A stretch of 64,000 nucleotides of DNA, taken from positions 1 through 64,000 of the forward strand of contig JBEKHN010000004.1 in the NCBI GenBank assembly GCA_050012255.1, written 5' to 3'. Of this stretch, positions 1 through 64,000 are shown one piece after another. This stretch comes from Candidatus Bathyarchaeia archaeon. Lineage in GTDB: Archaea > Thermoproteota > Bathyarchaeia > Bathyarchaeales > Bathycorpusculaceae. Below the pieces are notes generated by a model that worked only from the letters and a program-made list of their open reading frames with translations, was not told the origin of the DNA and did no database searches. A program made the position numbers and the translations under genes. The first letter of the stretch is position 1. Each line of letters opens with the position of its first letter.

Positions 1-1222
1 TTCTTTCTAGCTTGTTCTCGTTGAGAAGACGGATCGCTTCCTTGAGTTCAACCTGTTCTGGAAGAACAAATATCTGAACAAGGTTGTCTCTCAATAGGTG
101 AAACGGACCCTCACCCATACCCCCTGCAAGCACCGCGTCAACTTTTTCGTCTACTAAGAATTGAGCAGCACCTATTCCTTTCTTCCTCGCTATTCTCGCT
201 GCTCTATTGACCTTGACATAGACATACTTTGTTTGGTTATTCTCCAGTTCTATGAATGCAAAAAAGGGTACATTGCCAAAATGAGCAGAAGTCTTTGATT
301 CCAATCCTTTGTCTTCCACCGCTGGAATGCCGACCTTGATTTTCTGTTTTTGTGCTGGTTCTACATGAATCGTAATTGATTCAATATCCTTGAAACGCTC
401 TCTGATCTTCTCTTCGATCTCATCTGAAATCTCGTGCGCTTTCTCCAGAGGAAGAGCTTCTTCCACCTCTATGTGCATCTCTCCAAAGGAGACAGGTCCT
501 GATTTATGCAATCTGAGATCATGCACTCCCCTAACTCCCCTTACTCCCTCCGCTATTTCCTTCATTTCCTTGGCCTTTTGCGGACTCAAACAAGCATCCA
601 TAAGAACCAGCACTGCATCTTTTCCAAACCACAACCCCACTTTCATAACGTACAACCCAATAGCCAAGCCCGCCAAAGCCTCAGCCACGGGATAACCTAG
701 GCTGGCAAACAAGACACCTACGAAAACCAATAACGAAGTATACACATCTATCAAAGAATGTTGTCCTTCACTAACAAGCGACTGAGAACCGATAAGGCTT
801 CCCACGCTTTTCTTGTACCTACCAAGAAAGTAGGAGACCAGCCCTGAAAAAGCGGCCACCGCAAGAACAACAGATGGAAACAGGACAACGCTGCGTGCAA
901 ACAGTTTATCCACAGCTTCTTTCAAGATCAAAACACCTGATACAACGATCGTCACGGCGACTATCAGCAAGGCCAAGGTTTCTGCCTTGTAATATCCGTA
1001 CGGAAATCTTTCGGTAGGTTTTTTCTGAACCAGCTTGAGTCCGGCCCAGACAGCAATCGAGGAAAAAATGTCAGCAAAGGAATGAATAGAGTCTGCGAGT
1101 AATGCCACGCTCCCAGAGATCACCGATACTGCGCCTTTCAGAAGGCTGAACGCTAGGAGAACAGATGCAGAAAGAATCGCAGCTCTTTCCCCTTTTCTAA
1201 AAAGCTGGTTCTTCTCATTCAT
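1..1222 (-). CDS. Cation diffusion facilitator (CDF) transporter fused to C-terminal NifB/NifX-family domain; runs off window edge
   Basis: Manual translation from ATG 1222: MNEKNQLFRKGERAAILSASV...SGSVALLADSIHSFAD (CDF TM2 HxxxD). Later KVGIPAVEDKGLESKTSAHFGNVPFF (NifX-like HFG motif). Not in the ORF track because no stop falls in the window. Confidence 0.85.
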   Translation of the reverse strand, partial: MNEKNQLFRKGERAAILSASVLLAFSLLKGAVSVISGSVALLADSIHSFADIFSSIAVWAGLKLVQKKPTERFPYGYYKAETLALLIVAVTIVVSGVLILKEAVDKLFARSVVLFPSVVLAVAAFSGLVSYFLGRYKKSVGSLIGSQSLVSEGQHSLIDVYTSLLVFVGVLFASLGYPVAEALAGLAIGLYVMKVGLWFGKDAVLVLMDACLSPQKAKEMKEIAEGVRGVRGVHDLRLHKSGPVSFGEMHIEVEEALPLEKAHEISDEIEEKIRERFKDIESITIHVEPAQKQKIKVGIPAVEDKGLESKTSAHFGNVPFFAFIELENNQTKYVYVKVNRAARIARKKGIGAAQFLVDEKVDAVLAGGMGEGPFHLLRDNLVQIFVLPEQVELKEAIRLLNENKLER

Positions 1223-1249
1223 TCTAGAACCAAGCTCTGAGTTCTACTC

Positions 1250-1624
1250 CTAGTGATGGTGTGCGTGATGGCAGCCTTCGGTAAGCTCTTGAAGCTTGTC
1301 ATCCTTGTATGCAGCGATTACGTCTTTGACCGTATCCGCGTTCGCTTTTAGTACCGCTACTCCTGCTTCTTGGAATCCGGTTAAACCTCTTGGGCCCATT
1401 CCGTAGGTTATTATCGCATTTGGTTTCCGCTCCAGAATGTGGTCGTGCATGTGTCCTTCGCCCCCGAAATGTTCGCTTTTGTTTTCTAAGGTCTCGACGT
1501 TTTCGACTTTTCCGTCCATGTCCAAAGCCACGATAGCATAGAAAGGCGCTCTTCCGAAATGCTCTGCTATCCTAGCGTTCAAACCGTTGTTATCTGACAC
1601 AGGTACGATTACTGTAGTTTTCAT
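1250..1624 (-). CDS. NifB/NifX family (dinitrogenase FeMo-cofactor biosynthesis domain) protein, His-rich tail
   Basis: IAEHFGRAPFY and GMGPRG motifs; C-terminal CHHAHHH; upstream AGGAGGTGA RBS. Confidence 0.85.
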   Translation of the reverse strand: MKTTVIVPVSDNNGLNARIAEHFGRAPFYAIVALDMDGKVENVETLENKSEHFGGEGHMHDHILERKPNAIITYGMGPRGLTGFQEAGVAVLKANADTVKDVIAAYKDDKLQELTEGCHHAHHH

Positions 1625-1643
1625 TGCGTCACCTCCTTTTTCA

Positions 1644-2492
1644 CTACTTCTTCGCCTTCTGTTTCAGGAAATCTTCGATCTTCTTGACAATTTCCATGAA
1701 GGACTTTGAAGCCGCAGAGTTTGGATGCTCGACGATGAACGGTTTCCCTCTGTCAGCATCCTCACAGATTTCTTGATCTATTGGAATGCTTCCAAGAAAT
1801 GCGGCATTCAGTTCTTCAGCTATCTTTCGCCCGCCGCCAGACTCGAATATGTCAGATTTTTTTCCGCAGTGAGGACAGGTGAAGCCGCTCATGTTTTCGA
1901 TGACGCCGATGATTGGCATTCCGAGCTGCCGAGCAAAAGTGACAGACTTCTTAACGACCACTTGCGAGACTTTAGATGGGATTGTCACTATCACAACGCC
2001 GTCCATTTCCGGTAATAGCTGAGCAATGCTTAGCGGTTCATCGCCTGTTCCAGGAGGGAGATCAATTAGCAGAATGTCTAGGTCTCCCCAGACTATCTCT
2101 GACAGAAACTGGCGGATCGCGGTCATCTTCAGCGGTCCACGCCAAATCACTGGCGCATTTTCATCAGGCAATAGGAAGTCCATCGAAACAACCTTTATCC
2201 CTAACGTGCCTGAGGCTGGAAAGGCTCCAGGCGGACCCACTTGGAGTCTTTGGCCCGTCAGTCCTAGCATTCTCGGTACACTGGGACCATGTATATCTGC
2301 GTCAAGAATCCCGATCCGGTCGGCGTGTCCATGCATCGCGAGGGCCACGGCCAGATTCACGGCCACCGTACTTTTGCCCACGCCACCTTTGCCGCTTATC
2401 ACGGCTATCTTGTGCCTAACCTTGCTCATTTTGGCCCTGAGCTTCTGCTCCTGCTCCGAAAACTGTTTTTCTCTCTCTGTAACTTCTTGCAT
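1644..2492 (-). CDS. Mrp/NBP35 (ApbC) Fe-S cluster carrier ATPase
   Basis: SGKGGVGKST deviant Walker A, DADIHGPS, WRGP, DLPPGTGD, ENMSGFTCPHC. Start moved to ATG 2492 to avoid overlap with DUF134. Confidence 0.9.
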   Translation of the reverse strand: MQEVTEREKQFSEQEQKLRAKMSKVRHKIAVISGKGGVGKSTVAVNLAVALAMHGHADRIGILDADIHGPSVPRMLGLTGQRLQVGPPGAFPASGTLGIKVVSMDFLLPDENAPVIWRGPLKMTAIRQFLSEIVWGDLDILLIDLPPGTGDEPLSIAQLLPEMDGVVIVTIPSKVSQVVVKKSVTFARQLGMPIIGVIENMSGFTCPHCGKKSDIFESGGGRKIAEELNAAFLGSIPIDQEICEDADRGKPFIVEHPNSAASKSFMEIVKKIEDFLKQKAKK

Positions 2493-2514
2493 ACTCGTCA
2501 ATTCGAAAACTCCT

Positions 2515-2976
2515 TCATATTTCAAAATGGCCTCTATGGCCTCTTCCAAGTCGAGCGTACCCTTTGTCCTCGGGAGCCCTGTGGATGTTCTTGCTTCCGC
2601 ATGTAGGACAGGTGCCTGGTCTCCCTCTTCCATGGGGTTCGTCCCACTCGTGGCCGCAATCAAGGCATTTGAATTTTCTACTTGCGTCCGACATGTATTC
2701 GCCTCCTTCTATTCGTATTGCTTTGCCATTGACCAATGCATCTGCCACCTTCTTTCTTGCCGCCTCTATGACTCTGTGGAATGTCGGTTGCGATATGCGC
2801 ATACTGTCAGCCGCCGCTGTCTGCTCCAATCCCTCGAGATCCTTCAGTCTTATCGCTTCAAATTCATCTACGCCCAAGCCAACGCTTTCCAAAGAATTCA
2901 TTGGAACGCCTCTAGGTTTGAAATACTTCACGCCTGGTTCGCAGCATACTCGTCGGCAGATTCTGGGTCTAGGCAC
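2515..2976 (-). CDS. DUF134 HTH protein with C-terminal Zn ribbon (putative regulator)
   Basis: MPRPRxCRRV...DEFEAIRLKDLEGLEQTAAADSMRISQPTFHR...ARKKVADALVNGKAIRIEGG; C-terminal CLDC...CPTC. Confidence 0.85.
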   Translation of the reverse strand: MPRPRICRRVCCEPGVKYFKPRGVPMNSLESVGLGVDEFEAIRLKDLEGLEQTAAADSMRISQPTFHRVIEAARKKVADALVNGKAIRIEGGEYMSDASRKFKCLDCGHEWDEPHGRGRPGTCPTCGSKNIHRAPEDKGYARLGRGHRGHFEI

Positions 2977-2977
2977 G

Positions 2978-2999
2978 ATTATGAATAAATATTCATAAT
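2978..2999. promoter_or_regulatory. Perfect palindrome ATTATGAATA-AA-TATTCATAAT, candidate DUF134 operator
   Basis: 10-bp inverted repeat with 2-bp spacer directly upstream of the DUF134 GTG start. Confidence 0.65.
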
Positions 3000-3229
3000 T
3001 CTCTTAAAGGTTTCGCAACGCAAGCTGGAAACACACATTCCGAAAACATGAAAACAACAATAACTTTTCATAGCGGTCAATTACTTAAGCCCCCTCTTAG
3101 CGCGCGCGGTCTGTCCACCAGACATGCACCCTCGGGATTTGTGGTGTAAATGGGAATTCACAATGTGACGCGCGCGAGTAAGACATAAGTTGTGCAGAAA
3201 CAACGTCATCCTATTCGCGGGGAAAGATC

Positions 3230-3898
3230 GTGGTTAAATGTAGCGAATGTACCGTTTTCGTGTGCGAACATCCTCAACGGGCTCGAGTTACTTCCAAGCT
3301 GGGTTTTTGTCCGATGAACGTTGAAAAAGATGTTTTAAGGAAAGCTAGGGAAGAATATGAGAAACCTGGTGTGGGAAAAATAGCTCGTGCTTCGGCTTTG
3401 GTAGAGTCAGAGGGTTATATGAAGTGGACCAGAGTCGAGGATACGATGGAATTTGCCAGAAGGATGAATTTTGTTAGTCTCGGTGTTGCCTGCTGTGTAG
3501 GATTGACCGAGGAGGGAAGAGTACTGACGGATATTCTCGAATGCAATGGCTTTCAGGTGACTTTTGTATTCTGCAAGACTGGTGGTGTTCCAAAGGAAGA
3601 GTTGGGACTGAAAGACAGCGAGAAAGTACATCCCGGCACCTTCGAGCCTATTTGCAACCCAGTAGCACAAGCCTTAATCATGAACAAGGCGAAAACAGAG
3701 CTGAACATAATCGTAGGACTCTGTGTAGGACACGACTCCACCTTCATCAAGTATTCCAAAGCACCCGTAACAGTCTTAGTTGCTAAGGACAGGGTCTTAT
3801 GCCACAATCCCGTTGGAGCATTATACACTGCAAAGGGATACTACAAGCACAAACTCTACGACACACACAGAGCGCGCACAGGAATTAAAGCACCCTAG
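3230..3898 (+). CDS. DUF1847 family Cys-rich metal-binding protein
   Basis: TRVEDTMEFARRM, ACCVGL, CKTGG, CNPVAQA, GLCVGHD, KDRVLCHNP. Confidence 0.85.
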   Translation: MVKCSECTVFVCEHPQRARVTSKLGFCPMNVEKDVLRKAREEYEKPGVGKIARASALVESEGYMKWTRVEDTMEFARRMNFVSLGVACCVGLTEEGRVLTDILECNGFQVTFVFCKTGGVPKEELGLKDSEKVHPGTFEPICNPVAQALIMNKAKTELNIIVGLCVGHDSTFIKYSKAPVTVLVAKDRVLCHNPVGALYTAKGYYKHKLYDTHRARTGIKAP

Positions 3899-4051
3899 CT
3901 TTTAGAGAGCGCTTGTCCCAAGAGATCAACATTATTCAGTGAACATCAGTTTAAGCTTCTTACTGGGTCTCTGCTGCTCCATTCATCTTTTTGCCAGTTT
4001 TCATAAGTAGGTGGGCTTCTCATGCCTAGTGAAGATGTAGAGGAGATACGT

Positions 4052-4135
4052 TTGGCAGATACTCTGCTTGTGTTCTCTGTTGCAGCAGGCGTAATAATCA
4101 TCGGCTATCTTGCCAATGCTTTGTTCCGAAAAAGC
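4052..4135 (+). pseudogene. Possible N-terminal fragment of a cation:proton antiporter-like membrane protein
   Basis: GAGGAG RBS + TTG; LADTLLVFSVAAGVIIIGYLANALFRK resembles the first TM helix of NhaP/CPA proteins, then loses resemblance and runs into the hppA 3' end. Confidence 0.35.
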
Positions 4136-4183
4136 ACGCGCAAGGAATATGAAAAAGTGATGTTGGGTTACAGGTTTGATTAC

Positions 4184-6307
4184 CTAATGAATTCCCAACA
4201 GTTCTAGTAGGTTGTATTTAACGATCAAGACTGCGAGCAGTGAAGCAATCAACGACATCACTGTAATCATTGTGTTAAGCGAAGGTCCTGCAGTGTCTTT
4301 GAATGGGTCTCCGACTGTGTCGCCTACGACCGCCGCTTTGTGTGCGTCTGATCCTTTGCCGCCGTATTTTCCTGATTCAATCAGTTTCTTGGCGTTGTCC
4401 CACAAACCGCCTGCGTTTGACATCAATAGGGCTAACAGCAAGCTTGAGAATATTGAACCGGCCAAGAAACCTCCGAGTGCTTTTATTCCGCCTGCGAAGC
4501 CAACAATCAAGGTTGCAGCGATGGCCATGATACTCGCCGGCATAAGTTCACGCAGTGCTCCAACCGTCGCGATGTCAACACACCGCGCATAATCTGGCTT
4601 TACGCCTGGTTTCCCTTCCTTGAGCCCTGGAATCTCTCTGAACTGCCTCTTGATTTCTGCGATCATTCTGGTCGCGTTTCTTCCAACGCCCAGCATGACC
4701 ATCGCCGAGAACACAGCTGGAATTGCAACGCCTATGAGGGCGCCTAATAGGACCATCGGGTCCATGACGTCGAAGACAACAGTCTGACCTGCTCTGGAGG
4801 CTATTTCCTGAAATGCTGCAAGCAAAGCGATAACGGTTAATCCTGCTGCGCCTATGGCGAATCCTTTGGTTATGGCTTTCGCCGTGTTCCCTGCAGAGTC
4901 AAGTTCGTCTGTGATGGCTATTACTTCTTCGCTCAGTCCTGATTGTTCGGCTATTCCTTTAGAATTGTCGACGATCGGACCGTAAGCGTCGTTTGAAACA
5001 GTCAATCCGACAATCGAGAGCATGCCAAGGGCGGCCATAGCTATTCCATAAACAGCAAATTCTGCACCTGTCGCGTTGTACTGTGTAGCTAGGGGTTCAC
5101 AGATCTTGTATGAAATAGCCGCTGCAACTGCTATTCCGATCAATGGAAATATGATGCTGCGTAGACCGTATGAGAATCCTGTTAGGATATTCAATGCGGC
5201 TCCAGTTTCGGATGCTTCTGCCGTTCTTAGAACCGGGGCTTTGTCTTCTGATGTAAAGTAATCGCTTGTAACACCAATAATTATTCCGGCTGCGAGACCA
5301 ACTACTGCGGCTCCCCACAATTGCCATGGATAGTTCAGGTACCACGTTGCTAGGGCTGTCAAGATTCCAAATATTATGCATGTTATGTAGGTTCCTACGT
5401 TTAATGCTCCCCCAGGATTGCCTTTCTTGCCTACTCTGACTGTTAAGGCGCCTATGACTGCAGCCAAGATGCCTGAGCCTGCAAACAGAAGTGGAACTTG
5501 CACAAAAATTTCAGGCGCGTTCATTTGTCGCGCGACTAGGTCTAGTCCTACGCCAAGTATCATTACTACGACTACACTCGCCACGTAAGAGTCAAAAAGA
5601 TCGGCTCCCATTCCTGCGACATCGCCTACGTTGTCTCCAACGTTGTCAGCTATGACTGCGGGGTTTCGCGGATCATCCTCAGGTATTCCCAGCTCCACTT
5701 TGCCGACCAAATCTGCGCTGATATCTGCTGTTTTTGTGAAGATGCCTCCGCCTGCCTTAGCAAAAAGTGAAAGAGAGCTTGCTCCAAAACTGTAGGCCAG
5801 CACTGCTGGTATTGTTCCCTCCATCCCAGTGAGATAGAAGACTACGCTGATGCCGAGCAGACCGACGCCGACTACTGACAACCCCATGACTGCGCCGCCG
5901 CGAAAACCAATGGGAAACGCCTTGTTCAATCCGCCTTGTGCTGCATTTGCGACTTTGGCGTTTGCTTTCGTTGCAATGCTTAATCCCAAGTATCCTGCGA
6001 GGGCCGAGCAGAATGATCCGAACATGTAAGCTATTGGCAATTGCAGGTTCAGCAAGCGGTTGTGGTCTTCCCAAATTGGCTGTGGCAGGAATATGCCGAT
6101 GAGTACTGCAACAACGGTTATGAACATTGCCAGCGTTGTATATTCTCTTCTGATGAAAGCTGCGGCTCCTTCTCTGATTGCATTGGAAATCTCTTTCATT
6201 CTTTCTGATCCACTATCCTGCTTGTTTACGTAACTGTAGAAGTAAAGTCCGACTAGTATTGATACCAATGCAGATAACGGTGCTAGTAACCATGGTTCAA
6301 ATATCAT
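4184..6307 (-). CDS. hppA: Membrane-bound pyrophosphatase, K+-independent type (H+-translocating)
   Basis: GGGIFTKTADISADLVGKVELGIPEDDPRNPAVIADNVGDNVGD, GNTAKAITKGFAI, GDTVGDPFKDTAGPSLN. Confidence 0.95.
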   Translation of the reverse strand: MIFEPWLLAPLSALVSILVGLYFYSYVNKQDSGSERMKEISNAIREGAAAFIRREYTTLAMFITVVAVLIGIFLPQPIWEDHNRLLNLQLPIAYMFGSFCSALAGYLGLSIATKANAKVANAAQGGLNKAFPIGFRGGAVMGLSVVGVGLLGISVVFYLTGMEGTIPAVLAYSFGASSLSLFAKAGGGIFTKTADISADLVGKVELGIPEDDPRNPAVIADNVGDNVGDVAGMGADLFDSYVASVVVVMILGVGLDLVARQMNAPEIFVQVPLLFAGSGILAAVIGALTVRVGKKGNPGGALNVGTYITCIIFGILTALATWYLNYPWQLWGAAVVGLAAGIIIGVTSDYFTSEDKAPVLRTAEASETGAALNILTGFSYGLRSIIFPLIGIAVAAAISYKICEPLATQYNATGAEFAVYGIAMAALGMLSIVGLTVSNDAYGPIVDNSKGIAEQSGLSEEVIAITDELDSAGNTAKAITKGFAIGAAGLTVIALLAAFQEIASRAGQTVVFDVMDPMVLLGALIGVAIPAVFSAMVMLGVGRNATRMIAEIKRQFREIPGLKEGKPGVKPDYARCVDIATVGALRELMPASIMAIAATLIVGFAGGIKALGGFLAGSIFSSLLLALLMSNAGGLWDNAKKLIESGKYGGKGSDAHKAAVVGDTVGDPFKDTAGPSLNTMITVMSLIASLLAVLIVKYNLLELLGIH

Positions 6308-6469
6308 CTTCCCTTTTCTCCTGTTCAAGCTTCACTATTTTTAAAGAAGCTCTAGTTTGAGCATGGAGCACATATAAACTTATTTCCTGAGATGCGTCTC
6401 GCATTAGAAAAGAATATATCATGTCACTTCACGATGATACGCTTCTATGTCTGCTGGAGAAGGGTGGCG

Positions 6470-9235
6470 TTGGCTTCCAAATCCTGGCATACGAAAAGTT
6501 CTGAAGAAGCTTTGAAGGAATTGAACTCTACTGAGACTGGTTTGAGTCAAGCAGAAGCGCATAAGCGACTGGCTGAATTTGGTCCGAATGAACTGAAAAA
6601 AGAAGAGCGCACTTCTCCGATAAAGATGTTTTTCGAACAGTTTGCCGATATACTCATGATAATCTTGCTGATAGCCACAGCGCTTTCCCTGGCCATCGGC
6701 GAATTCATCGACGCCATAGTCATTATCGCTATAGTTTTGGCTACGGCCATACTGGGTTTTGTCGAGGAATTCAGATCCGAGAAGGCTGTAGAAGCTCTTA
6801 AGAAGATGACAGCCCCTACCGCCGCGGTCTTGCGTGATGGAAAAGAAGCAAGAATCCCTACCGGCGAGATTGTGCCTGGCGACATCATACTCCTATACAC
6901 TGGAGACAAGGTCCCTGGTGATGCGCGACTTGTCGAAAGCGTCAACCTCAAAATCGACGAAGCGTCATTGACAGGAGAATCTTCTCCAGTAAACAAGAAC
7001 GTTACTTCCTGCGGAGAGGAAACCGCGCTAAACGACCGTCGCAACATGGTCTTCACGGGAACGATCGTTGTATATGGTCGAGGAAAAGCCGTTGTCACAA
7101 CGACTGGCATGAACACGGAGTTCGGGAAAATTGCCAAAATGGTGCAGATGACTGAAGAAGAGGTGACTCCTCTTGAAAAGAGAACTCAGTCTATAGGAAA
7201 ATGGATCGGCATATTGTCTGTGGCGATTTGTCTCGGAGTGGGCGTAATTGGGATGGTTGAAGGACGCAACATCATCGACATGATTTTGTGGGGAATCAGC
7301 CTGGCAGTGGCGGCTGTTCCCGAAGCGTTGCCTGCGATCGTCACAGGGGCTCTTGCCGTTGGCATGTATCGGATGGCCAGAGTTCACACTATAGTCAAGA
7401 GGTTGCCTGCCGTTGAAACGTTGGGTTGCACCAGCGTCATATGCTCTGACAAGACCGGAACAATGACGAAAGGCGAGATGACGGTGCAGAGGATCTACTT
7501 GAATGATGAAGCTGTCAAAGTAACGGGGGTTGGATACGAACCCAAAGGAGAATTCCTGATAGAAGATCAGAAGATTGATGTGAAAAGTGAGGGGCTTCGC
7601 ATTCTTCTGACTGCTGCAACACTGTGCAATGACGCGAAGCTCGAAAAAGACGAAGCTACACAAAGATGGATTATCAAGGGAGACCCGACAGAAGGATCTC
7701 TCATCGTTGCAGCGGCGAAAACAGGTTTGTGGAAGCAAGAGCTTGAACAGCAGCAACCACGTGTGGGCGAAATTCCCTTCTCCTCAGAAACGAAACGCAT
7801 GACAACTATGCACGTCATTTCAGGCGGGAAGAAGATAGCCTATATGAAAGGAGCTCCAGAAATAGTCCTGGAAAAATGCACGAAAGTATTGACGAACGGC
7901 AAAGCCTCGAGGCTCACTGAAAATGCCCGGGCAAAATTGCTCAAAGTGAATGAGGCTATGGCTAGGCAAGCGCTGAGGAACTTGGGCTTTGCTTACAGGG
8001 AGCTGCCTGAAGCAGTAGACGCTTGCGATGAGAAAATTGAGAACGACTTCGTGTTTGTCGGCATTATGGGCATGATTGACCCACCGCGTGAAGAAGTCAA
8101 GGATGCAATATACACATGCAAGAAAGCAGGAATAAACGTTGTGATGGTGACGGGCGATCATCGGCTTACCGCAATAGCAGTAGCGAAAGCGCTTAACCTG
8201 CTCGGCGAGGACGAAGAACTGGAAAAAGTGTTGACCGGTGAAGAACTGGAAAAGCTCAATGATGAGCAGCTGGCTGGCATCGTTGAAAAAGTTGTGATAT
8301 ATGCACGCGTTTCGCCTGAGCACAAGATGAGAATCGTCAAAGCTTGGAAAGCAAAAGACCACGTAGTCGCTATGACGGGTGACGGAGTAAACGACGCGCC
8401 AGCACTTAAAATGGCGGACATAGGCGTTTCCATGGGCATAACGGGCACAGAAGTGACGAAGGAAGCCTCAGACATGGTCTTGACAGATGATAACTTCGCT
8501 TCCATAGTCAAAGCAGCAAGAGAAGGCCGCGAGATATATGACAACATCAAGAAATACCTCACTTATCTTATGCGATGCAACATCATGGAAATCCTTGTAA
8601 TGTTAATAGCCGTAGTTTCCGTGCCGTATCTGGCAAGAATCTATTCACCTGGCTCACCCACCGCGGTCATCGGTGAAGCAACGATAGCGTTAACCGCGGC
8701 ACAGTTGCTTTGGGTGAACCTCACAACTGACGGTTTGCCTGCATTAGCATTGGGCATTGATCCAGGCGACCCAGACATAATGGATAGGAAACCCCGTGAC
8801 CCGAATGAAAGCGTTTTCACAATTGACGTTAAACTCTACCTATCGCTGATACCAATACTGATGACTACTTTGCTTCTATTCGGATACTTCTTCTACCGAC
8901 CATGGGAAAGTGCGGCTCAACTATTGGAAGCAAGAACTCAGCTGTTGACGGCTATGATCATAATGGAGCTGGCCAACGCCATATCAGCGCGTTCACTGAA
9001 ATACCCAGTCTGGAAGGTCGGTGTGTTCAAGAACAAGTTCCTCTGGTACGCAGTGGGATCATCGTTTCTCCTGCAACTCTTCGTACTCTACACGCCAGGC
9101 ATCAATTCAGCCTTCAGCGTCAATGCGCCTGAACCGCTTGACTGGGCATTTGCAGCATTGTTCACGGCGATAACCTTCACTGCGTTGGAACTGGGCAAAT
9201 ATATAGCAAGCAGAAGACGGAGAACAAAGGCTTAG
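6470..9235 (+). CDS. P2A (SERCA-like) Ca2+-transporting P-type ATPase
   Basis: LTGES, AVPEALP, CSDKTGT, KGAPE, TGDGVNDAPAL, WVNLTTDGLPA. Start put at TTG 6470 after GGAGAAGGGTG. Confidence 0.9.
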   Translation: MASKSWHTKSSEEALKELNSTETGLSQAEAHKRLAEFGPNELKKEERTSPIKMFFEQFADILMIILLIATALSLAIGEFIDAIVIIAIVLATAILGFVEEFRSEKAVEALKKMTAPTAAVLRDGKEARIPTGEIVPGDIILLYTGDKVPGDARLVESVNLKIDEASLTGESSPVNKNVTSCGEETALNDRRNMVFTGTIVVYGRGKAVVTTTGMNTEFGKIAKMVQMTEEEVTPLEKRTQSIGKWIGILSVAICLGVGVIGMVEGRNIIDMILWGISLAVAAVPEALPAIVTGALAVGMYRMARVHTIVKRLPAVETLGCTSVICSDKTGTMTKGEMTVQRIYLNDEAVKVTGVGYEPKGEFLIEDQKIDVKSEGLRILLTAATLCNDAKLEKDEATQRWIIKGDPTEGSLIVAAAKTGLWKQELEQQQPRVGEIPFSSETKRMTTMHVISGGKKIAYMKGAPEIVLEKCTKVLTNGKASRLTENARAKLLKVNEAMARQALRNLGFAYRELPEAVDACDEKIENDFVFVGIMGMIDPPREEVKDAIYTCKKAGINVVMVTGDHRLTAIAVAKALNLLGEDEELEKVLTGEELEKLNDEQLAGIVEKVVIYARVSPEHKMRIVKAWKAKDHVVAMTGDGVNDAPALKMADIGVSMGITGTEVTKEASDMVLTDDNFASIVKAAREGREIYDNIKKYLTYLMRCNIMEILVMLIAVVSVPYLARIYSPGSPTAVIGEATIALTAAQLLWVNLTTDGLPALALGIDPGDPDIMDRKPRDPNESVFTIDVKLYLSLIPILMTTLLLFGYFFYRPWESAAQLLEARTQLLTAMIIMELANAISARSLKYPVWKVGVFKNKFLWYAVGSSFLLQLFVLYTPGINSAFSVNAPEPLDWAFAALFTAITFTALELGKYIASRRRRTKA

Positions 9236-9377
9236 AAAAACTTGTATGACGAGCTCTGAAAACGAGACCTCTCATAACCACAAATGGGCGTGTATCCTGA
9301 ACCGTGTATACTGACTTTTCCGCATTCATCGTCATTTTGGTTGGTTGGGCGCGCCAAAGTTTATCGCCAAACCAAAT

Positions 9378-11855
9378 TTAGTTTATGCGCGCGCCCTCCG
9401 TCCTCACAAAGAGATACTTAGCAAGATCATTGATTGTGAGCGAGAACGTCGCAGTGCAGGCCACCACAAACAGAGTCTCAACTATTGGTATAGGTTTGAG
9501 ACCTGGGATTCCGGTTATCGTCACTATTGTTGCAACGATCATGCTCAGTATCATTGCTGTGAGCAGGGTCTTGCTTGGTCTCGACTCCCAGGAATGCCCT
9601 CTTTCTCTTACGTTGAATATCAGGAACATGGCGAAATAAAACAATATTTCAAAGCTGAACGTGTACAAGGTTTCGTCGGCTGCAGTCAGGCGGAACACGT
9701 TGAGTCCCACATATAGCAGCCCAAATGATTCGATAACAATCAGCGTGCTGAGCACCAGCGATGTCTTTACTAGGCCAGCTATGTTCCAAGTGTTAGGTTT
9801 CTGTGACCATTTCAAATCGTCTGTAGATAATGCTATCTTGACGAAGTCGGTCATGAAGAAGAGGAGAACTATGGCGAAGGCTGACACGACATAATTACCC
9901 GTTAAGACAAAGGACAGGACTACGAAAATCGCAGTCTGAAGGGTTCTCACTATCTTGCTCAGTACCCATGCAGATATTCTTTCGAAGATTACTCTTCCAT
10001 TTCTGACCAAGTCGACGATGCTAGTCAAACCTTCATTCGTCAGGACGACGCTTGCTGCGCCCTTGGCTACGTCTGTTGCGGTGTTCACGGCTATGCCTAC
10101 TTCCGCCTGTCTCAGCGCTGGTGCATCGTTCACTCCGTCGCCTGTCATGCCCACAACCTGTCCTGCGGCCTGAAGGCTTTTGACGATTGCGTATTTGTCC
10201 TCAGGATATATCTCCGCGAAGCCATCGCTTTTCTCGGCTGCCTGTGCAGCCTCTATCGCGTTTTCTTTCACGAATTCTTTCAGGTCGGCAGCTCTAATCA
10301 CTCGTTCGCCGAGTCCTACTTCGGCTGCAACTTCTTTCGCTATTGCAAGAGCGTCTCCTGTCAACATTTTCACTGATATTCCGAGGTGCTTGAGCTCTTG
10401 TATCAGCTGTTTTGAATCAGTCCTGGGCATGTCGTAAAGCGCCACTAGACCGACGATCTCAGGAGACTCGTGATCATGTGCTCTCGCGACTGCCAGAGTT
10501 CTGTAACCTTTCTCGGCAAACATGCTCACCCGCGATTCCAAGTCTCTTATAGAGTCCTCATGAAGCCCACATGCTTTGGCAATGATGCTAACAGCTCCCT
10601 TCAAGACCTTGAATTCACTGTTGTCTCCTTGCACCAAGGCTTCAGTTCTCCGTGTTTTCGCGTCAAAAGGAACAAAATCCCTCTGTACAAACGAAGAAAC
10701 GGGCAAATTCTCCAATTTGGCCTTGACAATAAAGGCGTTATCTATAGGATCTTGGTTAGCCTCTTGAGAAGCCAAGGCCCCGTACAGTATTACATCTTTT
10801 TCAGTAAACCCATTCAGAGGGATTACGTTTGCCACTGAAAGCTTGTTCACTGTTATTGTGCCCGTCTTGTCGGCGCAGAGCACACTCATCGTTGCCGCAT
10901 CTTCGGAAGCGCTCAGTCTAGTCACGAGTACGCCTTTTTTGGCCAACTCCATAGAGCCCAATGCCATGCTGACGGTGAACATCGCTGGCAAGGCCACGGG
11001 TATCGCAGACAATAAGAGGACTAGGACTATTGGCAGCACGTCCAGAAGACTGACTCCCTCAAATGCTGAAACGGCTACAGCCACGATGATCAAGGAAGCA
11101 ACTATGATCAGGAGCCACTTAACGACGTTGGAAATGACTTCTTCCATGTGCAGTTTTGGCCTTGCAAGTTGGACTAATTGGGCAGTTCTTCCAAAATATG
11201 TTTTCAGCCCTGTTGAGATGACGATGCCGCTAGATTCGCCTCTCTTGACAATGGAGCCCGAATAGATAGTGTCGCTTGGTTTCTTGTCGATTGTCATTGA
11301 CTCTCCTGTCAAGGCTGATTGGTCAACTCCTAGCTCGCCATCTATTATTTTCACGTCGGCTGGCACGAAGTCTCCGGACCGGGTTCTGATTATGTCGCCC
11401 GGAACCAATTCTCTCGCGGCCAAGTTTCTCCAGAAGCCTTCTCTGAGGACTCTTGCGTTGACTTGGAGCTTTTGTTTCAATGATTCTACTGCGCCTGATG
11501 CTCTCTGTTCTTCCTCAAAACCCAGTATCGAATTGAAGACAAGAAGCCCAGTCACAATGTACAGGTCTGAGTATCTGTGGAGAAACCATGAAAGAACTAT
11601 TATGATTTCAAGCATCCATGCAGTGAGACCCCAGAACTTACTTGCAAACATCTTCAGTGAGTTAGCTTTTTGCTCAGGAATTTCATTGTATCCATACTGC
11701 CCCTGTCTGGTCGCAACTTCATCCGACGAGAGCCCATGGGTCAGACTAGACTGCAAAGATGTGATTGTATTCTCTGCCGTCATCTCCTTGAAGTCTAGGG
11801 TCTTCTCGGTCAATCCAGAGCCTTCTGCCGGACGTTCACTTCCAGATCGCGTCAT
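9378..11855 (-). CDS. P3A plasma-membrane-type proton-efflux P-type ATPase
   Basis: DQSALTGES, IPVALP, CADKTGT, QDPID, KGA, EIYPEDKY, MTGDGVNDAPAL, TM6 Asp in FMTDFVKI. Confidence 0.88.
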   Translation of the reverse strand: MTRSGSERPAEGSGLTEKTLDFKEMTAENTITSLQSSLTHGLSSDEVATRQGQYGYNEIPEQKANSLKMFASKFWGLTAWMLEIIIVLSWFLHRYSDLYIVTGLLVFNSILGFEEEQRASGAVESLKQKLQVNARVLREGFWRNLAARELVPGDIIRTRSGDFVPADVKIIDGELGVDQSALTGESMTIDKKPSDTIYSGSIVKRGESSGIVISTGLKTYFGRTAQLVQLARPKLHMEEVISNVVKWLLIIVASLIIVAVAVSAFEGVSLLDVLPIVLVLLLSAIPVALPAMFTVSMALGSMELAKKGVLVTRLSASEDAATMSVLCADKTGTITVNKLSVANVIPLNGFTEKDVILYGALASQEANQDPIDNAFIVKAKLENLPVSSFVQRDFVPFDAKTRRTEALVQGDNSEFKVLKGAVSIIAKACGLHEDSIRDLESRVSMFAEKGYRTLAVARAHDHESPEIVGLVALYDMPRTDSKQLIQELKHLGISVKMLTGDALAIAKEVAAEVGLGERVIRAADLKEFVKENAIEAAQAAEKSDGFAEIYPEDKYAIVKSLQAAGQVVGMTGDGVNDAPALRQAEVGIAVNTATDVAKGAASVVLTNEGLTSIVDLVRNGRVIFERISAWVLSKIVRTLQTAIFVVLSFVLTGNYVVSAFAIVLLFFMTDFVKIALSTDDLKWSQKPNTWNIAGLVKTSLVLSTLIVIESFGLLYVGLNVFRLTAADETLYTFSFEILFYFAMFLIFNVRERGHSWESRPSKTLLTAMILSMIVATIVTITGIPGLKPIPIVETLFVVACTATFSLTINDLAKYLFVRTEGARIN

Positions 11856-11917
11856 TCGAGAATAGACATCTTTTCTTGATAAAAAAGGGATAGGTCAGTA
11901 GGCTTCTTTGGACAGCA

Positions 11918-12202
11918 CTACAAGGTTTTCGCGACTTCGCTAAAGGGTACGACTGGTCTTACGTCAACTGCCATTTGACCAAAGAACCTTGAGACAGTTA
12001 GGGCACTGTCGGCGTCTATAATGAAGTAACCTTTGTGTTCTGAGCTCTTGTCGTTTGGACAACTGAAATAGGCTCCTATTATTCTGAGACCCGATTTCCT
12101 TATGTTGTCGTCTGAAAAGAGCTTCTTGATCATTGTTTTTCCTTCAGGTGTTCCTAATGGGCATTTTGCGGCTTGATGGGTATGGGTAGCGACAAACAGC
12201 AA
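11918..12202 (-). CDS. Small hypothetical protein (HTHxxxxCP motif; DUF3303/GYD-like)
   Basis: GGAGGTGAG RBS before TTG 12202; LFVATHTHQAAKCP...EHKGYFIIDADS. Confidence 0.6.
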   Translation of the reverse strand: MLFVATHTHQAAKCPLGTPEGKTMIKKLFSDDNIRKSGLRIIGAYFSCPNDKSSEHKGYFIIDADSALTVSRFFGQMAVDVRPVVPFSEVAKTL

Positions 12203-12248
12203 AGACTCACCTCCTTTTTGCACTTCAGCATGAAGCATTTTGTTCTTG

Positions 12249-12665
12249 CTATTTGGGCACTACTTCGAATTCCACTTTCAACTGAATTGGTTCTTTGAAT
12301 ATGGATAGTACTGGACAGTTTGCCTCAGTTCTCCGCCAAGCAGCCTCCAGCAGTTCCTTTCTTGCAGCTGCACACACTTTGGTCTTCACGGTCACTCCAG
12401 TCAATATGGGAGAATCAGGAGATTTTTCTGCTTCCGCCACGGCCTCGACTTTGGTGAGCTCGATTTTGCTCTGCTTGCAGCAATCGGCAAATATGGTCAC
12501 GGCACAATCAGCCAAGGCCATTAGAGCCAATTCAATGGCAGTCGGGCCTTTATCGTCCCCGCCTGCGGGGGTAGAAAGGTCGCAGACTATGCTGTGTGTT
12601 CTGGAATTGTCAACCACCGAACGAACATTCTCGATCCATTTAGCTGTAGTCTTATATTTCGGCAT
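12249..12665 (-). CDS. OsmC family protein
   Basis: GGDDKGPTAIELALMALADC and EANCPV (the two OsmC Cys motifs). Confidence 0.88.
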   Translation of the reverse strand: MPKYKTTAKWIENVRSVVDNSRTHSIVCDLSTPAGGDDKGPTAIELALMALADCAVTIFADCCKQSKIELTKVEAVAEAEKSPDSPILTGVTVKTKVCAAARKELLEAAWRRTEANCPVLSIFKEPIQLKVEFEVVPK

Positions 12666-12749
12666 TCTTTCACCAGAAACAGTCTCTACACTTACGACAA
12701 ATTAAGAGTTGCGCAAAGCGCGCCCTTCTCATTGCGCGCGCAAGCGCGC

Positions 12750-12927
12750 GCGGCAGCTCAAGCATTTTAGTCGTGACGCTGCTGTTGAGCATCTGCTTAT
12801 GCCTGAGCGTGTCAAGAAGCTGCAGGGTCAAATTCAAGTCTTGCACGTTGATTTGGAGGAACTCACAGGGGCTCTGAAGAAATTCTTGAACGTAGAAGGT
12901 TCTGGGCAACCTATTCCTGAGGGCTAA
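12750..12927 (+). pseudogene. Probable C-terminal remnant of a mobile-element gene (coiled-coil tail)
   Basis: HFSRDAAVEHLLMPERVKKLQGQIQVLHVDLEELTGALKK reads like real protein but has no credible start; preceded by a GCGCGC-rich junction. Confidence 0.3.
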
Positions 12928-12978
12928 AGGATATGCAAGACTATGTTTCCTAGCTGGGGAAGTGGGCCCTAACTCGTT

Positions 12979-13224
12979 TTGAGTTGGAGGTCTGGGGTGA
13001 GGGAAGCGAAGAAACGAGTAGAATGTAAGCTCGAAAATCAGCTGGCTAATCGCATTGATAGAGTAGCTGAGCTTCTCAAGACCAGCAGGACAGACATCGT
13101 CAGGCGTGCGTGCATCGCATATTTGAAAAACATAGAGAAAGGTGCTAGGAATATCTGCACTTCAGCATGGATCAGATGCTTTGGTCAAGTAGTGTTCTTA
13201 CTTTTCTTTCTATTTCGTCTCTGA
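12979..13224 (+). CDS. Ribbon-helix-helix (CopG-like) protein, possibly degenerate
   Basis: KKRVECKLENQLANRIDRVAELLKTSRTDIVRRACIAYL fits the RHH pattern; 3' end overlaps arsC. Confidence 0.5.
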   Translation: MSWRSGVREAKKRVECKLENQLANRIDRVAELLKTSRTDIVRRACIAYLKNIEKGARNICTSAWIRCFGQVVFLLFFLFRL

Positions 13225-13567
13225 TTTCCCGAACTTTCTCTATCGGTTTGCCCTTTGGATCTTCGAGTCCCCAATCCACAGTTGTTTTGAAAAAAGGACC
13301 TGGACACAGGTCTGCAGCGCCACAGCCCATCGTTACGATCAGATCTGCTTCTTCCAACATCTTGGGAGTCAGCAGTTTCGGCAGGTTCATTGAGATGTCG
13401 ATGCTCTTCTCTTTCATGGCTTCAACAACTACCGGATTGACCTTCTCGGCTAACTTGATACCTGCGCTTGAGGCTGTGAACTTTCCCTTTCCATAATGAT
13501 TAGTAAAGGCTTCTGCCATCTGGCTCCGGCCAGCGTTTTCGACGCACACGAAAAGTACTCTTTTCAT
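13172..13567 (-). CDS. arsC: Arsenate reductase ArsC (LMW-PTP family)
   Basis: LFVCVENAGRSQMAEA P-loop, TMGCG...CP, DWGLEDPKG. Confidence 0.85.
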   Translation of the reverse strand: MKRVLFVCVENAGRSQMAEAFTNHYGKGKFTASSAGIKLAEKVNPVVVEAMKEKSIDISMNLPKLLTPKMLEEADLIVTMGCGAADLCPGPFFKTTVDWGLEDPKGKPIEKVREIRDEIERKVRTLLDQSI

Positions 13568-13640
13568 TTCATCCACCTCTAACTGAAGCATAGAACAACG
13601 CATTTAAATATGTTATTTGCCATCACTCAATTGAAGTCTC

Positions 13641-14027
13641 ATGCCAACATCAAAAACAGAGCGAAGACTACAACGACTAGCCGAGTCAGGCATTTGTTCC
13701 AGTGAAAGTGCTTCAGAATATGCTGCCGAGCTAGAGAAATTAGCTAACAAAAACATGAGCAAAGAAAACGCCGCGAGAAATAGCAAAGTCTTGAAAGCTC
13801 TTGCAGATTCGACAAGGCTGAGAATTCTGGGGTTATTGTTGGTTCGAGAAATGTGCGTTTGCGAGGTCATGGCTGCCTTGAATCTTACACAGCCGACAGC
13901 ATCTCATCATCTGGGAATATTGGAAAATGTTGAACTGGTGAAGAATAGAAAACAAGGCAAATGGGTTTTTTACAGCATAGCCAATCTCGAACTTATCAAG
14001 GGCATGCGGAAACTGAACATTCTTTGA
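13641..14027 (+). CDS. ArsR/SmtB metalloregulator
   Basis: KALADSTRLRIL, EMCVCEV, QPTASHHLGIL, QGKWVFYS. Confidence 0.9.
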   Translation: MPTSKTERRLQRLAESGICSSESASEYAAELEKLANKNMSKENAARNSKVLKALADSTRLRILGLLLVREMCVCEVMAALNLTQPTASHHLGILENVELVKNRKQGKWVFYSIANLELIKGMRKLNIL

Positions 14028-14179
14028 CGTTCATAAGAAACCGTCAATTTCTCGCAAAGTAAGGTAAAGTCATAACAACAGATTTAAATATCTGCATATG
14101 TTCTAGCACTTAACTGCAGGTAGCCAATATTAAGAATAGACTAGCAATTGCCTCATGAAGAAAAAAAGAGATACTGAAC

Positions 14180-14437
14180 ATGGCCATTGAGAAAATAGTT
14201 CTAAAGACTCAAAAAATGGAGTGCACTGGATGCAAAACATGCGCAACTGATTATGCAGCGGAAAACCTGAGGCATGCACTTGCAAGGTTGAATGGGGTGT
14301 CAAAAGTCAAGGTTGATGAAGTAACCGGCAAAGTTACAATAGAATATGACTCACAAAAAATCAGCTACTCCAAATTTACTGAGCGCTTGGTAAGACTAGG
14401 CTACCGAGTCGAGATTGAGTCCAGAGGGATTCCATGA
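14180..14437 (+). CDS. HMA-domain metallochaperone with extended CxxCxxC motif
   Basis: KMECTGCKTC...LARLNGVSKVKVD...VTIEYD...LVRLGY; stop overlaps ATPase start (ATGA). Confidence 0.75.
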   Translation: MAIEKIVLKTQKMECTGCKTCATDYAAENLRHALARLNGVSKVKVDEVTGKVTIEYDSQKISYSKFTERLVRLGYRVEIESRGIP

Positions 14438-16359
14438 GAGAACATGTGCAAGGCGTAATTCTAGTCGCTTCACTTGGGCTATTCGCTTTAGCAGGCGCCC
14501 TAATTTCTGGAACTCAAGTAACCTATGCGCATGAAATTAGCATTGCTTTGACTTTGATCGCCGTTGCCTTAGGCTATCGCATTTATGTGCATGGCATTCG
14601 ATCCCTGCGGCACGGGAATGTTACCGCCCAATTGTTTGCAACAATTGCCATCTTCATTTCAGTGGTAGCTGGTCTCGTACTGCCTTCAGCATCAGCCACT
14701 GGCACAGCAGAAGCAGTTGGTTACCTTACAGCATCAGCAGTAGTGGCGTTCATAATACTCGCAGGTATGACGCTTGAAGGATACATTATCCATAGAACAA
14801 GAGGTGCGCTTGAGAAGCTCATTAACATGAGCCCCAGCACAGCTCGCATACGTCGAGACGGCAGAGAAGTTGAAGTACCCGTGGACGAGGTCAAGATAGG
14901 TGAAATCGTCTTAGTTAAACCAGGCGACAAGATACCCGTTGACGGAGCAGTAGTTTCCGGACACAGCACCGTTAACCAAGCAACTATAACTGGCGAGTCA
15001 ATTCCAGTAGAAAAGACAGTGGGGGACTGCACATTTGCTGGTACACTCAATGAACATGGGGCATTAGAAATTAGAGTTGAAAAAATCGCTGAGGACACTA
15101 CACTTGCTCACGTCATTCAACTTGTCGAAGAAGCTCAAGAGAAAAAAGCGCCAATACAGAACGTTGCAGACCGATTTACTACTTATTTCTTGCCAATCAT
15201 GGCAGTTTTGGCATCTTCTGTCTTTGCGGCCAGCTATTTCGCACTTGGTTTTGAAACAGCGCTGGCAAGAACTGTAACTGTTCTTTTAGTCGCGTGTCCT
15301 TGCGCGCTTTCAATAGCTGTTCCTGTCGCTGTAGCTGGAACCATCGGTAATGCCAGCATGAACGGCATAATAATCAAGGGTGGCACACACATCGAAAAGC
15401 TAAAGGACGTTAAGCTGGTCGCATTTGACAAAACTGGCACGTTAACCATAGGCGAACCTAAGGTTGTTGAAATAAAAACCTTCGGTAATTACTCTGAAGC
15501 GGAAACAATCAAGTATGCAGCAATTGCTGAGAAATTCTCAGAACACCCCCTATCCAAAGCCATCATCGCTAAGGCAGCTGAGATGAGCATGAAAATTCCT
15601 GACCCCACAGACTTCAAAACTATTCCAGGACACGGCGTGGACGCCCACTACGGAAACAAGCATATCCTAATTGGAACTAAGATGATGGAAACGGAGATTC
15701 CAGAAGAAGCGAGTCAATTGATGAACATGGTTGAAAGCGAGGGGAAAACAGCTATTCCTGTAGCACTTGACAAAAATGTCATTGGCATCATTGTTGTGGC
15801 TGACACAGTTAGGGAGAATTCTTTGGAAGCTATACAGGGGCTTAAGCGCCTAGGAGTCAAAACTGTTATGATAACTGGCGACAATATGCGGACTGCGAAA
15901 TCTATCGCTGAGCAGATCGGGGTTGATGAGTACCATGCTGAGCTTTTGCCTGAACAGAAAGTTGCGGTTATTGGAGAACTGAAAAAAGGCAATGTTGTTG
16001 CGATGGTCGGTGACGGTGTGAATGATGCTCCTGCTTTGGCTAATTCTGATGTTGGGTTTGCGATGGGTGCGGCTGGCAGCGATGTAGCGATTGAGACTGC
16101 TGACGTGGCTCTGCTTGGAGACGACTTGACAAAGGTTGAATATGCGATTAGCCTAAGTCGGAAGGCGTTTAACAGAATGAAGGGGAACATAGTTTACGCC
16201 TTTATCTGGAACATTGTCGCATTGAGTTTAGCTGCTTTTGGCATCTTAGATCCAGTCCTAGCCGTTGTTCTTGCAGAAGCCGGGTGCATATCAGTGGTAA
16301 TCAATTCCGCTTTGCTTTTGCTGAGCAAGCCAAAGCCTCTAGCCAAGATTAAGGGATAA
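14434..16359 (+). CDS. P1B heavy-metal-translocating P-type ATPase
   Basis: ITGES, ACPCAL, FDKTGTLT, SEHPLS, GDGVNDAPAL; no N-terminal metal-binding domain. Confidence 0.92.
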   Translation: MREHVQGVILVASLGLFALAGALISGTQVTYAHEISIALTLIAVALGYRIYVHGIRSLRHGNVTAQLFATIAIFISVVAGLVLPSASATGTAEAVGYLTASAVVAFIILAGMTLEGYIIHRTRGALEKLINMSPSTARIRRDGREVEVPVDEVKIGEIVLVKPGDKIPVDGAVVSGHSTVNQATITGESIPVEKTVGDCTFAGTLNEHGALEIRVEKIAEDTTLAHVIQLVEEAQEKKAPIQNVADRFTTYFLPIMAVLASSVFAASYFALGFETALARTVTVLLVACPCALSIAVPVAVAGTIGNASMNGIIIKGGTHIEKLKDVKLVAFDKTGTLTIGEPKVVEIKTFGNYSEAETIKYAAIAEKFSEHPLSKAIIAKAAEMSMKIPDPTDFKTIPGHGVDAHYGNKHILIGTKMMETEIPEEASQLMNMVESEGKTAIPVALDKNVIGIIVVADTVRENSLEAIQGLKRLGVKTVMITGDNMRTAKSIAEQIGVDEYHAELLPEQKVAVIGELKKGNVVAMVGDGVNDAPALANSDVGFAMGAAGSDVAIETADVALLGDDLTKVEYAISLSRKAFNRMKGNIVYAFIWNIVALSLAAFGILDPVLAVVLAEAGCISVVINSALLLLSKPKPLAKIKG

Positions 16360-16573
16360 GCACCGCTCGCGCTCACATGCTTCTCAGAAAGAAATTCAGA
16401 AATGGCGTGAAAAATGGATTTGTAGCCCCCGCGCTCCTGTGCTCCAAAACGCAGCGAAAAACATCTTCAAGTAACGTATAAAACGCGGTTCTGTCTTGAG
16501 GCGCAAGTTCATGCGCGGGAGCTGAATTATAGATTTGGTTAGCGTGAGCGGGCGGGTGGACTCGACCCCGTTT

Positions 16574-16599
16574 GGGTTCTAATCCCCTCGGGCCCGCCA
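16574..16599 (+). repeat. tRNA 3'-end fragment (att-like), copy 1 of a 14-bp direct repeat
   Basis: GGGTTCTAATCCCCTCGGGCCCGCCA = T-loop + acceptor strand + CCA with no matching 5' half. AATCCCCTCGGGCC (16581-16594) recurs at 19733-19746. Confidence 0.6.
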
Positions 16600-17076
16600 A
16601 GCAACTGCAGCAGGGCTCCGATGGAGTATTCCAAATTCCGTTGGATAAGTTCTTATGCGGATACCCACCGGATATTTTCCTAAGCTTTTGGGAAAATCGG
16701 CAATTTTGAGGAATTTACAAAAAAATGTAAAACGTGTAACGACGGTTTAAACGCTCCTGTGAAGCTAGCCCTCGGCACATCCCCAATTCTCAAATAAGGC
16801 CTAGTCTGCGACTATTTTAGAATTCTAACTGAAAATCTACGAGTTTGTTTCTTTCATTTCCCTTGATTTTACTCTGAGGTTTGAACCGCTTCCGCGCTGG
16901 ACGGTGGGAGCGCGATGACTGTGTGTTGTCTTCCGGATATAGCGCGCATGCTTGTTCCTAAATTCCGTTCAAGAGGGGTGCATAGCGTTTTCCGATGGGG
17001 GATGGTTACTGTCACGGTTCAGCTTGGTGCTTGCGTGCTCACACCCTCCCCCCCGGGTATCCTATATGATCCAAAT

Positions 17077-17334
17077 ATGGCTGAAGAGCAAATGAGCAGC
17101 ACAAGCCACTTCCCAAAAGAATTCAGGAACACGCTAGCGCGCTACATTGATGGAATCGTTAACGAAGCAGACCCAAGACTAGCGTATTTCGTTTCGTTGT
17201 TTGCGTCTGCCTCTTTTGCTCTGCGGAACAATACCACTGATTTAGACTTGGTTTTTGAAGGAAGCATCAGCCACGCACAGGACATCGAAAATGACCTCAA
17301 GAGGAAAGTGTTCTCAATCTTCCATCTACCGTGA
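17077..17334 (+). pseudogene. Degenerate minimal nucleotidyltransferase (MNT)-like ORF
   Basis: VSLFASASFALRNNTTDLDLVF resembles the LFGS...SDxD motif but lacks GS. Confidence 0.35.
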
Positions 17335-17364
17335 CTGCCCTAGCGCGACATCGTTGCGTGCGGG

Positions 17365-19617
17365 TTAAGCGTTATGAGCTTGGGCTTTTCTCTTTCTATA
17401 GGTTGTTACGGCTAATGTTGTTGTCAGTACGAATAGGAGGATTACGTACGTCGCAGGAAATTCGGGAATGACTTGGTAAGAGTAGTACTGTCCAGCGTTG
17501 TCTTCTGTCATCAAGTTTCCAGCATTGTCATACGCTGTTATTTTATATTTCACCCATGTGCCAGATGTGTGTCCCAGAATTGTCGTCTCGTACAAACTGG
17601 TTGTAGAGTTGTAGATCATCGGTAAGGGTGTTTGCCACGAACTGCCATTGTCATTAGAGTAGGTTAAGGATGCATTCTTCACACCAGTGCCGACATCTGT
17701 AATGCTTGCTGAGATCTTGACTGATTGTCCTTCGTTGACATCTCCTGATGGACTTTGACTTGGCGTGCCAATCGTGGGCGGGGTGATGTCAAGAACTGCA
17801 ATTGTCACCATGTCGGTTGCCCAGTTTCCCACAGCGTCCGAAACATTCAACGTTACCAGATAGCTGCCGGGGTTCGGGAAAGTGTAGGTCGGAGCGCTCC
17901 CGTTAAGGGTCCTGGTGGTACCGTCGACGAAGGTCCATATGTAGCTTGTAATTCCGATGTTGTCATTTGAACCTGAGCCATCGAATTGTATCTGCACATC
18001 TTCATTCACTGTCTGGTCTGGACCTGCATTGGCAACCGGTGGAGTAGTATCCGGAGACTCTAAAGCAATCGTGTCAGAATAGGTTATGCTGGTTAGCCCC
18101 GCATTGTCTTCAACCTGGAAGCAAACGGTTTTCGTTCCTTCCCCAGACGTTAGATTCCACGATTTAGACGCGGTTGCAGGCTCCCATACCTCGGTGTCCC
18201 AGACGCCGTCGTTGCTGTAGCGAACCTGAGACACGCCTGAAGTAGCATCCGCATAAGTCAACGACAACGCCACCGACGTAAAAGACGTGGAAGAGGCTCC
18301 ACTGTTAATGAGAATGGAGCCTGTAGGAGCCGTCTTGTCGAGTTTGATTTGGGTAAGCGTTTTGTGAGGGCTTTCCTCATTGCCTGCGGCATCGACGCTC
18401 CAGTATTCCAGTGTGTTGGTTGCACCCTCCGTTGTGATGAGTGGCTGTCCGTTAGCAGTCACATTCTGGATTGGCCCAGTGTTTATTCGGTAGTAGGTTG
18501 CATTCACGCCTATGTTATCTGTTGCTGTTAATGTGATGGTGAAGTCTGAGGTGCGCCAAAATCCATCGTAGCTGGCGCTTGTGGTTGGCGAGGTCGTATC
18601 TGGTGCAGGAGTCCCCGCGCTAACCACGCATGTTTCGTTTCCATTGTAGTTAGTGATGTAGATTTTGAAAGTTGTGGGGTTTACTGCAATTCGATCATAT
18701 GTAGAGGAAAACGTCCAATGTAGTTTTAAACTATCTATTACACCGTGCGTCGAGCCGTCGAGGCGGCACAAGTTTTCATAATTAGAAACGGTGTACAGGA
18801 GATTATGAACGGGGTCAATTGCTTTTATTTCGCCAGTGTAACCTGAGGTCACTTGTTCTAACGTATCACCGTTCAAAACTGCGTTTCCAACATAGACATA
18901 GTTGGTGAACGAGTTAACCGTCACTGTCGTGCTGAAGGAAGAAGGATCTACGTTTTCTGTGATGGTATGAGTATTTCCGTCGATCATGTACAGACTATCA
19001 TTTCCACTCCATGTGGCATATACTTTGTTTGTATTGGGATTAACCGTTACGCCCACACGCTCAATGTACGTACTGATGCCCAAAGCCACGGAGGTAACAT
19101 AATGGAAATTCTCTCCATTGTAAACTCGTACGCTGTCGGCTTGGCCCACCACCACGGTCCAATCCCCTACATAAACGAGGTTTGTGACAGGGTTAACTGC
19201 CAGCTCGCGTGAGTCATAAAGTCCTATTGGTATTTCTCCTACCTTGAGATTTGTGGCGCCGTCGATTACAGTTACATTTTTCCCATAAATCCCAGCATAT
19301 ATGCGATTGGTCAAAGGATTAACTGCAAGAGCTACCACATGATCGCCTAATGGGATTTCTGCTAAAACTTTGTCTGTCTCACCATTAATAACCATAAGCC
19401 CACCGTCGACACCAACATATATGCGGTTTGTCTCATTATTGGTAGCTATGCAATAAGGGTGCTTTCCCAGAGTAATGTTGGCAATAACCGTTAATGGATC
19501 GTAAGATGCGTTTGCAATCAAGTACTTGTCAGAAATAGGCAACTCTTGAATATTGAATGCAAAAGAGCTAAAGACAAAAAGAGTGAGAAACATAACACAG
19601 AAAATTATCTTTGACAT
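17365..19617 (-). CDS. Secreted cell-surface protein: YVTN-type beta-propeller + Ig-like + PKD domains, PEF-CTERM-like anchor
   Basis: N-terminal signal peptide, repeated AVNPxTNxIY/VYV, DTTPPVANAGPDQTV PKD, C-terminal VIPEF + TM helix + RKRK. Confidence 0.85.
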   Translation of the reverse strand: MSKIIFCVMFLTLFVFSSFAFNIQELPISDKYLIANASYDPLTVIANITLGKHPYCIATNNETNRIYVGVDGGLMVINGETDKVLAEIPLGDHVVALAVNPLTNRIYAGIYGKNVTVIDGATNLKVGEIPIGLYDSRELAVNPVTNLVYVGDWTVVVGQADSVRVYNGENFHYVTSVALGISTYIERVGVTVNPNTNKVYATWSGNDSLYMIDGNTHTITENVDPSSFSTTVTVNSFTNYVYVGNAVLNGDTLEQVTSGYTGEIKAIDPVHNLLYTVSNYENLCRLDGSTHGVIDSLKLHWTFSSTYDRIAVNPTTFKIYITNYNGNETCVVSAGTPAPDTTSPTTSASYDGFWRTSDFTITLTATDNIGVNATYYRINTGPIQNVTANGQPLITTEGATNTLEYWSVDAAGNEESPHKTLTQIKLDKTAPTGSILINSGASSTSFTSVALSLTYADATSGVSQVRYSNDGVWDTEVWEPATASKSWNLTSGEGTKTVCFQVEDNAGLTSITYSDTIALESPDTTPPVANAGPDQTVNEDVQIQFDGSGSNDNIGITSYIWTFVDGTTRTLNGSAPTYTFPNPGSYLVTLNVSDAVGNWATDMVTIAVLDITPPTIGTPSQSPSGDVNEGQSVKISASITDVGTGVKNASLTYSNDNGSSWQTPLPMIYNSTTSLYETTILGHTSGTWVKYKITAYDNAGNLMTEDNAGQYYSYQVIPEFPATYVILLFVLTTTLAVTTYRKRKAQAHNA

Positions 19618-19732
19618 TTTTCTGTCTCCCACCGCGCGCTAACTGTAACTGAGTGATACAAACAATTAACACTTTTGGAACTCTTTCAGCTCCTCCGCGA
19701 GCGCTGAATGGAGTTGCACCCAGTTAGGCGTA

Positions 19733-19746
19733 AATCCCCTCGGGCC
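19733..19746 (+). repeat. Copy 2 of 14-bp direct repeat AATCCCCTCGGGCC
   Basis: Exact match to 16581-16594. Confidence 0.55.
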
Positions 19747-19917
19747 ATCTCTCGCCGTGAAAATTCGTTAGAATTATTGGTGAATCAGTACTGACGTTTT
19801 TTCCTAATGCCAATTTTTGAAACTCGCAAAGTTCAATCTCTCGGTTTGCTAGTCGACCCGTTCCGCTCAAAAAGCTATTATTTGTCTCCAACACAAGCAA
19901 ACTCGGTGAGTTGGTAG

Positions 19918-20619
19918 ATGTCTTTCATTAAGCCGCGGTTGAAGGCGTATTCTGCCGGAGCAGTTTCTCCGCCTCTTCGAGACGCTACCGTTCTTTTTGA
20001 GAAGCAATTTGACGTGAGCTGCGATTTGAAGGTGGGCAAGCCCAGCGACCTCTTCGCTGAAATAGCAAAGTCAAAGCAGGGTGACATCATATCCTGCGGC
20101 GCTGAATACATGTTAGACGATTCTGAAGATCAAGGATTGACGCTGAAAGGCACGAGGAAAAGCCTCGGATTTCGGAGATCGGTGATTATCGTGGCCGTAG
20201 GGAACCCAGCGCAGATCAACTCTCTCAAAGACCTATGCGGAAAAGGTGTTCGCATCGGAATAGCTACCGAGGGCTGCTTGAAAGGCGTTTGGGACGACGT
20301 CTCAAGCAAAGCTGGGCTGACTGATCAGATTCGTCGAAACATAACGCATCACGCGGACGCATGCGGGTCACTGATGAGCTTGATTCATTCGGACAAAGTT
20401 GATGCCATATTCGGCTGGAACGCGTTTCAAGGAGTTTGGCCAGATACCTGCGAGGTAATTGAGTTGCCCAGGGATTTTCAAGTCTTCAGGAGCACGGTAG
20501 CCGCCGTAGTTACATGCAGCAAAGACAAAGAGCTATCGAAGAAATTCATCGAGTTCCTAGCTTCCAAAAAGGTAAGAGAAATCTACGCCAGCTATGGTTG
20601 GCTTCACCGACCCGAATAG
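19918..20619 (+). CDS. ModA-like substrate-binding-domain protein, no signal peptide
   Basis: YSAGAV, IVAVGNPAQINSLKDL, RIGIA, KVDAIFGW, FIEFLAS..REIYASYGW. Confidence 0.75.
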   Translation: MSFIKPRLKAYSAGAVSPPLRDATVLFEKQFDVSCDLKVGKPSDLFAEIAKSKQGDIISCGAEYMLDDSEDQGLTLKGTRKSLGFRRSVIIVAVGNPAQINSLKDLCGKGVRIGIATEGCLKGVWDDVSSKAGLTDQIRRNITHHADACGSLMSLIHSDKVDAIFGWNAFQGVWPDTCEVIELPRDFQVFRSTVAAVVTCSKDKELSKKFIEFLASKKVREIYASYGWLHRPE

Positions 20620-20628
20620 CTCCGTGGA

Positions 20629-21426
20629 CTATGAACGTCTTCTTTCTAGTATCTTGGCCGCTAAAGCCATCAAAGCAAGAGTGAAAGCGACCAAAGCGGC
20701 GATGTCAATCAGATAGGTGCTTGTGACGGCTGATTCTCCAATTAAAAGTCTCAACGCCTCGACAGAGTACGTGAGTGGCAGGAAGCGAGCGACAATCTGC
20801 AACTGTGACGGCAGAGTCTCCAAATAGACGAAAGTCCCTGAAAGAAACACCATTGGAAACCTGAAGAAGTTTGAAAGCATCTGTGCTTCAGGAACCCATC
20901 TTGCATACGCAGAAACGAGAACACCGAGCGCCGAAAACGCCAACGAAGTGACGGCTATAGCGATCACGACCAGTAATGGATTCGAAACAGTTGTTCCTGA
21001 GACTGCTGCTAAAGGAAATAGGGTTGCAGCGGCCAGTATCAATCCGAAGAAGAAGCCTGCCAACGTTTTTCCAACCACGAGTGTGAAGCAAGAGATGGGT
21101 GCTGCGAGCAACCTTTCAAATGTCCCCGTCTGCTTTTCAAGAACGACTGCCACAGCCTCAATCGATGTAGTTCCGAAAAGAAGCATCAGGGATACCAATC
21201 CTGGCACGATGAGTCTCGGGTTCATTTGCCCAGCCATCGCAAATGCGAGGAAAAGAGAAACTGGAATCAGAAGGCCGTACGTGAAGTTTGGAGCCTTGAA
21301 ATAGTAAACCTTCGCATCTTTCTTTGCGATGTAAAAAGCCTTGACCAGTCCCTTGAGCCATTCTCTAGCTAAGATTTCCGCCCTTCTTATTCTGTTCTTT
21401 CTCCGTGGCCATGGCTTCTGGGGCAA
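20629..21426 (-). CDS. ABC-2 type exporter permease (start uncertain)
   Basis: EKQTGTFERLLAAP, FLSGTF, FLPLTY; multiple TM helices. Confidence 0.85.
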   Translation of the reverse strand: MPQKPWPRRKNRIRRAEILAREWLKGLVKAFYIAKKDAKVYYFKAPNFTYGLLIPVSLFLAFAMAGQMNPRLIVPGLVSLMLLFGTTSIEAVAVVLEKQTGTFERLLAAPISCFTLVVGKTLAGFFFGLILAAATLFPLAAVSGTTVSNPLLVVIAIAVTSLAFSALGVLVSAYARWVPEAQMLSNFFRFPMVFLSGTFVYLETLPSQLQIVARFLPLTYSVEALRLLIGESAVTSTYLIDIAALVAFTLALMALAAKILERRRS

Positions 21427-22351
21427 TTCCAGTCATTTCAACAAAAGCATCTTCCAGACTTGGTTTCAACGTGTTGATCGATACTATTTCTAATTCGTTC
21501 TTTCTAGCGAAATCAACCAGAAGTGAAATGGTCTTAGACGTGTTTTCAACGTGAAGTCTAAACTTATCGCCCACATGCGTGACTCTGTTTACATAGTCTA
21601 GATTTGCGAGTCTGCGTTCCAAATCCTCGCCTTGATTGAAGGATACTTCGATAATCTGATGCTTTTCTGCTGAAGCCTTCAGCTTTTCAGGGCTGCTAAC
21701 GGTGACTATTCTACCGCGGTTGATAATGGCGACTCGTTGACACAGCTGATCAGCTTCTTCAATGTAATGGGTGGTGAGGAAAACGGTCACGTTGGATTTG
21801 TTAAGTTCTTTGATGAGGTTTCGTATCGTTCGCGAGCTTTGTACGTCAAGCCCGGTCGTGGGTTCGTCTAAGAATAGGATACTTGGTTTATGGATTAAGG
21901 CAGTTGCTATCGTCACACGTCTTTTCATGCCTCTGGAAAAGGTGCCAACGCGGCTCGTTCTGCGTTCATAAAGTCCAAAGAGCTCCAGAAGTTCCTTCGC
22001 TCTTGTTTCTCTTTGATCTTTGGGCACATCGTAGAGTTGAGATGCAAAAATGAGGTTATCCCAAGCGGTCATTTCATCGTAGATGTTTGAGACTTCAGGA
22101 ACCACGCCGATATGCTCTCGCACTTTGACCGATTCGGTTAAGATGTCGTGGCCTCCGACTGTTGCTGAGCCCGAAGTGGGTCTTGTTAGCCCAGTCAGCA
22201 GCCTCAGCGTCGTGGTTTTTCCAGCGCCGTTTGGGCCTAGGAAGCCGAAGATTTCGCCTTCCTTGACTTGAAAGGCTATGTTGTCCACTGCCACGGTGCC
22301 GTTGTAGCGTTTCGTTAGGTGGTTGACTTCTATCGCGTTCTTGGCGAGCAT
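21365..22351 (-). CDS. ABC exporter ATP-binding protein (DrrA-like)
   Basis: GPNGAGKTT, FSRGMKRR, LFLDEPTTGLD, TTHYIEEAD, PSLEDAF. Confidence 0.93.
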   Translation of the reverse strand: MLAKNAIEVNHLTKRYNGTVAVDNIAFQVKEGEIFGFLGPNGAGKTTTLRLLTGLTRPTSGSATVGGHDILTESVKVREHIGVVPEVSNIYDEMTAWDNLIFASQLYDVPKDQRETRAKELLELFGLYERRTSRVGTFSRGMKRRVTIATALIHKPSILFLDEPTTGLDVQSSRTIRNLIKELNKSNVTVFLTTHYIEEADQLCQRVAIINRGRIVTVSSPEKLKASAEKHQIIEVSFNQGEDLERRLANLDYVNRVTHVGDKFRLHVENTSKTISLLVDFARKNELEIVSINTLKPSLEDAFVEMTGIAPEAMATEKEQNKKGGNLS

Positions 22352-22375
22352 AATTTAGACTTCATGCCTTCGGCG

Positions 22376-22579
22376 TCATTTTTCGATTTGCATTTCCTTG
22401 ATCTTTTCTTCGACGCCCTTCAGTTCATTCTTAAGCTCTTCTGTATAGCCCTTCAGCTTCTCGACTCTTTCGGCTTTAGTGAAGAAGCGCCTTCTGTAAC
22501 CATGTCCGTTCCCATGTATGCCACAGCCGCAGTAGCCTTCATGCCCGTGATGTCTTCCGCAACCACATTCATCATCCAT
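22376..22579 (-). CDS. Small Cys/His/Gly-rich protein with coiled-coil tail (DUF5320-like)
   Basis: ECGCGRHHGHEGYCGCG...RRFFTKAERVEKLKGY.EELKNELKGVEEKI; AGAGGTGA RBS. Confidence 0.7.
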   Translation of the reverse strand: MDDECGCGRHHGHEGYCGCGIHGNGHGYRRRFFTKAERVEKLKGYTEELKNELKGVEEKIKEMQIEK

Positions 22580-22678
22580 CTATAATCACCTCTATTTTGC
22601 AATACTATCTGAAGTAAAGTATTTATTCTATAAAGTTTATAGCGACATAGTTGCTATCTGTAATGAAAGTGACGATAC

Positions 22679-23086
22679 ATGCAGAATAAGAATGACGTAG
22701 TTTGTTTTTGTCCGCTTGAAGGGATCATAGACGTGATAGGCAAGAAATGGGCGCTTCTGATTATCAATGCAATAGGAAACTACGGAAGTCTTAGGTTCAA
22801 CAGACTGATGGAAGAACTGCAGGGTGTGAGCCCCAAGACGCTTGCAGACACGTTGAAGCAGCTTCAACACGAGGGGCTTCTCATAAGGAAATCATTCGCC
22901 GAGATCCCACCTCGTGTTGAATATTCACTGACAAAAGACGGAGAGGGACTCAGAGATGCAGTGATCCCGATCCTGAAATGGGCTGCAACGAGGCAGTGCT
23001 CAGAGAGAAGATGTTCAAAAGGCTACAGCAGAATCCCGGCACACAGAATCAAGAATGGTACGTTAATCCATACGGATAAGACTTGA
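22679..23086 (+). CDS. HxlR family transcriptional regulator
   Basis: CPLEGIIDVIGKKWAL, RFNRL, GVSPKTL, EIPPRVEYSLT. Confidence 0.9.
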   Translation: MQNKNDVVCFCPLEGIIDVIGKKWALLIINAIGNYGSLRFNRLMEELQGVSPKTLADTLKQLQHEGLLIRKSFAEIPPRVEYSLTKDGEGLRDAVIPILKWAATRQCSERRCSKGYSRIPAHRIKNGTLIHTDKT

Positions 23087-23168
23087 AAGGTTAAAAGCAG
23101 CCGTTGCGCCGAGTTTGATTGTACAAGGCCTGCGGGCCTATTTCTAGAATGTTCTGTGGCTCCGTCTT

Positions 23169-23270
23169 CGAGCAAAAGAGGTTAAAGTGACGGTAGAGGC
23201 AACGCGGGCTACAGGCTACGAATACATCTGTGAGATGGAATATGTTAAGCTGTTTCGAAAACGAAAGTGA
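23169..23270 (+). mobile_element. Remnant C-terminus of a tyrosine integrase
   Basis: Manual translation RAKEVKVTVEATRATGYEYICEMEYVKLFRKRK*, matching the tail I recall for archaeal (Bathyarchaeia-type) integrases. Ends about 60 bp from a tRNA-Cys 3' duplicate. Confidence 0.55.
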
Positions 23271-23328
23271 TACCATGATTCATGCAGAGACCGGGGGTTC
23301 GCCCACAGACCGAGGATGTATGCTGAAA

Positions 23329-23346
23329 AGCCGGGGATGGGAGTTG
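23329..23346 (-). repeat. Duplicate of tRNA-Cys 3' end (att site)
   Basis: AGCCGGGGATGGGAGTTG is identical to 23494-23511. Confidence 0.8.
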
Positions 23347-23493
23347 GACCTCAGACGCCCTCCTTTCTTAGTCGCGCACGCGCTCTTTTTGATGTGACGT
23401 ATTTGGATCCAAATATTCATGGTACATTGAAACCTAGGAGGGGTAGGTTCCTCAGCCCACCAGATAAGACTTCTCAACCCACCAAAATCTGAG

Positions 23494-23566
23494 AGCCGGG
23501 GATGGGAGTTGAACCCATATATAGCTGCTCTGCAGGCAACCGCCTGAACCGTTCGGCCACCCCGGC
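23494..23566 (-). tRNA. tRNA-Cys (GCA), intronless, CCA not encoded
   Basis: GCCGGGGTGGCCGAACGGTTCAGGCGGTTGCCTGCAGAGCAGCTATATATGGGTTCAACTCCCATCCCCGGCT; anticodon loop CTGCAGA, U discriminator. Confidence 0.93.
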
Positions 23567-23600
23567 AGTCTAAAGATGGCTGAGACTCGGATAAATAGGT

Positions 23601-24650
23601 TTATCGGCCCTCATCGAGCTTCTTTCTTATGTTGTTATAAACGTCTAGGGCTGACTTTTCACTCTTGACATTTTTTATTAACATCCGTCCCCCGTTGAAC
23701 AGAGTGATTTCAAAGGTTCTGTAATTGAATATTATTGCAAGTTTGGACTTTATTCGCACTTTGAAATGCTGCTTGATGAGCTGATAGGCTTCGCTGAGGC
23801 CCATCTTCAACGGTTCTTCAGGGTTTATGTTCGCCGTGTCTCTTCCACATAGCCAAGCAAGTTTTTCCTTCCTTTTTGGGATGCCGACGTTGCGCTGGCA
23901 TGCTGGGCAGCCGTCTCTTTTGAAAATGTCTATCGTAGTGAAGTACATGTCGGCGAAGTCGCAGATCATCAGTTTACCCTTAAGCGGCGAGCCTATGCCT
24001 GTCAAAACCTTTATCGTTTCCATGGCTTGCATCGTGCCAATTATGCCAGCCGTGGCGCCGAGTACGCCTCTCAGGTCGCACGTCAGCAAAAAGTCATCCT
24101 TGACATCTGGCAAGATGCACTCCAAGCATGGGGTTTTAGGTACAGCGAAGACTGAAAGGTTGCCTTCAATTCCTATGGCCGCCCCAAAGACATACGGAAT
24201 CGCAAGCTTTGCGCATGCGCGGTTGACCAGGTAGCGTGTGCGCATATTGTCCAAACCGTCAACGACGCAGTCCATACCAGCTAGGAGCTTTTCAACATTG
24301 TTGACGTTCAGATTCTCTGAGACAGGCTCGACTTTCACGAGCGGATTCATCTTGGACAGTCTTTTGGCTGAGACCTCAGCCTTCGGATAATGCAGATCTT
24401 CCAGGCCGTAAAGGATCTGCCTATGCAAGTTAGCCAACTCAACCGTATCCTGGTCTATCAGGCGCAGGTAGCCGACCCCGGCGAGCCCCAGATAAAGTGA
24501 TGAAACTGTTCCCAAGCCGCCTAGTCCAACCACAGCTACCTTTGACTGGGCAAGTTTTCTTTGCCCCTTTTTCCCGAGCTCCTTCAACACGGTTTGGCGA
24601 CTGTAGTACTCGTCGAATGAGGGAAGCTTGCTCGTTCTAGGCATGTACAC
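23601..24650 (-). CDS. HesA/MoeB/ThiF family E1-like adenylyltransferase
   Basis: YSRQ, VGLGGLG, DQDTVELANLHRQ, DGLDN..TR, PCLEC, CPAC. Confidence 0.9.
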   Translation of the reverse strand: MYMPRTSKLPSFDEYYSRQTVLKELGKKGQRKLAQSKVAVVGLGGLGTVSSLYLGLAGVGYLRLIDQDTVELANLHRQILYGLEDLHYPKAEVSAKRLSKMNPLVKVEPVSENLNVNNVEKLLAGMDCVVDGLDNMRTRYLVNRACAKLAIPYVFGAAIGIEGNLSVFAVPKTPCLECILPDVKDDFLLTCDLRGVLGATAGIIGTMQAMETIKVLTGIGSPLKGKLMICDFADMYFTTIDIFKRDGCPACQRNVGIPKRKEKLAWLCGRDTANINPEEPLKMGLSEAYQLIKQHFKVRIKSKLAIIFNYRTFEITLFNGGRMLIKNVKSEKSALDVYNNIRKKLDEGR

Positions 24651-24672
24651 ACGTCACTTATCTATTCTGCTG

Positions 24673-26367
24673 TCAATCGGTTGTATATCTGCCTTTTTTC
24701 TGGAACTGACGCTCGTAGATTTGCCTGACCCGTTGAATGGTGTCCGCTTCCTCCGGTGCTTTGTCTTCTCTGATACGCGTAATCCTCGCGAACCGTAGAG
24801 CCATTTGGCATTCATATTTTGGGCTTCTCTGAATTTCGTTGTATGCGACTTCAACAACTATTGTCGGAACCACGCTCACGCTTCTGGGTGAGGGCTTTAT
24901 CGTCAGTTCTTTGAGCCGCTTTGTCATTCCGATGATTTCGGCGTCTGTCAACCCTTTGAAAGTCTTACCCACCGTGAGGAATTTGCCAGTGTCAGCATCA
25001 CGTGCCGCCAAGTAATAGTCTGAAAGCCACCCGTGCCTGCGCCCATAGCCGTACTCAGCCGCCACTATAACAAGGTCTAAGGGTTCGAGGATTGGCTTTA
25101 TTTTTAGCCAACGTTTTCCGCGGATTCCAGGCGTGTACGGGCTGTCAAGCCTCTTGGCCATCAAACCCTCATGCCCCGCGTCCATGGCCTGTTTCAAGAA
25201 CTGCTCCGCCTCTCGAACATCGTTCGCTATCAGCTGCGAAGTCAAAGGTATTCCGCCAGCGTTTGCCACAAGTACTTGCCTCCGTTGGACGTATGACGTG
25301 GAAATCAGGTTTTGCCCGTTGAGATACAAGACATCGAAAAGGTAAAGCCTCAGAGGAATTCTTTCGGCCGCGCCCGCTATTCCATGAACTCTTCTGAACC
25401 TCCGCATCAGATGCTGGAAAGGAATTGGGTAACCCTGACCGTCGACGGCCACAACCTCGCCTTCCAAGATTCCTTCCTCTGCTTTCAAGTTCCTTCTTGC
25501 CAAGTCCACTATCTCTGGTAAGCTGTCCGTCACGTCTGTTAGTCTGCGGCTGAAGATCTTGATGTCCTCGCCTGACTTGTGAATTTGAACCCTAGCACCG
25601 TCATACTTGTACTCAAACGCCGTCTTGCCATCATGCTCTTCCAACGCCTGCGCCACGCCGTCAGCCATCTGGGCCAGCATAGGGCCTACCGGCCTGAAAA
25701 CCTTGAAACCTATCTTGAACAGCCCTAGCTTACCCTCACTCTTAGCAATGGACGCCACCTCTCCGATGTCGCCCGTGATCATGCTTGCCTCTTGAACGTC
25801 TCGCAGCGGAACTTGAAAAGCCTTAGAAACTGCTTGTTCCATCAACCCTTCGTGAAAACCGGTGCGCATCTCACCGATGAAGATCTTGACCACATACTTG
25901 GCCTCAACCGGCGAGGCTTGACTCAGAAGTGCTTCAATCAGGCGTTCTTTTTTCTCTCTTGAGCCTGACCCGGAAGTTTCTGCTATACTTTGCAGGTTGC
26001 GCCTGACCTCAGTTATCGTTAAGGGTCTTTGAAAAAGCGCGATCTGTTTTCTAACCCTGCTGTTCTCAAAAATCGTCTTGGTGGCCGCGCCGATGTCGCC
26101 CGTTTTGCTGAAGACTTCTGTGAAGACGCTCCACTCAACGCCCGTGATGCGCTTTATGATTTCGCTAAGAGTAGCCCAGCTCACTTCGAGAGTTCGCTGA
26201 TCCCACCTTGGAAAAGGCCTCCCAAGAATCATGGAAACCGCGGGTTCTGTCTCGTCAGACTCTAAGTTCTGCAAGAAACTTGTTCCAAGGTCTACCATCA
26301 AGAGACGTTTGGTCGTCGCCTCCAGTTTTTCCCCTAATTCTGCAAGAGCCTTGAAAGGAGTCGGCAT
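24673..26367 (-). CDS. lig: ATP-dependent DNA ligase
   Basis: EYKYDGARVQIH, EGEVV, FDVLY, EGLMAK, WLKIK, ALRFARITRIREDK. Confidence 0.95.
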   Translation of the reverse strand: MPTPFKALAELGEKLEATTKRLLMVDLGTSFLQNLESDETEPAVSMILGRPFPRWDQRTLEVSWATLSEIIKRITGVEWSVFTEVFSKTGDIGAATKTIFENSRVRKQIALFQRPLTITEVRRNLQSIAETSGSGSREKKERLIEALLSQASPVEAKYVVKIFIGEMRTGFHEGLMEQAVSKAFQVPLRDVQEASMITGDIGEVASIAKSEGKLGLFKIGFKVFRPVGPMLAQMADGVAQALEEHDGKTAFEYKYDGARVQIHKSGEDIKIFSRRLTDVTDSLPEIVDLARRNLKAEEGILEGEVVAVDGQGYPIPFQHLMRRFRRVHGIAGAAERIPLRLYLFDVLYLNGQNLISTSYVQRRQVLVANAGGIPLTSQLIANDVREAEQFLKQAMDAGHEGLMAKRLDSPYTPGIRGKRWLKIKPILEPLDLVIVAAEYGYGRRHGWLSDYYLAARDADTGKFLTVGKTFKGLTDAEIIGMTKRLKELTIKPSPRSVSVVPTIVVEVAYNEIQRSPKYECQMALRFARITRIREDKAPEEADTIQRVRQIYERQFQKKGRYTTD

Positions 26368-26477
26368 AGTCGTTGACCTTTAAAACATGGTCAGCTTCTC
26401 ATTTGTCAGCTTAAAAAGATAAACGTTGTTTCAGGCCTGTTCAGTCCAAGAAGGAACAGCACAATGTTGACGATGAT

Positions 26478-26867
26478 TTAGAATGTGGCCTCCAGTTTCT
26501 TCTTCACTTCTTGAATCTTCTTGTCTAATTCCTTGACCTTTGCCTTCTTGCGTAAGGCCTTGTAACCGTCTCTCTCGTACTCCAAGGCGCTGACTCCGAA
26601 CCGGTCAAACCCCTTCTGGAAGGACAGTTCTGCCGACTTCGCAAAATGTTCAACCGCCTTCTCATATTCTTTCAGTGCGTAGGCACACTCGCCGGCCTTG
26701 TAGTACATCTCTGTCGAATAGAAAAAGTTCTGCACCTTATGATATAATTCCGCCGTTTTCAAGAAGATTTCTTCGGCCTCCTTATATTTGCCTGTCTCGA
26801 AAAGAGTGATTGCTTCTCTATGCATTCTCACGGGGTCATCTTTCACTTCTTGACTCATGACCGTCAA
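26478..26867 (-). CDS. TPR-like helical hypothetical protein
   Basis: Alpha-helical repeats: YKEAEEIFLKTAEL, YKAGECAYALKEYEKAVEHF. Confidence 0.7.
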   Translation of the reverse strand: MTVMSQEVKDDPVRMHREAITLFETGKYKEAEEIFLKTAELYHKVQNFFYSTEMYYKAGECAYALKEYEKAVEHFAKSAELSFQKGFDRFGVSALEYERDGYKALRKKAKVKELDKKIQEVKKKLEATF

Positions 26868-26989
26868 CTCACAACTCGCTACCTATCATTGCTGGACTCA
26901 CATTTAGGTTTTCCCATCTCACCGCCCGGTTGATTGTAAACATTAAAAAGGTCCACTGGAAGATCAATTGTTGACATTGATATAGCAGA

Positions 26990-28399
26990 GTGGAACCGAT
27001 GATTCTCAGATGCCTCCAATGCAACTCAGAATTTCAACTTTACCCGCCGAAAAACAGGTGCGACAGATGCGGAGGAACCCTAGAATACGAGATCAGCTTT
27101 CCCGAGAACCTTAGAACAAGATTCTCTAAACATCCAGGTTTTTGGAGATACAGACCCCTACTGCCGCCAGTAAAGAACATGATAAGTCTAGGCGAAGGCG
27201 AAACACCACTACGTAAGGCCGAAAGACTTGCAAGAAGCATTAAACTGAAAGAACTGTATTTGAAGGACGAAACGAGAAACCCAACAAACTCGTACAGAGA
27301 CCGCGCCGCCGCTCTTCTAACATCGAACGCCATGGATCTTAAGTACGAAACCATACTCTGCGCAACAAGCGGAAACCTAGGCGCTTCTTTGGCGGCCTAT
27401 TCTGCGAAAGCCGGGTCGACGTGCCACGTGATCGTGCCGAAGATGGTCGATGTTGGAAAAATGGCTCAAATGCTTGCCTATGACGCCTTCATCGAAGAAT
27501 TCGGCCAAACTGTCGACAAATCTATACGCAGAGCCAGAGCCTTGGAGAAAGAGATGGGCTGGTACCAAGCGACAGCAGAGTTAAACCCTCTCGTCATTGA
27601 GGCCCAGAAAACAATCTCGTTGGAAGTGCGTGAACAGCTTGGCGTTCCAGAATGGCTCATAGTCTCGATGGGCGGCGGTGGAACAATCTACTCAATCTGG
27701 AAAGGGTTCAAAGAGCTTGAACAACTCGGACTCACAGATTCACTGCCAAAAATGGTTGGCGTCCAGTCAGAAGGATGCGCACCAATAGTTAGGGCCTGGA
27801 AAGAAGGCGCGCATGAGTTTGCGAAGACTCTACACCCCATTACGCATGCGCTTGCGGTATTGGTGGCCGAGCCGTTGCAGGGGGAATTAGCAATGAAGGC
27901 GATTGAAGAATCAAACGGCTTAGCCATCACAGTCTCTGACTCGGAAATTTTTGCAGCAGAGCTTCAAATAGCCAAGCTTGAAGGCATGTTTGCTGAACCA
28001 GCAAGTTCAGCAGCGATCGCGGCCCTTAAGAAATTGATTCAAGATCGAAGGATTGACCAGAACGAAAGTGTCGTTTGCTTAATCACTGGAAGCGGACTCA
28101 AAGCCACAGACGTGCTGCAAGCGTTAACCAAGAAACAAAAAACGGTCGTTCTTGGCCTGGAACTGAGCACAAAAGAGAAAATACTTCGTATCATAAGCAA
28201 GAAAGACACTTACGGGTACGACTTGTGGAAGAAACTCGGGAGAACAATGACGCGAGCGGCCGTTTATCAACACTTAAACGAGCTGTCAGAGAAAGCGCTA
28301 ATCGTTGGCTGCGAGAAGACCGGAAAAAGATTCTTTAGAATAACGGAACGCGGAAAGAAAGCGCTATCAGCCATCGACGACTTGAAACTTTTGATGTGA
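26990..28399 (+). CDS. Threonine-synthase-like (PLP fold II) protein with catalytic Lys replaced by Arg, fused to C-terminal PadR-like wHTH
   Basis: N-terminal CxxC/CxxC, LGEGETPL, KDETRNPTNSYRDR, ATSGNLGAS, EPASSAA, LITGSGLK; then TKEKILRII...YGYDLWKKL...RAAVYQHLNEL...FFRITERG. Confidence 0.85.
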   Translation: MEPMILRCLQCNSEFQLYPPKNRCDRCGGTLEYEISFPENLRTRFSKHPGFWRYRPLLPPVKNMISLGEGETPLRKAERLARSIKLKELYLKDETRNPTNSYRDRAAALLTSNAMDLKYETILCATSGNLGASLAAYSAKAGSTCHVIVPKMVDVGKMAQMLAYDAFIEEFGQTVDKSIRRARALEKEMGWYQATAELNPLVIEAQKTISLEVREQLGVPEWLIVSMGGGGTIYSIWKGFKELEQLGLTDSLPKMVGVQSEGCAPIVRAWKEGAHEFAKTLHPITHALAVLVAEPLQGELAMKAIEESNGLAITVSDSEIFAAELQIAKLEGMFAEPASSAAIAALKKLIQDRRIDQNESVVCLITGSGLKATDVLQALTKKQKTVVLGLELSTKEKILRIISKKDTYGYDLWKKLGRTMTRAAVYQHLNELSEKALIVGCEKTGKRFFRITERGKKALSAIDDLKLLM

Positions 28400-28537
28400 C
28401 CTTTGCTATCAGTCATGCTGTTTTACTGGTTATTCCTAGTATGGTCAACCATTTTTCCATCTTTATTTTTGTCAGTTTTTGATGGTTATTCTGGTTAATT
28501 GACGTTAGCGCGCGATCCTTTTTCATCGATGTTAAAA

Positions 28538-28575
28538 TTTATAAACGCTCATTCACTATTATAGTTACAACTATA
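28538..28575 (+). promoter_or_regulatory. TATA box (TTTATAAA) followed by palindrome TATAGTT-AC-AACTATA
   Basis: TATA at 28538-28545; perfect 7-bp inverted repeat at 28560-28575 upstream of the ECF S gene. Confidence 0.65.
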
Positions 28576-28619
28576 CTAAGCCTACAATCGACCGCGAGAA
28601 AACATGGAGTACGATCCAA

Positions 28620-29180
28620 ATGGAAAGCAGATTCACTATAATAACTGCCGCGCTGATGGGAGTCATGGCTGCACTGGTGGCCGTGACAACCTTTGCCGTA
28701 CAAATCTACATCCCAGCAACAAAGGGATATCTAAACTTCGGCGATATCATGATCTTTGTAAGCGCGCTCACCTTTGGCCCCGTAGTCGGGGGCTTTGCTG
28801 GTGGGGTCGGATCGGCCATATCAGACGTGCTTGGAGGCTATGCCTATTTCGCCCCATCTACCTTGGTGGTAAAAGGCGTAGAAGGCTTCATTGCAGGATT
28901 AATCGCCAATAGAATCAGCTATCGACGAGACGTTCTTGCCGTGATCATTGCAGGCGCAGAAATGATAACTGGTTACTTCCTAGCCGAATTCTTCCCGCTT
29001 CAAGAAGGATGGGCAGCGTTAGGCGAAGTGCCAGCAAACATACTGCAGATAGTAGTTGGAGGACTCGTTGGCTTACCAATAGCCTTAATCATCCGCAGGA
29101 GACTCCCAGAAATCCTGAAGCCGACAAAGGTAAATGACACTGACGAGATAAGGAAGCCTTTGCCACAGCTTAAAAGCTAA
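28620..29180 (+). CDS. ECF transporter S component (HmpT/PdxU2-like)
   Basis: IPATKGYLNFGD, GGVGSAISD, GYAYFAPSTLVVKG.EG, EVPANILQ; about six TM helices. Confidence 0.85.
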   Translation: MESRFTIITAALMGVMAALVAVTTFAVQIYIPATKGYLNFGDIMIFVSALTFGPVVGGFAGGVGSAISDVLGGYAYFAPSTLVVKGVEGFIAGLIANRISYRRDVLAVIIAGAEMITGYFLAEFFPLQEGWAALGEVPANILQIVVGGLVGLPIALIIRRRLPEILKPTKVNDTDEIRKPLPQLKS

Positions 29181-29210
29181 AACAGCAACAACTTTCTAGA
29201 AGGGCCCAAG

Positions 29211-30221
29211 ATGGCATTGCCACTAGGAAAGATACCTGTTGACCTCTTGAAAGAGGTCATATTCAAGAATCTAGGTGTTCACCGTGATGAGGTTGCGCTG
29301 GGCCCTGCGGCAGGAATTGATGGCGCTGTGATAAACGTTGGAAGTAAATCGCTCGTAGTATCTATGGATCCGATCACAGGAGCCTTGGAGAGAATCGGCT
29401 GGCTTGCAGTCAACGTTAACGCAAACGATGTCTCCACGTTTGGTGTCGAGCCAGCCTTCTTCTTGTCGTGTATTTTGCTCCCAGAAAAGGCGGATAGAAA
29501 GACCGTTGAGATTATCAGCTCACAGATGGACAAGGCTGCGAAGGGTTTGGGAATGGCTATCGTCGGAGGACATTGCGAATCTACTCCCGGACTGGTGAAC
29601 CCGATAGTTGTGGGTTGCGCTATGGGTATGGCAGAGAAGGGAAATTACGTGACGGCAGCTGGAGCCAAAGCAGGAGATAAAATTATGATAACCAAAACTG
29701 CGGGCATAGAAGGCACTGCCATTCTGGCGTCGGACAGGGAGGAAAAGCTGAGGAAAACCGTCAGGTCCTCAACGTTGAAGAGTGCTAAGGGATTCTTCAG
29801 CATGATAAGCGTGGCGAAAGAGGCGGCGATAGCCTTCAAGACAGGCGGTGTTCACGCTATGCATGACCCGACAGAAGGCGGAATAGCTGGGGGAATACAC
29901 GAGGTTGCAGACGCATCAAACCTAGGCTTCAGAATCTTGGAGGACAGAATTCCAGTGGCCGAAGAGACCTCAGAGATATGTAAGGCATTTGAGATTGACC
30001 CGCTTTACTTGATTGCTTCAGGAAGCATGCTGATAGCAGCCAGAAAAGATGTCGCAGATGATATTGAGAAAAACCTAATCAAAAGCGGAATCAGCGCAAG
30101 TGTCGTTGGCGAATTCTTGCCGTCTTCAGAAAACCGAATTGTAAAACGAAAAAATGGTTTTGAAACAGAACTGGCAAGGCCCACTTGCGACCATCTGTGG
30201 GTTGCTCTTGCAAAGAAGTAA
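29211..30221 (+). CDS. AIR synthase-related (HypE/ThiL/PurM fold) protein
   Basis: LPLGKIP, SMDPITGA, NANDV, VGGHCE, MHDPTEGG, LIASGSML, DHLW. Confidence 0.85.
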   Translation: MALPLGKIPVDLLKEVIFKNLGVHRDEVALGPAAGIDGAVINVGSKSLVVSMDPITGALERIGWLAVNVNANDVSTFGVEPAFFLSCILLPEKADRKTVEIISSQMDKAAKGLGMAIVGGHCESTPGLVNPIVVGCAMGMAEKGNYVTAAGAKAGDKIMITKTAGIEGTAILASDREEKLRKTVRSSTLKSAKGFFSMISVAKEAAIAFKTGGVHAMHDPTEGGIAGGIHEVADASNLGFRILEDRIPVAEETSEICKAFEIDPLYLIASGSMLIAARKDVADDIEKNLIKSGISASVVGEFLPSSENRIVKRKNGFETELARPTCDHLWVALAKK

Positions 30222-30252
30222 GCTAGGAATGCAATTCTATTGCAGACTCACT

Positions 30253-30432
30253 TGGGCCAGCTTGGAAAACCCTGCTGAAGGTCACTCTAGGCCTGTTTGG
30301 CAAGTTTATTTTTTGCTGAATCCCCCTTTAGATGAAATAGCCCTTCAGGTTTCTCGCAGTTTCATAGAGGGCGCTTCCGTGAGAGCGAAAAACACTGAAA
30401 ATCGGATCCACCACGATCCTGAAACCCTTTCT
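30253..30432 (-). pseudogene. Frameshifted fragment paralogous to the C-terminus of the adjacent GT2
   Basis: KGFRIVVDPIFSVFRSHGSALYETARNLKGY / GIQQKINLPNRPRVTFSR versus GT2 RGFKIVVDPQFSVFHSHGSRFEEARRNIRNY / TIQQTINKFKRPRKAFTR. Confidence 0.7.
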
Positions 30433-30821
30433 GATGGTTACCATAAGGATTCTTGAAATGAGACACGGAACCCATAACTTGCTTGTGCGCTCCCAAACCG
30501 TCAAGGACATCGATATTTCCAAGCGCGCGAGTTGAAACCATACAGAGCGGCTCTGCAGGCCGCCACTTCAACCGTTCAATCGCCCCGGCAATTTAGATAT
30601 CCTCGAAACTGCAATAAATCATGTTGTTTGGTCGCTCCCAGCTCTCTCAGAACTACATCCGCCCGATAGCAGAAAATGTCATGGCACCCAAAAGGCCGCA
30701 CGGCTTAAATGATATTAGCCCCCAAAGGTTTGGTTACGAAAGCGAAGATATTAAAGGGCATCATGGATGGAAAAAGGCCCGATATGCTGATCTAACACAA
30801 TATGCTTAGGAAGAGGAAAAG

Positions 30822-31637
30822 ATGGGACTGGTTTCGGTTGTCGTCAGGACTCGCGATGAGGAACAACATCTTCACGATATGCTTGAAATGCTACATGACC
30901 AGACCCTTCCACCATCTGAAGTCATCATCGTCAATAACTATTCTTCGGAGGCAGCGCTTGCCTCCTTTGAGGACAGGTTGAAGAAATCCGTCGAGCCTCT
31001 AAGAAAGAAGAAAATCGTTGTCAGACTAGTGAATTTTCCAGACAGGGACTTTTCCCATCCTTATTCAACGAACCTAGGCATCTTCTTTGCGGAAAACGAA
31101 CTTGTCGCCATCACAAATGCACATGCCCTTCCAATCTCAATTTCATGGTTAGACAGAGGTGTCAGGCATTTCAGAGACAGCAGAGTAGCCTGCGTTACAG
31201 GCTATTCCTATCCTTTCGAAAAGAATAGTTCTCTGTCAAGGTTGAGCAAGTACGTCTATTATTTCTCAGAGAAAATAATCCTGAGATTCAACTGGACATC
31301 CACCGTAAGCTGCATAGTCAGGAAGTCCCTCTGGCAAAATTATCCATTTGATGAAAATCTACCCCAAACCATTCCCGAGGCCAAAGCCTACGGCTGCGAA
31401 GATTATGATTGGAGCAAAGAAATGGCGATGAGAGGTTTCAAAATAGTAGTCGATCCGCAATTCAGTGTTTTCCATTCCCATGGAAGCAGATTTGAAGAAG
31501 CCAGGAGAAACATAAGGAACTACGTGAATCAAAGGACAATCCAGCAGACCATTAACAAGTTCAAGCGGCCTAGGAAAGCATTCACCAGACTAGGCCAGAG
31601 CAAAGAATTGCATGACGTACGGGTTGTGAAACTCTGA
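30822..31637 (+). CDS. Glycosyltransferase family 2 (rhamnosyltransferase-like)
   Basis: VSVVVRTRDEE, IIVNNYS, NAHALP, CEDYDWS, VFHSH. Confidence 0.8.
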   Translation: MGLVSVVVRTRDEEQHLHDMLEMLHDQTLPPSEVIIVNNYSSEAALASFEDRLKKSVEPLRKKKIVVRLVNFPDRDFSHPYSTNLGIFFAENELVAITNAHALPISISWLDRGVRHFRDSRVACVTGYSYPFEKNSSLSRLSKYVYYFSEKIILRFNWTSTVSCIVRKSLWQNYPFDENLPQTIPEAKAYGCEDYDWSKEMAMRGFKIVVDPQFSVFHSHGSRFEEARRNIRNYVNQRTIQQTINKFKRPRKAFTRLGQSKELHDVRVVKL

Positions 31638-31818
31638 GGACCCATTCTTTCAGAAGTACGCATCTCTCATGTTGAATACGCGAAATACGGGGTATTGCTC
31701 GGACAATCGGATACGTTCAGTTTGAGATTTGCTTCTTCAAGTCATGAACGTTCAGTATGATAAGCTAGACTCTGATAGAGCAAGAGCTAAATACCATCTT
31801 GACTCAACAAGCACATCA

Positions 31819-33000
31819 ATGAACATCTGCGTAGTCTCTGACCTATTCGATTCCTCCTACGGAGGCGTACCGGTAGTAGCGAACAGGTTCATTGAGAGGT
31901 TCATAGAAAGAGGACACAGAATAACCATCGTTACGTCAAAGTGTAACCTCAGTAGGGAATCAGAGGAAAGGAGACGAAATCTTACGGTCTACAGATTCCC
32001 TTCATTCACACTTCCAAAGTCAGAGGGTGAATACGCATTTTCTTTTCCAAGTTTCCGTAAGATACGGCAGATCTACGAAAGAGAGCGAATCGATGTTCTT
32101 CACTGTCACATTCCATCGCTCCTATCTCTTGCGTGCGTGCTAGAGGCAAGAAAAAAGGGCGTACCTTCAATAGCCACTAATCACCTCCTTTCTGAAACAT
32201 TCTCCCGTAACCTCTTCTTCGACAGCACAAAGTTCAACAAGTTTTTCTACAAGATAGTAAACTCATTCTACAACCTAGTCGACATAGTGTTATGCCCGAG
32301 CATCTACGGATTGAAAACACTGAGAAAATACGGCCTAAAAGCAAAAGCACTCGTTCTTAGCAATGGGATAGAACTGTCAAAGTTTAACCCCAATTTAGAC
32401 CATGAACAATTCGACAGAGAATTCGGCCTAGGAGAAAAAAACAAGAAGATACTATACGTTGGAAGATTGATGGAAGAAAAAGGCTTGAACATTCTTCTTG
32501 ACGCCTACAGTATTGTCCAAACGAGAGCTCCGGACACAAACCTAATCATCGTAGGAAAAGGCCATCTGCGAAGAAATCTTGAAGATCAGGCCAATAGACT
32601 TGGCCTAAAGAATGTGATTTTTACTGGGTTCATCTCAGACTCACTGCTAAGGCAGGCTTATGCTTCTTCAGACCTTTTCGTCTTGCCATCCTACGCAGAG
32701 ATCCAACCTTTAGTTTTGTTAGAAGCCCTAGCGATGGGGTTGCCGGCTATTGGAACCAGTGTGGGAGGAGTCCCAGAATTAATAGTGAACGGAAGGAACG
32801 GTTACATATTGAAACCCGGAGACCACGAAGGCCTTGCTGAAAAAATCACAACGATCCTAAATGATGATCCGCTGAGAGAAGAATTCTCACATTGCAGCCT
32901 ACGAATAGCTCGAGGCCACGATATTGAGAAATCGACTGACAAACTTGAAAGGCTCTACACAAGACTCGCACCACAAATCGGAACCCGAACCGCAGGATAG
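31819..33000 (+). CDS. Glycosyltransferase family 4
   Basis: YGGV, NGIEL, YVGRLMEEKG, FVLPSYAEIQPLVLLEALAMGLP. Confidence 0.9.
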   Translation: MNICVVSDLFDSSYGGVPVVANRFIERFIERGHRITIVTSKCNLSRESEERRRNLTVYRFPSFTLPKSEGEYAFSFPSFRKIRQIYERERIDVLHCHIPSLLSLACVLEARKKGVPSIATNHLLSETFSRNLFFDSTKFNKFFYKIVNSFYNLVDIVLCPSIYGLKTLRKYGLKAKALVLSNGIELSKFNPNLDHEQFDREFGLGEKNKKILYVGRLMEEKGLNILLDAYSIVQTRAPDTNLIIVGKGHLRRNLEDQANRLGLKNVIFTGFISDSLLRQAYASSDLFVLPSYAEIQPLVLLEALAMGLPAIGTSVGGVPELIVNGRNGYILKPGDHEGLAEKITTILNDDPLREEFSHCSLRIARGHDIEKSTDKLERLYTRLAPQIGTRTAG

Positions 33001-33165
33001 TCCCTGGTAGAGCCAATGCATGCGCGAATCTTGGCCTGTCCTCACAAGCAACCAAATCATCGCTCAGATTGGTTCTTCTGCAGAGTAAAAACGTTCAGAT
33101 ATTTGCATTAGCTTAAAATACCAATTTGAATTTCATAACCACATGTAAGATGAAGTGAAGCGTCT

Positions 33166-34221
33166 TTGGTAATGACACTAAAGAAAGTTGCAAGAATTGC
33201 AAAGTGTTCTCTGATGCCCAATAGGCCATACCACGTTCAGTGGTTGCTCACGAGAAGATGCAACTACCGATGCAGAGGCTGCAATGTCTGGCGAAACCAA
33301 GATGAAACCGAGCTATCCACAGAACAAGTTAAAAAGGGCTTGAACATTCTCAAGGAGCTTGGCGTCATAGAAGTCGTACTATCTGGAGGGGCGCCTCTTC
33401 TAAGAGATGATATCGGCGAGATCTTGGATTATGCTTCACGCTTTTTCGTGACCACAGTATATGACAATGGAAGTTTGGCGGCGCAAAAGATCGAAGCCTT
33501 GCGCAAAGCAGACTTTGTTGCCATCTCCCTGGACACTTTGGATGCGGAAAAAAACGACCATGCCAAGGGAGTCAAAGGCTCCTGGGACAAGGCAATGAAA
33601 ACGGTCGAAATCCTACACAAAGAAGGAATCAGAGTAAGTATATCCCCCACAATCTCTCAACTTAACCTTCACGAAATCGTACCATTAACCAGATATTTCC
33701 TGCAAAGAAACATCCCAGTCTGGTATTGCCTGTACTCCTACGACGCTTCTGTTGACTCAGATCAGCTTTTCAAAATAGGCAAGAAGAACGAAGAACTTGA
33801 AATCGCTGACAGAGATGCCATGGTGAAACTGTGTGACTCATTGGACGACATGAGAAAGCAATACAGCTACATGCTTGTAACTGGCAAACTCCTGCAAGCC
33901 CTGAAGCAACTTTACTTACACAACGAGCGCATATGGAAGTGTGGGGCACTTCAAAACTTCTTCATGATAGACCATCTTGGAAGAGTCGCAGGCTGTCACC
34001 TTCGCAAACCAGTAGCGTCTATTTTTGATCTGCCCGATGTGTGGAATAGCATCGCATTTGAAAAACTGCGCAAGAGTTACTGCAATTGCACTCAATGCGT
34101 TTATCTCTGCTACATTTTCTATTCTCTCCACGGAAGCGTTCTCGCCAACCTTCAGATGGCGCAAGAACAATGGAAGAACGCGAGACTGTTCCTGAAGAAA
34201 ACGCCACTTGCATCCCTCTGA
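33166..34221 (+). CDS. Radical SAM protein with C-terminal Cys-rich (SPASM/twitch-like) domain
   Basis: CNYRCRGC, LSGGAPLLR, WKCGA...GRVAGCH, CNCTQCVYLC. Confidence 0.88.
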   Translation: MVMTLKKVARIAKCSLMPNRPYHVQWLLTRRCNYRCRGCNVWRNQDETELSTEQVKKGLNILKELGVIEVVLSGGAPLLRDDIGEILDYASRFFVTTVYDNGSLAAQKIEALRKADFVAISLDTLDAEKNDHAKGVKGSWDKAMKTVEILHKEGIRVSISPTISQLNLHEIVPLTRYFLQRNIPVWYCLYSYDASVDSDQLFKIGKKNEELEIADRDAMVKLCDSLDDMRKQYSYMLVTGKLLQALKQLYLHNERIWKCGALQNFFMIDHLGRVAGCHLRKPVASIFDLPDVWNSIAFEKLRKSYCNCTQCVYLCYIFYSLHGSVLANLQMAQEQWKNARLFLKKTPLASL

Positions 34222-34252
34222 TGGAACCAAACAGCGATAGAAAATCAGCCTT

Positions 34253-34378
34253 CTATTTCTTTTCGGCAGCTGCTTCGATGTCAGTCAAGCGGTCAAACTG
34301 TCTCCACACGAGCACCAAGTCTCTAGATGTTTGTTTGATGTCAATGTCTTCAAGCTGAAACAGTTCGTGATCGCCCAT
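34253..34378 (-). CDS. Putative 41-aa small protein
   Basis: MGDHELFQLEDIDIKQTSRDLVLVWRQFDRLTDIEAAAEKK*; TATTTAAAC box about 35 nt upstream. Confidence 0.35.
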   Translation of the reverse strand: MGDHELFQLEDIDIKQTSRDLVLVWRQFDRLTDIEAAAEKK

Positions 34379-34509
34379 CTAGTAGATCGTTACTGTTTTA
34401 GGGTTTGGTTTGTTTAAATATTTTGCGGGGCGACTTAAGTCTTAATGCGCGAGAAAACCACTCTCACCTGTCTGAAGTCAAAATCCCGCGTCTCTCTTTC
34501 TGATGACTT

Positions 34510-35109
34510 TCACAGAACCAGATTCTCTAATACCATGCACGAAATCTGAAACACTTCTCCCTCGTTCAGGATGTCCGTGTCTAGAATGAAATTGAAAGGA
34601 GCATAATCGTCTCCCAAACTGAAACCATACATTTTCTTGTAGATGACCTTTGTCTGCCTCTCTTTACGTTTCAACGCTTCAAGAGCCTCTTTGAAGCTTA
34701 TCTTGTCCCTTCCAGCTATTCTTTCAGCCCTCTTTTCTGCTGACGCCTCAAGCCAAATCTTGAAGCCCTTCTTGAGAAGCCACGGCATGGTCCAACTGTC
34801 TAAGACCACGTTCCCCTGCTGTGCTATTCGCAAGAGTTTCTTGTCAACAGCCTGGTCGAATCGAGGGTCTCTGCCTCTCTTTTCCAGAAACCGCATCCCT
34901 TCTCCACTTTCCCACCAGCCACGTTCAACATGCCTGTACCCCTCTTCAACAGCCAGCGCCATCAACGCAGCTCCACCCGAGAAATACTTGAGCCCATATT
35001 TCTCAGCGATTTTCTTTGCCAGCGTGCTTTTTCCACTTCCTGCCATCCCGCCTACGCAAATTACTGCGTGCTCTGAGTGCCCTCTCTCAGTCTTCCCTGA
35101 CCGAGCCAT
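34510..35109 (-). CDS. cmk: Cytidylate kinase (archaeal type)
   Basis: GGMAGSGKST, FDQAVD, KIWLEAS...RAERIA.RD; conserved position after eL34. Confidence 0.9.
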   Translation of the reverse strand: MARSGKTERGHSEHAVICVGGMAGSGKSTLAKKIAEKYGLKYFSGGAALMALAVEEGYRHVERGWWESGEGMRFLEKRGRDPRFDQAVDKKLLRIAQQGNVVLDSWTMPWLLKKGFKIWLEASAEKRAERIAGRDKISFKEALEALKRKERQTKVIYKKMYGFSLGDDYAPFNFILDTDILNEGEVFQISCMVLENLVL

Positions 35110-35132
35110 CTGCTTACCTCAGAAACTCAAGC

Positions 35133-35399
35133 TTAAAGCGCCCTGGCAGCCTGTCTCAAAGCAGTCTTGATGCATTCGTGGCAGAGCTGCCCTCCGTGGA
35201 CACGCTGAACTCTCCTTCCGCTTCGGTTGAGCTTCCGGACTTTCGGAGAGCTGTTTGAAACGCCTGCTAGCTGCCGGCCACAGCGGCTGCAGGTTGGCCG
35301 AGCAGCGATCTCATACTTGAACTGTGTGCCGGTCTTTCCGCCTGGTAGGGGTTTGGGTGTGCGTTTTCTGCTCCGCGTGCGCTCGCCAGGTCTCGGCAT
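35133..35399 (-). CDS. rpl34e: 50S ribosomal protein eL34
   Basis: MPRP..RTRS, PGG, CSRCG, GGQLCHEC. Confidence 0.9.
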   Translation of the reverse strand: MPRPGERTRSRKRTPKPLPGGKTGTQFKYEIAARPTCSRCGRQLAGVSNSSPKVRKLNRSGRRVQRVHGGQLCHECIKTALRQAARAL

Positions 35400-35400
35400 G

Positions 35401-35901
35401 CTACTCGCTCACCTCAATCATCCCAAAGACGTGTGAAAAAGTTGTACCGAAAAGGAGTGAACACAGCAAATACCACCAGATAAGAGAATAGCTGAAAATC
35501 GGTATCGGAAGATTAGCGCCGATTCCTGGAAGATAGGCTATGGCTCGTCCGCTGTAGAACCCACCCAGAACTTGCCACATGAGGAGCAGTGGAATCAGAA
35601 ACAGCAGTGACACTTTCATCGATTGCCACATCATCTTGGTTTGAACCTTCATCATGTACTGTTGCTTTTTCATCAGTTTTTCGATGGTTTTCTTGTCTTT
35701 GTCGCGTTGCGCCTGGCGTAGTTCTTTGTTCCACTCGCCTACCTCTCTTCGTGCAGACCTTGACTGCTCTGGGTTTGTCAGCAGACGGTTCACAGAAGTG
35801 GTCAATAACGATATCAACGCGGCCAAGCTGAATATGAAAAGTGTCGCATATGGAATCGTCTGCAGTATAGGCGGAAGTATATCTAACAACACTTGCATCA
35901 A
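35401..35901 (-). CDS. EMC3/TMCO1 (DUF106) Oxa1-superfamily membrane insertase
   Basis: TM + coiled coil + WWYLLCS; canonical position between adk and eL34. Confidence 0.85.
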   Translation of the reverse strand: MMQVLLDILPPILQTIPYATLFIFSLAALISLLTTSVNRLLTNPEQSRSARREVGEWNKELRQAQRDKDKKTIEKLMKKQQYMMKVQTKMMWQSMKVSLLFLIPLLLMWQVLGGFYSGRAIAYLPGIGANLPIPIFSYSLIWWYLLCSLLFGTTFSHVFGMIEVSE

Positions 35902-35903
35902 TT

Positions 35904-36491
35904 CTACGCCACTCCTAACGCTCTGATAATGCTCTCCGCAGCTTCTTGAGGTTTTCCCTCAGCGTTTACAACTATTTTTACAGGCGCACTCATAAATACG
36001 GCACACGCACCAGCAATTGCCCGCGAAAAAGTGAGCTCTTCCCTAACAGAATCTTCCAAGGAAGTGTCTCTTTTTCTACCAGCGTCCTTCATTCTTCTTG
36101 AAGATATTTCGCTTGGGTGGGCTTCAACGAGCACGAGCATTTCGGGCTTCAACAGCTGCAGGTTGTTGCATGAGAGACCGGGAAAATATCCTTCAGGAGT
36201 CTTTATCGACATGTGCGTGTCGATGACTGTTAGGCCGTTAAACGTTCTTGTTCTCTGTGCGACTACTTCGGCGACCTGCCTCTGCAGTTTGCGTTGAGTT
36301 TCCACGCTGTCCTTCCTCATCGCGTCTCTTTCCATGGGTCTCCCAGATTTATGAAGGATCTCCATCATGACCGTTCCATAGTTTATCACGCTGACTTCAA
36401 CGCCGGCTTTTTCCGCAAGCTTCTCGATGAAACTGCAAACAGTGGTCTTTCCAGTTCCAGGTATTCCAGTAACGATTATCGTCTTGCTCAT
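35904..36491 (-). CDS. adkA: Adenylate kinase (archaeal)
   Basis: TGIPGTGKTT, NYGTVM, RDAMRK, IDTH, GYFPGL. Confidence 0.92.
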   Translation of the reverse strand: MSKTIIVTGIPGTGKTTVCSFIEKLAEKAGVEVSVINYGTVMMEILHKSGRPMERDAMRKDSVETQRKLQRQVAEVVAQRTRTFNGLTVIDTHMSIKTPEGYFPGLSCNNLQLLKPEMLVLVEAHPSEISSRRMKDAGRKRDTSLEDSVREELTFSRAIAGACAVFMSAPVKIVVNAEGKPQEAAESIIRALGVA

Positions 36492-36494
36492 GGG

Positions 36495-37976
36495 CTATTC
36501 TCCGAATATGCGCCTAAACGCCGGATACATTTCAGCTGCTCTTTCCTGCATCAGCGATTCGTAGTACTGGTAGATTATCCCCACGGAAAGTAGAATGCCG
36601 ATCCCTGAACCGAAGACTCCGAAGAAGTCTGTGAGCCCTGCGACAAGTCCGACCGCTATTCCGCCGAGAACAGTGACGGCTGGAATGTAACGCTTGAGTA
36701 TCGACTCTATGGCCTTTCCTGATCGTCTGTATCCTGGAATCTGCATGCCAGCATCCACGAGCTGTTGTGCAACTGTAGACGGCCCTAGACCGCCAACCTC
36801 AAGCCAAGTAAGCGAGAAGATGACGCAAAAGGCTATGAGAATTCCAAGGTAACCAAGGGCCTTCCATGGATCCAACATTACGTCTGTGAAGCTGCGAGGT
36901 GCCAACACGTAGTAGACGATGCCTCCTACGGGCGTTATCGTGGGCTGCGCAGTTGATCCTGCAGTAGCGGCAGGTTGCACGACTGTGAACTGTGCTAGAA
37001 TGTCAAGCCACGGGCTTGCCCCTGGTTTTGGCTGGCCGCTCATGCTCCAGAAGAGTTGTGAGAAAAAGTAAACGTTAGCGAACAAGGCGGAAGCGAAAAT
37101 AACTGGCAGGTTCGACACGTACAAGAGTTTTATCGGGTATCTGCTACGGTAACCCTTGTAGCCAGCATAGGATAAAGGCAGTTCGACCCTTACGCCTTCC
37201 ATGTAGATTATCACCAAGAAAGCGATGATCGTGGCTATGAAGCCGAGCAGCGTCGGGTTTGATGAGACAAGCTTGCCCGCGGTGTCCACGTATTGTCTAA
37301 GCCAAAGGTTCGATAGCGATTGACCTGAGGACAGGGATTGACCCAATTTGACGAAGAATCCGTAGGCTCCCGTCTCGCCGATGGCAGGTGCAGGTGAGAA
37401 GGACTGCCAGAAGATGTGCTGTGCGACGCCGGCCATGATGAACAGGCTTATTCCGCTGCCGAACCCCCATCCTTTCTGAACAAGCTCATCCATTAATAGC
37501 ACAATGACTCCCGCCGCGATTAGTTGCAAGAAGACGATTACAGCCGTGGTTCCAGGTAGGGCGCCGTACATTCCGCCGACTATGTAAGCTGCTGCTTGAA
37601 CTCCTGTGAGAGCAATGGAGAACACTTTGCTTGCTGATGTAAACAGACTCCTGTCTTCAGCGTTACTCATATCAGCTTCAATCATGTTTGAGCCGGCGAG
37701 GAGCTGCAGTATGAGCCCGGCAGTCACTATGGGGCCTATTCCAAGCTCCATGAGGCTGCCGCGGGTCGAGGCAAAAATGATCCTCAGAGCTGCAAGCTGC
37801 CCCAGCGCGCTCGTCTGAATTCCGTAGAGAGGAACCTCTGACATGACTAGGAACATTATTAGGACAAGCGCAGTCCAGAAGATTTTTTCGTTGAACCGAA
37901 CCCTGCGTTCTGGAAGTTTTATTTCTGGTATGACTCTTGCAACAGGCTTGAATAACGAGAGAAACCTACCGGCCAT
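36495..37976 (-). CDS. secY: Preprotein translocase SecY
   Basis: GSLMELGIGPIVTAGLI, KGWGFGSGISLFI, YPIKLLYVSNLPVI, IPGYR. Confidence 0.97.
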   Translation of the reverse strand: MAGRFLSLFKPVARVIPEIKLPERRVRFNEKIFWTALVLIMFLVMSEVPLYGIQTSALGQLAALRIIFASTRGSLMELGIGPIVTAGLILQLLAGSNMIEADMSNAEDRSLFTSASKVFSIALTGVQAAAYIVGGMYGALPGTTAVIVFLQLIAAGVIVLLMDELVQKGWGFGSGISLFIMAGVAQHIFWQSFSPAPAIGETGAYGFFVKLGQSLSSGQSLSNLWLRQYVDTAGKLVSSNPTLLGFIATIIAFLVIIYMEGVRVELPLSYAGYKGYRSRYPIKLLYVSNLPVIFASALFANVYFFSQLFWSMSGQPKPGASPWLDILAQFTVVQPAATAGSTAQPTITPVGGIVYYVLAPRSFTDVMLDPWKALGYLGILIAFCVIFSLTWLEVGGLGPSTVAQQLVDAGMQIPGYRRSGKAIESILKRYIPAVTVLGGIAVGLVAGLTDFFGVFGSGIGILLSVGIIYQYYESLMQERAAEMYPAFRRIFGE

Positions 37977-37986
37977 GGGCTAACCG

Positions 37987-38427
37987 CTACGCTCCAGTTT
38001 CCTGTTTCTCTTCCAAGACTTGCCCACCTGCATCCTTTATTTTTTCAGCCGCTGACTTCGAAAACGCTGGCACTTTCACGACGAGGGCCTTGCTTATCTT
38101 ACCCGTGCCAAGAAGCTTCGTGTAACCGAGGCTTTCCAAATCGATGAAAGACTTGCCTTCCTCCTTCTTCACGGCGAACTTTTCAGCCATTCCGTCGAGT
38201 GTCCCAACATTTATTACGTTCACTTTTTCTCTGAGACTCTTCGCAGAAGTGAAGCCGTGTTTCCCATAATAATCTGGCTCATACTTAATGATGTAGGACC
38301 ACAACGCCTTGTGTCGACCAGGGTTCCGTCTGCCCTTCGACCCCGTTCTCCTGTGCTGACCTACCCTACCCCAGCCTTGAGTTCTTGAACCCCGTCTCTT
38401 TCTAGTCTTTCTGAGCTTGTGCGGCAT
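37987..38427 (-). CDS. rpl15: 50S ribosomal protein uL15
   Basis: RKRRGSRTQGWG..GQHR, KLLGTG, SAAEKIKDAGG. Confidence 0.95.
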   Translation of the reverse strand: MPHKLRKTRKRRGSRTQGWGRVGQHRRTGSKGRRNPGRHKALWSYIIKYEPDYYGKHGFTSAKSLREKVNVINVGTLDGMAEKFAVKKEEGKSFIDLESLGYTKLLGTGKISKALVVKVPAFSKSAAEKIKDAGGQVLEEKQETGA

Positions 38428-38430
38428 CGT

Positions 38431-38886
38431 CTAACCAGCCATTTTGTTCATGGCCTTCTCTTCAACAGCCTTTTTTAATCGTATTTCGAGAACGCCATTC
38501 TTATACGTTGTGTATATAGTGTCGGGAATCACTCTTTTTGGAAGATTTAAGCTTTTGTAGTACTTGCGGTCCGAAGTCCTGGCGGACAGGGTTAGCTTCT
38601 GGTTTTTGACGTTGATTCTCAGGTTTTCTCTGTTGAAACCCGCGAACTCTGCGAAAACTGCTATCTCGTCGTTTTCTTCAACGACGTCGATCAGCGGCTT
38701 TGGGTCTTTCAACTTTTCCTCAGGTATCTTTTGAACCTTGTATCTGGACGTGACTGCGCGCCGCTTGGAAGTTGAACTCTTGACGAGAAACGTTCTAGGA
38801 GGACTTCTTTCTTTAACTTTGTTGAAAACCTTGAAAATGTTGAATTTTCTCAAGCTTTTTTTGTTTCTCCGCCATCTCGCGCTCAA
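38431..38886 (-). CDS. Hsp20/alpha-crystallin domain protein
   Basis: PLIDVVE, RKYYKSLNLP, YKNGVLEIRLKK; TTG start after GGGGGAGG. Confidence 0.82.
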   Translation of the reverse strand: MSARWRRNKKSLRKFNIFKVFNKVKERSPPRTFLVKSSTSKRRAVTSRYKVQKIPEEKLKDPKPLIDVVEENDEIAVFAEFAGFNRENLRINVKNQKLTLSARTSDRKYYKSLNLPKRVIPDTIYTTYKNGVLEIRLKKAVEEKAMNKMAG

Positions 38887-38976
38887 CTCTGTCCTCCCCC
38901 GCATACATGGCATTTGAAAAGCAACTATAAAACGTATCGCAAGCGGAACGCAAAAAACGAGAACAGCCGCGGAGCC

Positions 38977-39465
38977 CTAGAGCATTCTTCTCAGGAGTTC
39001 GTTGATTTTCTCTCCGCGGTATCCCAGCTCCCCGCCTGAGCCGTATCCTCTTTTGATCTTTCCCTTGAAACCCTTGGATGGCGGGTGAAGCCTGAAGACG
39101 GGCTGTATGCTGGGCAGTTTCCAGTATTCGAAGCGGCAGGTGTGAGTTGCTTCTGCCAGATCATCAAGCGAGGTGAAACCAGCTTTTTGTGCGTATTCAT
39201 CCGTCAGTTTCTTGTCACCGGCGATTCTTCCCTTCTCCCTTATCATCATGGTGACAAGTTCCTTTGAAGCTTCGCCGTACGTTATGTAGTCCCGTGCGGC
39301 TTTCAGCATGCCAAGATATGACGGTCTGTCATCGATCAGCACGGCATAGTTGTTCCTCGTCAAATGCAACATCTGCAGGGTTTCTCTAGCCTGCATCGAA
39401 GCGCTAATAGTTCCGCGAATTCTCGCAACTGCGATGCACTTTCGTTCCTTGGTTTCTTGAGCCAA
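38977..39465 (-). CDS. rpl30: 50S ribosomal protein uL30
   Basis: IAVARIRG, GMLK...YITYGE, FRLHPPSKG, GELGYRGEKINELLRRM. Confidence 0.95.
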   Translation of the reverse strand: MAQETKERKCIAVARIRGTISASMQARETLQMLHLTRNNYAVLIDDRPSYLGMLKAARDYITYGEASKELVTMMIREKGRIAGDKKLTDEYAQKAGFTSLDDLAEATHTCRFEYWKLPSIQPVFRLHPPSKGFKGKIKRGYGSGGELGYRGEKINELLRRML

Positions 39466-40140
39466 CTATCTCACCCAGTCTGTCGGAGTTATGAGACCAT
39501 AGGTCTGCTTCAACGCGTCAAAAACCGCGTACGCAAAGGAAGGAATGGTTCTTGTTGAACCGTAGGTTCGGGTCCAACAGTCTTTCACGCCCGATAGGCC
39601 AAGTATCACCTTTGACACTTCGCTTGCCACGATGCCTAAGCCTCTGGGGCCTGGGACAAAAATCACTCTCACCCCGCCGGTTTTACCCTCAATCTGGAAG
39701 GGTATCGAGTGTGGCCTTCCGCACCCACATTCCCAGCTTCCACATCCGCGTCTGACCGGAACGATCTTCAACCGGGCGTCTGTGGCCGCTTTTTCTATGG
39801 CATTCCGCACCTGGCTGGCCTTTCCTGAGCCCAAGCCTATGTAGCCGTCTCTGTTTCCAACGGCAACTATTGCCTTGAACCTGGATTTTTCGCCGGCGTC
39901 GGTCTGCTTTTGAACCAAGTTTATGTTTATGACTTCTTCTTGGAGGTCCGGTATGAGAGCATCAACAATCTGAGACTCGCGCAGTTGCAGACCTGCCATG
40001 AAAACTTCTTCGATCGAGGTGATTCTGCCCTCTTGAATCATCTTTCCTAAGCGTGTTCTTGGAACCCAGTGCTCCATCTTTTCTGAGGATTCTCTCGCAC
40101 GGTCTCTCCTACTGTCTCTCCTACGGCCTCTGAACGTCAA
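39466..40140 (-). CDS. rps5: 30S ribosomal protein uS5
   Basis: WVPRTRLG, VQKQTDAGEKSRF, RGCGSWECGC, PGPRGLG. Confidence 0.96.
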   Translation of the reverse strand: MTFRGRRRDSRRDRARESSEKMEHWVPRTRLGKMIQEGRITSIEEVFMAGLQLRESQIVDALIPDLQEEVININLVQKQTDAGEKSRFKAIVAVGNRDGYIGLGSGKASQVRNAIEKAATDARLKIVPVRRGCGSWECGCGRPHSIPFQIEGKTGGVRVIFVPGPRGLGIVASEVSKVILGLSGVKDCWTRTYGSTRTIPSFAYAVFDALKQTYGLITPTDWVR

Positions 40141-40745
40141 TTCTTCTTACCTCTGCTTTTGAATGCAGCAACCATGTTCGACTTGACTTTTGCGAAGTGT
40201 TTGGGAAGAGTTTCTGGTCGAATTTTCTGCTCCAAGTATTTTGAGAACCTTGTCTGATACTCTTCAGCGTTGGACGCAAGGCCTTCTGCGTACTTGGCGA
40301 TGTGTTCGCCTTCGATTCTCTTTTCATCGGGCAATTTTTCCTCGCTGTGGGGCACGTTCACCTTTGCGTCTAGGACTCCCCTGAGCACGGCGAAGACTCT
40401 TGCTCCTTTGGAAGGCTGATAGAGTCCTATGTCTAGGATTGCTTCTCCTATCCCGTGAGCCTTGGCTTTCAGGCCGCACAAGAAGCCAGTGAGATATGCT
40501 GCTGGAAGGTTCCCCCGGGGGGCCTTCCATCCGTACTTCTTGGCTAGTTCCCTGCTGTGAGCAGAGATGAGAACTTGGTCTCCTCTCGGCTTGGCCACGA
40601 TTATCTGGGCAGTTGTGTTGTTGATGCTTGTGCGAGTCACCAGCCGAGGCTTGCCAGAAAGTATGAAGGCTTTTCTAGCCTTGTAATCCGTTTTTCCCTC
40701 TCTTCTGCGACGGAATTTGGTGCAGTAGCGTGCGTTTTTCGCCAC
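40137..40745 (-). CDS. rpl18: 50S ribosomal protein uL18
   Basis: RRRREGKTDY, NLPAAYLTG, AILDIG. Confidence 0.95.
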   Translation of the reverse strand: MAKNARYCTKFRRRREGKTDYKARKAFILSGKPRLVTRTSINNTTAQIIVAKPRGDQVLISAHSRELAKKYGWKAPRGNLPAAYLTGFLCGLKAKAHGIGEAILDIGLYQPSKGARVFAVLRGVLDAKVNVPHSEEKLPDEKRIEGEHIAKYAEGLASNAEEYQTRFSKYLEQKIRPETLPKHFAKVKSNMVAAFKSRGKKN

Positions 40746-41200
40746 TAACGTTTCCTCCAGAGCTCATGCGCCTTCAGATAGCGCTCCATGTCAGCAACCG
40801 ATTCAAACCTGCCGCTGCCTGCCATCCTGTACAGTTTTTGGTAGGCACTTTCAGGGAAGACCTTTTTCGCTTTTAATCCTTGGAGCCTCTTTCTTAAAGC
40901 CCTAATCTTGCTCATCCAGGCCTCTTTCTTTGAAACTCTTGCCTTCGCGGAGCCGGTTCTGCTCCCAGGACCTCTTCGTCTTCCCTTCTTTTTCTTATCG
41001 TGCAGGATTCGGGCTCTCGCACGGCTCACACCCGTCACGGGCAGTGACTTTATGGTGCCTTCATGGACGAGTCTTCTGATTTCGTCACGAGTCATCGCGG
41101 TTTCTACGTCAACCGTTCTTTCAGGGTCTATCCAGACGCGGTTTCGCCCAACCTTCATTATTTGAGCTGCAAGGCGGCGCTGATTTCGGAGGCTTGTCAT
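40745..41200 (-). CDS. rpl19e: 50S ribosomal protein eL19
   Basis: QRRLAA, RVWIDP, GRRRGPGSR, WMSKIRALR. Confidence 0.95.
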   Translation of the reverse strand: MTSLRNQRRLAAQIMKVGRNRVWIDPERTVDVETAMTRDEIRRLVHEGTIKSLPVTGVSRARARILHDKKKKGRRRGPGSRTGSAKARVSKKEAWMSKIRALRKRLQGLKAKKVFPESAYQKLYRMAGSGRFESVADMERYLKAHELWRKR

Positions 41201-41760
41201 TGCTTCCTCGTTCTCCCTTTACGTTTCTTGGTCTTTTTATCTGGCTGCGCTTTCTCTGTTGCAAGGGCTTCTTCCGCTTCTTTAGGTTGTGCTTGCGTTT
41301 CTTCGGCGCCTTCCTCTTCTTTCTCTTCCTTCTCTTCTGCCGACTTCTTTCCAGCTACTTCTCTGGCCTGCCTCAGGTTGAGAACAACTATTTTCTTTTT
41401 TCTTGCTTCTGCAAGGATTTTGGTTCGCTTTCTTTTGCCAACTGTGTGTGCAATGCGCAGAGCCTGCGTGTTCGGCGTTACTTTGCTGACCTGTTCAACG
41501 TTGTAAACCAGGATCTCCTCATAGCCTGAGGGGTGAAGACCCCTGGAAACCCGCGGCCCTCCGTATCCAGAACTCACTGGTGGGGGCCAGCCTTTGATGT
41601 ACATTCTGACCTTGTTGTCCAAGCCTCGTGGGTTGCGCCAGTTTTCCTTCAGACGCACGTATCGCCAGCTCTCTGGCCTCGCAAACTTTGGCTTTCCTTT
41701 CTTAACGCGCTCTCTCAGCTTCAAAGCTCTTTTACGTGTGATCGCGTTTGGCTCCGTCAT
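41197..41760 (-). CDS. rpl32e: 50S ribosomal protein eL32 with charged C-terminal extension
   Basis: WRNPRGLDNK, GLHPSG, IAHTVGKRKR. Confidence 0.95.
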   Translation of the reverse strand: MTEPNAITRKRALKLRERVKKGKPKFARPESWRYVRLKENWRNPRGLDNKVRMYIKGWPPPVSSGYGGPRVSRGLHPSGYEEILVYNVEQVSKVTPNTQALRIAHTVGKRKRTKILAEARKKKIVVLNLRQAREVAGKKSAEEKEEKEEEGAEETQAQPKEAEEALATEKAQPDKKTKKRKGRTRKQ

Positions 41761-42305
41761 CCTTCCATCCCCTCGGCTTGTTCGTAAACGTAAAGCCCGT
41801 CTAAGAAGATGCGCGGGTCTTTTCTCTTCACCTTCGTACCTTGCTCAATGTTTGCTGCCGTCTGGCTCACGTCTTCCAGGTTTATGCCCCGAACGAGGAT
41901 GTCTTCTCCTTGGATGTTGACTTGGACGTTGCCGATTATTTTGGCCTTTCTTGGGTTTCGCTCGCCAGTGAAGTTTTCAATAAGAACTGTCCTTTCCTTG
42001 AGCTTGACTGAGACTGGGAAGTGTGAGAAGACGATTTTGAGCTTGTACGTAAAACCCTTCCTGACGCCTGTGATCATGTTCTGAATGTGCGAACGAACGG
42101 TGCCAACGAGTGCCGCTTCCCTTTTTCGAGGCCATTTAGCCGACACTCGCACCGTTTTGCCGTCAAGTTCGATTGAAACAGGCTCGTGAGAAAAGTCACG
42201 TGTCAATGTTCCTTTCGAACCTTTCACCGTGATTCTTCTTCCTTCAAGGCCTACTTCGACATCCTCTGGGACTTGAATGGTTTCGGACTTTTCTGGGGCT
42301 CGCAT
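41757..42305 (-). CDS. rpl6: 50S ribosomal protein uL6
   Basis: HIQNMITGV, SHFPV, NFTGER, DPRIFLDGLY. Confidence 0.96.
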   Translation of the reverse strand: MRAPEKSETIQVPEDVEVGLEGRRITVKGSKGTLTRDFSHEPVSIELDGKTVRVSAKWPRKREAALVGTVRSHIQNMITGVRKGFTYKLKIVFSHFPVSVKLKERTVLIENFTGERNPRKAKIIGNVQVNIQGEDILVRGINLEDVSQTAANIEQGTKVKRKDPRIFLDGLYVYEQAEGMEG

Positions 42306-42318
42306 TTTTAAACACCGC

Positions 42319-42717
42319 TCAATAAACGAAGGCTAGCAGTTTACCTCCAGCGCGTTTTTCCTTCGCGTCCTTGTGTGACAGCACGCCGGCAGGAGTTGAG
42401 ACAACGAGCAAGCCCACCTCTCTCGAAGGGAGGAACTCTTTTTCCCATTCTTCAAACTGGTCTGCTTTGAGTGAAAACCGTGGCCTGATGGCTCCACACC
42501 TGTTTATTCTTCCAAGCAGCTGAACCTTGAATTTTCCAGAACGGCCATCGTCTATGAACTCGAATTCACCGATGTAACCGTTCAGTTGCATGATTCTCAG
42601 GACTCGGCCCAAGAGCTTAGAGGCTGGGCTGATTATGCATTCGTGCTTGTTTCGCATTTCGTTGTTGATGACTGTTATCAACCCGTTTGCTAAGGTGTCC
42701 ATCATGCTTTTCCTCAT
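42319..42717 (-). CDS. rps8: 30S ribosomal protein uS8
   Basis: DTLANGL, GYIGEFEFIDDGRSGK, GRINRCGAIRPRF, GGKLLAFVY. Confidence 0.96.
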   Translation of the reverse strand: MRKSMMDTLANGLITVINNEMRNKHECIISPASKLLGRVLRIMQLNGYIGEFEFIDDGRSGKFKVQLLGRINRCGAIRPRFSLKADQFEEWEKEFLPSREVGLLVVSTPAGVLSHKDAKEKRAGGKLLAFVY

Positions 42718-42882
42718 TCACTCGTATTTTTTGAAGCCGAGTTTTTTGGCTACTTCCCTAAAACATTGCCGGCACAGATATAAATTGTAACGTCGGATGA
42801 TTGGACCATAAGACCCGCATCTGCTGCATGGCCTTGCACCTTTGCCGTACTTTTTTTCCTTCTTAGGTTTCTGTTTTCCCAT
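42718..42882 (-). CDS. rps14: 30S ribosomal protein uS14 (Zn-binding), missing from ORF track
   Basis: Manual translation [54 protein letters not shown]. Confidence 0.95.
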
Positions 42883-42893
42883 TTGCCGTCCAC

Positions 42894-43436
42894 CTATTCA
42901 GTGATTTCCACACCCAAGGTGTCCTTGGTGAACACGATAGAGTCCTCGGGTGTCAGAACGTGCCTGGTGCCAATCTTGCTCCTTTTTTTCCTTCTTGTCT
43001 TAACCCGGTAGCCTGGCCGAATGACCGACACGCATATGTCCATACCGAATATTCCGACGTCGGGGTCGTATTTTACTCCTGGCAGCTCAATGTGTTCTTT
43101 TAAGCCGAAGGAAAAGTTGCCCTGTCTGTCGAAACTCTTGCTGGAAAGCTTTTTGTCAACGACCGGCAGAACCTTGTTCAAGAATTCAATCGCTTTTTCT
43201 TTTCTCAGCGTTGCGATGCAAGCTATCGATTCTCCTTTTCTGATGCCAAAATCTCTCACAGAGTCCTTCGCCCTTCTCTTGCATGGAGTTTGACCCGTTA
43301 TTTCCTTCAAGACTCTTACGGCTTTCTCCAGAGGTTCACCAGACTTTCCAACGCTGATGTTGACCACGACTTTTTCTATCCTTGGTCTGAGCATTGGCTG
43401 CGTTTCCCATTTCTTGCGAACCTCGTCTTCGGACAA
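42894..43436 (-). CDS. rpl5: 50S ribosomal protein uL5
   Basis: [38 protein letters not shown]. Confidence 0.96.
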
Positions 43437-43437
43437 G

Positions 43438-44202
43438 TCAGTCTGCCTCCGGCAAAGAGACGAGAGGCTGTGCCTCCCCTACCGCAAAGACGAAATCCAG
43501 CGTTGTTTGGTAGCGCGCCCCTTTCTCATTCTCGATGGTCACCAGTGCGTTCCTACGTTTTTTTCCTTCTGCCTTTTCGATCTCAACTATTCTCCCGAAC
43601 TTTCCAACGTTTTTTCCACCAGTTATTATCGCGTACGCTTTTTCTTTCATCCTTGTGTGTTCGAGTATCTGCTTCTCTGGAAGGCTCAACTTCAGCGTGT
43701 CAAGTGTACCGAAAACGTCTTCCTTCGGGTTTTTTTGGTCAGCAACCTGGATCATCAGGTTTGAGCCATCATGAAGGTGAAGCTGTACCTGCCCTCTTTT
43801 AACAACCGTTTTGTCTTCTATCCGGGAAAGCTTGAACTTCGCCTCTTCATCGTTGACCGGGTTCAGGATCAGGCCTTTATAAGAAGGCAGTGTACAGAAG
43901 CTCTTGCCCATTTCAGGTATTGAAATGACATCCATCAGGCCGACGGGGAAATCGTCTCTTCGCCTCACTTTTCCGTCTACGTAGACCTTCCCTTGAGCGA
44001 CAATTGTCTTCGCCTCTTTCCTCGTTTCGGCGAATCCTAGGGCATCGCGCAGAACAATTGCTAGGGGCATGCATTCTTCGAGTGAGTGAGGCCCTGACGC
44101 AGGCTTCACGACCCATACAAACTCTTTCCTGTGGATCGGCCAGAATCTTGGGGCTGGCTTGCGTTTCAGTCCTGAAGACTTCTCCTTTCCGCCCATGCTC
44201 AT
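43438..44202 (-). CDS. rps4e: 30S ribosomal protein eS4
   Basis: LKRKPAPRFWPI, PASGPH, VDGKVR, FPVGLMDV, LHDG.N, TGGKNVG. Confidence 0.96.
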   Translation of the reverse strand: MSMGGKEKSSGLKRKPAPRFWPIHRKEFVWVVKPASGPHSLEECMPLAIVLRDALGFAETRKEAKTIVAQGKVYVDGKVRRRDDFPVGLMDVISIPEMGKSFCTLPSYKGLILNPVNDEEAKFKLSRIEDKTVVKRGQVQLHLHDGSNLMIQVADQKNPKEDVFGTLDTLKLSLPEKQILEHTRMKEKAYAIITGGKNVGKFGRIVEIEKAEGKKRRNALVTIENEKGARYQTTLDFVFAVGEAQPLVSLPEAD

Positions 44203-44858
44203 TGTCCCTCTTCTTCAGTCTTTTGGGCGGTCTTGCGGGGGCTGCGTCTGGTTCTCCTCTTTGGTCTCGGCTTCTCTTCTTTTTCAGTCACTCTGGCTTC
44301 GGGCTTCGTCTTTTCTGAGACCTTCTTTGCAGGTGCTTTCCTCTCTGTCCTCGTGATTCTCTTCCTGGGAGCTTTCTCCTTACGCGCCGGCTTCTCTTCC
44401 ACCGCTTCCTCCACTTCAGCAACTTCTTTCGGCTTTTCTACAGGTCTAGCCTCTGGCTTCTCCACGGCCTTTTCTGGCTTCTTGCGTCTTTCCTTCTTTC
44501 TCTCTAAGATTTTCTTTCGCCACTTGTCGTCGAGGTTCAGACGTGTGATTACAACTTTAGACGGGTGCACTGGAAGGAACACTGTTGTTCCGTCAACTTT
44601 TTCACGTGTCAACCCTTCAACGTAGACCCTGTATTTTGCCAAGTCGACGCGGGTGACCTTTCCTTCGACTCCTCGATGATCTCCTCTCATAACGCGAACT
44701 GTGTCTCCGCTCCTCACTGCAAGGCTCTTGATTTCGTGTGAGGCCCTGAGGCCCTTGGAAAGATGAGCTGCAAGAAGCCTGTGCCGTACGTGAGCCGGCG
44801 CGTCGTATAGCATTTTTCTTTGCTTTGTTGGTTTTGTCAATGGTTTTGGTGCCTGCAT
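44199..44858 (-). CDS. rpl24: 50S ribosomal protein uL24 with long Lys/Glu-rich C-terminal extension
   Basis: PTKQRK, GDTVRVMRGD, PVHPSKVVIT. Confidence 0.95.
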   Translation of the reverse strand: MQAPKPLTKPTKQRKMLYDAPAHVRHRLLAAHLSKGLRASHEIKSLAVRSGDTVRVMRGDHRGVEGKVTRVDLAKYRVYVEGLTREKVDGTTVFLPVHPSKVVITRLNLDDKWRKKILERKKERRKKPEKAVEKPEARPVEKPKEVAEVEEAVEEKPARKEKAPRKRITRTERKAPAKKVSEKTKPEARVTEKEEKPRPKRRTRRSPRKTAQKTEEEGQ

Positions 44859-44869
44859 GTTCTACGCTC

Positions 44870-45310
44870 CTAAGCTATTATGCTGGAGGCGCTGGCAATC
44901 CGTGGCCACCTCTCAGCAGCCTCTTTTGCTACGGGACCGCGAATCTCTGAACCTTTCATTTCCCCCTCAGGAGTTATAATAACCGCTGCATTATCTTCAA
45001 ACTGGACCCAGACACCGTCAACCCTTCGGAATGGCTTCCTCTGTCTCACAATCACTGCTTGGAAGATCTTCTTCCTCATGTCCGGAGTCCCGTGTCTCAC
45101 AGAGACAGTTATCTTGTCTCCCACTGTCGCGGATGGGTAACGCCTAATCGTGCCCTTGTAGCCGAAGACCTGAACCAGCCGAAGCGTTCTTGCCCCAGTG
45201 TTGTCAGCGCACTTCAACATCGACGGGGGCTGAAGCCCTCTTGACAGCTTGGGCCCGTGCCCGATCATTCCTCTTGCGACGAGCGCCCTTTGCTTTGCCT
45301 TTGCCGCCAT
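44870..45310 (-). CDS. rpl14: 50S ribosomal protein uL14
   Basis: [35 protein letters not shown]. Confidence 0.96.
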
Positions 45311-45312
45311 TC

Positions 45313-45636
45313 CTACTTCTCCTCTGTTTTTTCAACGACCACAAATCCAACCGTCTTACTTATCGGGCGGCTTTCTGCTATGATCACGTGGTCTCCTTCT
45401 TTTACGTCGATGCATGGTGGTTTGTGTGACGGAATGCGACTGTGTCTTCTTTCGTACCTCTTGAACTTCGGCACGTATAAAAGGTAATCGCGTTCCACGA
45501 CAACTGTCTTATCCATTTTTGCGCTGACTACGACGCCTTCCAGAACGTGGCCTCTTATCGGCAGTTCTCCATGGAACGGACAGTTTATGTCGTCGCATGT
45601 CTTCTTAGGCTTCTTAAAAGTCAGCGACATTACCAT
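45313..45636 (-). CDS. rps17: 30S ribosomal protein uS17
   Basis: [33 protein letters not shown]. Confidence 0.96.
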
Positions 45637-45911
45637 AGTCTCCTAACGCGTTTCTTCAACCGGTCCTCAGGTCTTCCGACAAGAATTCTTCCTTCGATTT
45701 CAACAACCGTACCGTCAGGAAACTCAAATCTGAAGGTGCTTGAGCCTTTTGGAACAGCCTTTTTCTCTCCATGACACGCGATTGTGAAGGTGTTCCGGGT
45801 TTCGTCTGTTATGTGGCCAGATATTCCGACGTATCCGTTATGGCTGCTCTTGCTGACCTCTGCTTCAGCTCCGATGAACTCGCATCGAATGATGTCTGGC
45901 GTCACCTTCAT
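45630..45911 (-). CDS. rnp1: RNase P protein subunit Rpp29
   Basis: EFIG, G.ITDETRNT, VPK...F, GRPEDRLK. Confidence 0.9.
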   Translation of the reverse strand: MKVTPDIIRCEFIGAEAEVSKSSHNGYVGISGHITDETRNTFTIACHGEKKAVPKGSSTFRFEFPDGTVVEIEGRILVGRPEDRLKKRVRRLW

Positions 45912-46147
45912 TTCTTTTTCTTCCTCTCAGGCTCTGTTTTTCTTATCCCGAGCTTCTGTTCTTGTTCTATCGTGAGTATCTTGGCAATCGCCTTGCGCAA
46001 TTCTTTCACTCGAGCGGGGTTTTCGATCGTGCCACCCGCCTTGATCATAATTCTCAACCTGAGAAGCTCTGTCCTGAACTCACCGAGTCTCTTAGACCTG
46101 TCTTCTGAGGGCATGTCCCGTATTTCTTTGACTCGGATCAAGGGCAT
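45908..46147 (-). CDS. rpl29: 50S ribosomal protein uL29
   Basis: KEIRDM, ENPARVKELRKAIAKILTI. Confidence 0.93.
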   Translation of the reverse strand: MPLIRVKEIRDMPSEDRSKRLGEFRTELLRLRIMIKAGGTIENPARVKELRKAIAKILTIEQEQKLGIRKTEPERKKKK

Positions 46148-46905
46148 TATTCAGCTGCCTCCCCTTCTTCTCCTACCTCTCTAGCACCTGCTTCTTCGCC
46201 CTCTGGTTTTTCGGCACGTGCTTCTTCAGTCTTCGCCTCTTCAGGTTTCGTTTCTTCAACCTCGGCTTCCTGCGCGCCCTCTTTTTCTGTCGTTTCCTCT
46301 TCTGGTGGGAGATTTTCAATTATGTGAAGCTTATCCGGAAACACTGCATCTGGAGGCATTATCTTGACTCTCACGCCGAACACGCCTGGTTTCAGTTGAA
46401 CATGAACCTCCGCCCTCTGCATGTACTTCAGCGACGGTTCTCCGCACTTCACCAGATAGCCAGCTCGGAATTTTTCAAACCTCGCTCTCTCGGTCCTAAG
46501 TTTGCCGCTGATTACTATCTCTGCGCCAAGGGCTCCTGCTTCCATGACTTGGTTCAGAGACCAGAAACCGGCGCGTCTGAAGTGCACGCCCCTCTGCAAG
46601 GCTGAGGCGACGCGAGAAGCAACAACGTAAGCATTTAACTCAGGAACCTCGATCTCAGACACAGAAATCTGCGGGTTTGAAACTTTGAACTTCTCTTCCA
46701 AGAAGGATGCAAGCTCTCTTATTGTTTCTCCACCTCGGCCTATGACAAGGCCCGGGCGCATTGCATAAATAACTATGTGGGTTCCAAGCGGAGTCTTGGA
46801 TATTGTTACGCCGCCGTATCCTGCTCTGTCGAGTTTCTTCTGCAGGTACTCGTCGATTTCTGTTTTCTTTATAGACTCTGTTATGAAGTGTTTGACAACG
46901 GACAC
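46147..46905 (-). CDS. rps3: 30S ribosomal protein uS3 with acidic tail
   Basis: KTPLGT, RPGLVIGRGG, HFRRA, GAEIVISGKL. Confidence 0.96.
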   Translation of the reverse strand: MSVVKHFITESIKKTEIDEYLQKKLDRAGYGGVTISKTPLGTHIVIYAMRPGLVIGRGGETIRELASFLEEKFKVSNPQISVSEIEVPELNAYVVASRVASALQRGVHFRRAGFWSLNQVMEAGALGAEIVISGKLRTERARFEKFRAGYLVKCGEPSLKYMQRAEVHVQLKPGVFGVRVKIMPPDAVFPDKLHIIENLPPEEETTEKEGAQEAEVEETKPEEAKTEEARAEKPEGEEAGAREVGEEGEAAE

Positions 46906-47393
46906 TAGGCTTCTTCTCTCCTCTCCGCTTGCTCTTCAAGGGCTATTTCAACGTGTGATGGAGTGTCAAAGTCTGGCGTCGTTCTTCCCTGGGCTCTTGG
47001 CTGAAACCGCTTCACTTTCATCCCTTGACTTGTAGCTGCATGGATGATGCGCAACCTGTCCGTGTCTAGTCCTTTGTTTTCGGCATTTGCCTCAGCCCCT
47101 TCAAGTAACTTGAGAATTTGTGATGCTGTTTTCACGGGGTACCTGCCTGCAAAAGCTTTTTCCAAGCCGTGGCGGTGACCCAGTTTCTTCGTGAACCTCC
47201 TGTATGGAACAGGCTTCTTCTTGGCAACAACATCTCTGAGGTACTGCTTGGCCTGAGTCAGCATCATTCCCTTGATTGTCCTACATACTTCTCGGGCCGA
47301 TTTGTGGGATACTCTGATCTCTCGTGCGCTTGCTTTTACCGTCTTCTCGGGATCCAGCTCTTCTTCTGCTATCGAGTATCCCCATTTTGGCAC
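46905..47393 (-). CDS. rpl22: 50S ribosomal protein uL22
   Basis: RVSHKSAREVC, GRYPVK, NAENKGLD, PRAQGR, HVEI; GTG start 47393. Confidence 0.95.
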   Translation of the reverse strand: MPKWGYSIAEEELDPEKTVKASAREIRVSHKSAREVCRTIKGMMLTQAKQYLRDVVAKKKPVPYRRFTKKLGHRHGLEKAFAGRYPVKTASQILKLLEGAEANAENKGLDTDRLRIIHAATSQGMKVKRFQPRAQGRTTPDFDTPSHVEIALEEQAERREEA

Positions 47394-47472
47394 TTCATAT
47401 TCTCTCCAGTTGTGCAATTGAACAGCGGTATGGTGATTTATATGGTTTTCCTTTAACAAAAACGGTTCAAAA

Positions 47473-48120
47473 TCAATTTAAGCCCGCTAGACCCTTTTGT
47501 TTTGCCTCAAGGATTTTTCCTTTCCACTTCTGGGGACGGTACAGCGGATGAGCCATGCAGAAAGTCTCGCCATGCAAGAGCTCTTGTTTGTCCCAATTCG
47601 GCGCTTTTGCTCTCTCGGCTGTTGGCATCCACATGAGATGAACCTTGAAAATGTGACCCCTGCGCTTTGTCTTGTGGACTACATCAATCGAATCTACTGA
47701 CCTGAAGCCTAACCTTTCTATTTGATCTTTCCTGAACCACGGACTCCAATGGTTTTCCAAGGCTATCGATGCGAAACCATCTGCGTTTCTCTCGCTCCTA
47801 ACCATGTGTTCCACGAGTAATCTCCCGAAACCATGCATCTTTGCCTTTCTCAGAACCCAGACACAATTCATGACAATAACATGCTCGCCGCTTATGGGAT
47901 AGCCGCATGATTCGGCAGGTCCATACTCTATCGTGCCGACAACTGCTCCATCAACGATCAGTAGCTTCTTGCGCAACCTTCTCGGAACGGCCTTTTCGAG
48001 ATATTCTTGTCTATATTTGTATTTTCTGAAGGGCATCGGAGCCAGACACTTGTAGAGGTACTCATTGTACCCTTTCTTGCCTGTGATGTCGATGATCTTC
48101 ACGTTAAAGGTCGCCTTCAT
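47473..48120 (-). CDS. GNAT family N-acetyltransferase (YoaP-like)
   Basis: GTIEYGP, VMNCVWV, KMHGFGRLL acetyl-CoA-binding motif. Confidence 0.7.
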   Translation of the reverse strand: MKATFNVKIIDITGKKGYNEYLYKCLAPMPFRKYKYRQEYLEKAVPRRLRKKLLIVDGAVVGTIEYGPAESCGYPISGEHVIVMNCVWVLRKAKMHGFGRLLVEHMVRSERNADGFASIALENHWSPWFRKDQIERLGFRSVDSIDVVHKTKRRGHIFKVHLMWMPTAERAKAPNWDKQELLHGETFCMAHPLYRPQKWKGKILEAKQKGLAGLN

Positions 48121-48220
48121 TAGACATCACCTTTTTCAACCCGTTCCGAAACGCCCTACTTGATGACCTTTCCTACGATGTGTTTATGTTTGTCTCTTAA
48201 GGTTACCTAACTCATAGTTC

Positions 48221-49303
48221 ATGGTGGGCGAAAGCTTGTCAGATAAAAATGAGTACATCACTATGTTGCACGGTGCCGGCGGAACGGTCATGCACGATTT
48301 GATCAGAAATTACGTTGTCAAGTACTTTGGCGGGGCAAGCGGTGCTGAGGTGCCCCTTGAGGCCTTGGACGACGCTGCTGTTGTAGACGACGTAGTTTTC
48401 AAGAGTGATTCTCATGCTGTGAAGCCAATATTCTTTCCCGGAGGCGACATCGGGCGTTTGTCAGTATGTGGCACGGTCAACGACATTGCGATGCTGGGCG
48501 GTGAACCGTTTGCGTTGGCTTGTGGTTTCATCTTGGAAGAAGGATTGGCCATAGCTGATTTTGAAAGAATCTTGGTCAGCATGCGGCAGGCGTGCATGGA
48601 GGCTGGAGTGAGCATCGTTACAGGTGACACAAAGGTTGTCGAGAAGGGAAGCTTAGGGGGCTGTGTCATAAGCACTTCGGGGATCGGTCGAAGAACCGCG
48701 GCGCTGGACGAAAACCTGAGGGTTGTGAAACAGTTTAGGAATGGTTTCAAATCCCGCTGGATTCTTGACGAAAACCTTGCTGCTGGCGATAAGATAATCC
48801 TGTCAGGAACAATCGGCGACCATGGCTTGGCTGTGTTGTCTGCTCAAGAAGGCTTAAGCTTCGGCAGCGGGATAAGGTCTGATGTTAAGCCCCTGAACCA
48901 CTTGGTCCAGCGTATGCTCAAGGAGGTGGGCGGAGTGGTGGCGATGAAAGACCCGACCAGAGGAGGCTTGGCCGACGCGCTCAACGAATTTAGCGAAAAA
49001 TCGCATGTCGGCATCCTTGTTGACGAAGAGAAAGTTCCCATCAGGGAAGATGTGAAAGCGGCCTGTGAAATGTTGGGGTTGGACCCGTTCGAGGTTGGGA
49101 ACGAGGGAAAGATGATCATTGGTGCTGTGAAGGAAAAAGCCCTAGAGATCATGCATTTGTTGAAGGAAACTGAGGAAGGAAAAGACGCTGAGATAATTGG
49201 CAGCGCCGTCGCCGACATAAAAGGCGTGGCAATGCAGACAGCAGTCGGAGGCAAGAGAATCATACCCCGCCCTGTGGGAGACCCTGTTCCCAGAATATGT
49301 TAG
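48221..49303 (+). CDS. hypE: Hydrogenase maturation protein HypE
   Basis: HGAGG, FFPGGDIGRLSVCGTVND, TGDTKV, KDPTRGG, NEGK, terminal PRIC. Confidence 0.96.
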   Translation: MVGESLSDKNEYITMLHGAGGTVMHDLIRNYVVKYFGGASGAEVPLEALDDAAVVDDVVFKSDSHAVKPIFFPGGDIGRLSVCGTVNDIAMLGGEPFALACGFILEEGLAIADFERILVSMRQACMEAGVSIVTGDTKVVEKGSLGGCVISTSGIGRRTAALDENLRVVKQFRNGFKSRWILDENLAAGDKIILSGTIGDHGLAVLSAQEGLSFGSGIRSDVKPLNHLVQRMLKEVGGVVAMKDPTRGGLADALNEFSEKSHVGILVDEEKVPIREDVKAACEMLGLDPFEVGNEGKMIIGAVKEKALEIMHLLKETEEGKDAEIIGSAVADIKGVAMQTAVGGKRIIPRPVGDPVPRIC

Positions 49304-49364
49304 AGTGAAACGTAAGAAAAAGCCGCGTTTTAAAAAATGGGGAAAAGATACGTCAATAGCTTGT

Positions 49365-49997
49365 TTAGCGTTGGGTTTGAGTAGGTGCGGGTGCAGTTGG
49401 CTGCGCAGGCTGAGTTCGGATCGAGAAGAATGCAACCGCGAGCAGTATCATGGCAACCCAGAGGAGTATGAAACCGACTAAGACAATTGTCAAGACAGCC
49501 CCTATCAGGATCATTAACCCTGCCGTGCCAAACATGCCGACTCCACTCTTTTGCGCAAGATTGCTTAGTGATCTTCTCAGGAAAATAGCTGTGACAATCG
49601 CGAACACAAATAGCATGACCAAACTCAGCAAGATAGCAGCGATGTAGGTCGTGACGGCGTCCCACTTGACGCTTGTCCAGTCGAATTTTTGCCACACCAT
49701 CGGGTCCGTCCAATTGGACGGGTGGATACCTATCTTATCCAAGAATCCAACGGCTGCAGTCACAATTGCAACAATGGAGACTATTCCACCCACGATCGCT
49801 ATGATAATTGCGTAGAGTGCATTGTTGAATATGCTTGAATCACTGTAGTAGTTTGATAAACCCTTCATGGCTATGAGAACAAGTATGAGGCCGACGAGGG
49901 CGAGGATGCCTGTTTAGAATCCTGCGAAGGGTATGGTGCCGATGACAAGCAGTATTGCTCCAACTCCGCCTAGGCTCTTGTCCGTTTCCAGAGTCAT
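49365..49997 (-). pseudogene. DUF996 membrane protein interrupted by in-frame TAA
   Basis: MTLETDKSLGGVGAILLVIGTIPFAGF*TGILALVGLILVLIAMKGLSNYY...; TAA at 49914-49916 (codon 28), frame continues after it. Confidence 0.75.
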
Positions 49998-50069
49998 TCG
50001 ACATTACCTCACAGAGCGATTTTCTGCCTCTTCAGATAAAAGCCTTTCTTGAAGAGATTAACGTAACTA

Positions 50070-51149
50070 TCAGTCCTCTGCTCTCGCCCATATCCTGCAC
50101 GTTCCCTCGACGCTGACCATGCAGGCGCCCACTGGTTTTTGAGGAGTGCAAGTCTTCATGAACAGTGGACATTCAGTCGGTTTTATCTTTCCGATCACGA
50201 CTAGGTGGCATCTGCAGCCGTGCTGCATGTCGACGCCCTTCCCTACGCGCACGCCATACTTCTGATGCGCGTCATACTTCGAATATTCGTTTTTGAGTGT
50301 GTACTTAGAAAGGGGAATTGTACCGAGCCCCCGCCATGCGCCGTCCACTGTGGAAAAAACTTCGCGCATCACTTCCTGCGCTCTTACGTTCCCTTCCCTG
50401 TTCACAGCCCGCAGGTACTCGTTTTCCAGCTTCGGCTTGCCTTCGTCCAACTGTTTTAGCACCATGTACACTCCAAACATGAGGTCTAAGGGTTCAAACC
50501 CAGCCACTACAACAGGCATAGCATAGTCTTCTGGGAAAATCTCGTAAGGTTTCAGCCCGATTATCGTGCTGACGTGGCCTGGGGCGATGAAACCGTTCAG
50601 GCTCAAGTCTTTCATTTCGACCAGTAGTTTCATGGCCGGCGGGATTGTGCGGTGAGAAATCAAGAAGCTGATGTTTTTCAGGGGTTTTCCAGCTATTTCG
50701 ACCGCTGTGGATGGGGACGTGGTCTCAAAACCTACGGCAAAAAACACAAACTCCTTGTCATGCTCGTTTCTAGCCATCTGCACTGCGTCGCCGACGCCGT
50801 AAACGACTCGGACGTCTGCACCTCTCGCTTTGGCATCCAGAAGCGACATTTTTGAGCCTGGAACGCGGAGAAGGTCACCGAAGCATGTGATAACGATTCC
50901 TTTCAAGGCCAGCTGGACTGCTTCATCGATCTCTGAAGCCGGAACGATGCAAACCGGACAGCCTGGACCAGCTATGACTTCCACGTTTTTGGGTAGGAGA
51001 CTCCGCAGTCCGTAGTGCGTAATTGTCCACTCATGCGTACCGCAGACGTGGCAGATTTTGACTACGCCTTTTTTTGGCGCGATTTCACCTATCTTTTCTG
51101 AAACTTGTTTCGCGAGTTCTGGATCCCTGAATCTTGACTTTTCAGCCAT
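50070..51149 (-). CDS. hypD: Hydrogenase maturation protein HypD
   Basis: CHVCGTHE, GPGCPVC, GFETT, APGHVS, GFEP, GACMVSVEGTC. Confidence 0.96.
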   Translation of the reverse strand: MAEKSRFRDPELAKQVSEKIGEIAPKKGVVKICHVCGTHEWTITHYGLRSLLPKNVEVIAGPGCPVCIVPASEIDEAVQLALKGIVITCFGDLLRVPGSKMSLLDAKARGADVRVVYGVGDAVQMARNEHDKEFVFFAVGFETTSPSTAVEIAGKPLKNISFLISHRTIPPAMKLLVEMKDLSLNGFIAPGHVSTIIGLKPYEIFPEDYAMPVVVAGFEPLDLMFGVYMVLKQLDEGKPKLENEYLRAVNREGNVRAQEVMREVFSTVDGAWRGLGTIPLSKYTLKNEYSKYDAHQKYGVRVGKGVDMQHGCRCHLVVIGKIKPTECPLFMKTCTPQKPVGACMVSVEGTCRIWARAED

Positions 51150-51168
51150 TGTCTTTCCAACTTGCTGC

Positions 51169-51405
51169 TCATTGTCGCCCAGTCGCGGCTTCGGCTCCAA
51201 GAATCTCATTCCACAGGCGCAGTGTCTCCAAAGCCTCTTTCTCATCCAAAACCTGAATTGCATAGCCAGCATGCACCAAAACGTAGTCACCTACCTTAGC
51301 TTCTACCAGGGTGACGTTTACTTCCCTCAGAACTCCTTCACCAAAGTCAACTTCGGCTTTGTCTTCTTTGCGGTTTACAACCCTAGCTGGTATGGCCAAA
51401 CACAT
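51169..51405 (-). CDS. hypC: Hydrogenase chaperone HypC
   Basis: MCLAIPA, GDYVLVHAGYAI; ATG 51405. Confidence 0.95.
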   Translation of the reverse strand: MCLAIPARVVNRKEDKAEVDFGEGVLREVNVTLVEAKVGDYVLVHAGYAIQVLDEKEALETLRLWNEILGAEAATGRQ

Positions 51406-51461
51406 ATCTTGATTCTCAGACTTTTGTTCCAATGGATGTTGGAAGACGCAGATTGATAAAG

Positions 51462-51650
51462 TTAGTGACATTGGAGAAGGATTTTCAACTTTGAAAGTCT
51501 ACTCTTTGTGAGGTGAAAATCGTTCCCACAAAGAGAGTCAACGTTACCGACGTGATTGCCAATGCGGAAACCTTCCAAGGTGTACGCGAGCCTCTGGTCT
51601 AGTTGTTCGCGATATTCGGATCTGCCTATGCGCCATCGGTTATGGTTCAT
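51462..51650 (-). CDS. Possible 62-aa hypothetical protein between hypF and hypC
   Basis: ATGA overlap with the hypF stop and fills the gap; no recognisable motif. Confidence 0.25.
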   Translation of the reverse strand: MNHNRWRIGRSEYREQLDQRLAYTLEGFRIGNHVGNVDSLCGNDFHLTKSRLSKLKILLQCH

Positions 51651-53926
51651 GGTTGAAAAAAGCCAGATACGGCAGCTTGACCGAAAGACAGGCCCCCGTC
51701 GCCAGGAGGAACGATTTCATGCACAAGAAAAAGCAAGTGTGCATCTTCGACTTGTTTTCGCATCGCCTTCGTCAGTATCTCGTTGCATGCGACTCCCCCT
51801 GAAAAACCGATAGCTCTCACGTCATTCTCGTCTGCCTGTTTTATAGCAAGCGCGGCCAAGCCTTTCGCTATGTAGGCGTGCGCGGAGTAAGCCAGATCTC
51901 GTCTGGAATGTTTTCTTGTGTTTTCGAATATCTCCTCAAGAATTTGCGTCGTGTTCAACGTGTCACCTTCAATTATCGGGTTCAGGTTTAACACGTCTTT
52001 CCCTTTCATTGCAACGGACTCAAGTTTCATGGATGGTTCCCCTTCATAAGTGCGCTCGTGGCATATGCCGAGAACGGCTGAGACAGCATCTAGCACTCGG
52101 CCACAGCTCGTGGTTTCGATTATGCTCTTTCGATTCTTGAGTTGTTGAAGGATTATTTCTATTTCCTTTTCCCCGTGCGGGAAGTGCTGCTTGCGCTGCA
52201 GGAGCCAATCTTCAATATGCACTTTGCCATAGAGTATTCCTGCAGCAACTCTCAGCGGGTAATAAGTGGCTAAGTCTCCTCCGATTAGTGGTTGTTTTTC
52301 AAGGTGGGCTAGACGTTTGAAACTTGGGGCTTCCTTGGTGCACAACAGGATCTCGCCTCCCCATGCTTCGCCGTCGGGACCATATCCGTATCCGTCACAG
52401 CATACACCCACCATTTCTTCTACGTTGCGTTCAACCATCAAAGCGGCGACGTGGGAGTAGTGATGCTGAACCTGAAGCAGCATCCAACCCTTTTCCGCAG
52501 CTAATCCGTGAGCAAGCGTAGTCGTCGTGAACTTTGGGTGCAAGTCACAAGCAACAGTATCGACTTTACTGTTTGTGAGGCAGATCAAATGTTCAGCCGC
52601 TGTCTCTAGGAAGTTTCTGGTTTCCACGTTTTCCACATCGCCTATGTGTTGTGAAATGAAAGCTTTGTTCCCGTTGAGCACGCATGCATTGTTGTTCAGT
52701 TCCCCGCCCAACGCCAGCACGCAGCGCTTTGCTTTTTCTTTTAGCATTAAGGGAGCTGGGGCGAAGCCTCTTGAGCGTCTCATGAAAACAGTGCTTTGAC
52801 CGTGGGTACGCAGAACTGAATCGTCGCATCTGTGGGCTATCTGTCGGTCGTGAAATAGGAGATAGTCGACTGTGCTACGTAGACCTTTCAAGGCTTCATC
52901 ATTGTCTTTGATAATAGGTTGGTCAGGTGGGTTCGCACTTGTCATCACGAACGCAGCATCTTTCACATTATCGAAAAGCATGTAGTGAAGGCCCGTGTAG
53001 GGCAGCATCACGCCGACGTTGTGCAGTCCAAGAGCAACCAAGTCAGAAAGACCGAAATCATTTTTCTTGTTGAGAAGCACTATCGGACGGGAGTACGATG
53101 TTAGCAGTTCCTCTTCCTTTATGCTTACTTCGGCAAAGGTTTTAATTGCGTCTAAGCTTCGAGCCATTATGGCGAAGGGTTTCTGACTTCTATGCTTCAC
53201 CACTCTAAGCCTAGCCAAGGGTTTGTCTTCGGTTGTCGACGCTGCAACGTGGAAGCCACCATAACCCTTGATTGCCAAGACGTTGCCCTCAGACAGCAGT
53301 TTGCCCGCTTCGCGAACTGGGTCCTTGTGTTCAACGAGTTTACCGTTCCGTGTTGTCAGGTAAGCTCTCGGTCCGCATTCAGGACACGCTGTGGTTTGGG
53401 CGTGGAACCTCTTGTTCAGTGGGTCCTTGTATTCTTTTAGGCAAAAGCCGCACATAGGAAACTCACGCATCGTTGTGTTCTGTCGGTCATACGGCAGTTT
53501 TTCGATTATCGTAAACCTTGGACCGCAGTTGGTGCACGTGATAAAGAAGTAATCGAATCTTGAGTCTTCGGGGTTTCGAAGCTCTCGCAAGCAGTCGTCA
53601 CAGATCGCTACGTCAGGCGGTATAACTGAACCCGCAAGCTTAGTTTCGCTAGAGCTTTTCTTGACTGTAAATCTCAGGTATTTGTCGTTGCCCCTGATTT
53701 TCTCAGTTATGATTTCGTGGATTTGGGCGAGAGGTGGCTTCTTCACGTTCAGATTTGTTAAGAAGTTGTTGATGTCCTGTTCTTTGCCTTCTAGGAGTAT
53801 TTCTACGCCAGCATCACCTCGGTTCCTAACGTAGCCGGTGAGGCCGTGATGAACTGCTGTTCGGTAGATGAAGGGGCGGAAACCCACGCCTTGAACGATA
53901 CCTGTGACTTTAACCCTCAGCCGCAC
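51647..53926 (-). CDS. hypF: Carbamoyltransferase HypF
   Basis: GIVQGVGFRPF, CDDC/CTNCGPR/CGFC/CPECGP, KGYGGFH, DLHP, QHH, DGYGYG, PPGDGGLSFGQ. Confidence 0.96.
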   Translation of the reverse strand: MRLRVKVTGIVQGVGFRPFIYRTAVHHGLTGYVRNRGDAGVEILLEGKEQDINNFLTNLNVKKPPLAQIHEIITEKIRGNDKYLRFTVKKSSSETKLAGSVIPPDVAICDDCLRELRNPEDSRFDYFFITCTNCGPRFTIIEKLPYDRQNTTMREFPMCGFCLKEYKDPLNKRFHAQTTACPECGPRAYLTTRNGKLVEHKDPVREAGKLLSEGNVLAIKGYGGFHVAASTTEDKPLARLRVVKHRSQKPFAIMARSLDAIKTFAEVSIKEEELLTSYSRPIVLLNKKNDFGLSDLVALGLHNVGVMLPYTGLHYMLFDNVKDAAFVMTSANPPDQPIIKDNDEALKGLRSTVDYLLFHDRQIAHRCDDSVLRTHGQSTVFMRRSRGFAPAPLMLKEKAKRCVLALGGELNNNACVLNGNKAFISQHIGDVENVETRNFLETAAEHLICLTNSKVDTVACDLHPKFTTTTLAHGLAAEKGWMLLQVQHHYSHVAALMVERNVEEMVGVCCDGYGYGPDGEAWGGEILLCTKEAPSFKRLAHLEKQPLIGGDLATYYPLRVAAGILYGKVHIEDWLLQRKQHFPHGEKEIEIILQQLKNRKSIIETTSCGRVLDAVSAVLGICHERTYEGEPSMKLESVAMKGKDVLNLNPIIEGDTLNTTQILEEIFENTRKHSRRDLAYSAHAYIAKGLAALAIKQADENDVRAIGFSGGVACNEILTKAMRKQVEDAHLLFLVHEIVPPGDGGLSFGQAAVSGFFQP

Positions 53927-54129
53927 TATGGCACATCTCTTCAGTCTATTGCGAGACTACCGTTCATATACATTTTGACAAGACAACTTCAATAACAAGT
54001 TGTGATTACTCCGGGTGAGTTTCCCTTTTTAGGATTATGTTCGTTCATTGAAAAGCGAAGGCTTAAGAATGAAAAACAGTCAGTGCTTCGTCTTTAAGCA
54101 AATAAAAGCAATGGAAATATCCAAGGAGC

Positions 54130-55383
54130 TTGCGTGATTTGAACGGCGGTTTTGACTACAGGTCTCGGGTTTTTCTGATTTTGTGGACTGTGAACTTTCT
54201 GTTCACTTTTTCTACCAATTTGATTCCCACACCAAGGGCCTATTTGACGAAATTTTTCGTGGGAGGTGTTGAAGGTGCAACCATGGAAGCGTTGGGCATA
54301 ATGCTTTCGCTTGGATTTGCGGCGACCACTGTGGGATATTTTGTCGGAGGCTTTGCAGCAGATTCCTTGGGCAAGAGACGGGTTGTAGCAGCGTCCTTCG
54401 GGATTCTTGCTACTGGATGCGGAATGTTTGTTATTGCTCCGAACCTGTACTTTCTATTCGCGGCGAATTTTGTCGAATTTTTTGCAGCTGGGTTCTCCAG
54501 TCCCGCCATTTCGGCCTTGGTTGCTGACTGCAGTGAACAGTCATCCAGAGGGATGGCGTATGGCGTGTTCAACCTTTCATGGGTGTCGGCTGGAATTGCT
54601 GGGCCATTGCTGGCGGGATTCACAGCCCAGTTTGTGACGTTGCAGACGCCCTTCGTTATTGCGGTGCTCGTCAGCATCACCGGTTTGTTCATAGCCTGGT
54701 TTTTGAAGGGAGAGAATGTAGAGAAACTGAGAACTGAAGAAAACAGCGGGGAGGTTAGAAAAACCAATTCGAAAATGAGCTTGCCTCTCAAACGAGTGAT
54801 CGTCATCTTCAGCATAACAAATCTTCTGAATGGGTTGCTTAATGGCTTCATTAATCCAGTGTTGAATGGCATGCTCCTGTTTAAGCTTGAGGCTGCTCCT
54901 GCCGAGTACGGTCTAGTCTTGTCGTTGTCATCCAGCCTTGTCACCGGGCTTGTCCAACTTCCAGGCGGGAAGCTTGCCGACAAGTTTGGAAGAAAGCCTC
55001 TCGTCTTATTTGGTTTTTTGGGTGCGCCTCTGGCCGTGCTCTTGGGTTTCAGCAGATCGCTTTTAGATTTCTCCTTGATAATGGGGGGAATAAGCGCCGT
55101 GGGAAACATTAGCTCGCCTGCGATTTCAGCGTGGCTCATGGATCTGGTTCCAGAGCATAGACGAGCAAGTGCCTCAGGCATGACTCAGACGCTCAACGGA
55201 GTCGGTTTGACTATCGGACCCAGTGCGGGAAGTTACGTTTGGAATTCCACCAAGCCTGACGCGATAGTGTCGTGCGGGGTCGCAGCGTTGCTTTTCGTTG
55301 CGTCTTTGCCTTTTTATTTGATGCTGGAGGAGCCCAAGAAAAGCTCCTCGCAGACTGATGGTATATCTCAGACTCCTTCCTAG
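54130..55383 (+). CDS. MFS transporter
   Basis: About 12 TM helices; GFAADSLGKRR and GKLADKFGRKP motif A. Confidence 0.9.
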   Translation: MRDLNGGFDYRSRVFLILWTVNFLFTFSTNLIPTPRAYLTKFFVGGVEGATMEALGIMLSLGFAATTVGYFVGGFAADSLGKRRVVAASFGILATGCGMFVIAPNLYFLFAANFVEFFAAGFSSPAISALVADCSEQSSRGMAYGVFNLSWVSAGIAGPLLAGFTAQFVTLQTPFVIAVLVSITGLFIAWFLKGENVEKLRTEENSGEVRKTNSKMSLPLKRVIVIFSITNLLNGLLNGFINPVLNGMLLFKLEAAPAEYGLVLSLSSSLVTGLVQLPGGKLADKFGRKPLVLFGFLGAPLAVLLGFSRSLLDFSLIMGGISAVGNISSPAISAWLMDLVPEHRRASASGMTQTLNGVGLTIGPSAGSYVWNSTKPDAIVSCGVAALLFVASLPFYLMLEEPKKSSSQTDGISQTPS

Positions 55384-55481
55384 TTCGCTGGCTCTCACTA
55401 GGTGTGTAATCGCTTACTTCATGCTTTATAAACGGCTTGCATGCTTACGTACTAGTCGAAATCTGAAGGAGAGACCGCATT

Positions 55482-57008
55482 ATGAACACTCAGAGATCTG
55501 AGAAGTTTGAGACTATTTCAACAAGCTTGTGCCCAGAGTGCCTTCAGAGGATTCCTATGAGGATTTACGAGGAAAGCGGCGTCATCTACCTCGAGAAGAC
55601 GTGTCCTGAGCATGGAAAGTTTGAGGATGTTTACTGGGGGGACGCTGAACTGTTCAAGTATTTTTACGACAATTGGTACAACGCCCGGTACTGGGGTGGC
55701 GGCTTGGAAAACCCACACACCAAGACAGCCAAAGGATGCCCGTTTGACTGCGGAGTCTGTCCACAGCACAAGACGCCAACGATTTTGGGCATAATAGACG
55801 TAACAAACAGGTGTAACATGGCATGCCCGGTCTGTTTTGCCTATGTTGGGGTGACAAACTATGTCTATGAGCCTTCGTACGACCAGATTGTGGACATGAT
55901 CAAACTGCTCAGAGCCAACAGCCCTTGGGCGTGTAACGCTCTGCAGTTCAGCGGCGGGGAGCCAACTTTGAGGAATGATCTGCCCGACTTGATTCGGGAG
56001 GCTCAGAAGGCCGGAGTAGATCACGTTGAGGTCAACACAAACGGTATCCGCATCGCAGAAGACGTTGACTATTTCAAGAAGTTACTCGACGCCGGGTTGA
56101 GTACACTGTACCTTCAGTTTGACGGGTTAAGGGAGGACATCTACAAGAAAACTCGGGCTAGAGGTGACATGGTTCCGATAAAGCTGAAGGTCTTGGAGAA
56201 CGCGCGGAAAATCGGATTAGACTCTATTGTTCTGGTCGTTACCTATGCGAAAGGTGTGAACGACAAGGACATCGGCGAGATCATCGATTTCGCCGTCAAG
56301 AACCACGATGTTGTCAGGTGCGTTAACATTCAGCCTGTTTCGATGGCAGGAAAGGCTAGAAAAGAAGAAATGCGAAAGATGAGGATAACGATTCCTGACA
56401 CCATTAACGAGATTGAGAAGCAGACGAAAGGTGCAGTAGGTCGTTTTGATTGGAGACCGGTGAACTGGCCTGTCCCAATCTCCAAGGGAATGGGCCAAGT
56501 GAGAAACAGGCTTTATCCAGAGTTTACGATGCATCCTATGTGCGGAGCGGCTACATTCTTGGTCGTCGACAAGGACGGCTCTTACAAGCCTATCATGCAT
56601 TACGTGGATGTCGACAAGTTTGCTGAAGTGTTCTGGGATGCTTACTATTCTGGAGCCAAGGGCAAGAAGACGATGGCCAAGATGAAAATGCTTAAGCTGC
56701 TGCCCATGGCCAGATCTGACTTTGTCAGAGGCTTGATCAGGAATGTTGTGACGAAAGGAAGTTACAAGGCACTGGGAGAATTGATGCGGCGCATCGTCAT
56801 GATCGGAATAATGCATTTTCAAGACGTGTGGAACATTGACCTGGACCGCGTTCAGAAATGCGGGATCCACTACGCAACTCCCGACGGGAAAATACGATGC
56901 TTCTGCACGTACAACAGCATTCACAGACCTGAAGTGGAGAGACAATTTGCAGTGCCCATCGCTGAATGGACAAAGAAAACAGGAAAGAAAATCAATGAGC
57001 CAGTTTAG
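55482..57008 (+). CDS. tes: Tetraether lipid synthase (GDGT-MAS) radical SAM enzyme
   Basis: N-terminal SLCPEC...CPEHG, CPFDCGVCPQH, IDVTNRCNMACPVCFA, HPMCG, MHFQD...CGIHYATPDG...FCTYN. Confidence 0.85.
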   Translation: MNTQRSEKFETISTSLCPECLQRIPMRIYEESGVIYLEKTCPEHGKFEDVYWGDAELFKYFYDNWYNARYWGGGLENPHTKTAKGCPFDCGVCPQHKTPTILGIIDVTNRCNMACPVCFAYVGVTNYVYEPSYDQIVDMIKLLRANSPWACNALQFSGGEPTLRNDLPDLIREAQKAGVDHVEVNTNGIRIAEDVDYFKKLLDAGLSTLYLQFDGLREDIYKKTRARGDMVPIKLKVLENARKIGLDSIVLVVTYAKGVNDKDIGEIIDFAVKNHDVVRCVNIQPVSMAGKARKEEMRKMRITIPDTINEIEKQTKGAVGRFDWRPVNWPVPISKGMGQVRNRLYPEFTMHPMCGAATFLVVDKDGSYKPIMHYVDVDKFAEVFWDAYYSGAKGKKTMAKMKMLKLLPMARSDFVRGLIRNVVTKGSYKALGELMRRIVMIGIMHFQDVWNIDLDRVQKCGIHYATPDGKIRCFCTYNSIHRPEVERQFAVPIAEWTKKTGKKINEPV

Positions 57009-57031
57009 CAGAGCTGAGCTAGCGCAGGCTT

Positions 57032-58762
57032 TCAGGTTTTCTCGAGTTTCTTCTTTTCTTCTTCTTGAAGCACTCTTCTGAGCACTTTGCCAACGAGGGT
57101 CATGGGCAGCTCGGTTCTGAATTCAACCTCCCTGACAGCCTTGTATGGTGCTACCTTGCTGTTGACGAACTCCTTGATTTCCTCTGCTGTTGCTGTTTTT
57201 CCTTCTTTAAGCACGACGAAGGCTTTCGGGATTTCTCCTGCCACAGGGTCGAGCTTACCTATAACTGCGCAGAGCTTCACGGCCGGATGTTCATAGATGA
57301 CGTCTTCAACCTCTCTCGGGTAAACGCTGTAGCCCTTATACTTGATCAGGTCTTTCTTGCGGTCCGTGATGTAGAAGTAGCCGTCTTCGTCCATCTTACC
57401 TATGTCGCCCGTGTAGAGCCATCCGTTTCGAAGGACAGCGGCAGTTTCTTCAGCCATTTTCCAGTAACCCTTCATCACCTGCGGACCCTTAACCACCACT
57501 TCCCCTGTCTCGCCCGTCGTAAGCTCCTTTTCTCCAGTTTCCATGTCCATGACCTTCGCGTCTGTATCAGGCCACGGCAAGCCTATAGAACCTACCTTAA
57601 CAGTTTTCAATGACTTGTCAAGGGGGTTGCAGTGGGTGACGGGTGACGATTCTGTAAGTCCATAACCTTCCACTAGAACGCCTCCCGTCGCTTCCATCCA
57701 ATTCTTCTGAACCTCAGGCGGAAGAGGAGCTGAACCCGAAATACAGAAACGAACTGACCTCAAGTCATACCTCTTACAGTCTGGATGGGCAAGCAGCATC
57801 GAGTACATCGTCGGTGCCCCGCAGAAGACAGTGACCTTGTGCCTCTGGATTGCCTGAAACGTGCTTACTGCGTCAAAGCGCGGTACCATGACCATCTCTC
57901 CAGCCAAATAGATCGGAGCGTTCATGCCCGTTGTCATTCCGTAGATGTGAAAAAGAGGCAACACGGTCAGGAACGTTTCCCCGCCTCTTGCTCCCCTGAG
58001 CCACTCAGCGCAGCAGACAGCGTTCGAGACAAGGTTCATGTGAGTCAACATTGCTCCCTTTGCGATGCCAGTGGTTCCGCCAGTGTACTGAAGAGCTACG
58101 ATGTCTTCATTCGGATTGATGTCGACTTTCGGCGGGTTTGCTTCACACTTGCTCAACAATTCTTGGAAGAAGTAAACATTAGGTCCACGTGTAACCTTGT
58201 GTGAAGGAATCTTCTTCAGCAGCGAACCCAGAAAAGCCGTGACTGCAGGCATGTACTCTTTTAAACCCGTTGCAATCACCCTTTTGACCTTGGTGCTTGC
58301 CAAAACCTTTTCCAAGATTGGGTAAAGCGCGTCCAAGACAACAACTGTTTCTGCTTCAGAATCGTTCAGCTGATGCGCCACTTCTCGCTCTCGGTATAAC
58401 GGGCTTATGGCGGTCTCGATAGCCCCTATTTTTGTGATGCCGTAATAAGAGATGACGAATTGAGGTATGTTTGGCAGGAAAATGGCGACCTTGTCGCCCT
58501 TCTTAACGCTCAAACCGTCCAGCGCAGTTGCAAACCTGTCTGAAAGATTATTGAGCTCTCGGTAGGTCATCACTTTGTTGAAGTAAACTATGGCAGTGTG
58601 CTCAGGGAATTTCTCAGCTGTTTCTTCAAGCAGGCCGTGAAGCGGAACTTCGGGAAAGTCTATGTGCCTCCGAACTCCTTCGGGCCAAAACTTGAACCAC
58701 GGCTTCTCAGACGGTTCCTCAGTGAATGATCGTTCTTTGATCTTCCTCTTCTTTGCCGACAT
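57032..58762 (-). CDS. Long-chain fatty acid--CoA ligase
   Basis: QYTGGTTGIAKG, EGYGLTE, YTGDIG, DRKKDLIK, TLVGKVLRR. Confidence 0.92.
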   Translation of the reverse strand: MSAKKRKIKERSFTEEPSEKPWFKFWPEGVRRHIDFPEVPLHGLLEETAEKFPEHTAIVYFNKVMTYRELNNLSDRFATALDGLSVKKGDKVAIFLPNIPQFVISYYGITKIGAIETAISPLYREREVAHQLNDSEAETVVVLDALYPILEKVLASTKVKRVIATGLKEYMPAVTAFLGSLLKKIPSHKVTRGPNVYFFQELLSKCEANPPKVDINPNEDIVALQYTGGTTGIAKGAMLTHMNLVSNAVCCAEWLRGARGGETFLTVLPLFHIYGMTTGMNAPIYLAGEMVMVPRFDAVSTFQAIQRHKVTVFCGAPTMYSMLLAHPDCKRYDLRSVRFCISGSAPLPPEVQKNWMEATGGVLVEGYGLTESSPVTHCNPLDKSLKTVKVGSIGLPWPDTDAKVMDMETGEKELTTGETGEVVVKGPQVMKGYWKMAEETAAVLRNGWLYTGDIGKMDEDGYFYITDRKKDLIKYKGYSVYPREVEDVIYEHPAVKLCAVIGKLDPVAGEIPKAFVVLKEGKTATAEEIKEFVNSKVAPYKAVREVEFRTELPMTLVGKVLRRVLQEEEKKKLEKT

Positions 58763-58897
58763 AGTCAGCCCTATTCTTGAATATTCGCTGCGTCAGGAAG
58801 TAATAACGCTTTCCACGAATAGTTTAACGTCGCGACACGTTTTCTCTACCAATTTCATTTCCTGAAAAACCGCACGTATAAGGCTTGAGCCATTCTG

Positions 58898-59356
58898 TTA
58901 TCTACGGGCAGAAATGGCTTTAGCAATCAAGCCTGCGAAAAGTATGGGAAGACCAATCCCTATTAAATCGAAACTGAGCCAAGCATACGGCCTGTATGTA
59001 TTGACTTCCTGATAAGGTATCAGCTTTCCACCTGGACCCCTTTGATATACGGTGACAACGCTTGCCACTGCTTGAAACTCAATAACCGCGAAGGAGAGAG
59101 CCAAAAAAGCAACGCAGACGCAAATCAATATTGTCCCTAGGCCGTTCAGCGAGAGTAGCTTTAAGGAGAAAAGTCCGACGCGAGCAAAAAAGCCAAAGAT
59201 GAACAAAACAATTCCGAAGAAAAAAGCGACCACAGACACGAGTGAACCGAAATTCTCGACATAAAACAGTCCTACAACCAAGAGCACTATGCCTGAAAAA
59301 ATCATGAGGTTTCCAGAGTACTCCTGCAAGTATTCTTTTAACACGTCTATTGCCAT
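58898..59356 (-). CDS. Hypothetical membrane protein (about four TM helices)
   Basis: Clean ORF with hydrophobic segments. Confidence 0.7.
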   Translation of the reverse strand: MAIDVLKEYLQEYSGNLMIFSGIVLLVVGLFYVENFGSLVSVVAFFFGIVLFIFGFFARVGLFSLKLLSLNGLGTILICVCVAFLALSFAVIEFQAVASVVTVYQRGPGGKLIPYQEVNTYRPYAWLSFDLIGIGLPILFAGLIAKAISARR

Positions 59357-59720
59357 TCATTTCGCCTTGAGTGCCATGCCAGCAAGCCTAATCAGATCTC
59401 AACCTTAACAGAAAAGTCACACTCTTTACATTTAAGCGCAACGGTCGTTACCTCGGGCCAAGGGATTTGGCATGTTCCTCAAGCGCGCGCTGTCTCTATC
59501 TCCAAGGTTCTTCGGCAGGGTTGCCCTACACGCACCTCTGTTAATAGTGAAGAATGTCTCTCGTCTCCTTTTGCTTTGTGCGTCTTATGTTAGAAACGTC
59601 GGCCAAAGCCAAACTTTGAGATCGCTCAAACCGTGTGCAAGGATAAGCATGGAAAAGGAAAAAAGGGGAAGATGCGCGAAATATCTAGGCTCAGCGAACA
59701 ATCCTGCGGAGGGAAAGTCT

Positions 59721-60557
59721 ATGCAAACCGAGCAAGTGTCAATACTGTGTGAAAACGCGAGGCTGTACGCTCAATTGCACATTCCTGACATTGTTCCAGC
59801 CCCGGCTGTACTTGTTTGCCACTTCATGGATGCCCGAGGCTATCACGGGCTAGGGATCTACACTCGTCTGGCTGAGGTTGCCTGTCAAGCCGGGTTTGTG
59901 TCTTTGACTTTCGATTTTCGCGGAGTCGGGAAAAGCACTGGGCAGTTTGATTACGGTTTGGGAGAGCAGCAGGACGTGAAATGCGCTTTGAGTTATCTGA
60001 CCTCGAAAAAAGAAGTTTTACCTAACAGCATCTTTGTCGTTGGACACAGCCTAGGCGCGGCAGTGTCGCTCTACGCTGTTCAGAACGATGCGCGAATCAA
60101 GGGCCTCGTGTTGTGGTCTCCGCCTAAGAACCACGATTACAACGTTAAGAAGTTCATAAGACGCACAAGGGGCAGAATGGGCCTTTACGCGTTTCTTCTC
60201 TTCTCCCAGCTTGACCGAGTTTTCAACGTTTCACGAGTGTTCAAAATGGAAGTCTTCGGAATAGATCTACGTTTGAGAGATGTCCGTGGAAAACTCATGA
60301 AACTAGACGAGTGTAAGGTGATTCAGAAGCTGAAGAATTTGCCCGTGCTGATAGTCATTGGCGATGCGGATGACATTCACGGTCTAGATGAAGCTCAGGA
60401 GGTTTATTCATGTGCGCATGATTCTAAGACCCTCTTGGTGATAAAAGGGGCGAATCACGGTTATGAAGGTAAAGAGGATGAATTGGTAGCCAAGACAATG
60501 GAATGGATAAGAAACGTGGAAGCTGGAAGTCTCAAGTGCAACGGTTATCTCGGTTGA
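59721..60557 (+). CDS. Alpha/beta hydrolase
   Basis: FDFRGVGKSTG, GHSLG nucleophile elbow, GDADD, GANH; ATG 59721. Confidence 0.85.
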   Translation: MQTEQVSILCENARLYAQLHIPDIVPAPAVLVCHFMDARGYHGLGIYTRLAEVACQAGFVSLTFDFRGVGKSTGQFDYGLGEQQDVKCALSYLTSKKEVLPNSIFVVGHSLGAAVSLYAVQNDARIKGLVLWSPPKNHDYNVKKFIRRTRGRMGLYAFLLFSQLDRVFNVSRVFKMEVFGIDLRLRDVRGKLMKLDECKVIQKLKNLPVLIVIGDADDIHGLDEAQEVYSCAHDSKTLLVIKGANHGYEGKEDELVAKTMEWIRNVEAGSLKCNGYLG

Positions 60558-60991
60558 AGAGGCACAAACTCGTAGGTTAGGTTTCCTTCAGTTGTGACTT
60601 TGGCCACTAGCTTTGCTCTCATGCCAACTTTTACTTCTGAAAGCTTGAATCCCGTTAGCCATGCAAGCACCTTCACACCTTCCTTCAACCTTCCGATAGC
60701 GACGGTGTACGGCTTGTTTTGCTGGAAAGTGGTCGGCCTTACGACTACATGTGTGAATGTTTCAATTTCTGCCTCGCTGCTAAGCTCAACCCACTCAAGA
60801 CCCGTGGATAAGCATTCAGCGCAGTCAACGTTTGGCGGGAAATAGATTTTTCCGCAGCCTTTGCATCTGGTCGCGTAGACTTTTCCCTCTCTTAGGCCTT
60901 CGTAAAACTTCAGATTCTTACTTATCGGTATCTCCTGAACAATCTTTATTTCCCTTGATTTTATCGATGGCATCGAGGGCATTCTATTCAC
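60545..60991 (-). CDS. DUF35 Zn-ribbon/OB-fold thiolase partner protein
   Basis: CKGCG..YFPP..DCAEC, ETFTHV, PYTVAI; coupled to the thiolase. Confidence 0.88.
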   Translation of the reverse strand: MNRMPSMPSIKSREIKIVQEIPISKNLKFYEGLREGKVYATRCKGCGKIYFPPNVDCAECLSTGLEWVELSSEAEIETFTHVVVRPTTFQQNKPYTVAIGRLKEGVKVLAWLTGFKLSEVKVGMRAKLVAKVTTEGNLTYEFVPLQPR

Positions 60992-62166
60992 CTCCGCAGG
61001 ATAGTCACGTAGCAGTAGTGTCCAGTTCCGCCTACGTTGTGTGCGAGACCGATGTTGTTTTTCAGCGGCACCTGCCTGCCTTTTTCAGCCTCTCCCCTCA
61101 ACTGTTTTGTAAGCTCGTACATCATTGAACAACCTGTTGTGCCGATGGGATGACCTTTAGATTTCAGCCCGCCGTCCATGTTCACAGGGATTTTTCCGCC
61201 GATTTCGGTCTGTCCCTCTCGCAGAAGCTTTACTCCTTCACCTTTTGCACAGAATCCAACGTCCTCATATGCCATGATTTCTGCAATGGTGAAACAGTCG
61301 TGCACTTCCGCGAAGTCAACCTCGCTTGGTGTTATACCTGCGGCTTTGTAAGCTCTTTGTGAAGCTAGTGCACTTGCTTCTAAACCGACAAAGTTTGATC
61401 GTTTGCTGAGGTTTGCGGTTCCTGAAGAATAGCCGATTCCGGCGATCCATATTGGCGTGTCAACTTTCAGTTCTTTGACTTTTTCTTCAGATGCGAGAAC
61501 AAGCGCTGCCGCCCCATCTGTCAAGGGGCAACAGTCGAAGAGCTTTAGGGGTGAAGCGATAACCATTGAGTTGAGAACGTCGTCAACTGTAATTTTGTTT
61601 CGAAGGTGGGCAATTGGGTTCATAGAACCGTATTTGTGGTTTTTCACGGCTACAAGCGCCAGGTCTTCTTCGGTTGTTCCGTACTTGGCCATGTGAGCGT
61701 TTGCGTACAATGCATAGTAGGCTGGGAAGGTTACTCCGAAGTTATGAAACTCCCAGAGATAATAGCCTGCTCGACCTATCCATTCCATGGCTGTTGCGGA
61801 GTCGATTTCCCTCATCTTCTCGACGCCCATTGCCATGGCTATGTCTGCGTGACCACTGGCAATGGCTGAATATGCCGTGAAGAAAGCTGCGCTACCGCTT
61901 GCACATGCTGCTTCACATCGCACGAGCCCTGTCTTTGTCATCCCACAGTATTCTGAAACAACCACTGCTGGAAGCAGCTCTTCATACCAAGCTCCTGCCC
62001 CAACAGACCCAAGAGCGACAAACTGAATGTCACTCGCAGCTAAGCCTGCGTCTTCAAGAGACGGTCTTACAGCTTCAAAAGCAAGCTCAGAAATGGTCAC
62101 ATCGTTTCTTGCTCCAAACTTTGAGTTGCCAATTCCTATCACTGCCACATTTTTCACGCCAAACAC
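60988..62166 (-). CDS. Thiolase (acetyl-CoA acyltransferase, archaeal type)
   Basis: EAACASG, GVEKM, TDGAAA, EVHDCFT, GGLKSKGHPIG, HNVGG. Confidence 0.92.
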   Translation of the reverse strand: MFGVKNVAVIGIGNSKFGARNDVTISELAFEAVRPSLEDAGLAASDIQFVALGSVGAGAWYEELLPAVVVSEYCGMTKTGLVRCEAACASGSAAFFTAYSAIASGHADIAMAMGVEKMREIDSATAMEWIGRAGYYLWEFHNFGVTFPAYYALYANAHMAKYGTTEEDLALVAVKNHKYGSMNPIAHLRNKITVDDVLNSMVIASPLKLFDCCPLTDGAAALVLASEEKVKELKVDTPIWIAGIGYSSGTANLSKRSNFVGLEASALASQRAYKAAGITPSEVDFAEVHDCFTIAEIMAYEDVGFCAKGEGVKLLREGQTEIGGKIPVNMDGGLKSKGHPIGTTGCSMMYELTKQLRGEAEKGRQVPLKNNIGLAHNVGGTGHYCYVTILRR

Positions 62167-62221
62167 ACCCTTCTAGTTAACTTAAGATGCACAAAAAAGT
62201 GAAAGAAAGAGGATGTTAAAG

Positions 62222-63016
62222 CTATTTGCCTTTAAACTCGGCCTTTCGCTTGGAGAAGAAAGCTTCTACGCCTTCTTTGAGGTCTTCTGTTGAGCATGAC
62301 AGCGCAAAGAGTGCTGCTTCCAGCCGCAACCCAACTTCCAAAGGCACCTGTGTTCCAAAGTTCATTGCGTGCTTCACATATTTCATGGCTATCGGGGGTC
62401 TTTCAGCAAGCTCCTTAGCGATTGTCCTGACCTCGTCTTTAAGCTTCTCGTAGTGGACAACCTTGTGCACTAGACCTATTCTCAGTGCTTCATCGGCTTT
62501 GATCCTGTTTCCAAGCATCACCATTTCCTTAGCCCTCGCTAGACCCACTATCCTGACGAGTCTCTGCGTTCCACCCCATCCTGGGATCAAGCCCAGCCTG
62601 ATCTCTGTATTTCCAAGCTCGACATGTTCGGCCGCTATCCTGAGGTCGCACGCCATTGCAAGTTCGAGGCCACCGCCAAGAGCGTAACCGTTTATAGCAG
62701 CGATGACTGGTTTGGACATTTCTTCAACCTTTCCAAAAGTCTCCTGCCCTTTCCTCGCAGCTTCTTCGGCGTAGACAGGAGTTCCTTTCATCATAGTTAA
62801 GTCTGCGCCCGCACTGAAGGCGCGGTCGCCTTCGCCCGTTATCACAACGCATTTGATGCTTGGGTCGCTTTCTGCAGTGTTGAGCATGTCCAGAAGCTCT
62901 TCGATCATGACAGCGTTGAAAGCGTTGAGGCGTTGAGGTCTATTCAGTATGATCCACAGTGTGCCTTCTTCCCTTTCTATTTTGAGGGTCTCGTATGCTT
63001 TGCTCACACTTTTCAC
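62222..63016 (-). CDS. Enoyl-CoA hydratase/isomerase
   Basis: LNRPQRLNA, FSAGADL, GYALGGGLELA, EIRLGLIPGWGGTQRL. Confidence 0.93.
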   Translation of the reverse strand: MKSVSKAYETLKIEREEGTLWIILNRPQRLNAFNAVMIEELLDMLNTAESDPSIKCVVITGEGDRAFSAGADLTMMKGTPVYAEEAARKGQETFGKVEEMSKPVIAAINGYALGGGLELAMACDLRIAAEHVELGNTEIRLGLIPGWGGTQRLVRIVGLARAKEMVMLGNRIKADEALRIGLVHKVVHYEKLKDEVRTIAKELAERPPIAMKYVKHAMNFGTQVPLEVGLRLEAALFALSCSTEDLKEGVEAFFSKRKAEFKGK

Positions 63017-63066
63017 CTATTTCCTTGTTTGTTTCATCTGCATATATGATTTTTTCACTTAGCCCT

Positions 63067-64000
63067 CTAATACTTGCTCAGAAGATACTTTAGCACCTGC
63101 AGCTTTTGAATCTCGCTTGTTCCCTCGTAAATTTCAGTTATCTTTGCGTCTCTATGGTATTTTTCAACGCGGTATTCACCGAAGTATCCGTAGCCTCCTA
63201 AGGTTTGGATTGCCGAGTTCGTAGCTTCCATTGCAACGTGGCTTGCGTAGTATTTCGCCATAGCTGTTGCCATAGCATCCAGTTTTCCTTCGTCAACCAA
63301 AGCTGCAGCCTTGTAGGTGAGTAACCTTGCAGCTTCGATCTTTGTTGCCATCTCTGCTAACGTGACTCCTATTGCTTCGTGCTGCATTATCGGCATGCCG
63401 AAGGCTTCTCGCTGTTTAGCATACTTGAAGGCAATTTCCCATGCTCCCTGCGCCATGCCAACGGCTTGTGCAGCAACGCCTACTCTGGTCTTGTCGAAGA
63501 ACTCCATAGAATAGTAGAATCCCTTGTTCAGTTCTCCTATTATGTTCCAGTCTGTCACTTTGACGTTGCTGAAGTTTAGCTCCCCAGTTATGGATGCTCT
63601 GATTCCCATCTTGTTGTGCAGTTTCGTGGCTTCAAGGCCGGGTGTTCCCTTGTCAACCACAAACAGTGTTTCGCCACGGTGTGTAGGTCTGATCTTAGTG
63701 TCTGTTTGGGTCAGAACGACTATGAAATCCGCAACCGTGGCGTTTGTGATGAAGGTTTTCGGTCCGTTTATCCACCATTCGTTTCCATACTTGGTGGCTG
63801 TGGTTTCCATGTGGTTTATGTCGCTTCCGCTGACGTTTGGTTCAGTGAACGCTGCAGCAGACATGAAGTCGCCTCTGCATATCGGGGGCAAATACGTCTC
63901 TTTCTGCTCTTTGCTTCCGTGAGTCATGATGAATTCGCTGCCAAAGTTTCCGCTTGAGATAGCAACGCCAAACGATGAGTCTCCGCGGCACATTTCCTCT
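63067..64000 (-). CDS. Acyl-CoA dehydrogenase (N-terminus outside window)
   Basis: FTEPNVSGSD, KTFITN, KMGIR, REAFG, GGYGY, IYEGTSEIQ. Confidence 0.93.
   Translation of the reverse strand, partial: EEMCRGDSSFGVAISSGNFGSEFIMTHGSKEQKETYLPPICRGDFMSAAAFTEPNVSGSDINHMETTATKYGNEWWINGPKTFITNATVADFIVVLTQTDTKIRPTHRGETLFVVDKGTPGLEATKLHNKMGIRASITGELNFSNVKVTDWNIIGELNKGFYYSMEFFDKTRVGVAAQAVGMAQGAWEIAFKYAKQREAFGMPIMQHEAIGVTLAEMATKIEAARLLTYKAAALVDEGKLDAMATAMAKYYASHVAMEATNSAIQTLGGYGYFGEYRVEKYHRDAKITEIYEGTSEIQKLQVLKYLLSKY

Follow-up and report, generated by a model that had tools for sequence, protein, structure and literature searches.

The closest described counterparts of the protein reported here, ThrC-wHTH, are regulators in which an enzyme fold is combined with a DNA-binding domain. 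ThiR, the archaeal thiamine regulator, is built on the ThiN enzyme domain and likewise joins an inactivated biosynthetic-enzyme fold to a DNA-binding domain, but it differs from ThrC-wHTH in the vitamin, the fold, and the DNA-binding domain. The bacterial MocR/PdxR regulators resemble ThrC-wHTH in that they are one-component regulators that sense through a PLP-enzyme fold joined to a wHTH. Neither part is homologous: the sensor is a fold-type II (ThrC) domain in ThrC-wHTH and a fold-type I aminotransferase in MocR/PdxR, whereas the wHTH is PadR-like and C-terminal in the former and GntR-type and N-terminal in the latter, and ThrC-wHTH gave no Pfam match to a GntR domain. Additionally, most ThrC-wHTH members have lost the Schiff-base lysine, unlike MocR/PdxR. 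We know of no regulator of vitamin B6 metabolism in Archaea. A literature search yielded no paper on the ThrC-wHTH fusion or on an archaeal B6 regulator, although the supplementary tables of PMC5320631 and PMC9997740 might list such proteins. PMC5320631 states that MocR regulators are absent from Archaea, and it describes PdxR regulons that, like the one proposed here, combine pdxS-pdxT with a PdxU-family transporter; this is a functional likeness and does not imply membership. PMC9997740 treats PF07155 as the family of the B6 transporters PdxU and PdxU2/HmpT and calls B6 transporters a major gap in the field.

In our best reading, ThrC-wHTH is an archaeal analogue of bacterial PdxR and not a homolog of it. 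Most likely, judging from sequence, it senses vitamin B6 and thereby switches the genes for B6 uptake and synthesis in many archaea, and we put the probability that it is a one-component PLP/B6-responsive repressor of vitamin B6 homeostasis genes at roughly 0.7. With such a regulator, a PLP-enzyme fold would have become a transcription sensor for the second time, independently of the first.

Architecture of the fusion protein

The window, a stretch of 64,000 nucleotides from a Candidatus Bathyarchaeia contig, carries the fusion gene with the following parts.

26990..28399, + strand: ThrC-wHTH gene, an intact ORF of 469 amino acids from GTG 26990 or 466 amino acids from the probable ATG 26999
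27011..27070, + strand: N-terminal Zn-ribbon (CxxC...CxxC, residues 8 to 27), with weak zinc-ribbon Pfam matches
27182..28090, + strand: fold-type II PLP-enzyme (ThrC) domain, residues 65 to 367, the proposed sensor (Pfam PALP, 2e-73)
27296..27298, + strand: AGA codon for Arg103, at the position of the PLP Schiff-base lysine according to the alignment
28130..28159, + strand: flexible linker, residues 381 to 390 (pLDDT of <50 in the AF2 model)
28169..28396, + strand: PadR-like wHTH and terminal helix, residues 394 to 469 (PF03551 match; helices and strands in the AF2 model)

The start codon is probably ATG 26999, because an identical database protein has 466 amino acids. The preliminary description had reported an uninterrupted frame that keeps the MGGGGT, ATSGN, and TGSGLK motifs, and all of these were present in the translated ORF (residues 227 to 232, 125 to 129, and 366 to 371, respectively). 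The Zn-ribbon is also found in unfused archaeal-type ThrCs. The AF2 model of the ThrC domain (residues 65 to 367) reached a pLDDT of 93.4, and the best Foldseek match of the model was ThrC 6nmx_B, with an E value of 1.2e-31; the top matches were all ThrCs, with E values of ~1e-31 and TM scores of ~0.85 to 0.89 on the target. The appended PadR-like wHTH that had been described earlier was borne out by a PadR (PF03551) match at residues 398 to 460, which scored 34.7 bits (1.8e-8) against a gathering score of 27. This wHTH makes up the C-terminal ~75 residues of the 469-residue fusion, whereas PadR regulators are small proteins that stand alone and carry the wHTH at the N terminus.

As in the PadR family, the wHTH exceeds the PF03551 gathering score and has a terminal helix behind it. 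PadR regulators bind inverted repeats, and the target proposed here, a conserved palindrome that cooccurs with the protein, has comparative support. However, PadR proteins dimerize through the PadR helix, whereas ThrC-wHTH is predicted to do so through its enzyme-like domain. The homodimer model scored 0.79, compared with 0.10 for the best control. Among solved pairs, 20 of 30 attained this mark, as did 1 of 23 single chains; since ThrC dimers have already been solved, this pass may merely mirror that likeness. The dimer runs had at least 86% of their contacts in common, with a partner pLDDT of at least 85.

The transporter promoter, its palindrome, and the signal

Downstream of the fusion, the window carries a putative promoter and two further genes.

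28538..28545, + strand: putative TATA-like box of the PF07155 promoter, assigned by its position relative to the palindrome and the ATG
28557..28578, no strand assigned: 22-bp palindromic putative operator, with two 10-bp arms, a 2-bp spacer, and one arm mismatch
28620..29180, + strand: PF07155 membrane protein of the PdxU/HmpT family, resembling ECF S-components and proposed to be a regulated transporter of a B6 vitamer (Pfam, 3e-36)
29211..30221, + strand: PurM-superfamily "AIR synthase family" protein, probably cotranscribed

The PF07155 protein scored 125.4 bits against a gathering score of 26.7 and falls, like the PdxU and HmpT S-components, into PF07155/COG4720; its nearest solved chain is 4hzu_S (L. 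brevis HmpT; E value of 2.7e-13). PMC4860826 reports that HmpT binds pyridoxamine, with Glu41 and His84 as contact residues. In the archaeal neighbor these residues, counted along the alignment, are replaced by Asp and Lys, and the vitamer that it carries is therefore uncertain. For the ECF T-component, the genome contains one PF02361 match (C7:51047-51664; 123.5 bits).

The palindrome ends 41 nucleotides upstream of the PF07155 ATG, and our computations showed that it is specific on the scale of the genome. In the 2.35-Mb genome it gave a single match of 35.3 bits, the next best being 11.1 bits, and the maxima in five random genomes were 13 to 19 bits. The 41 instances in loci L010 to L059 were all located at PF07155 promoters or, in L015, at pdxS. 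Model R1, applied to 61 genomes of the order, returned 29 sites in 26 genomes, of which 26 precede PF07155 genes, 2 precede pdxS-pdxT, and 1 precedes pdxJ; the 29/29 count is not fully independent, because some of the genomes that supplied training sites may also be among those scanned. In other phyla, too, PF07155 or pdxS is preceded by palindromes with this architecture. The genome's own pdxS-pdxT (C1:33259-34709) has no operator, and thus the regulon in this genome comprises one promoter. Similarly, when 24 further pdxS loci of the class were scanned, 22 showed no Bathy-type operator, and a few of these carry another type of palindrome. Autoregulation through the operator was considered and set aside, because a palindrome at ~26962 to 26980, upstream of the regulator gene, was not conserved in 15 relatives.

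In the mechanism that we propose, the ThrC fold would keep its PLP pocket without the Schiff-base lysine (Arg103) and would sense PLP or a closely related B6 vitamer reversibly and noncovalently, with the ThrC domain as the dimerization interface. We infer that two C-terminal PadR-like wHTHs, each on a flexible linker of ~10 residues, bind the 22-bp palindrome. The palindrome lies 11 nucleotides past the TATA-like box and should cover the transcription start of the PF07155 gene, so that the B6-replete protein would repress B6 uptake. An operator of this type also precedes pdxS-pdxT or pdxJ in relatives. The preliminary claim that an inactive ThrC fold serves as a PLP/B6 sensor driving the wHTH gained support, at the level of sequence, from the conservation of the arginine, the presence of a separate thrC, the PF07155 partner, and a palindrome found only before PF07155, pdxS-pdxT, and pdxJ.

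It is also conceivable, though unlikely, that the same operator answers to a signal other than B6, such as HMP or HMP-P, or a (phospho-)amino acid, for example O-phosphohomoserine or threonine. HMP and HMP-P are similar in shape to pyridoxamine and PLP, and PF07155/HmpT reportedly was first predicted to transport HMP, a thiamine precursor. The replaced pyridoxamine contacts of the transporter would suit such a signal, as would the retention of nearly the whole ThrC active-site framework, beyond its PLP-binding part, and the canonical thrC gene that lies divergently upstream of the fusion in 8 Bathyarchaeia loci. However, none of the 29 sites was followed by a thiamine gene, and operator sites were found before pdxS-pdxT (L015, G082, G056, and G163) and pdxJ (G160), genes that serve B6 synthesis exclusively. 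The type-B members of the family, which are paired divergently with pdxS-pdxT, argue in the same direction. No operator was found beside the neighboring canonical thrC genes, and for this reason the phospho-amino acid that had been offered earlier as an alternative ligand is disfavored.

The putative operator and regulator across genomes

Gene pairing was observed in 59 of 80 loci, in which a PF07155 gene adjoins the fusion in three different orientations, and it spans Bathyarchaeia, Asgard groups, Nitrososphaerota, and Terraquivivens. In the class sample, 21 of 56 fused genes adjoin neither PF07155 nor pdxS, five of them at contig ends (hand cross-reading). The operator and the regulator also cooccur: among the genomes sampled for both, the operator was present in all 13 with the fusion and in none of the 15 without it, and 14 of those 15 still have a PF07155 gene. 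The same contrast was repeated within families f1, f2, f3, and f5, with the restriction that related genomes are nonindependent samples.

Could the palindrome be the site of another transcription factor, with ThrC-wHTH sharing no more than a neighborhood with the transporter? Two observations point that way, namely, that the promoter of the regulator gene has no operator-like site and that the regulator is unlinked to PF07155 in some genomes. The fusion loci of Thermococcus, Methanomicrobia, and Jordarchaeia showed no PF07155 neighbor and no nearby palindrome. In three of these genomes the palindrome was located at unlinked PF07155 genes, and Thermococcus MAGs are among the cases in which regulator and target lie apart. 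The absence of the operator from genomes that lack the fusion but keep PF07155, the recurrence of this contrast inside four families, and the persistence of the pairing across phyla and orientations all speak against another factor, as do loci L020, L030, and L041, where the palindrome was relocated along with the PF07155 gene. We therefore regard a separate factor as very improbable.

If ThrC-wHTH is a B6 regulator, as we favor, Bathyarchaeia, Asgard archaea, Thermococci, and Nitrososphaerota would share a testable triad of sensor, operator, and transporter. Of the 151 genomes in the class sample, 25 have PdxS and 125 have PF07155, and the two are complementary between families of the class: family f11 has PdxS in 13 of 14 genomes and PF07155 in 1 of 14, whereas family f18 has PdxS in 0 of 27 and PF07155 in 25 of 27. 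With these frequencies in Bathyarchaeia, a B6 regulator of this kind would also help to recognize B6 auxotrophy and cross-feeding.

The Schiff-base lysine and the relation to threonine synthase

Catalysis by fold-type II enzymes requires the Schiff-base lysine. In ThrC-wHTH, the ThrC motif NPTxSFKDR reads NPTNSYRDR (residues 97 to 105), and Arg103 aligned with the Schiff-base lysine of the solved threonine synthases 2zsj, 2d1f, and 6cgq, its counterpart in 2d1f being Lys69 (counted by hand). The replacement reported in the preliminary description thus stands. Arginine (AGR) and lysine (AAR) codons are one transition apart. All 121 aligned close sequences (the query and its best 120 matches, with at least 70% identity) have Arg in this column, and the change is therefore no chance event or assembly error. 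The codon was also untouched among 40 listed differences to contigs of four DNA runs, where 188 further differences exist; one of the runs may be the source of this DNA, and the comparison adds little.

In the tree, the fused proteins fall together in a single 150-leaf clade (support, 0.93), which is pan-archaeal and includes Bathyarchaeia, Asgard archaea, Thermococci, Nitrososphaerota, and others. Conservation of the arginine, which had been singled out for checking, held among the close sequences and not across the family as a whole. In the wider family, the column also contains L, I, V, M, T, F, N, S, Y, or A, and the lysine persists in 19 of the 77 fusions examined in genome loci, as well as in 21 of the 150 clade leaves. 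Among the best 150 cluster representatives, it was absent from 70 of 74 tailed proteins and present in 71 of 74 untailed ones. Loss of the lysine thus is not a defining trait of the family, of which about a fifth keep it, and the term "pseudo-enzyme" does not fit all of its members. The fused proteins that keep the lysine do not differ from the others in their PF07155 transporter partner or in their operator type; a fused protein that binds PLP covalently evidently would work as well. If the family regulates B6 genes, it would offer natural lysine-plus and lysine-minus variants for the study of cofactor sensing.

ThrC-wHTH and ThrC have a common fold and, in the archaeal type, a common Zn-ribbon N terminus. 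Of 72 columns that are at least 80% conserved in 70 unfused ThrCs, 65 retain their residue in over 60% of the 73 fused proteins compared, and the only columns lost are that of the lysine (3% kept) and one glycine column (5% kept). The differences are the replaced catalytic lysine, the added wHTH, the score below the NF004170 cut-off, and the true thrC elsewhere in the genome. That ThrC-wHTH is still an enzyme, with threonine synthase or other fold-type II activity and an accessory wHTH, would agree with its database name, its retained active-site columns, and its TIGR00260 thrC score of 210.1 (cut-off, 167.1), but it is hardly credible given the residues that replace the lysine here and in other members, the score of 375.8 against a cut-off of 421 for the best-fitting model NF004170 (PRK05638), which extends over the full length of the protein, tail included (model positions 2 to 440 of 442), and the separate lysine-bearing canonical thrC, a gene that the preliminary description had suggested looking for and that passes the equivalog model NF005035 (442.9 bits; cut-off, 301). 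Altered substrate-phosphate residues of ThrC were dropped as an argument, because these positions are also altered in unfused archaeal-type ThrCs, among them the one encoded in this genome.

A broader reading that joins these strands is tentative, and we rate it at slightly less than even odds. ThrC-wHTH would then be the missing ancient B6 master regulator of Archaea, fused before the divergence of Asgard archaea, Thermoproteota, and Euryarchaeota, with one palindrome controlling PdxU-like uptake, pdxST, and pdxJ. The lysine would have been discarded and apparently regained in two nested clades, and such a regain, if true, would provide natural matched covalent and noncovalent versions of one PLP sensor. 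The PurM-like protein, coregulated in the same scheme, would be a so far unrecognized B6-salvage enzyme in lineages where PdxS and a PdxK-family kinase are both absent. This last candidate role is speculative: PF08543 (PdxK family) is absent from the genome studied here, and across the order, where it occurs in 28 of 61 genomes, it showed no clean complementarity with the PurM-like gene, so that a replacement of PdxK by this gene was not adopted.

Database records (NCBI and JGI) name the fusion family "threonine synthase," and this annotation inflates predictions of threonine prototrophy.

The ThrC-wHTH protein and its lysine position

We rate the ThrC-wHTH protein, a threonine synthase-like fusion in which Arg103 replaces the Schiff-base lysine, as a probable enzyme-fold vitamin sensor-regulator that would have arisen independently in Archaea and for which ThiR is a parallel. 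All of the evidence is comparative or predicted. The parts of the system lie in the window as follows.

Features of the ThrC-wHTH system in the window
26990-28399, + strand: ThrC-wHTH gene, uninterrupted
Residues 8-27 of its product: N-terminal zinc ribbon, CxxC...CxxC
Residues 65-367: fold-type II PLP-enzyme domain (Pfam PALP, 2e-73)
Residues 398-460: PadR-like wHTH (PF03551)
28557-28578: copy of the operator, a 22-bp palindrome, with one arm mismatch
28620-29180: PF07155 membrane protein (125.4 bits for PF07155)
29211-30221, + strand: PurM-superfamily "AIR synthase family/HypE-like" gene, 30 nt after the PF07155 gene

The preliminary description, made from sequence alone, had proposed an intact ORF for a ThrC pseudoenzyme with an appended PadR-like wHTH. 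The reading frame was indeed open throughout, and the wHTH was recovered with 34.7 bits against a cutoff of 27. Since an identical database protein has 466 amino acids, translation probably starts at ATG 26999. The altered motif NPTNSYRDR was located at residues 97 to 105, with the Arg103 codon AGA at 27296-27298, and MGGGGT, ATSGN, and TGSGLK were all found as described. In HMMER alignments, Arg103 matched the Schiff-base lysine of the solved threonine synthases 2zsj, 2d1f, and 6cgq. An AlphaFold2 model with an 80-row alignment as input had a mean pLDDT of 93.4 and a pTM of 0.81, and only the linker residues 381-390 fell below a pLDDT of 50. The best structural matches of the model were threonine synthases throughout (6nmx_B, E 1.2e-31), and this structure search found no solved chain spanning both the ThrC and wHTH domains. 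The protein passes TIGR00260 and fails its best-fitting model, NF004170 (375.8 versus a cutoff of 421); NF004170 extends over the wHTH tail too, and therefore the fusion is already filed under "threonine synthase." We consider the protein neither a threonine synthase, as it fails the defining lysine test, nor a standard PadR protein, as its wHTH forms the C-terminal part of a fusion.

Two checks that had been proposed, conservation of the replacement and presence of a separate canonical thrC, both came out in favor of the pseudoenzyme. Arginine occupied the position in 121/121 aligned sequences (the query and its best 120 matches, at least 70% identical and from Bathyarchaeia wherever a name is given), and the change is not accidental. 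The window's own genome (2.35 Mb, 98.5% complete, 5.0% contaminated) encodes a second, unfused ThrC of 377 amino acids with NPTGSFKDRG, which scores 442.9 bits with the NF005035 equivalog model, above its cutoff of 301. Among the best 150 representatives of an exhaustive search, two of which did not cover the lysine column, lysine was absent from 70/74 tailed proteins (L 19, I 15, R 14, V 6, T 5, M 4, F 3, and S, N, Y, and A 1 each) and present in 4/74, while 71/74 untailed proteins kept it, the three others being two fragments and one 519-amino-acid variant. Of the fusions at 80 loci taken from species-representative genomes, 77 covered the column, with 45 Arg, 19 Lys, 12 Leu/Ile/Met/Asn, and 1 Ser. 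Of 72 reference columns conserved at 80% or more among 70 unfused ThrCs, 65 had the same residue in >60% of 73 fusions, and only the lysine column (3%) and one glycine column (5%) were lost. We read this as a ThrC pocket that is probably under selection, with a dispensable covalent anchor.

Operator and predicted regulon

About 30 Bathyarchaeia loci have a near-perfect inverted repeat in the stretch that separates the fusion from the PF07155 gene, placed directly after a TATA-like box. Its two arms of 10 bp flank a 2-bp spacer, and in some cases there are two copies in tandem. In the window, the TATA-like box at 28538-28545 precedes the repeat by 11 nt, and 41 nt separate the end of the repeat from the PF07155 ATG. 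The archaeal TATA box has a usual spacing from the transcription start; therefore, the operator should cover the start, which would be the position of a repressor. Where the PF07155 gene had been relocated (loci L020, L030, and L041), the repeat was relocated with it. A weight matrix of 37 instances found one site in the own genome, with 35.3 bits and a next best score of 11.1 bits; with the same matrix, five random genomes gave maxima of 13 to 19 bits, above that next best score.

At locus L015, the operator after the fusion is followed by pdxS, pdxT, and then the PurM-like gene. When 28 loci from a class-wide pdxS search were scanned, 25 of which hold a pdxS gene, two genomes gave strong matches immediately 5' of pdxS-pdxT (29.3 and 22.5 bits), one genome belonging to the same family and the other to the same order. 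A sequence-only covariance model of 31 sites, with training sites partly from possibly the same genomes, was run on 61 genomes of the order and found 29 distinct operator sites in 26 genomes. Directly upstream of PF07155 genes were 26 of these, with two upstream of pdxS-pdxT, one upstream of pdxJ (PF03740, 2.4e-95), and none of the 29 before genes of other kinds. New finds beyond the training sites were those at pdxJ, at one of the two pdxST loci, and at a second PF07155 paralogue. The predicted regulon of the operator is one of B6 genes.

The operator was present in 13/13 genomes with the fusion and in 0/15 genomes with an unfused ThrC only or none, 14/15 of which still had PF07155; these counts were cross-read by hand over the genomes common to the operator and protein scans, and related genomes are nonindependent samples. 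The same contrast was repeated inside families f1, f2, f3, and f5. From this we infer that the predicted operator belongs to the ThrC-wHTH protein. Palindromes of equal architecture with clade-specific arms precede PF07155 in Asgard, Thor, Nitrososphaerota, and Terraquivivens, and in Bathyarchaeia family f20 a palindrome separates a fusion of the hydrophobic type from the divergently oriented pdxS-pdxT. In two Thermococcus MAGs and one Methanobacteriota MAG, PdxS is missing and the regulator gene has no PF07155 neighbor; such a palindrome nevertheless stands at their unlinked PF07155 genes, roughly 10 to 45 nt ahead of the ATG by manual reading of the sequences.

By predicted regulon, the protein would match PdxR in function, the bacterial regulon of which comprises pdxST, pdxK, and pdxU (PMC5320631), but it has neither domain in common with PdxR. 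The same paper states that MocR regulators are absent from Archaea (PMC5320631). No description of the ThrC-wHTH family was found in the literature searched, with supplementary tables outside the reach of that search.

Several other features near the regulator gene were observed. A perfect 6-7-6 inverted repeat 5' of the gene (26962-26980) is not kept in 15 relatives and is probably due to chance. The genes upstream on the - strand (23601-26867), which encode a ThiF/MoeB-type adenylyltransferase, an ATP-dependent DNA ligase, and a small TPR protein, keep synteny in the closest relatives only and are outside the system. A 198-nt metagenome contig (run X2, 88% likeness) links window position 27049 to 28539 with 19 other letters between, a junction that would leave out most of the regulator gene; the contig may come from another organism.

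Partner genes and B6 physiology

A PF07155 gene adjoins the fusion in 59/80 loci: downstream on the same strand in Bathyarchaeia, downstream and convergent in Asgard, and upstream and divergent in Thor, Nitrososphaerota, and Terraquivivens. In the class sample, 21/56 fusion genes did not adjoin a B6 gene, 5 of the 21 being at contig ends. Among solved structures, only 4hzu_S (E 2.7e-13), which is the S-component of L. brevis ECF-HmpT, is a clear relative of the window PF07155 protein. HmpT binds pyridoxamine (PMC4860826), and PMC9997740 counts PdxU and PdxU2/HmpT (COG4720, PF07155) as two of only three characterized prokaryotic B6 transporters. The HmpT contact residues Glu41 and His84 are replaced by Asp and Lys in the window protein, and therefore the exact vitamer of the putative transporter is uncertain. 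One EcfT-type gene is found elsewhere in the own genome.

PdxS scored above the cutoff in 25/151 sampled class genomes, PF07155 was present in 125/151, and the two were largely complementary by family (13/14 versus 1/14 in f11, 0/27 versus 25/27 in f18, and 1/15 versus 14/15 in f1). Most of these archaea thus seem to live by B6 salvage, a way of life that a regulated importer would suit, and the distribution suggests that B6 auxotrophy and salvage are widespread in Bathyarchaeia. The own genome holds pdxS-pdxT without the operator as well as the operator-bearing putative importer, and a profile search of it found no PdxJ and no PdxK/ThiD-family kinase above the cutoff.

The PurM-like gene scores under the hypE, thiL, and selD cutoffs. 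It occurs with PF07155 or pdxST in 26/80 loci, precedes pdxS-pdxT at L103, and was further noted at L015, L049, L050, and L088. Its product may be an unrecognized B6-salvage enzyme; PF08543, present in 28/61 genomes of the order, showed no clean complementarity with it. At three loci of Thermococcus and Thermococci MAGs, a ribose-5-phosphate isomerase A gene lies just 3' of the fusion gene, called by Pfam at L074 and by an equal-length ORF (227 amino acids) in the same place at L080 and L087. PdxS uses ribose 5-phosphate as a substrate, yet PdxS was not found in the genomes of L074 and L087, the two searched.

Phylogeny and proposed mechanism

In a tree of 233 sequences, built on ThrC-domain columns only with the lysine column masked and leaving out sequences of <340 amino acids or without that column, the fusions formed one clade (150 leaves, support 0.93). 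One half (87 leaves) was mostly Arg, with two nested Lys clades of 9 Bathyarchaeia and 12 Promethearchaeota/Hermod/Hod leaves, and the other half (63 leaves) was hydrophobic at this position; two 620-amino-acid Lys proteins earlier flagged as tailed grouped among the unfused ThrCs. With an arbitrary root and uneven sampling, parsimony favors as a possible history that Lys was regained twice from Arg, by one transition each time, rather than lost at least six times independently.

The preliminary description had cast the protein as a candidate PLP/B6 sensor. It would act as a ThrC-type dimer: the homodimer model, with the interface within the ThrC domain, scored 0.79 versus 0.10 for the best control, a mark reached by 20/30 solved pairs and 1/23 single chains, and the runs had at least 86% of contacts in common and a pLDDT of at least 85. 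Solved ThrC dimers may explain this pass. PLP or a close vitamer would be held noncovalently in the retained pocket of each subunit, and the occupancy of the pocket would determine how the two tethered wHTH modules sit on the palindrome, with the PF07155 promoter blocked when B6 is plentiful. We infer the ligand, the sign of regulation, and the binding itself. A sensor without a Schiff base would exchange ligand freely, fitting for sensing, and the Lys-bearing clades show that a covalent form also serves. On structural grounds the ligand may be HMP-P or an amino acid; however, the regulon content speaks for B6 instead.

Among the fusion hosts in the 80 loci are Bathyarchaeia, Jord-, Odin-, Hermod-, Hod-, Thor-, and Promethearchaeota, Thermococcus, Methanomicrobia, Nitrososphaerota, Terraquivivens, and Methanomethylicota. 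In eight Bathyarchaeia loci (L029, L030, L033-L036, L038, and L054), a canonical Lys-bearing thrC (about 410 to 427 amino acids) lies divergently upstream of the fusion, with no operator between the two genes in those eight; it may be a relic of the duplication from which the regulator arose. At G106:C17:23835-24890, in a sampled genome with neither an operator match nor a PF07155 match, the fusion homologue is cut to a 365-amino-acid frame missing the wHTH, which looks like a decayed system. The L015 contig, labeled as a Limnocylindrales bacterium MAG, encodes a ThrC-wHTH protein 66% identical to that of the window and also bears pdxST and an operator of the Bathyarchaeia type; its bacterial label probably reflects a binning error.
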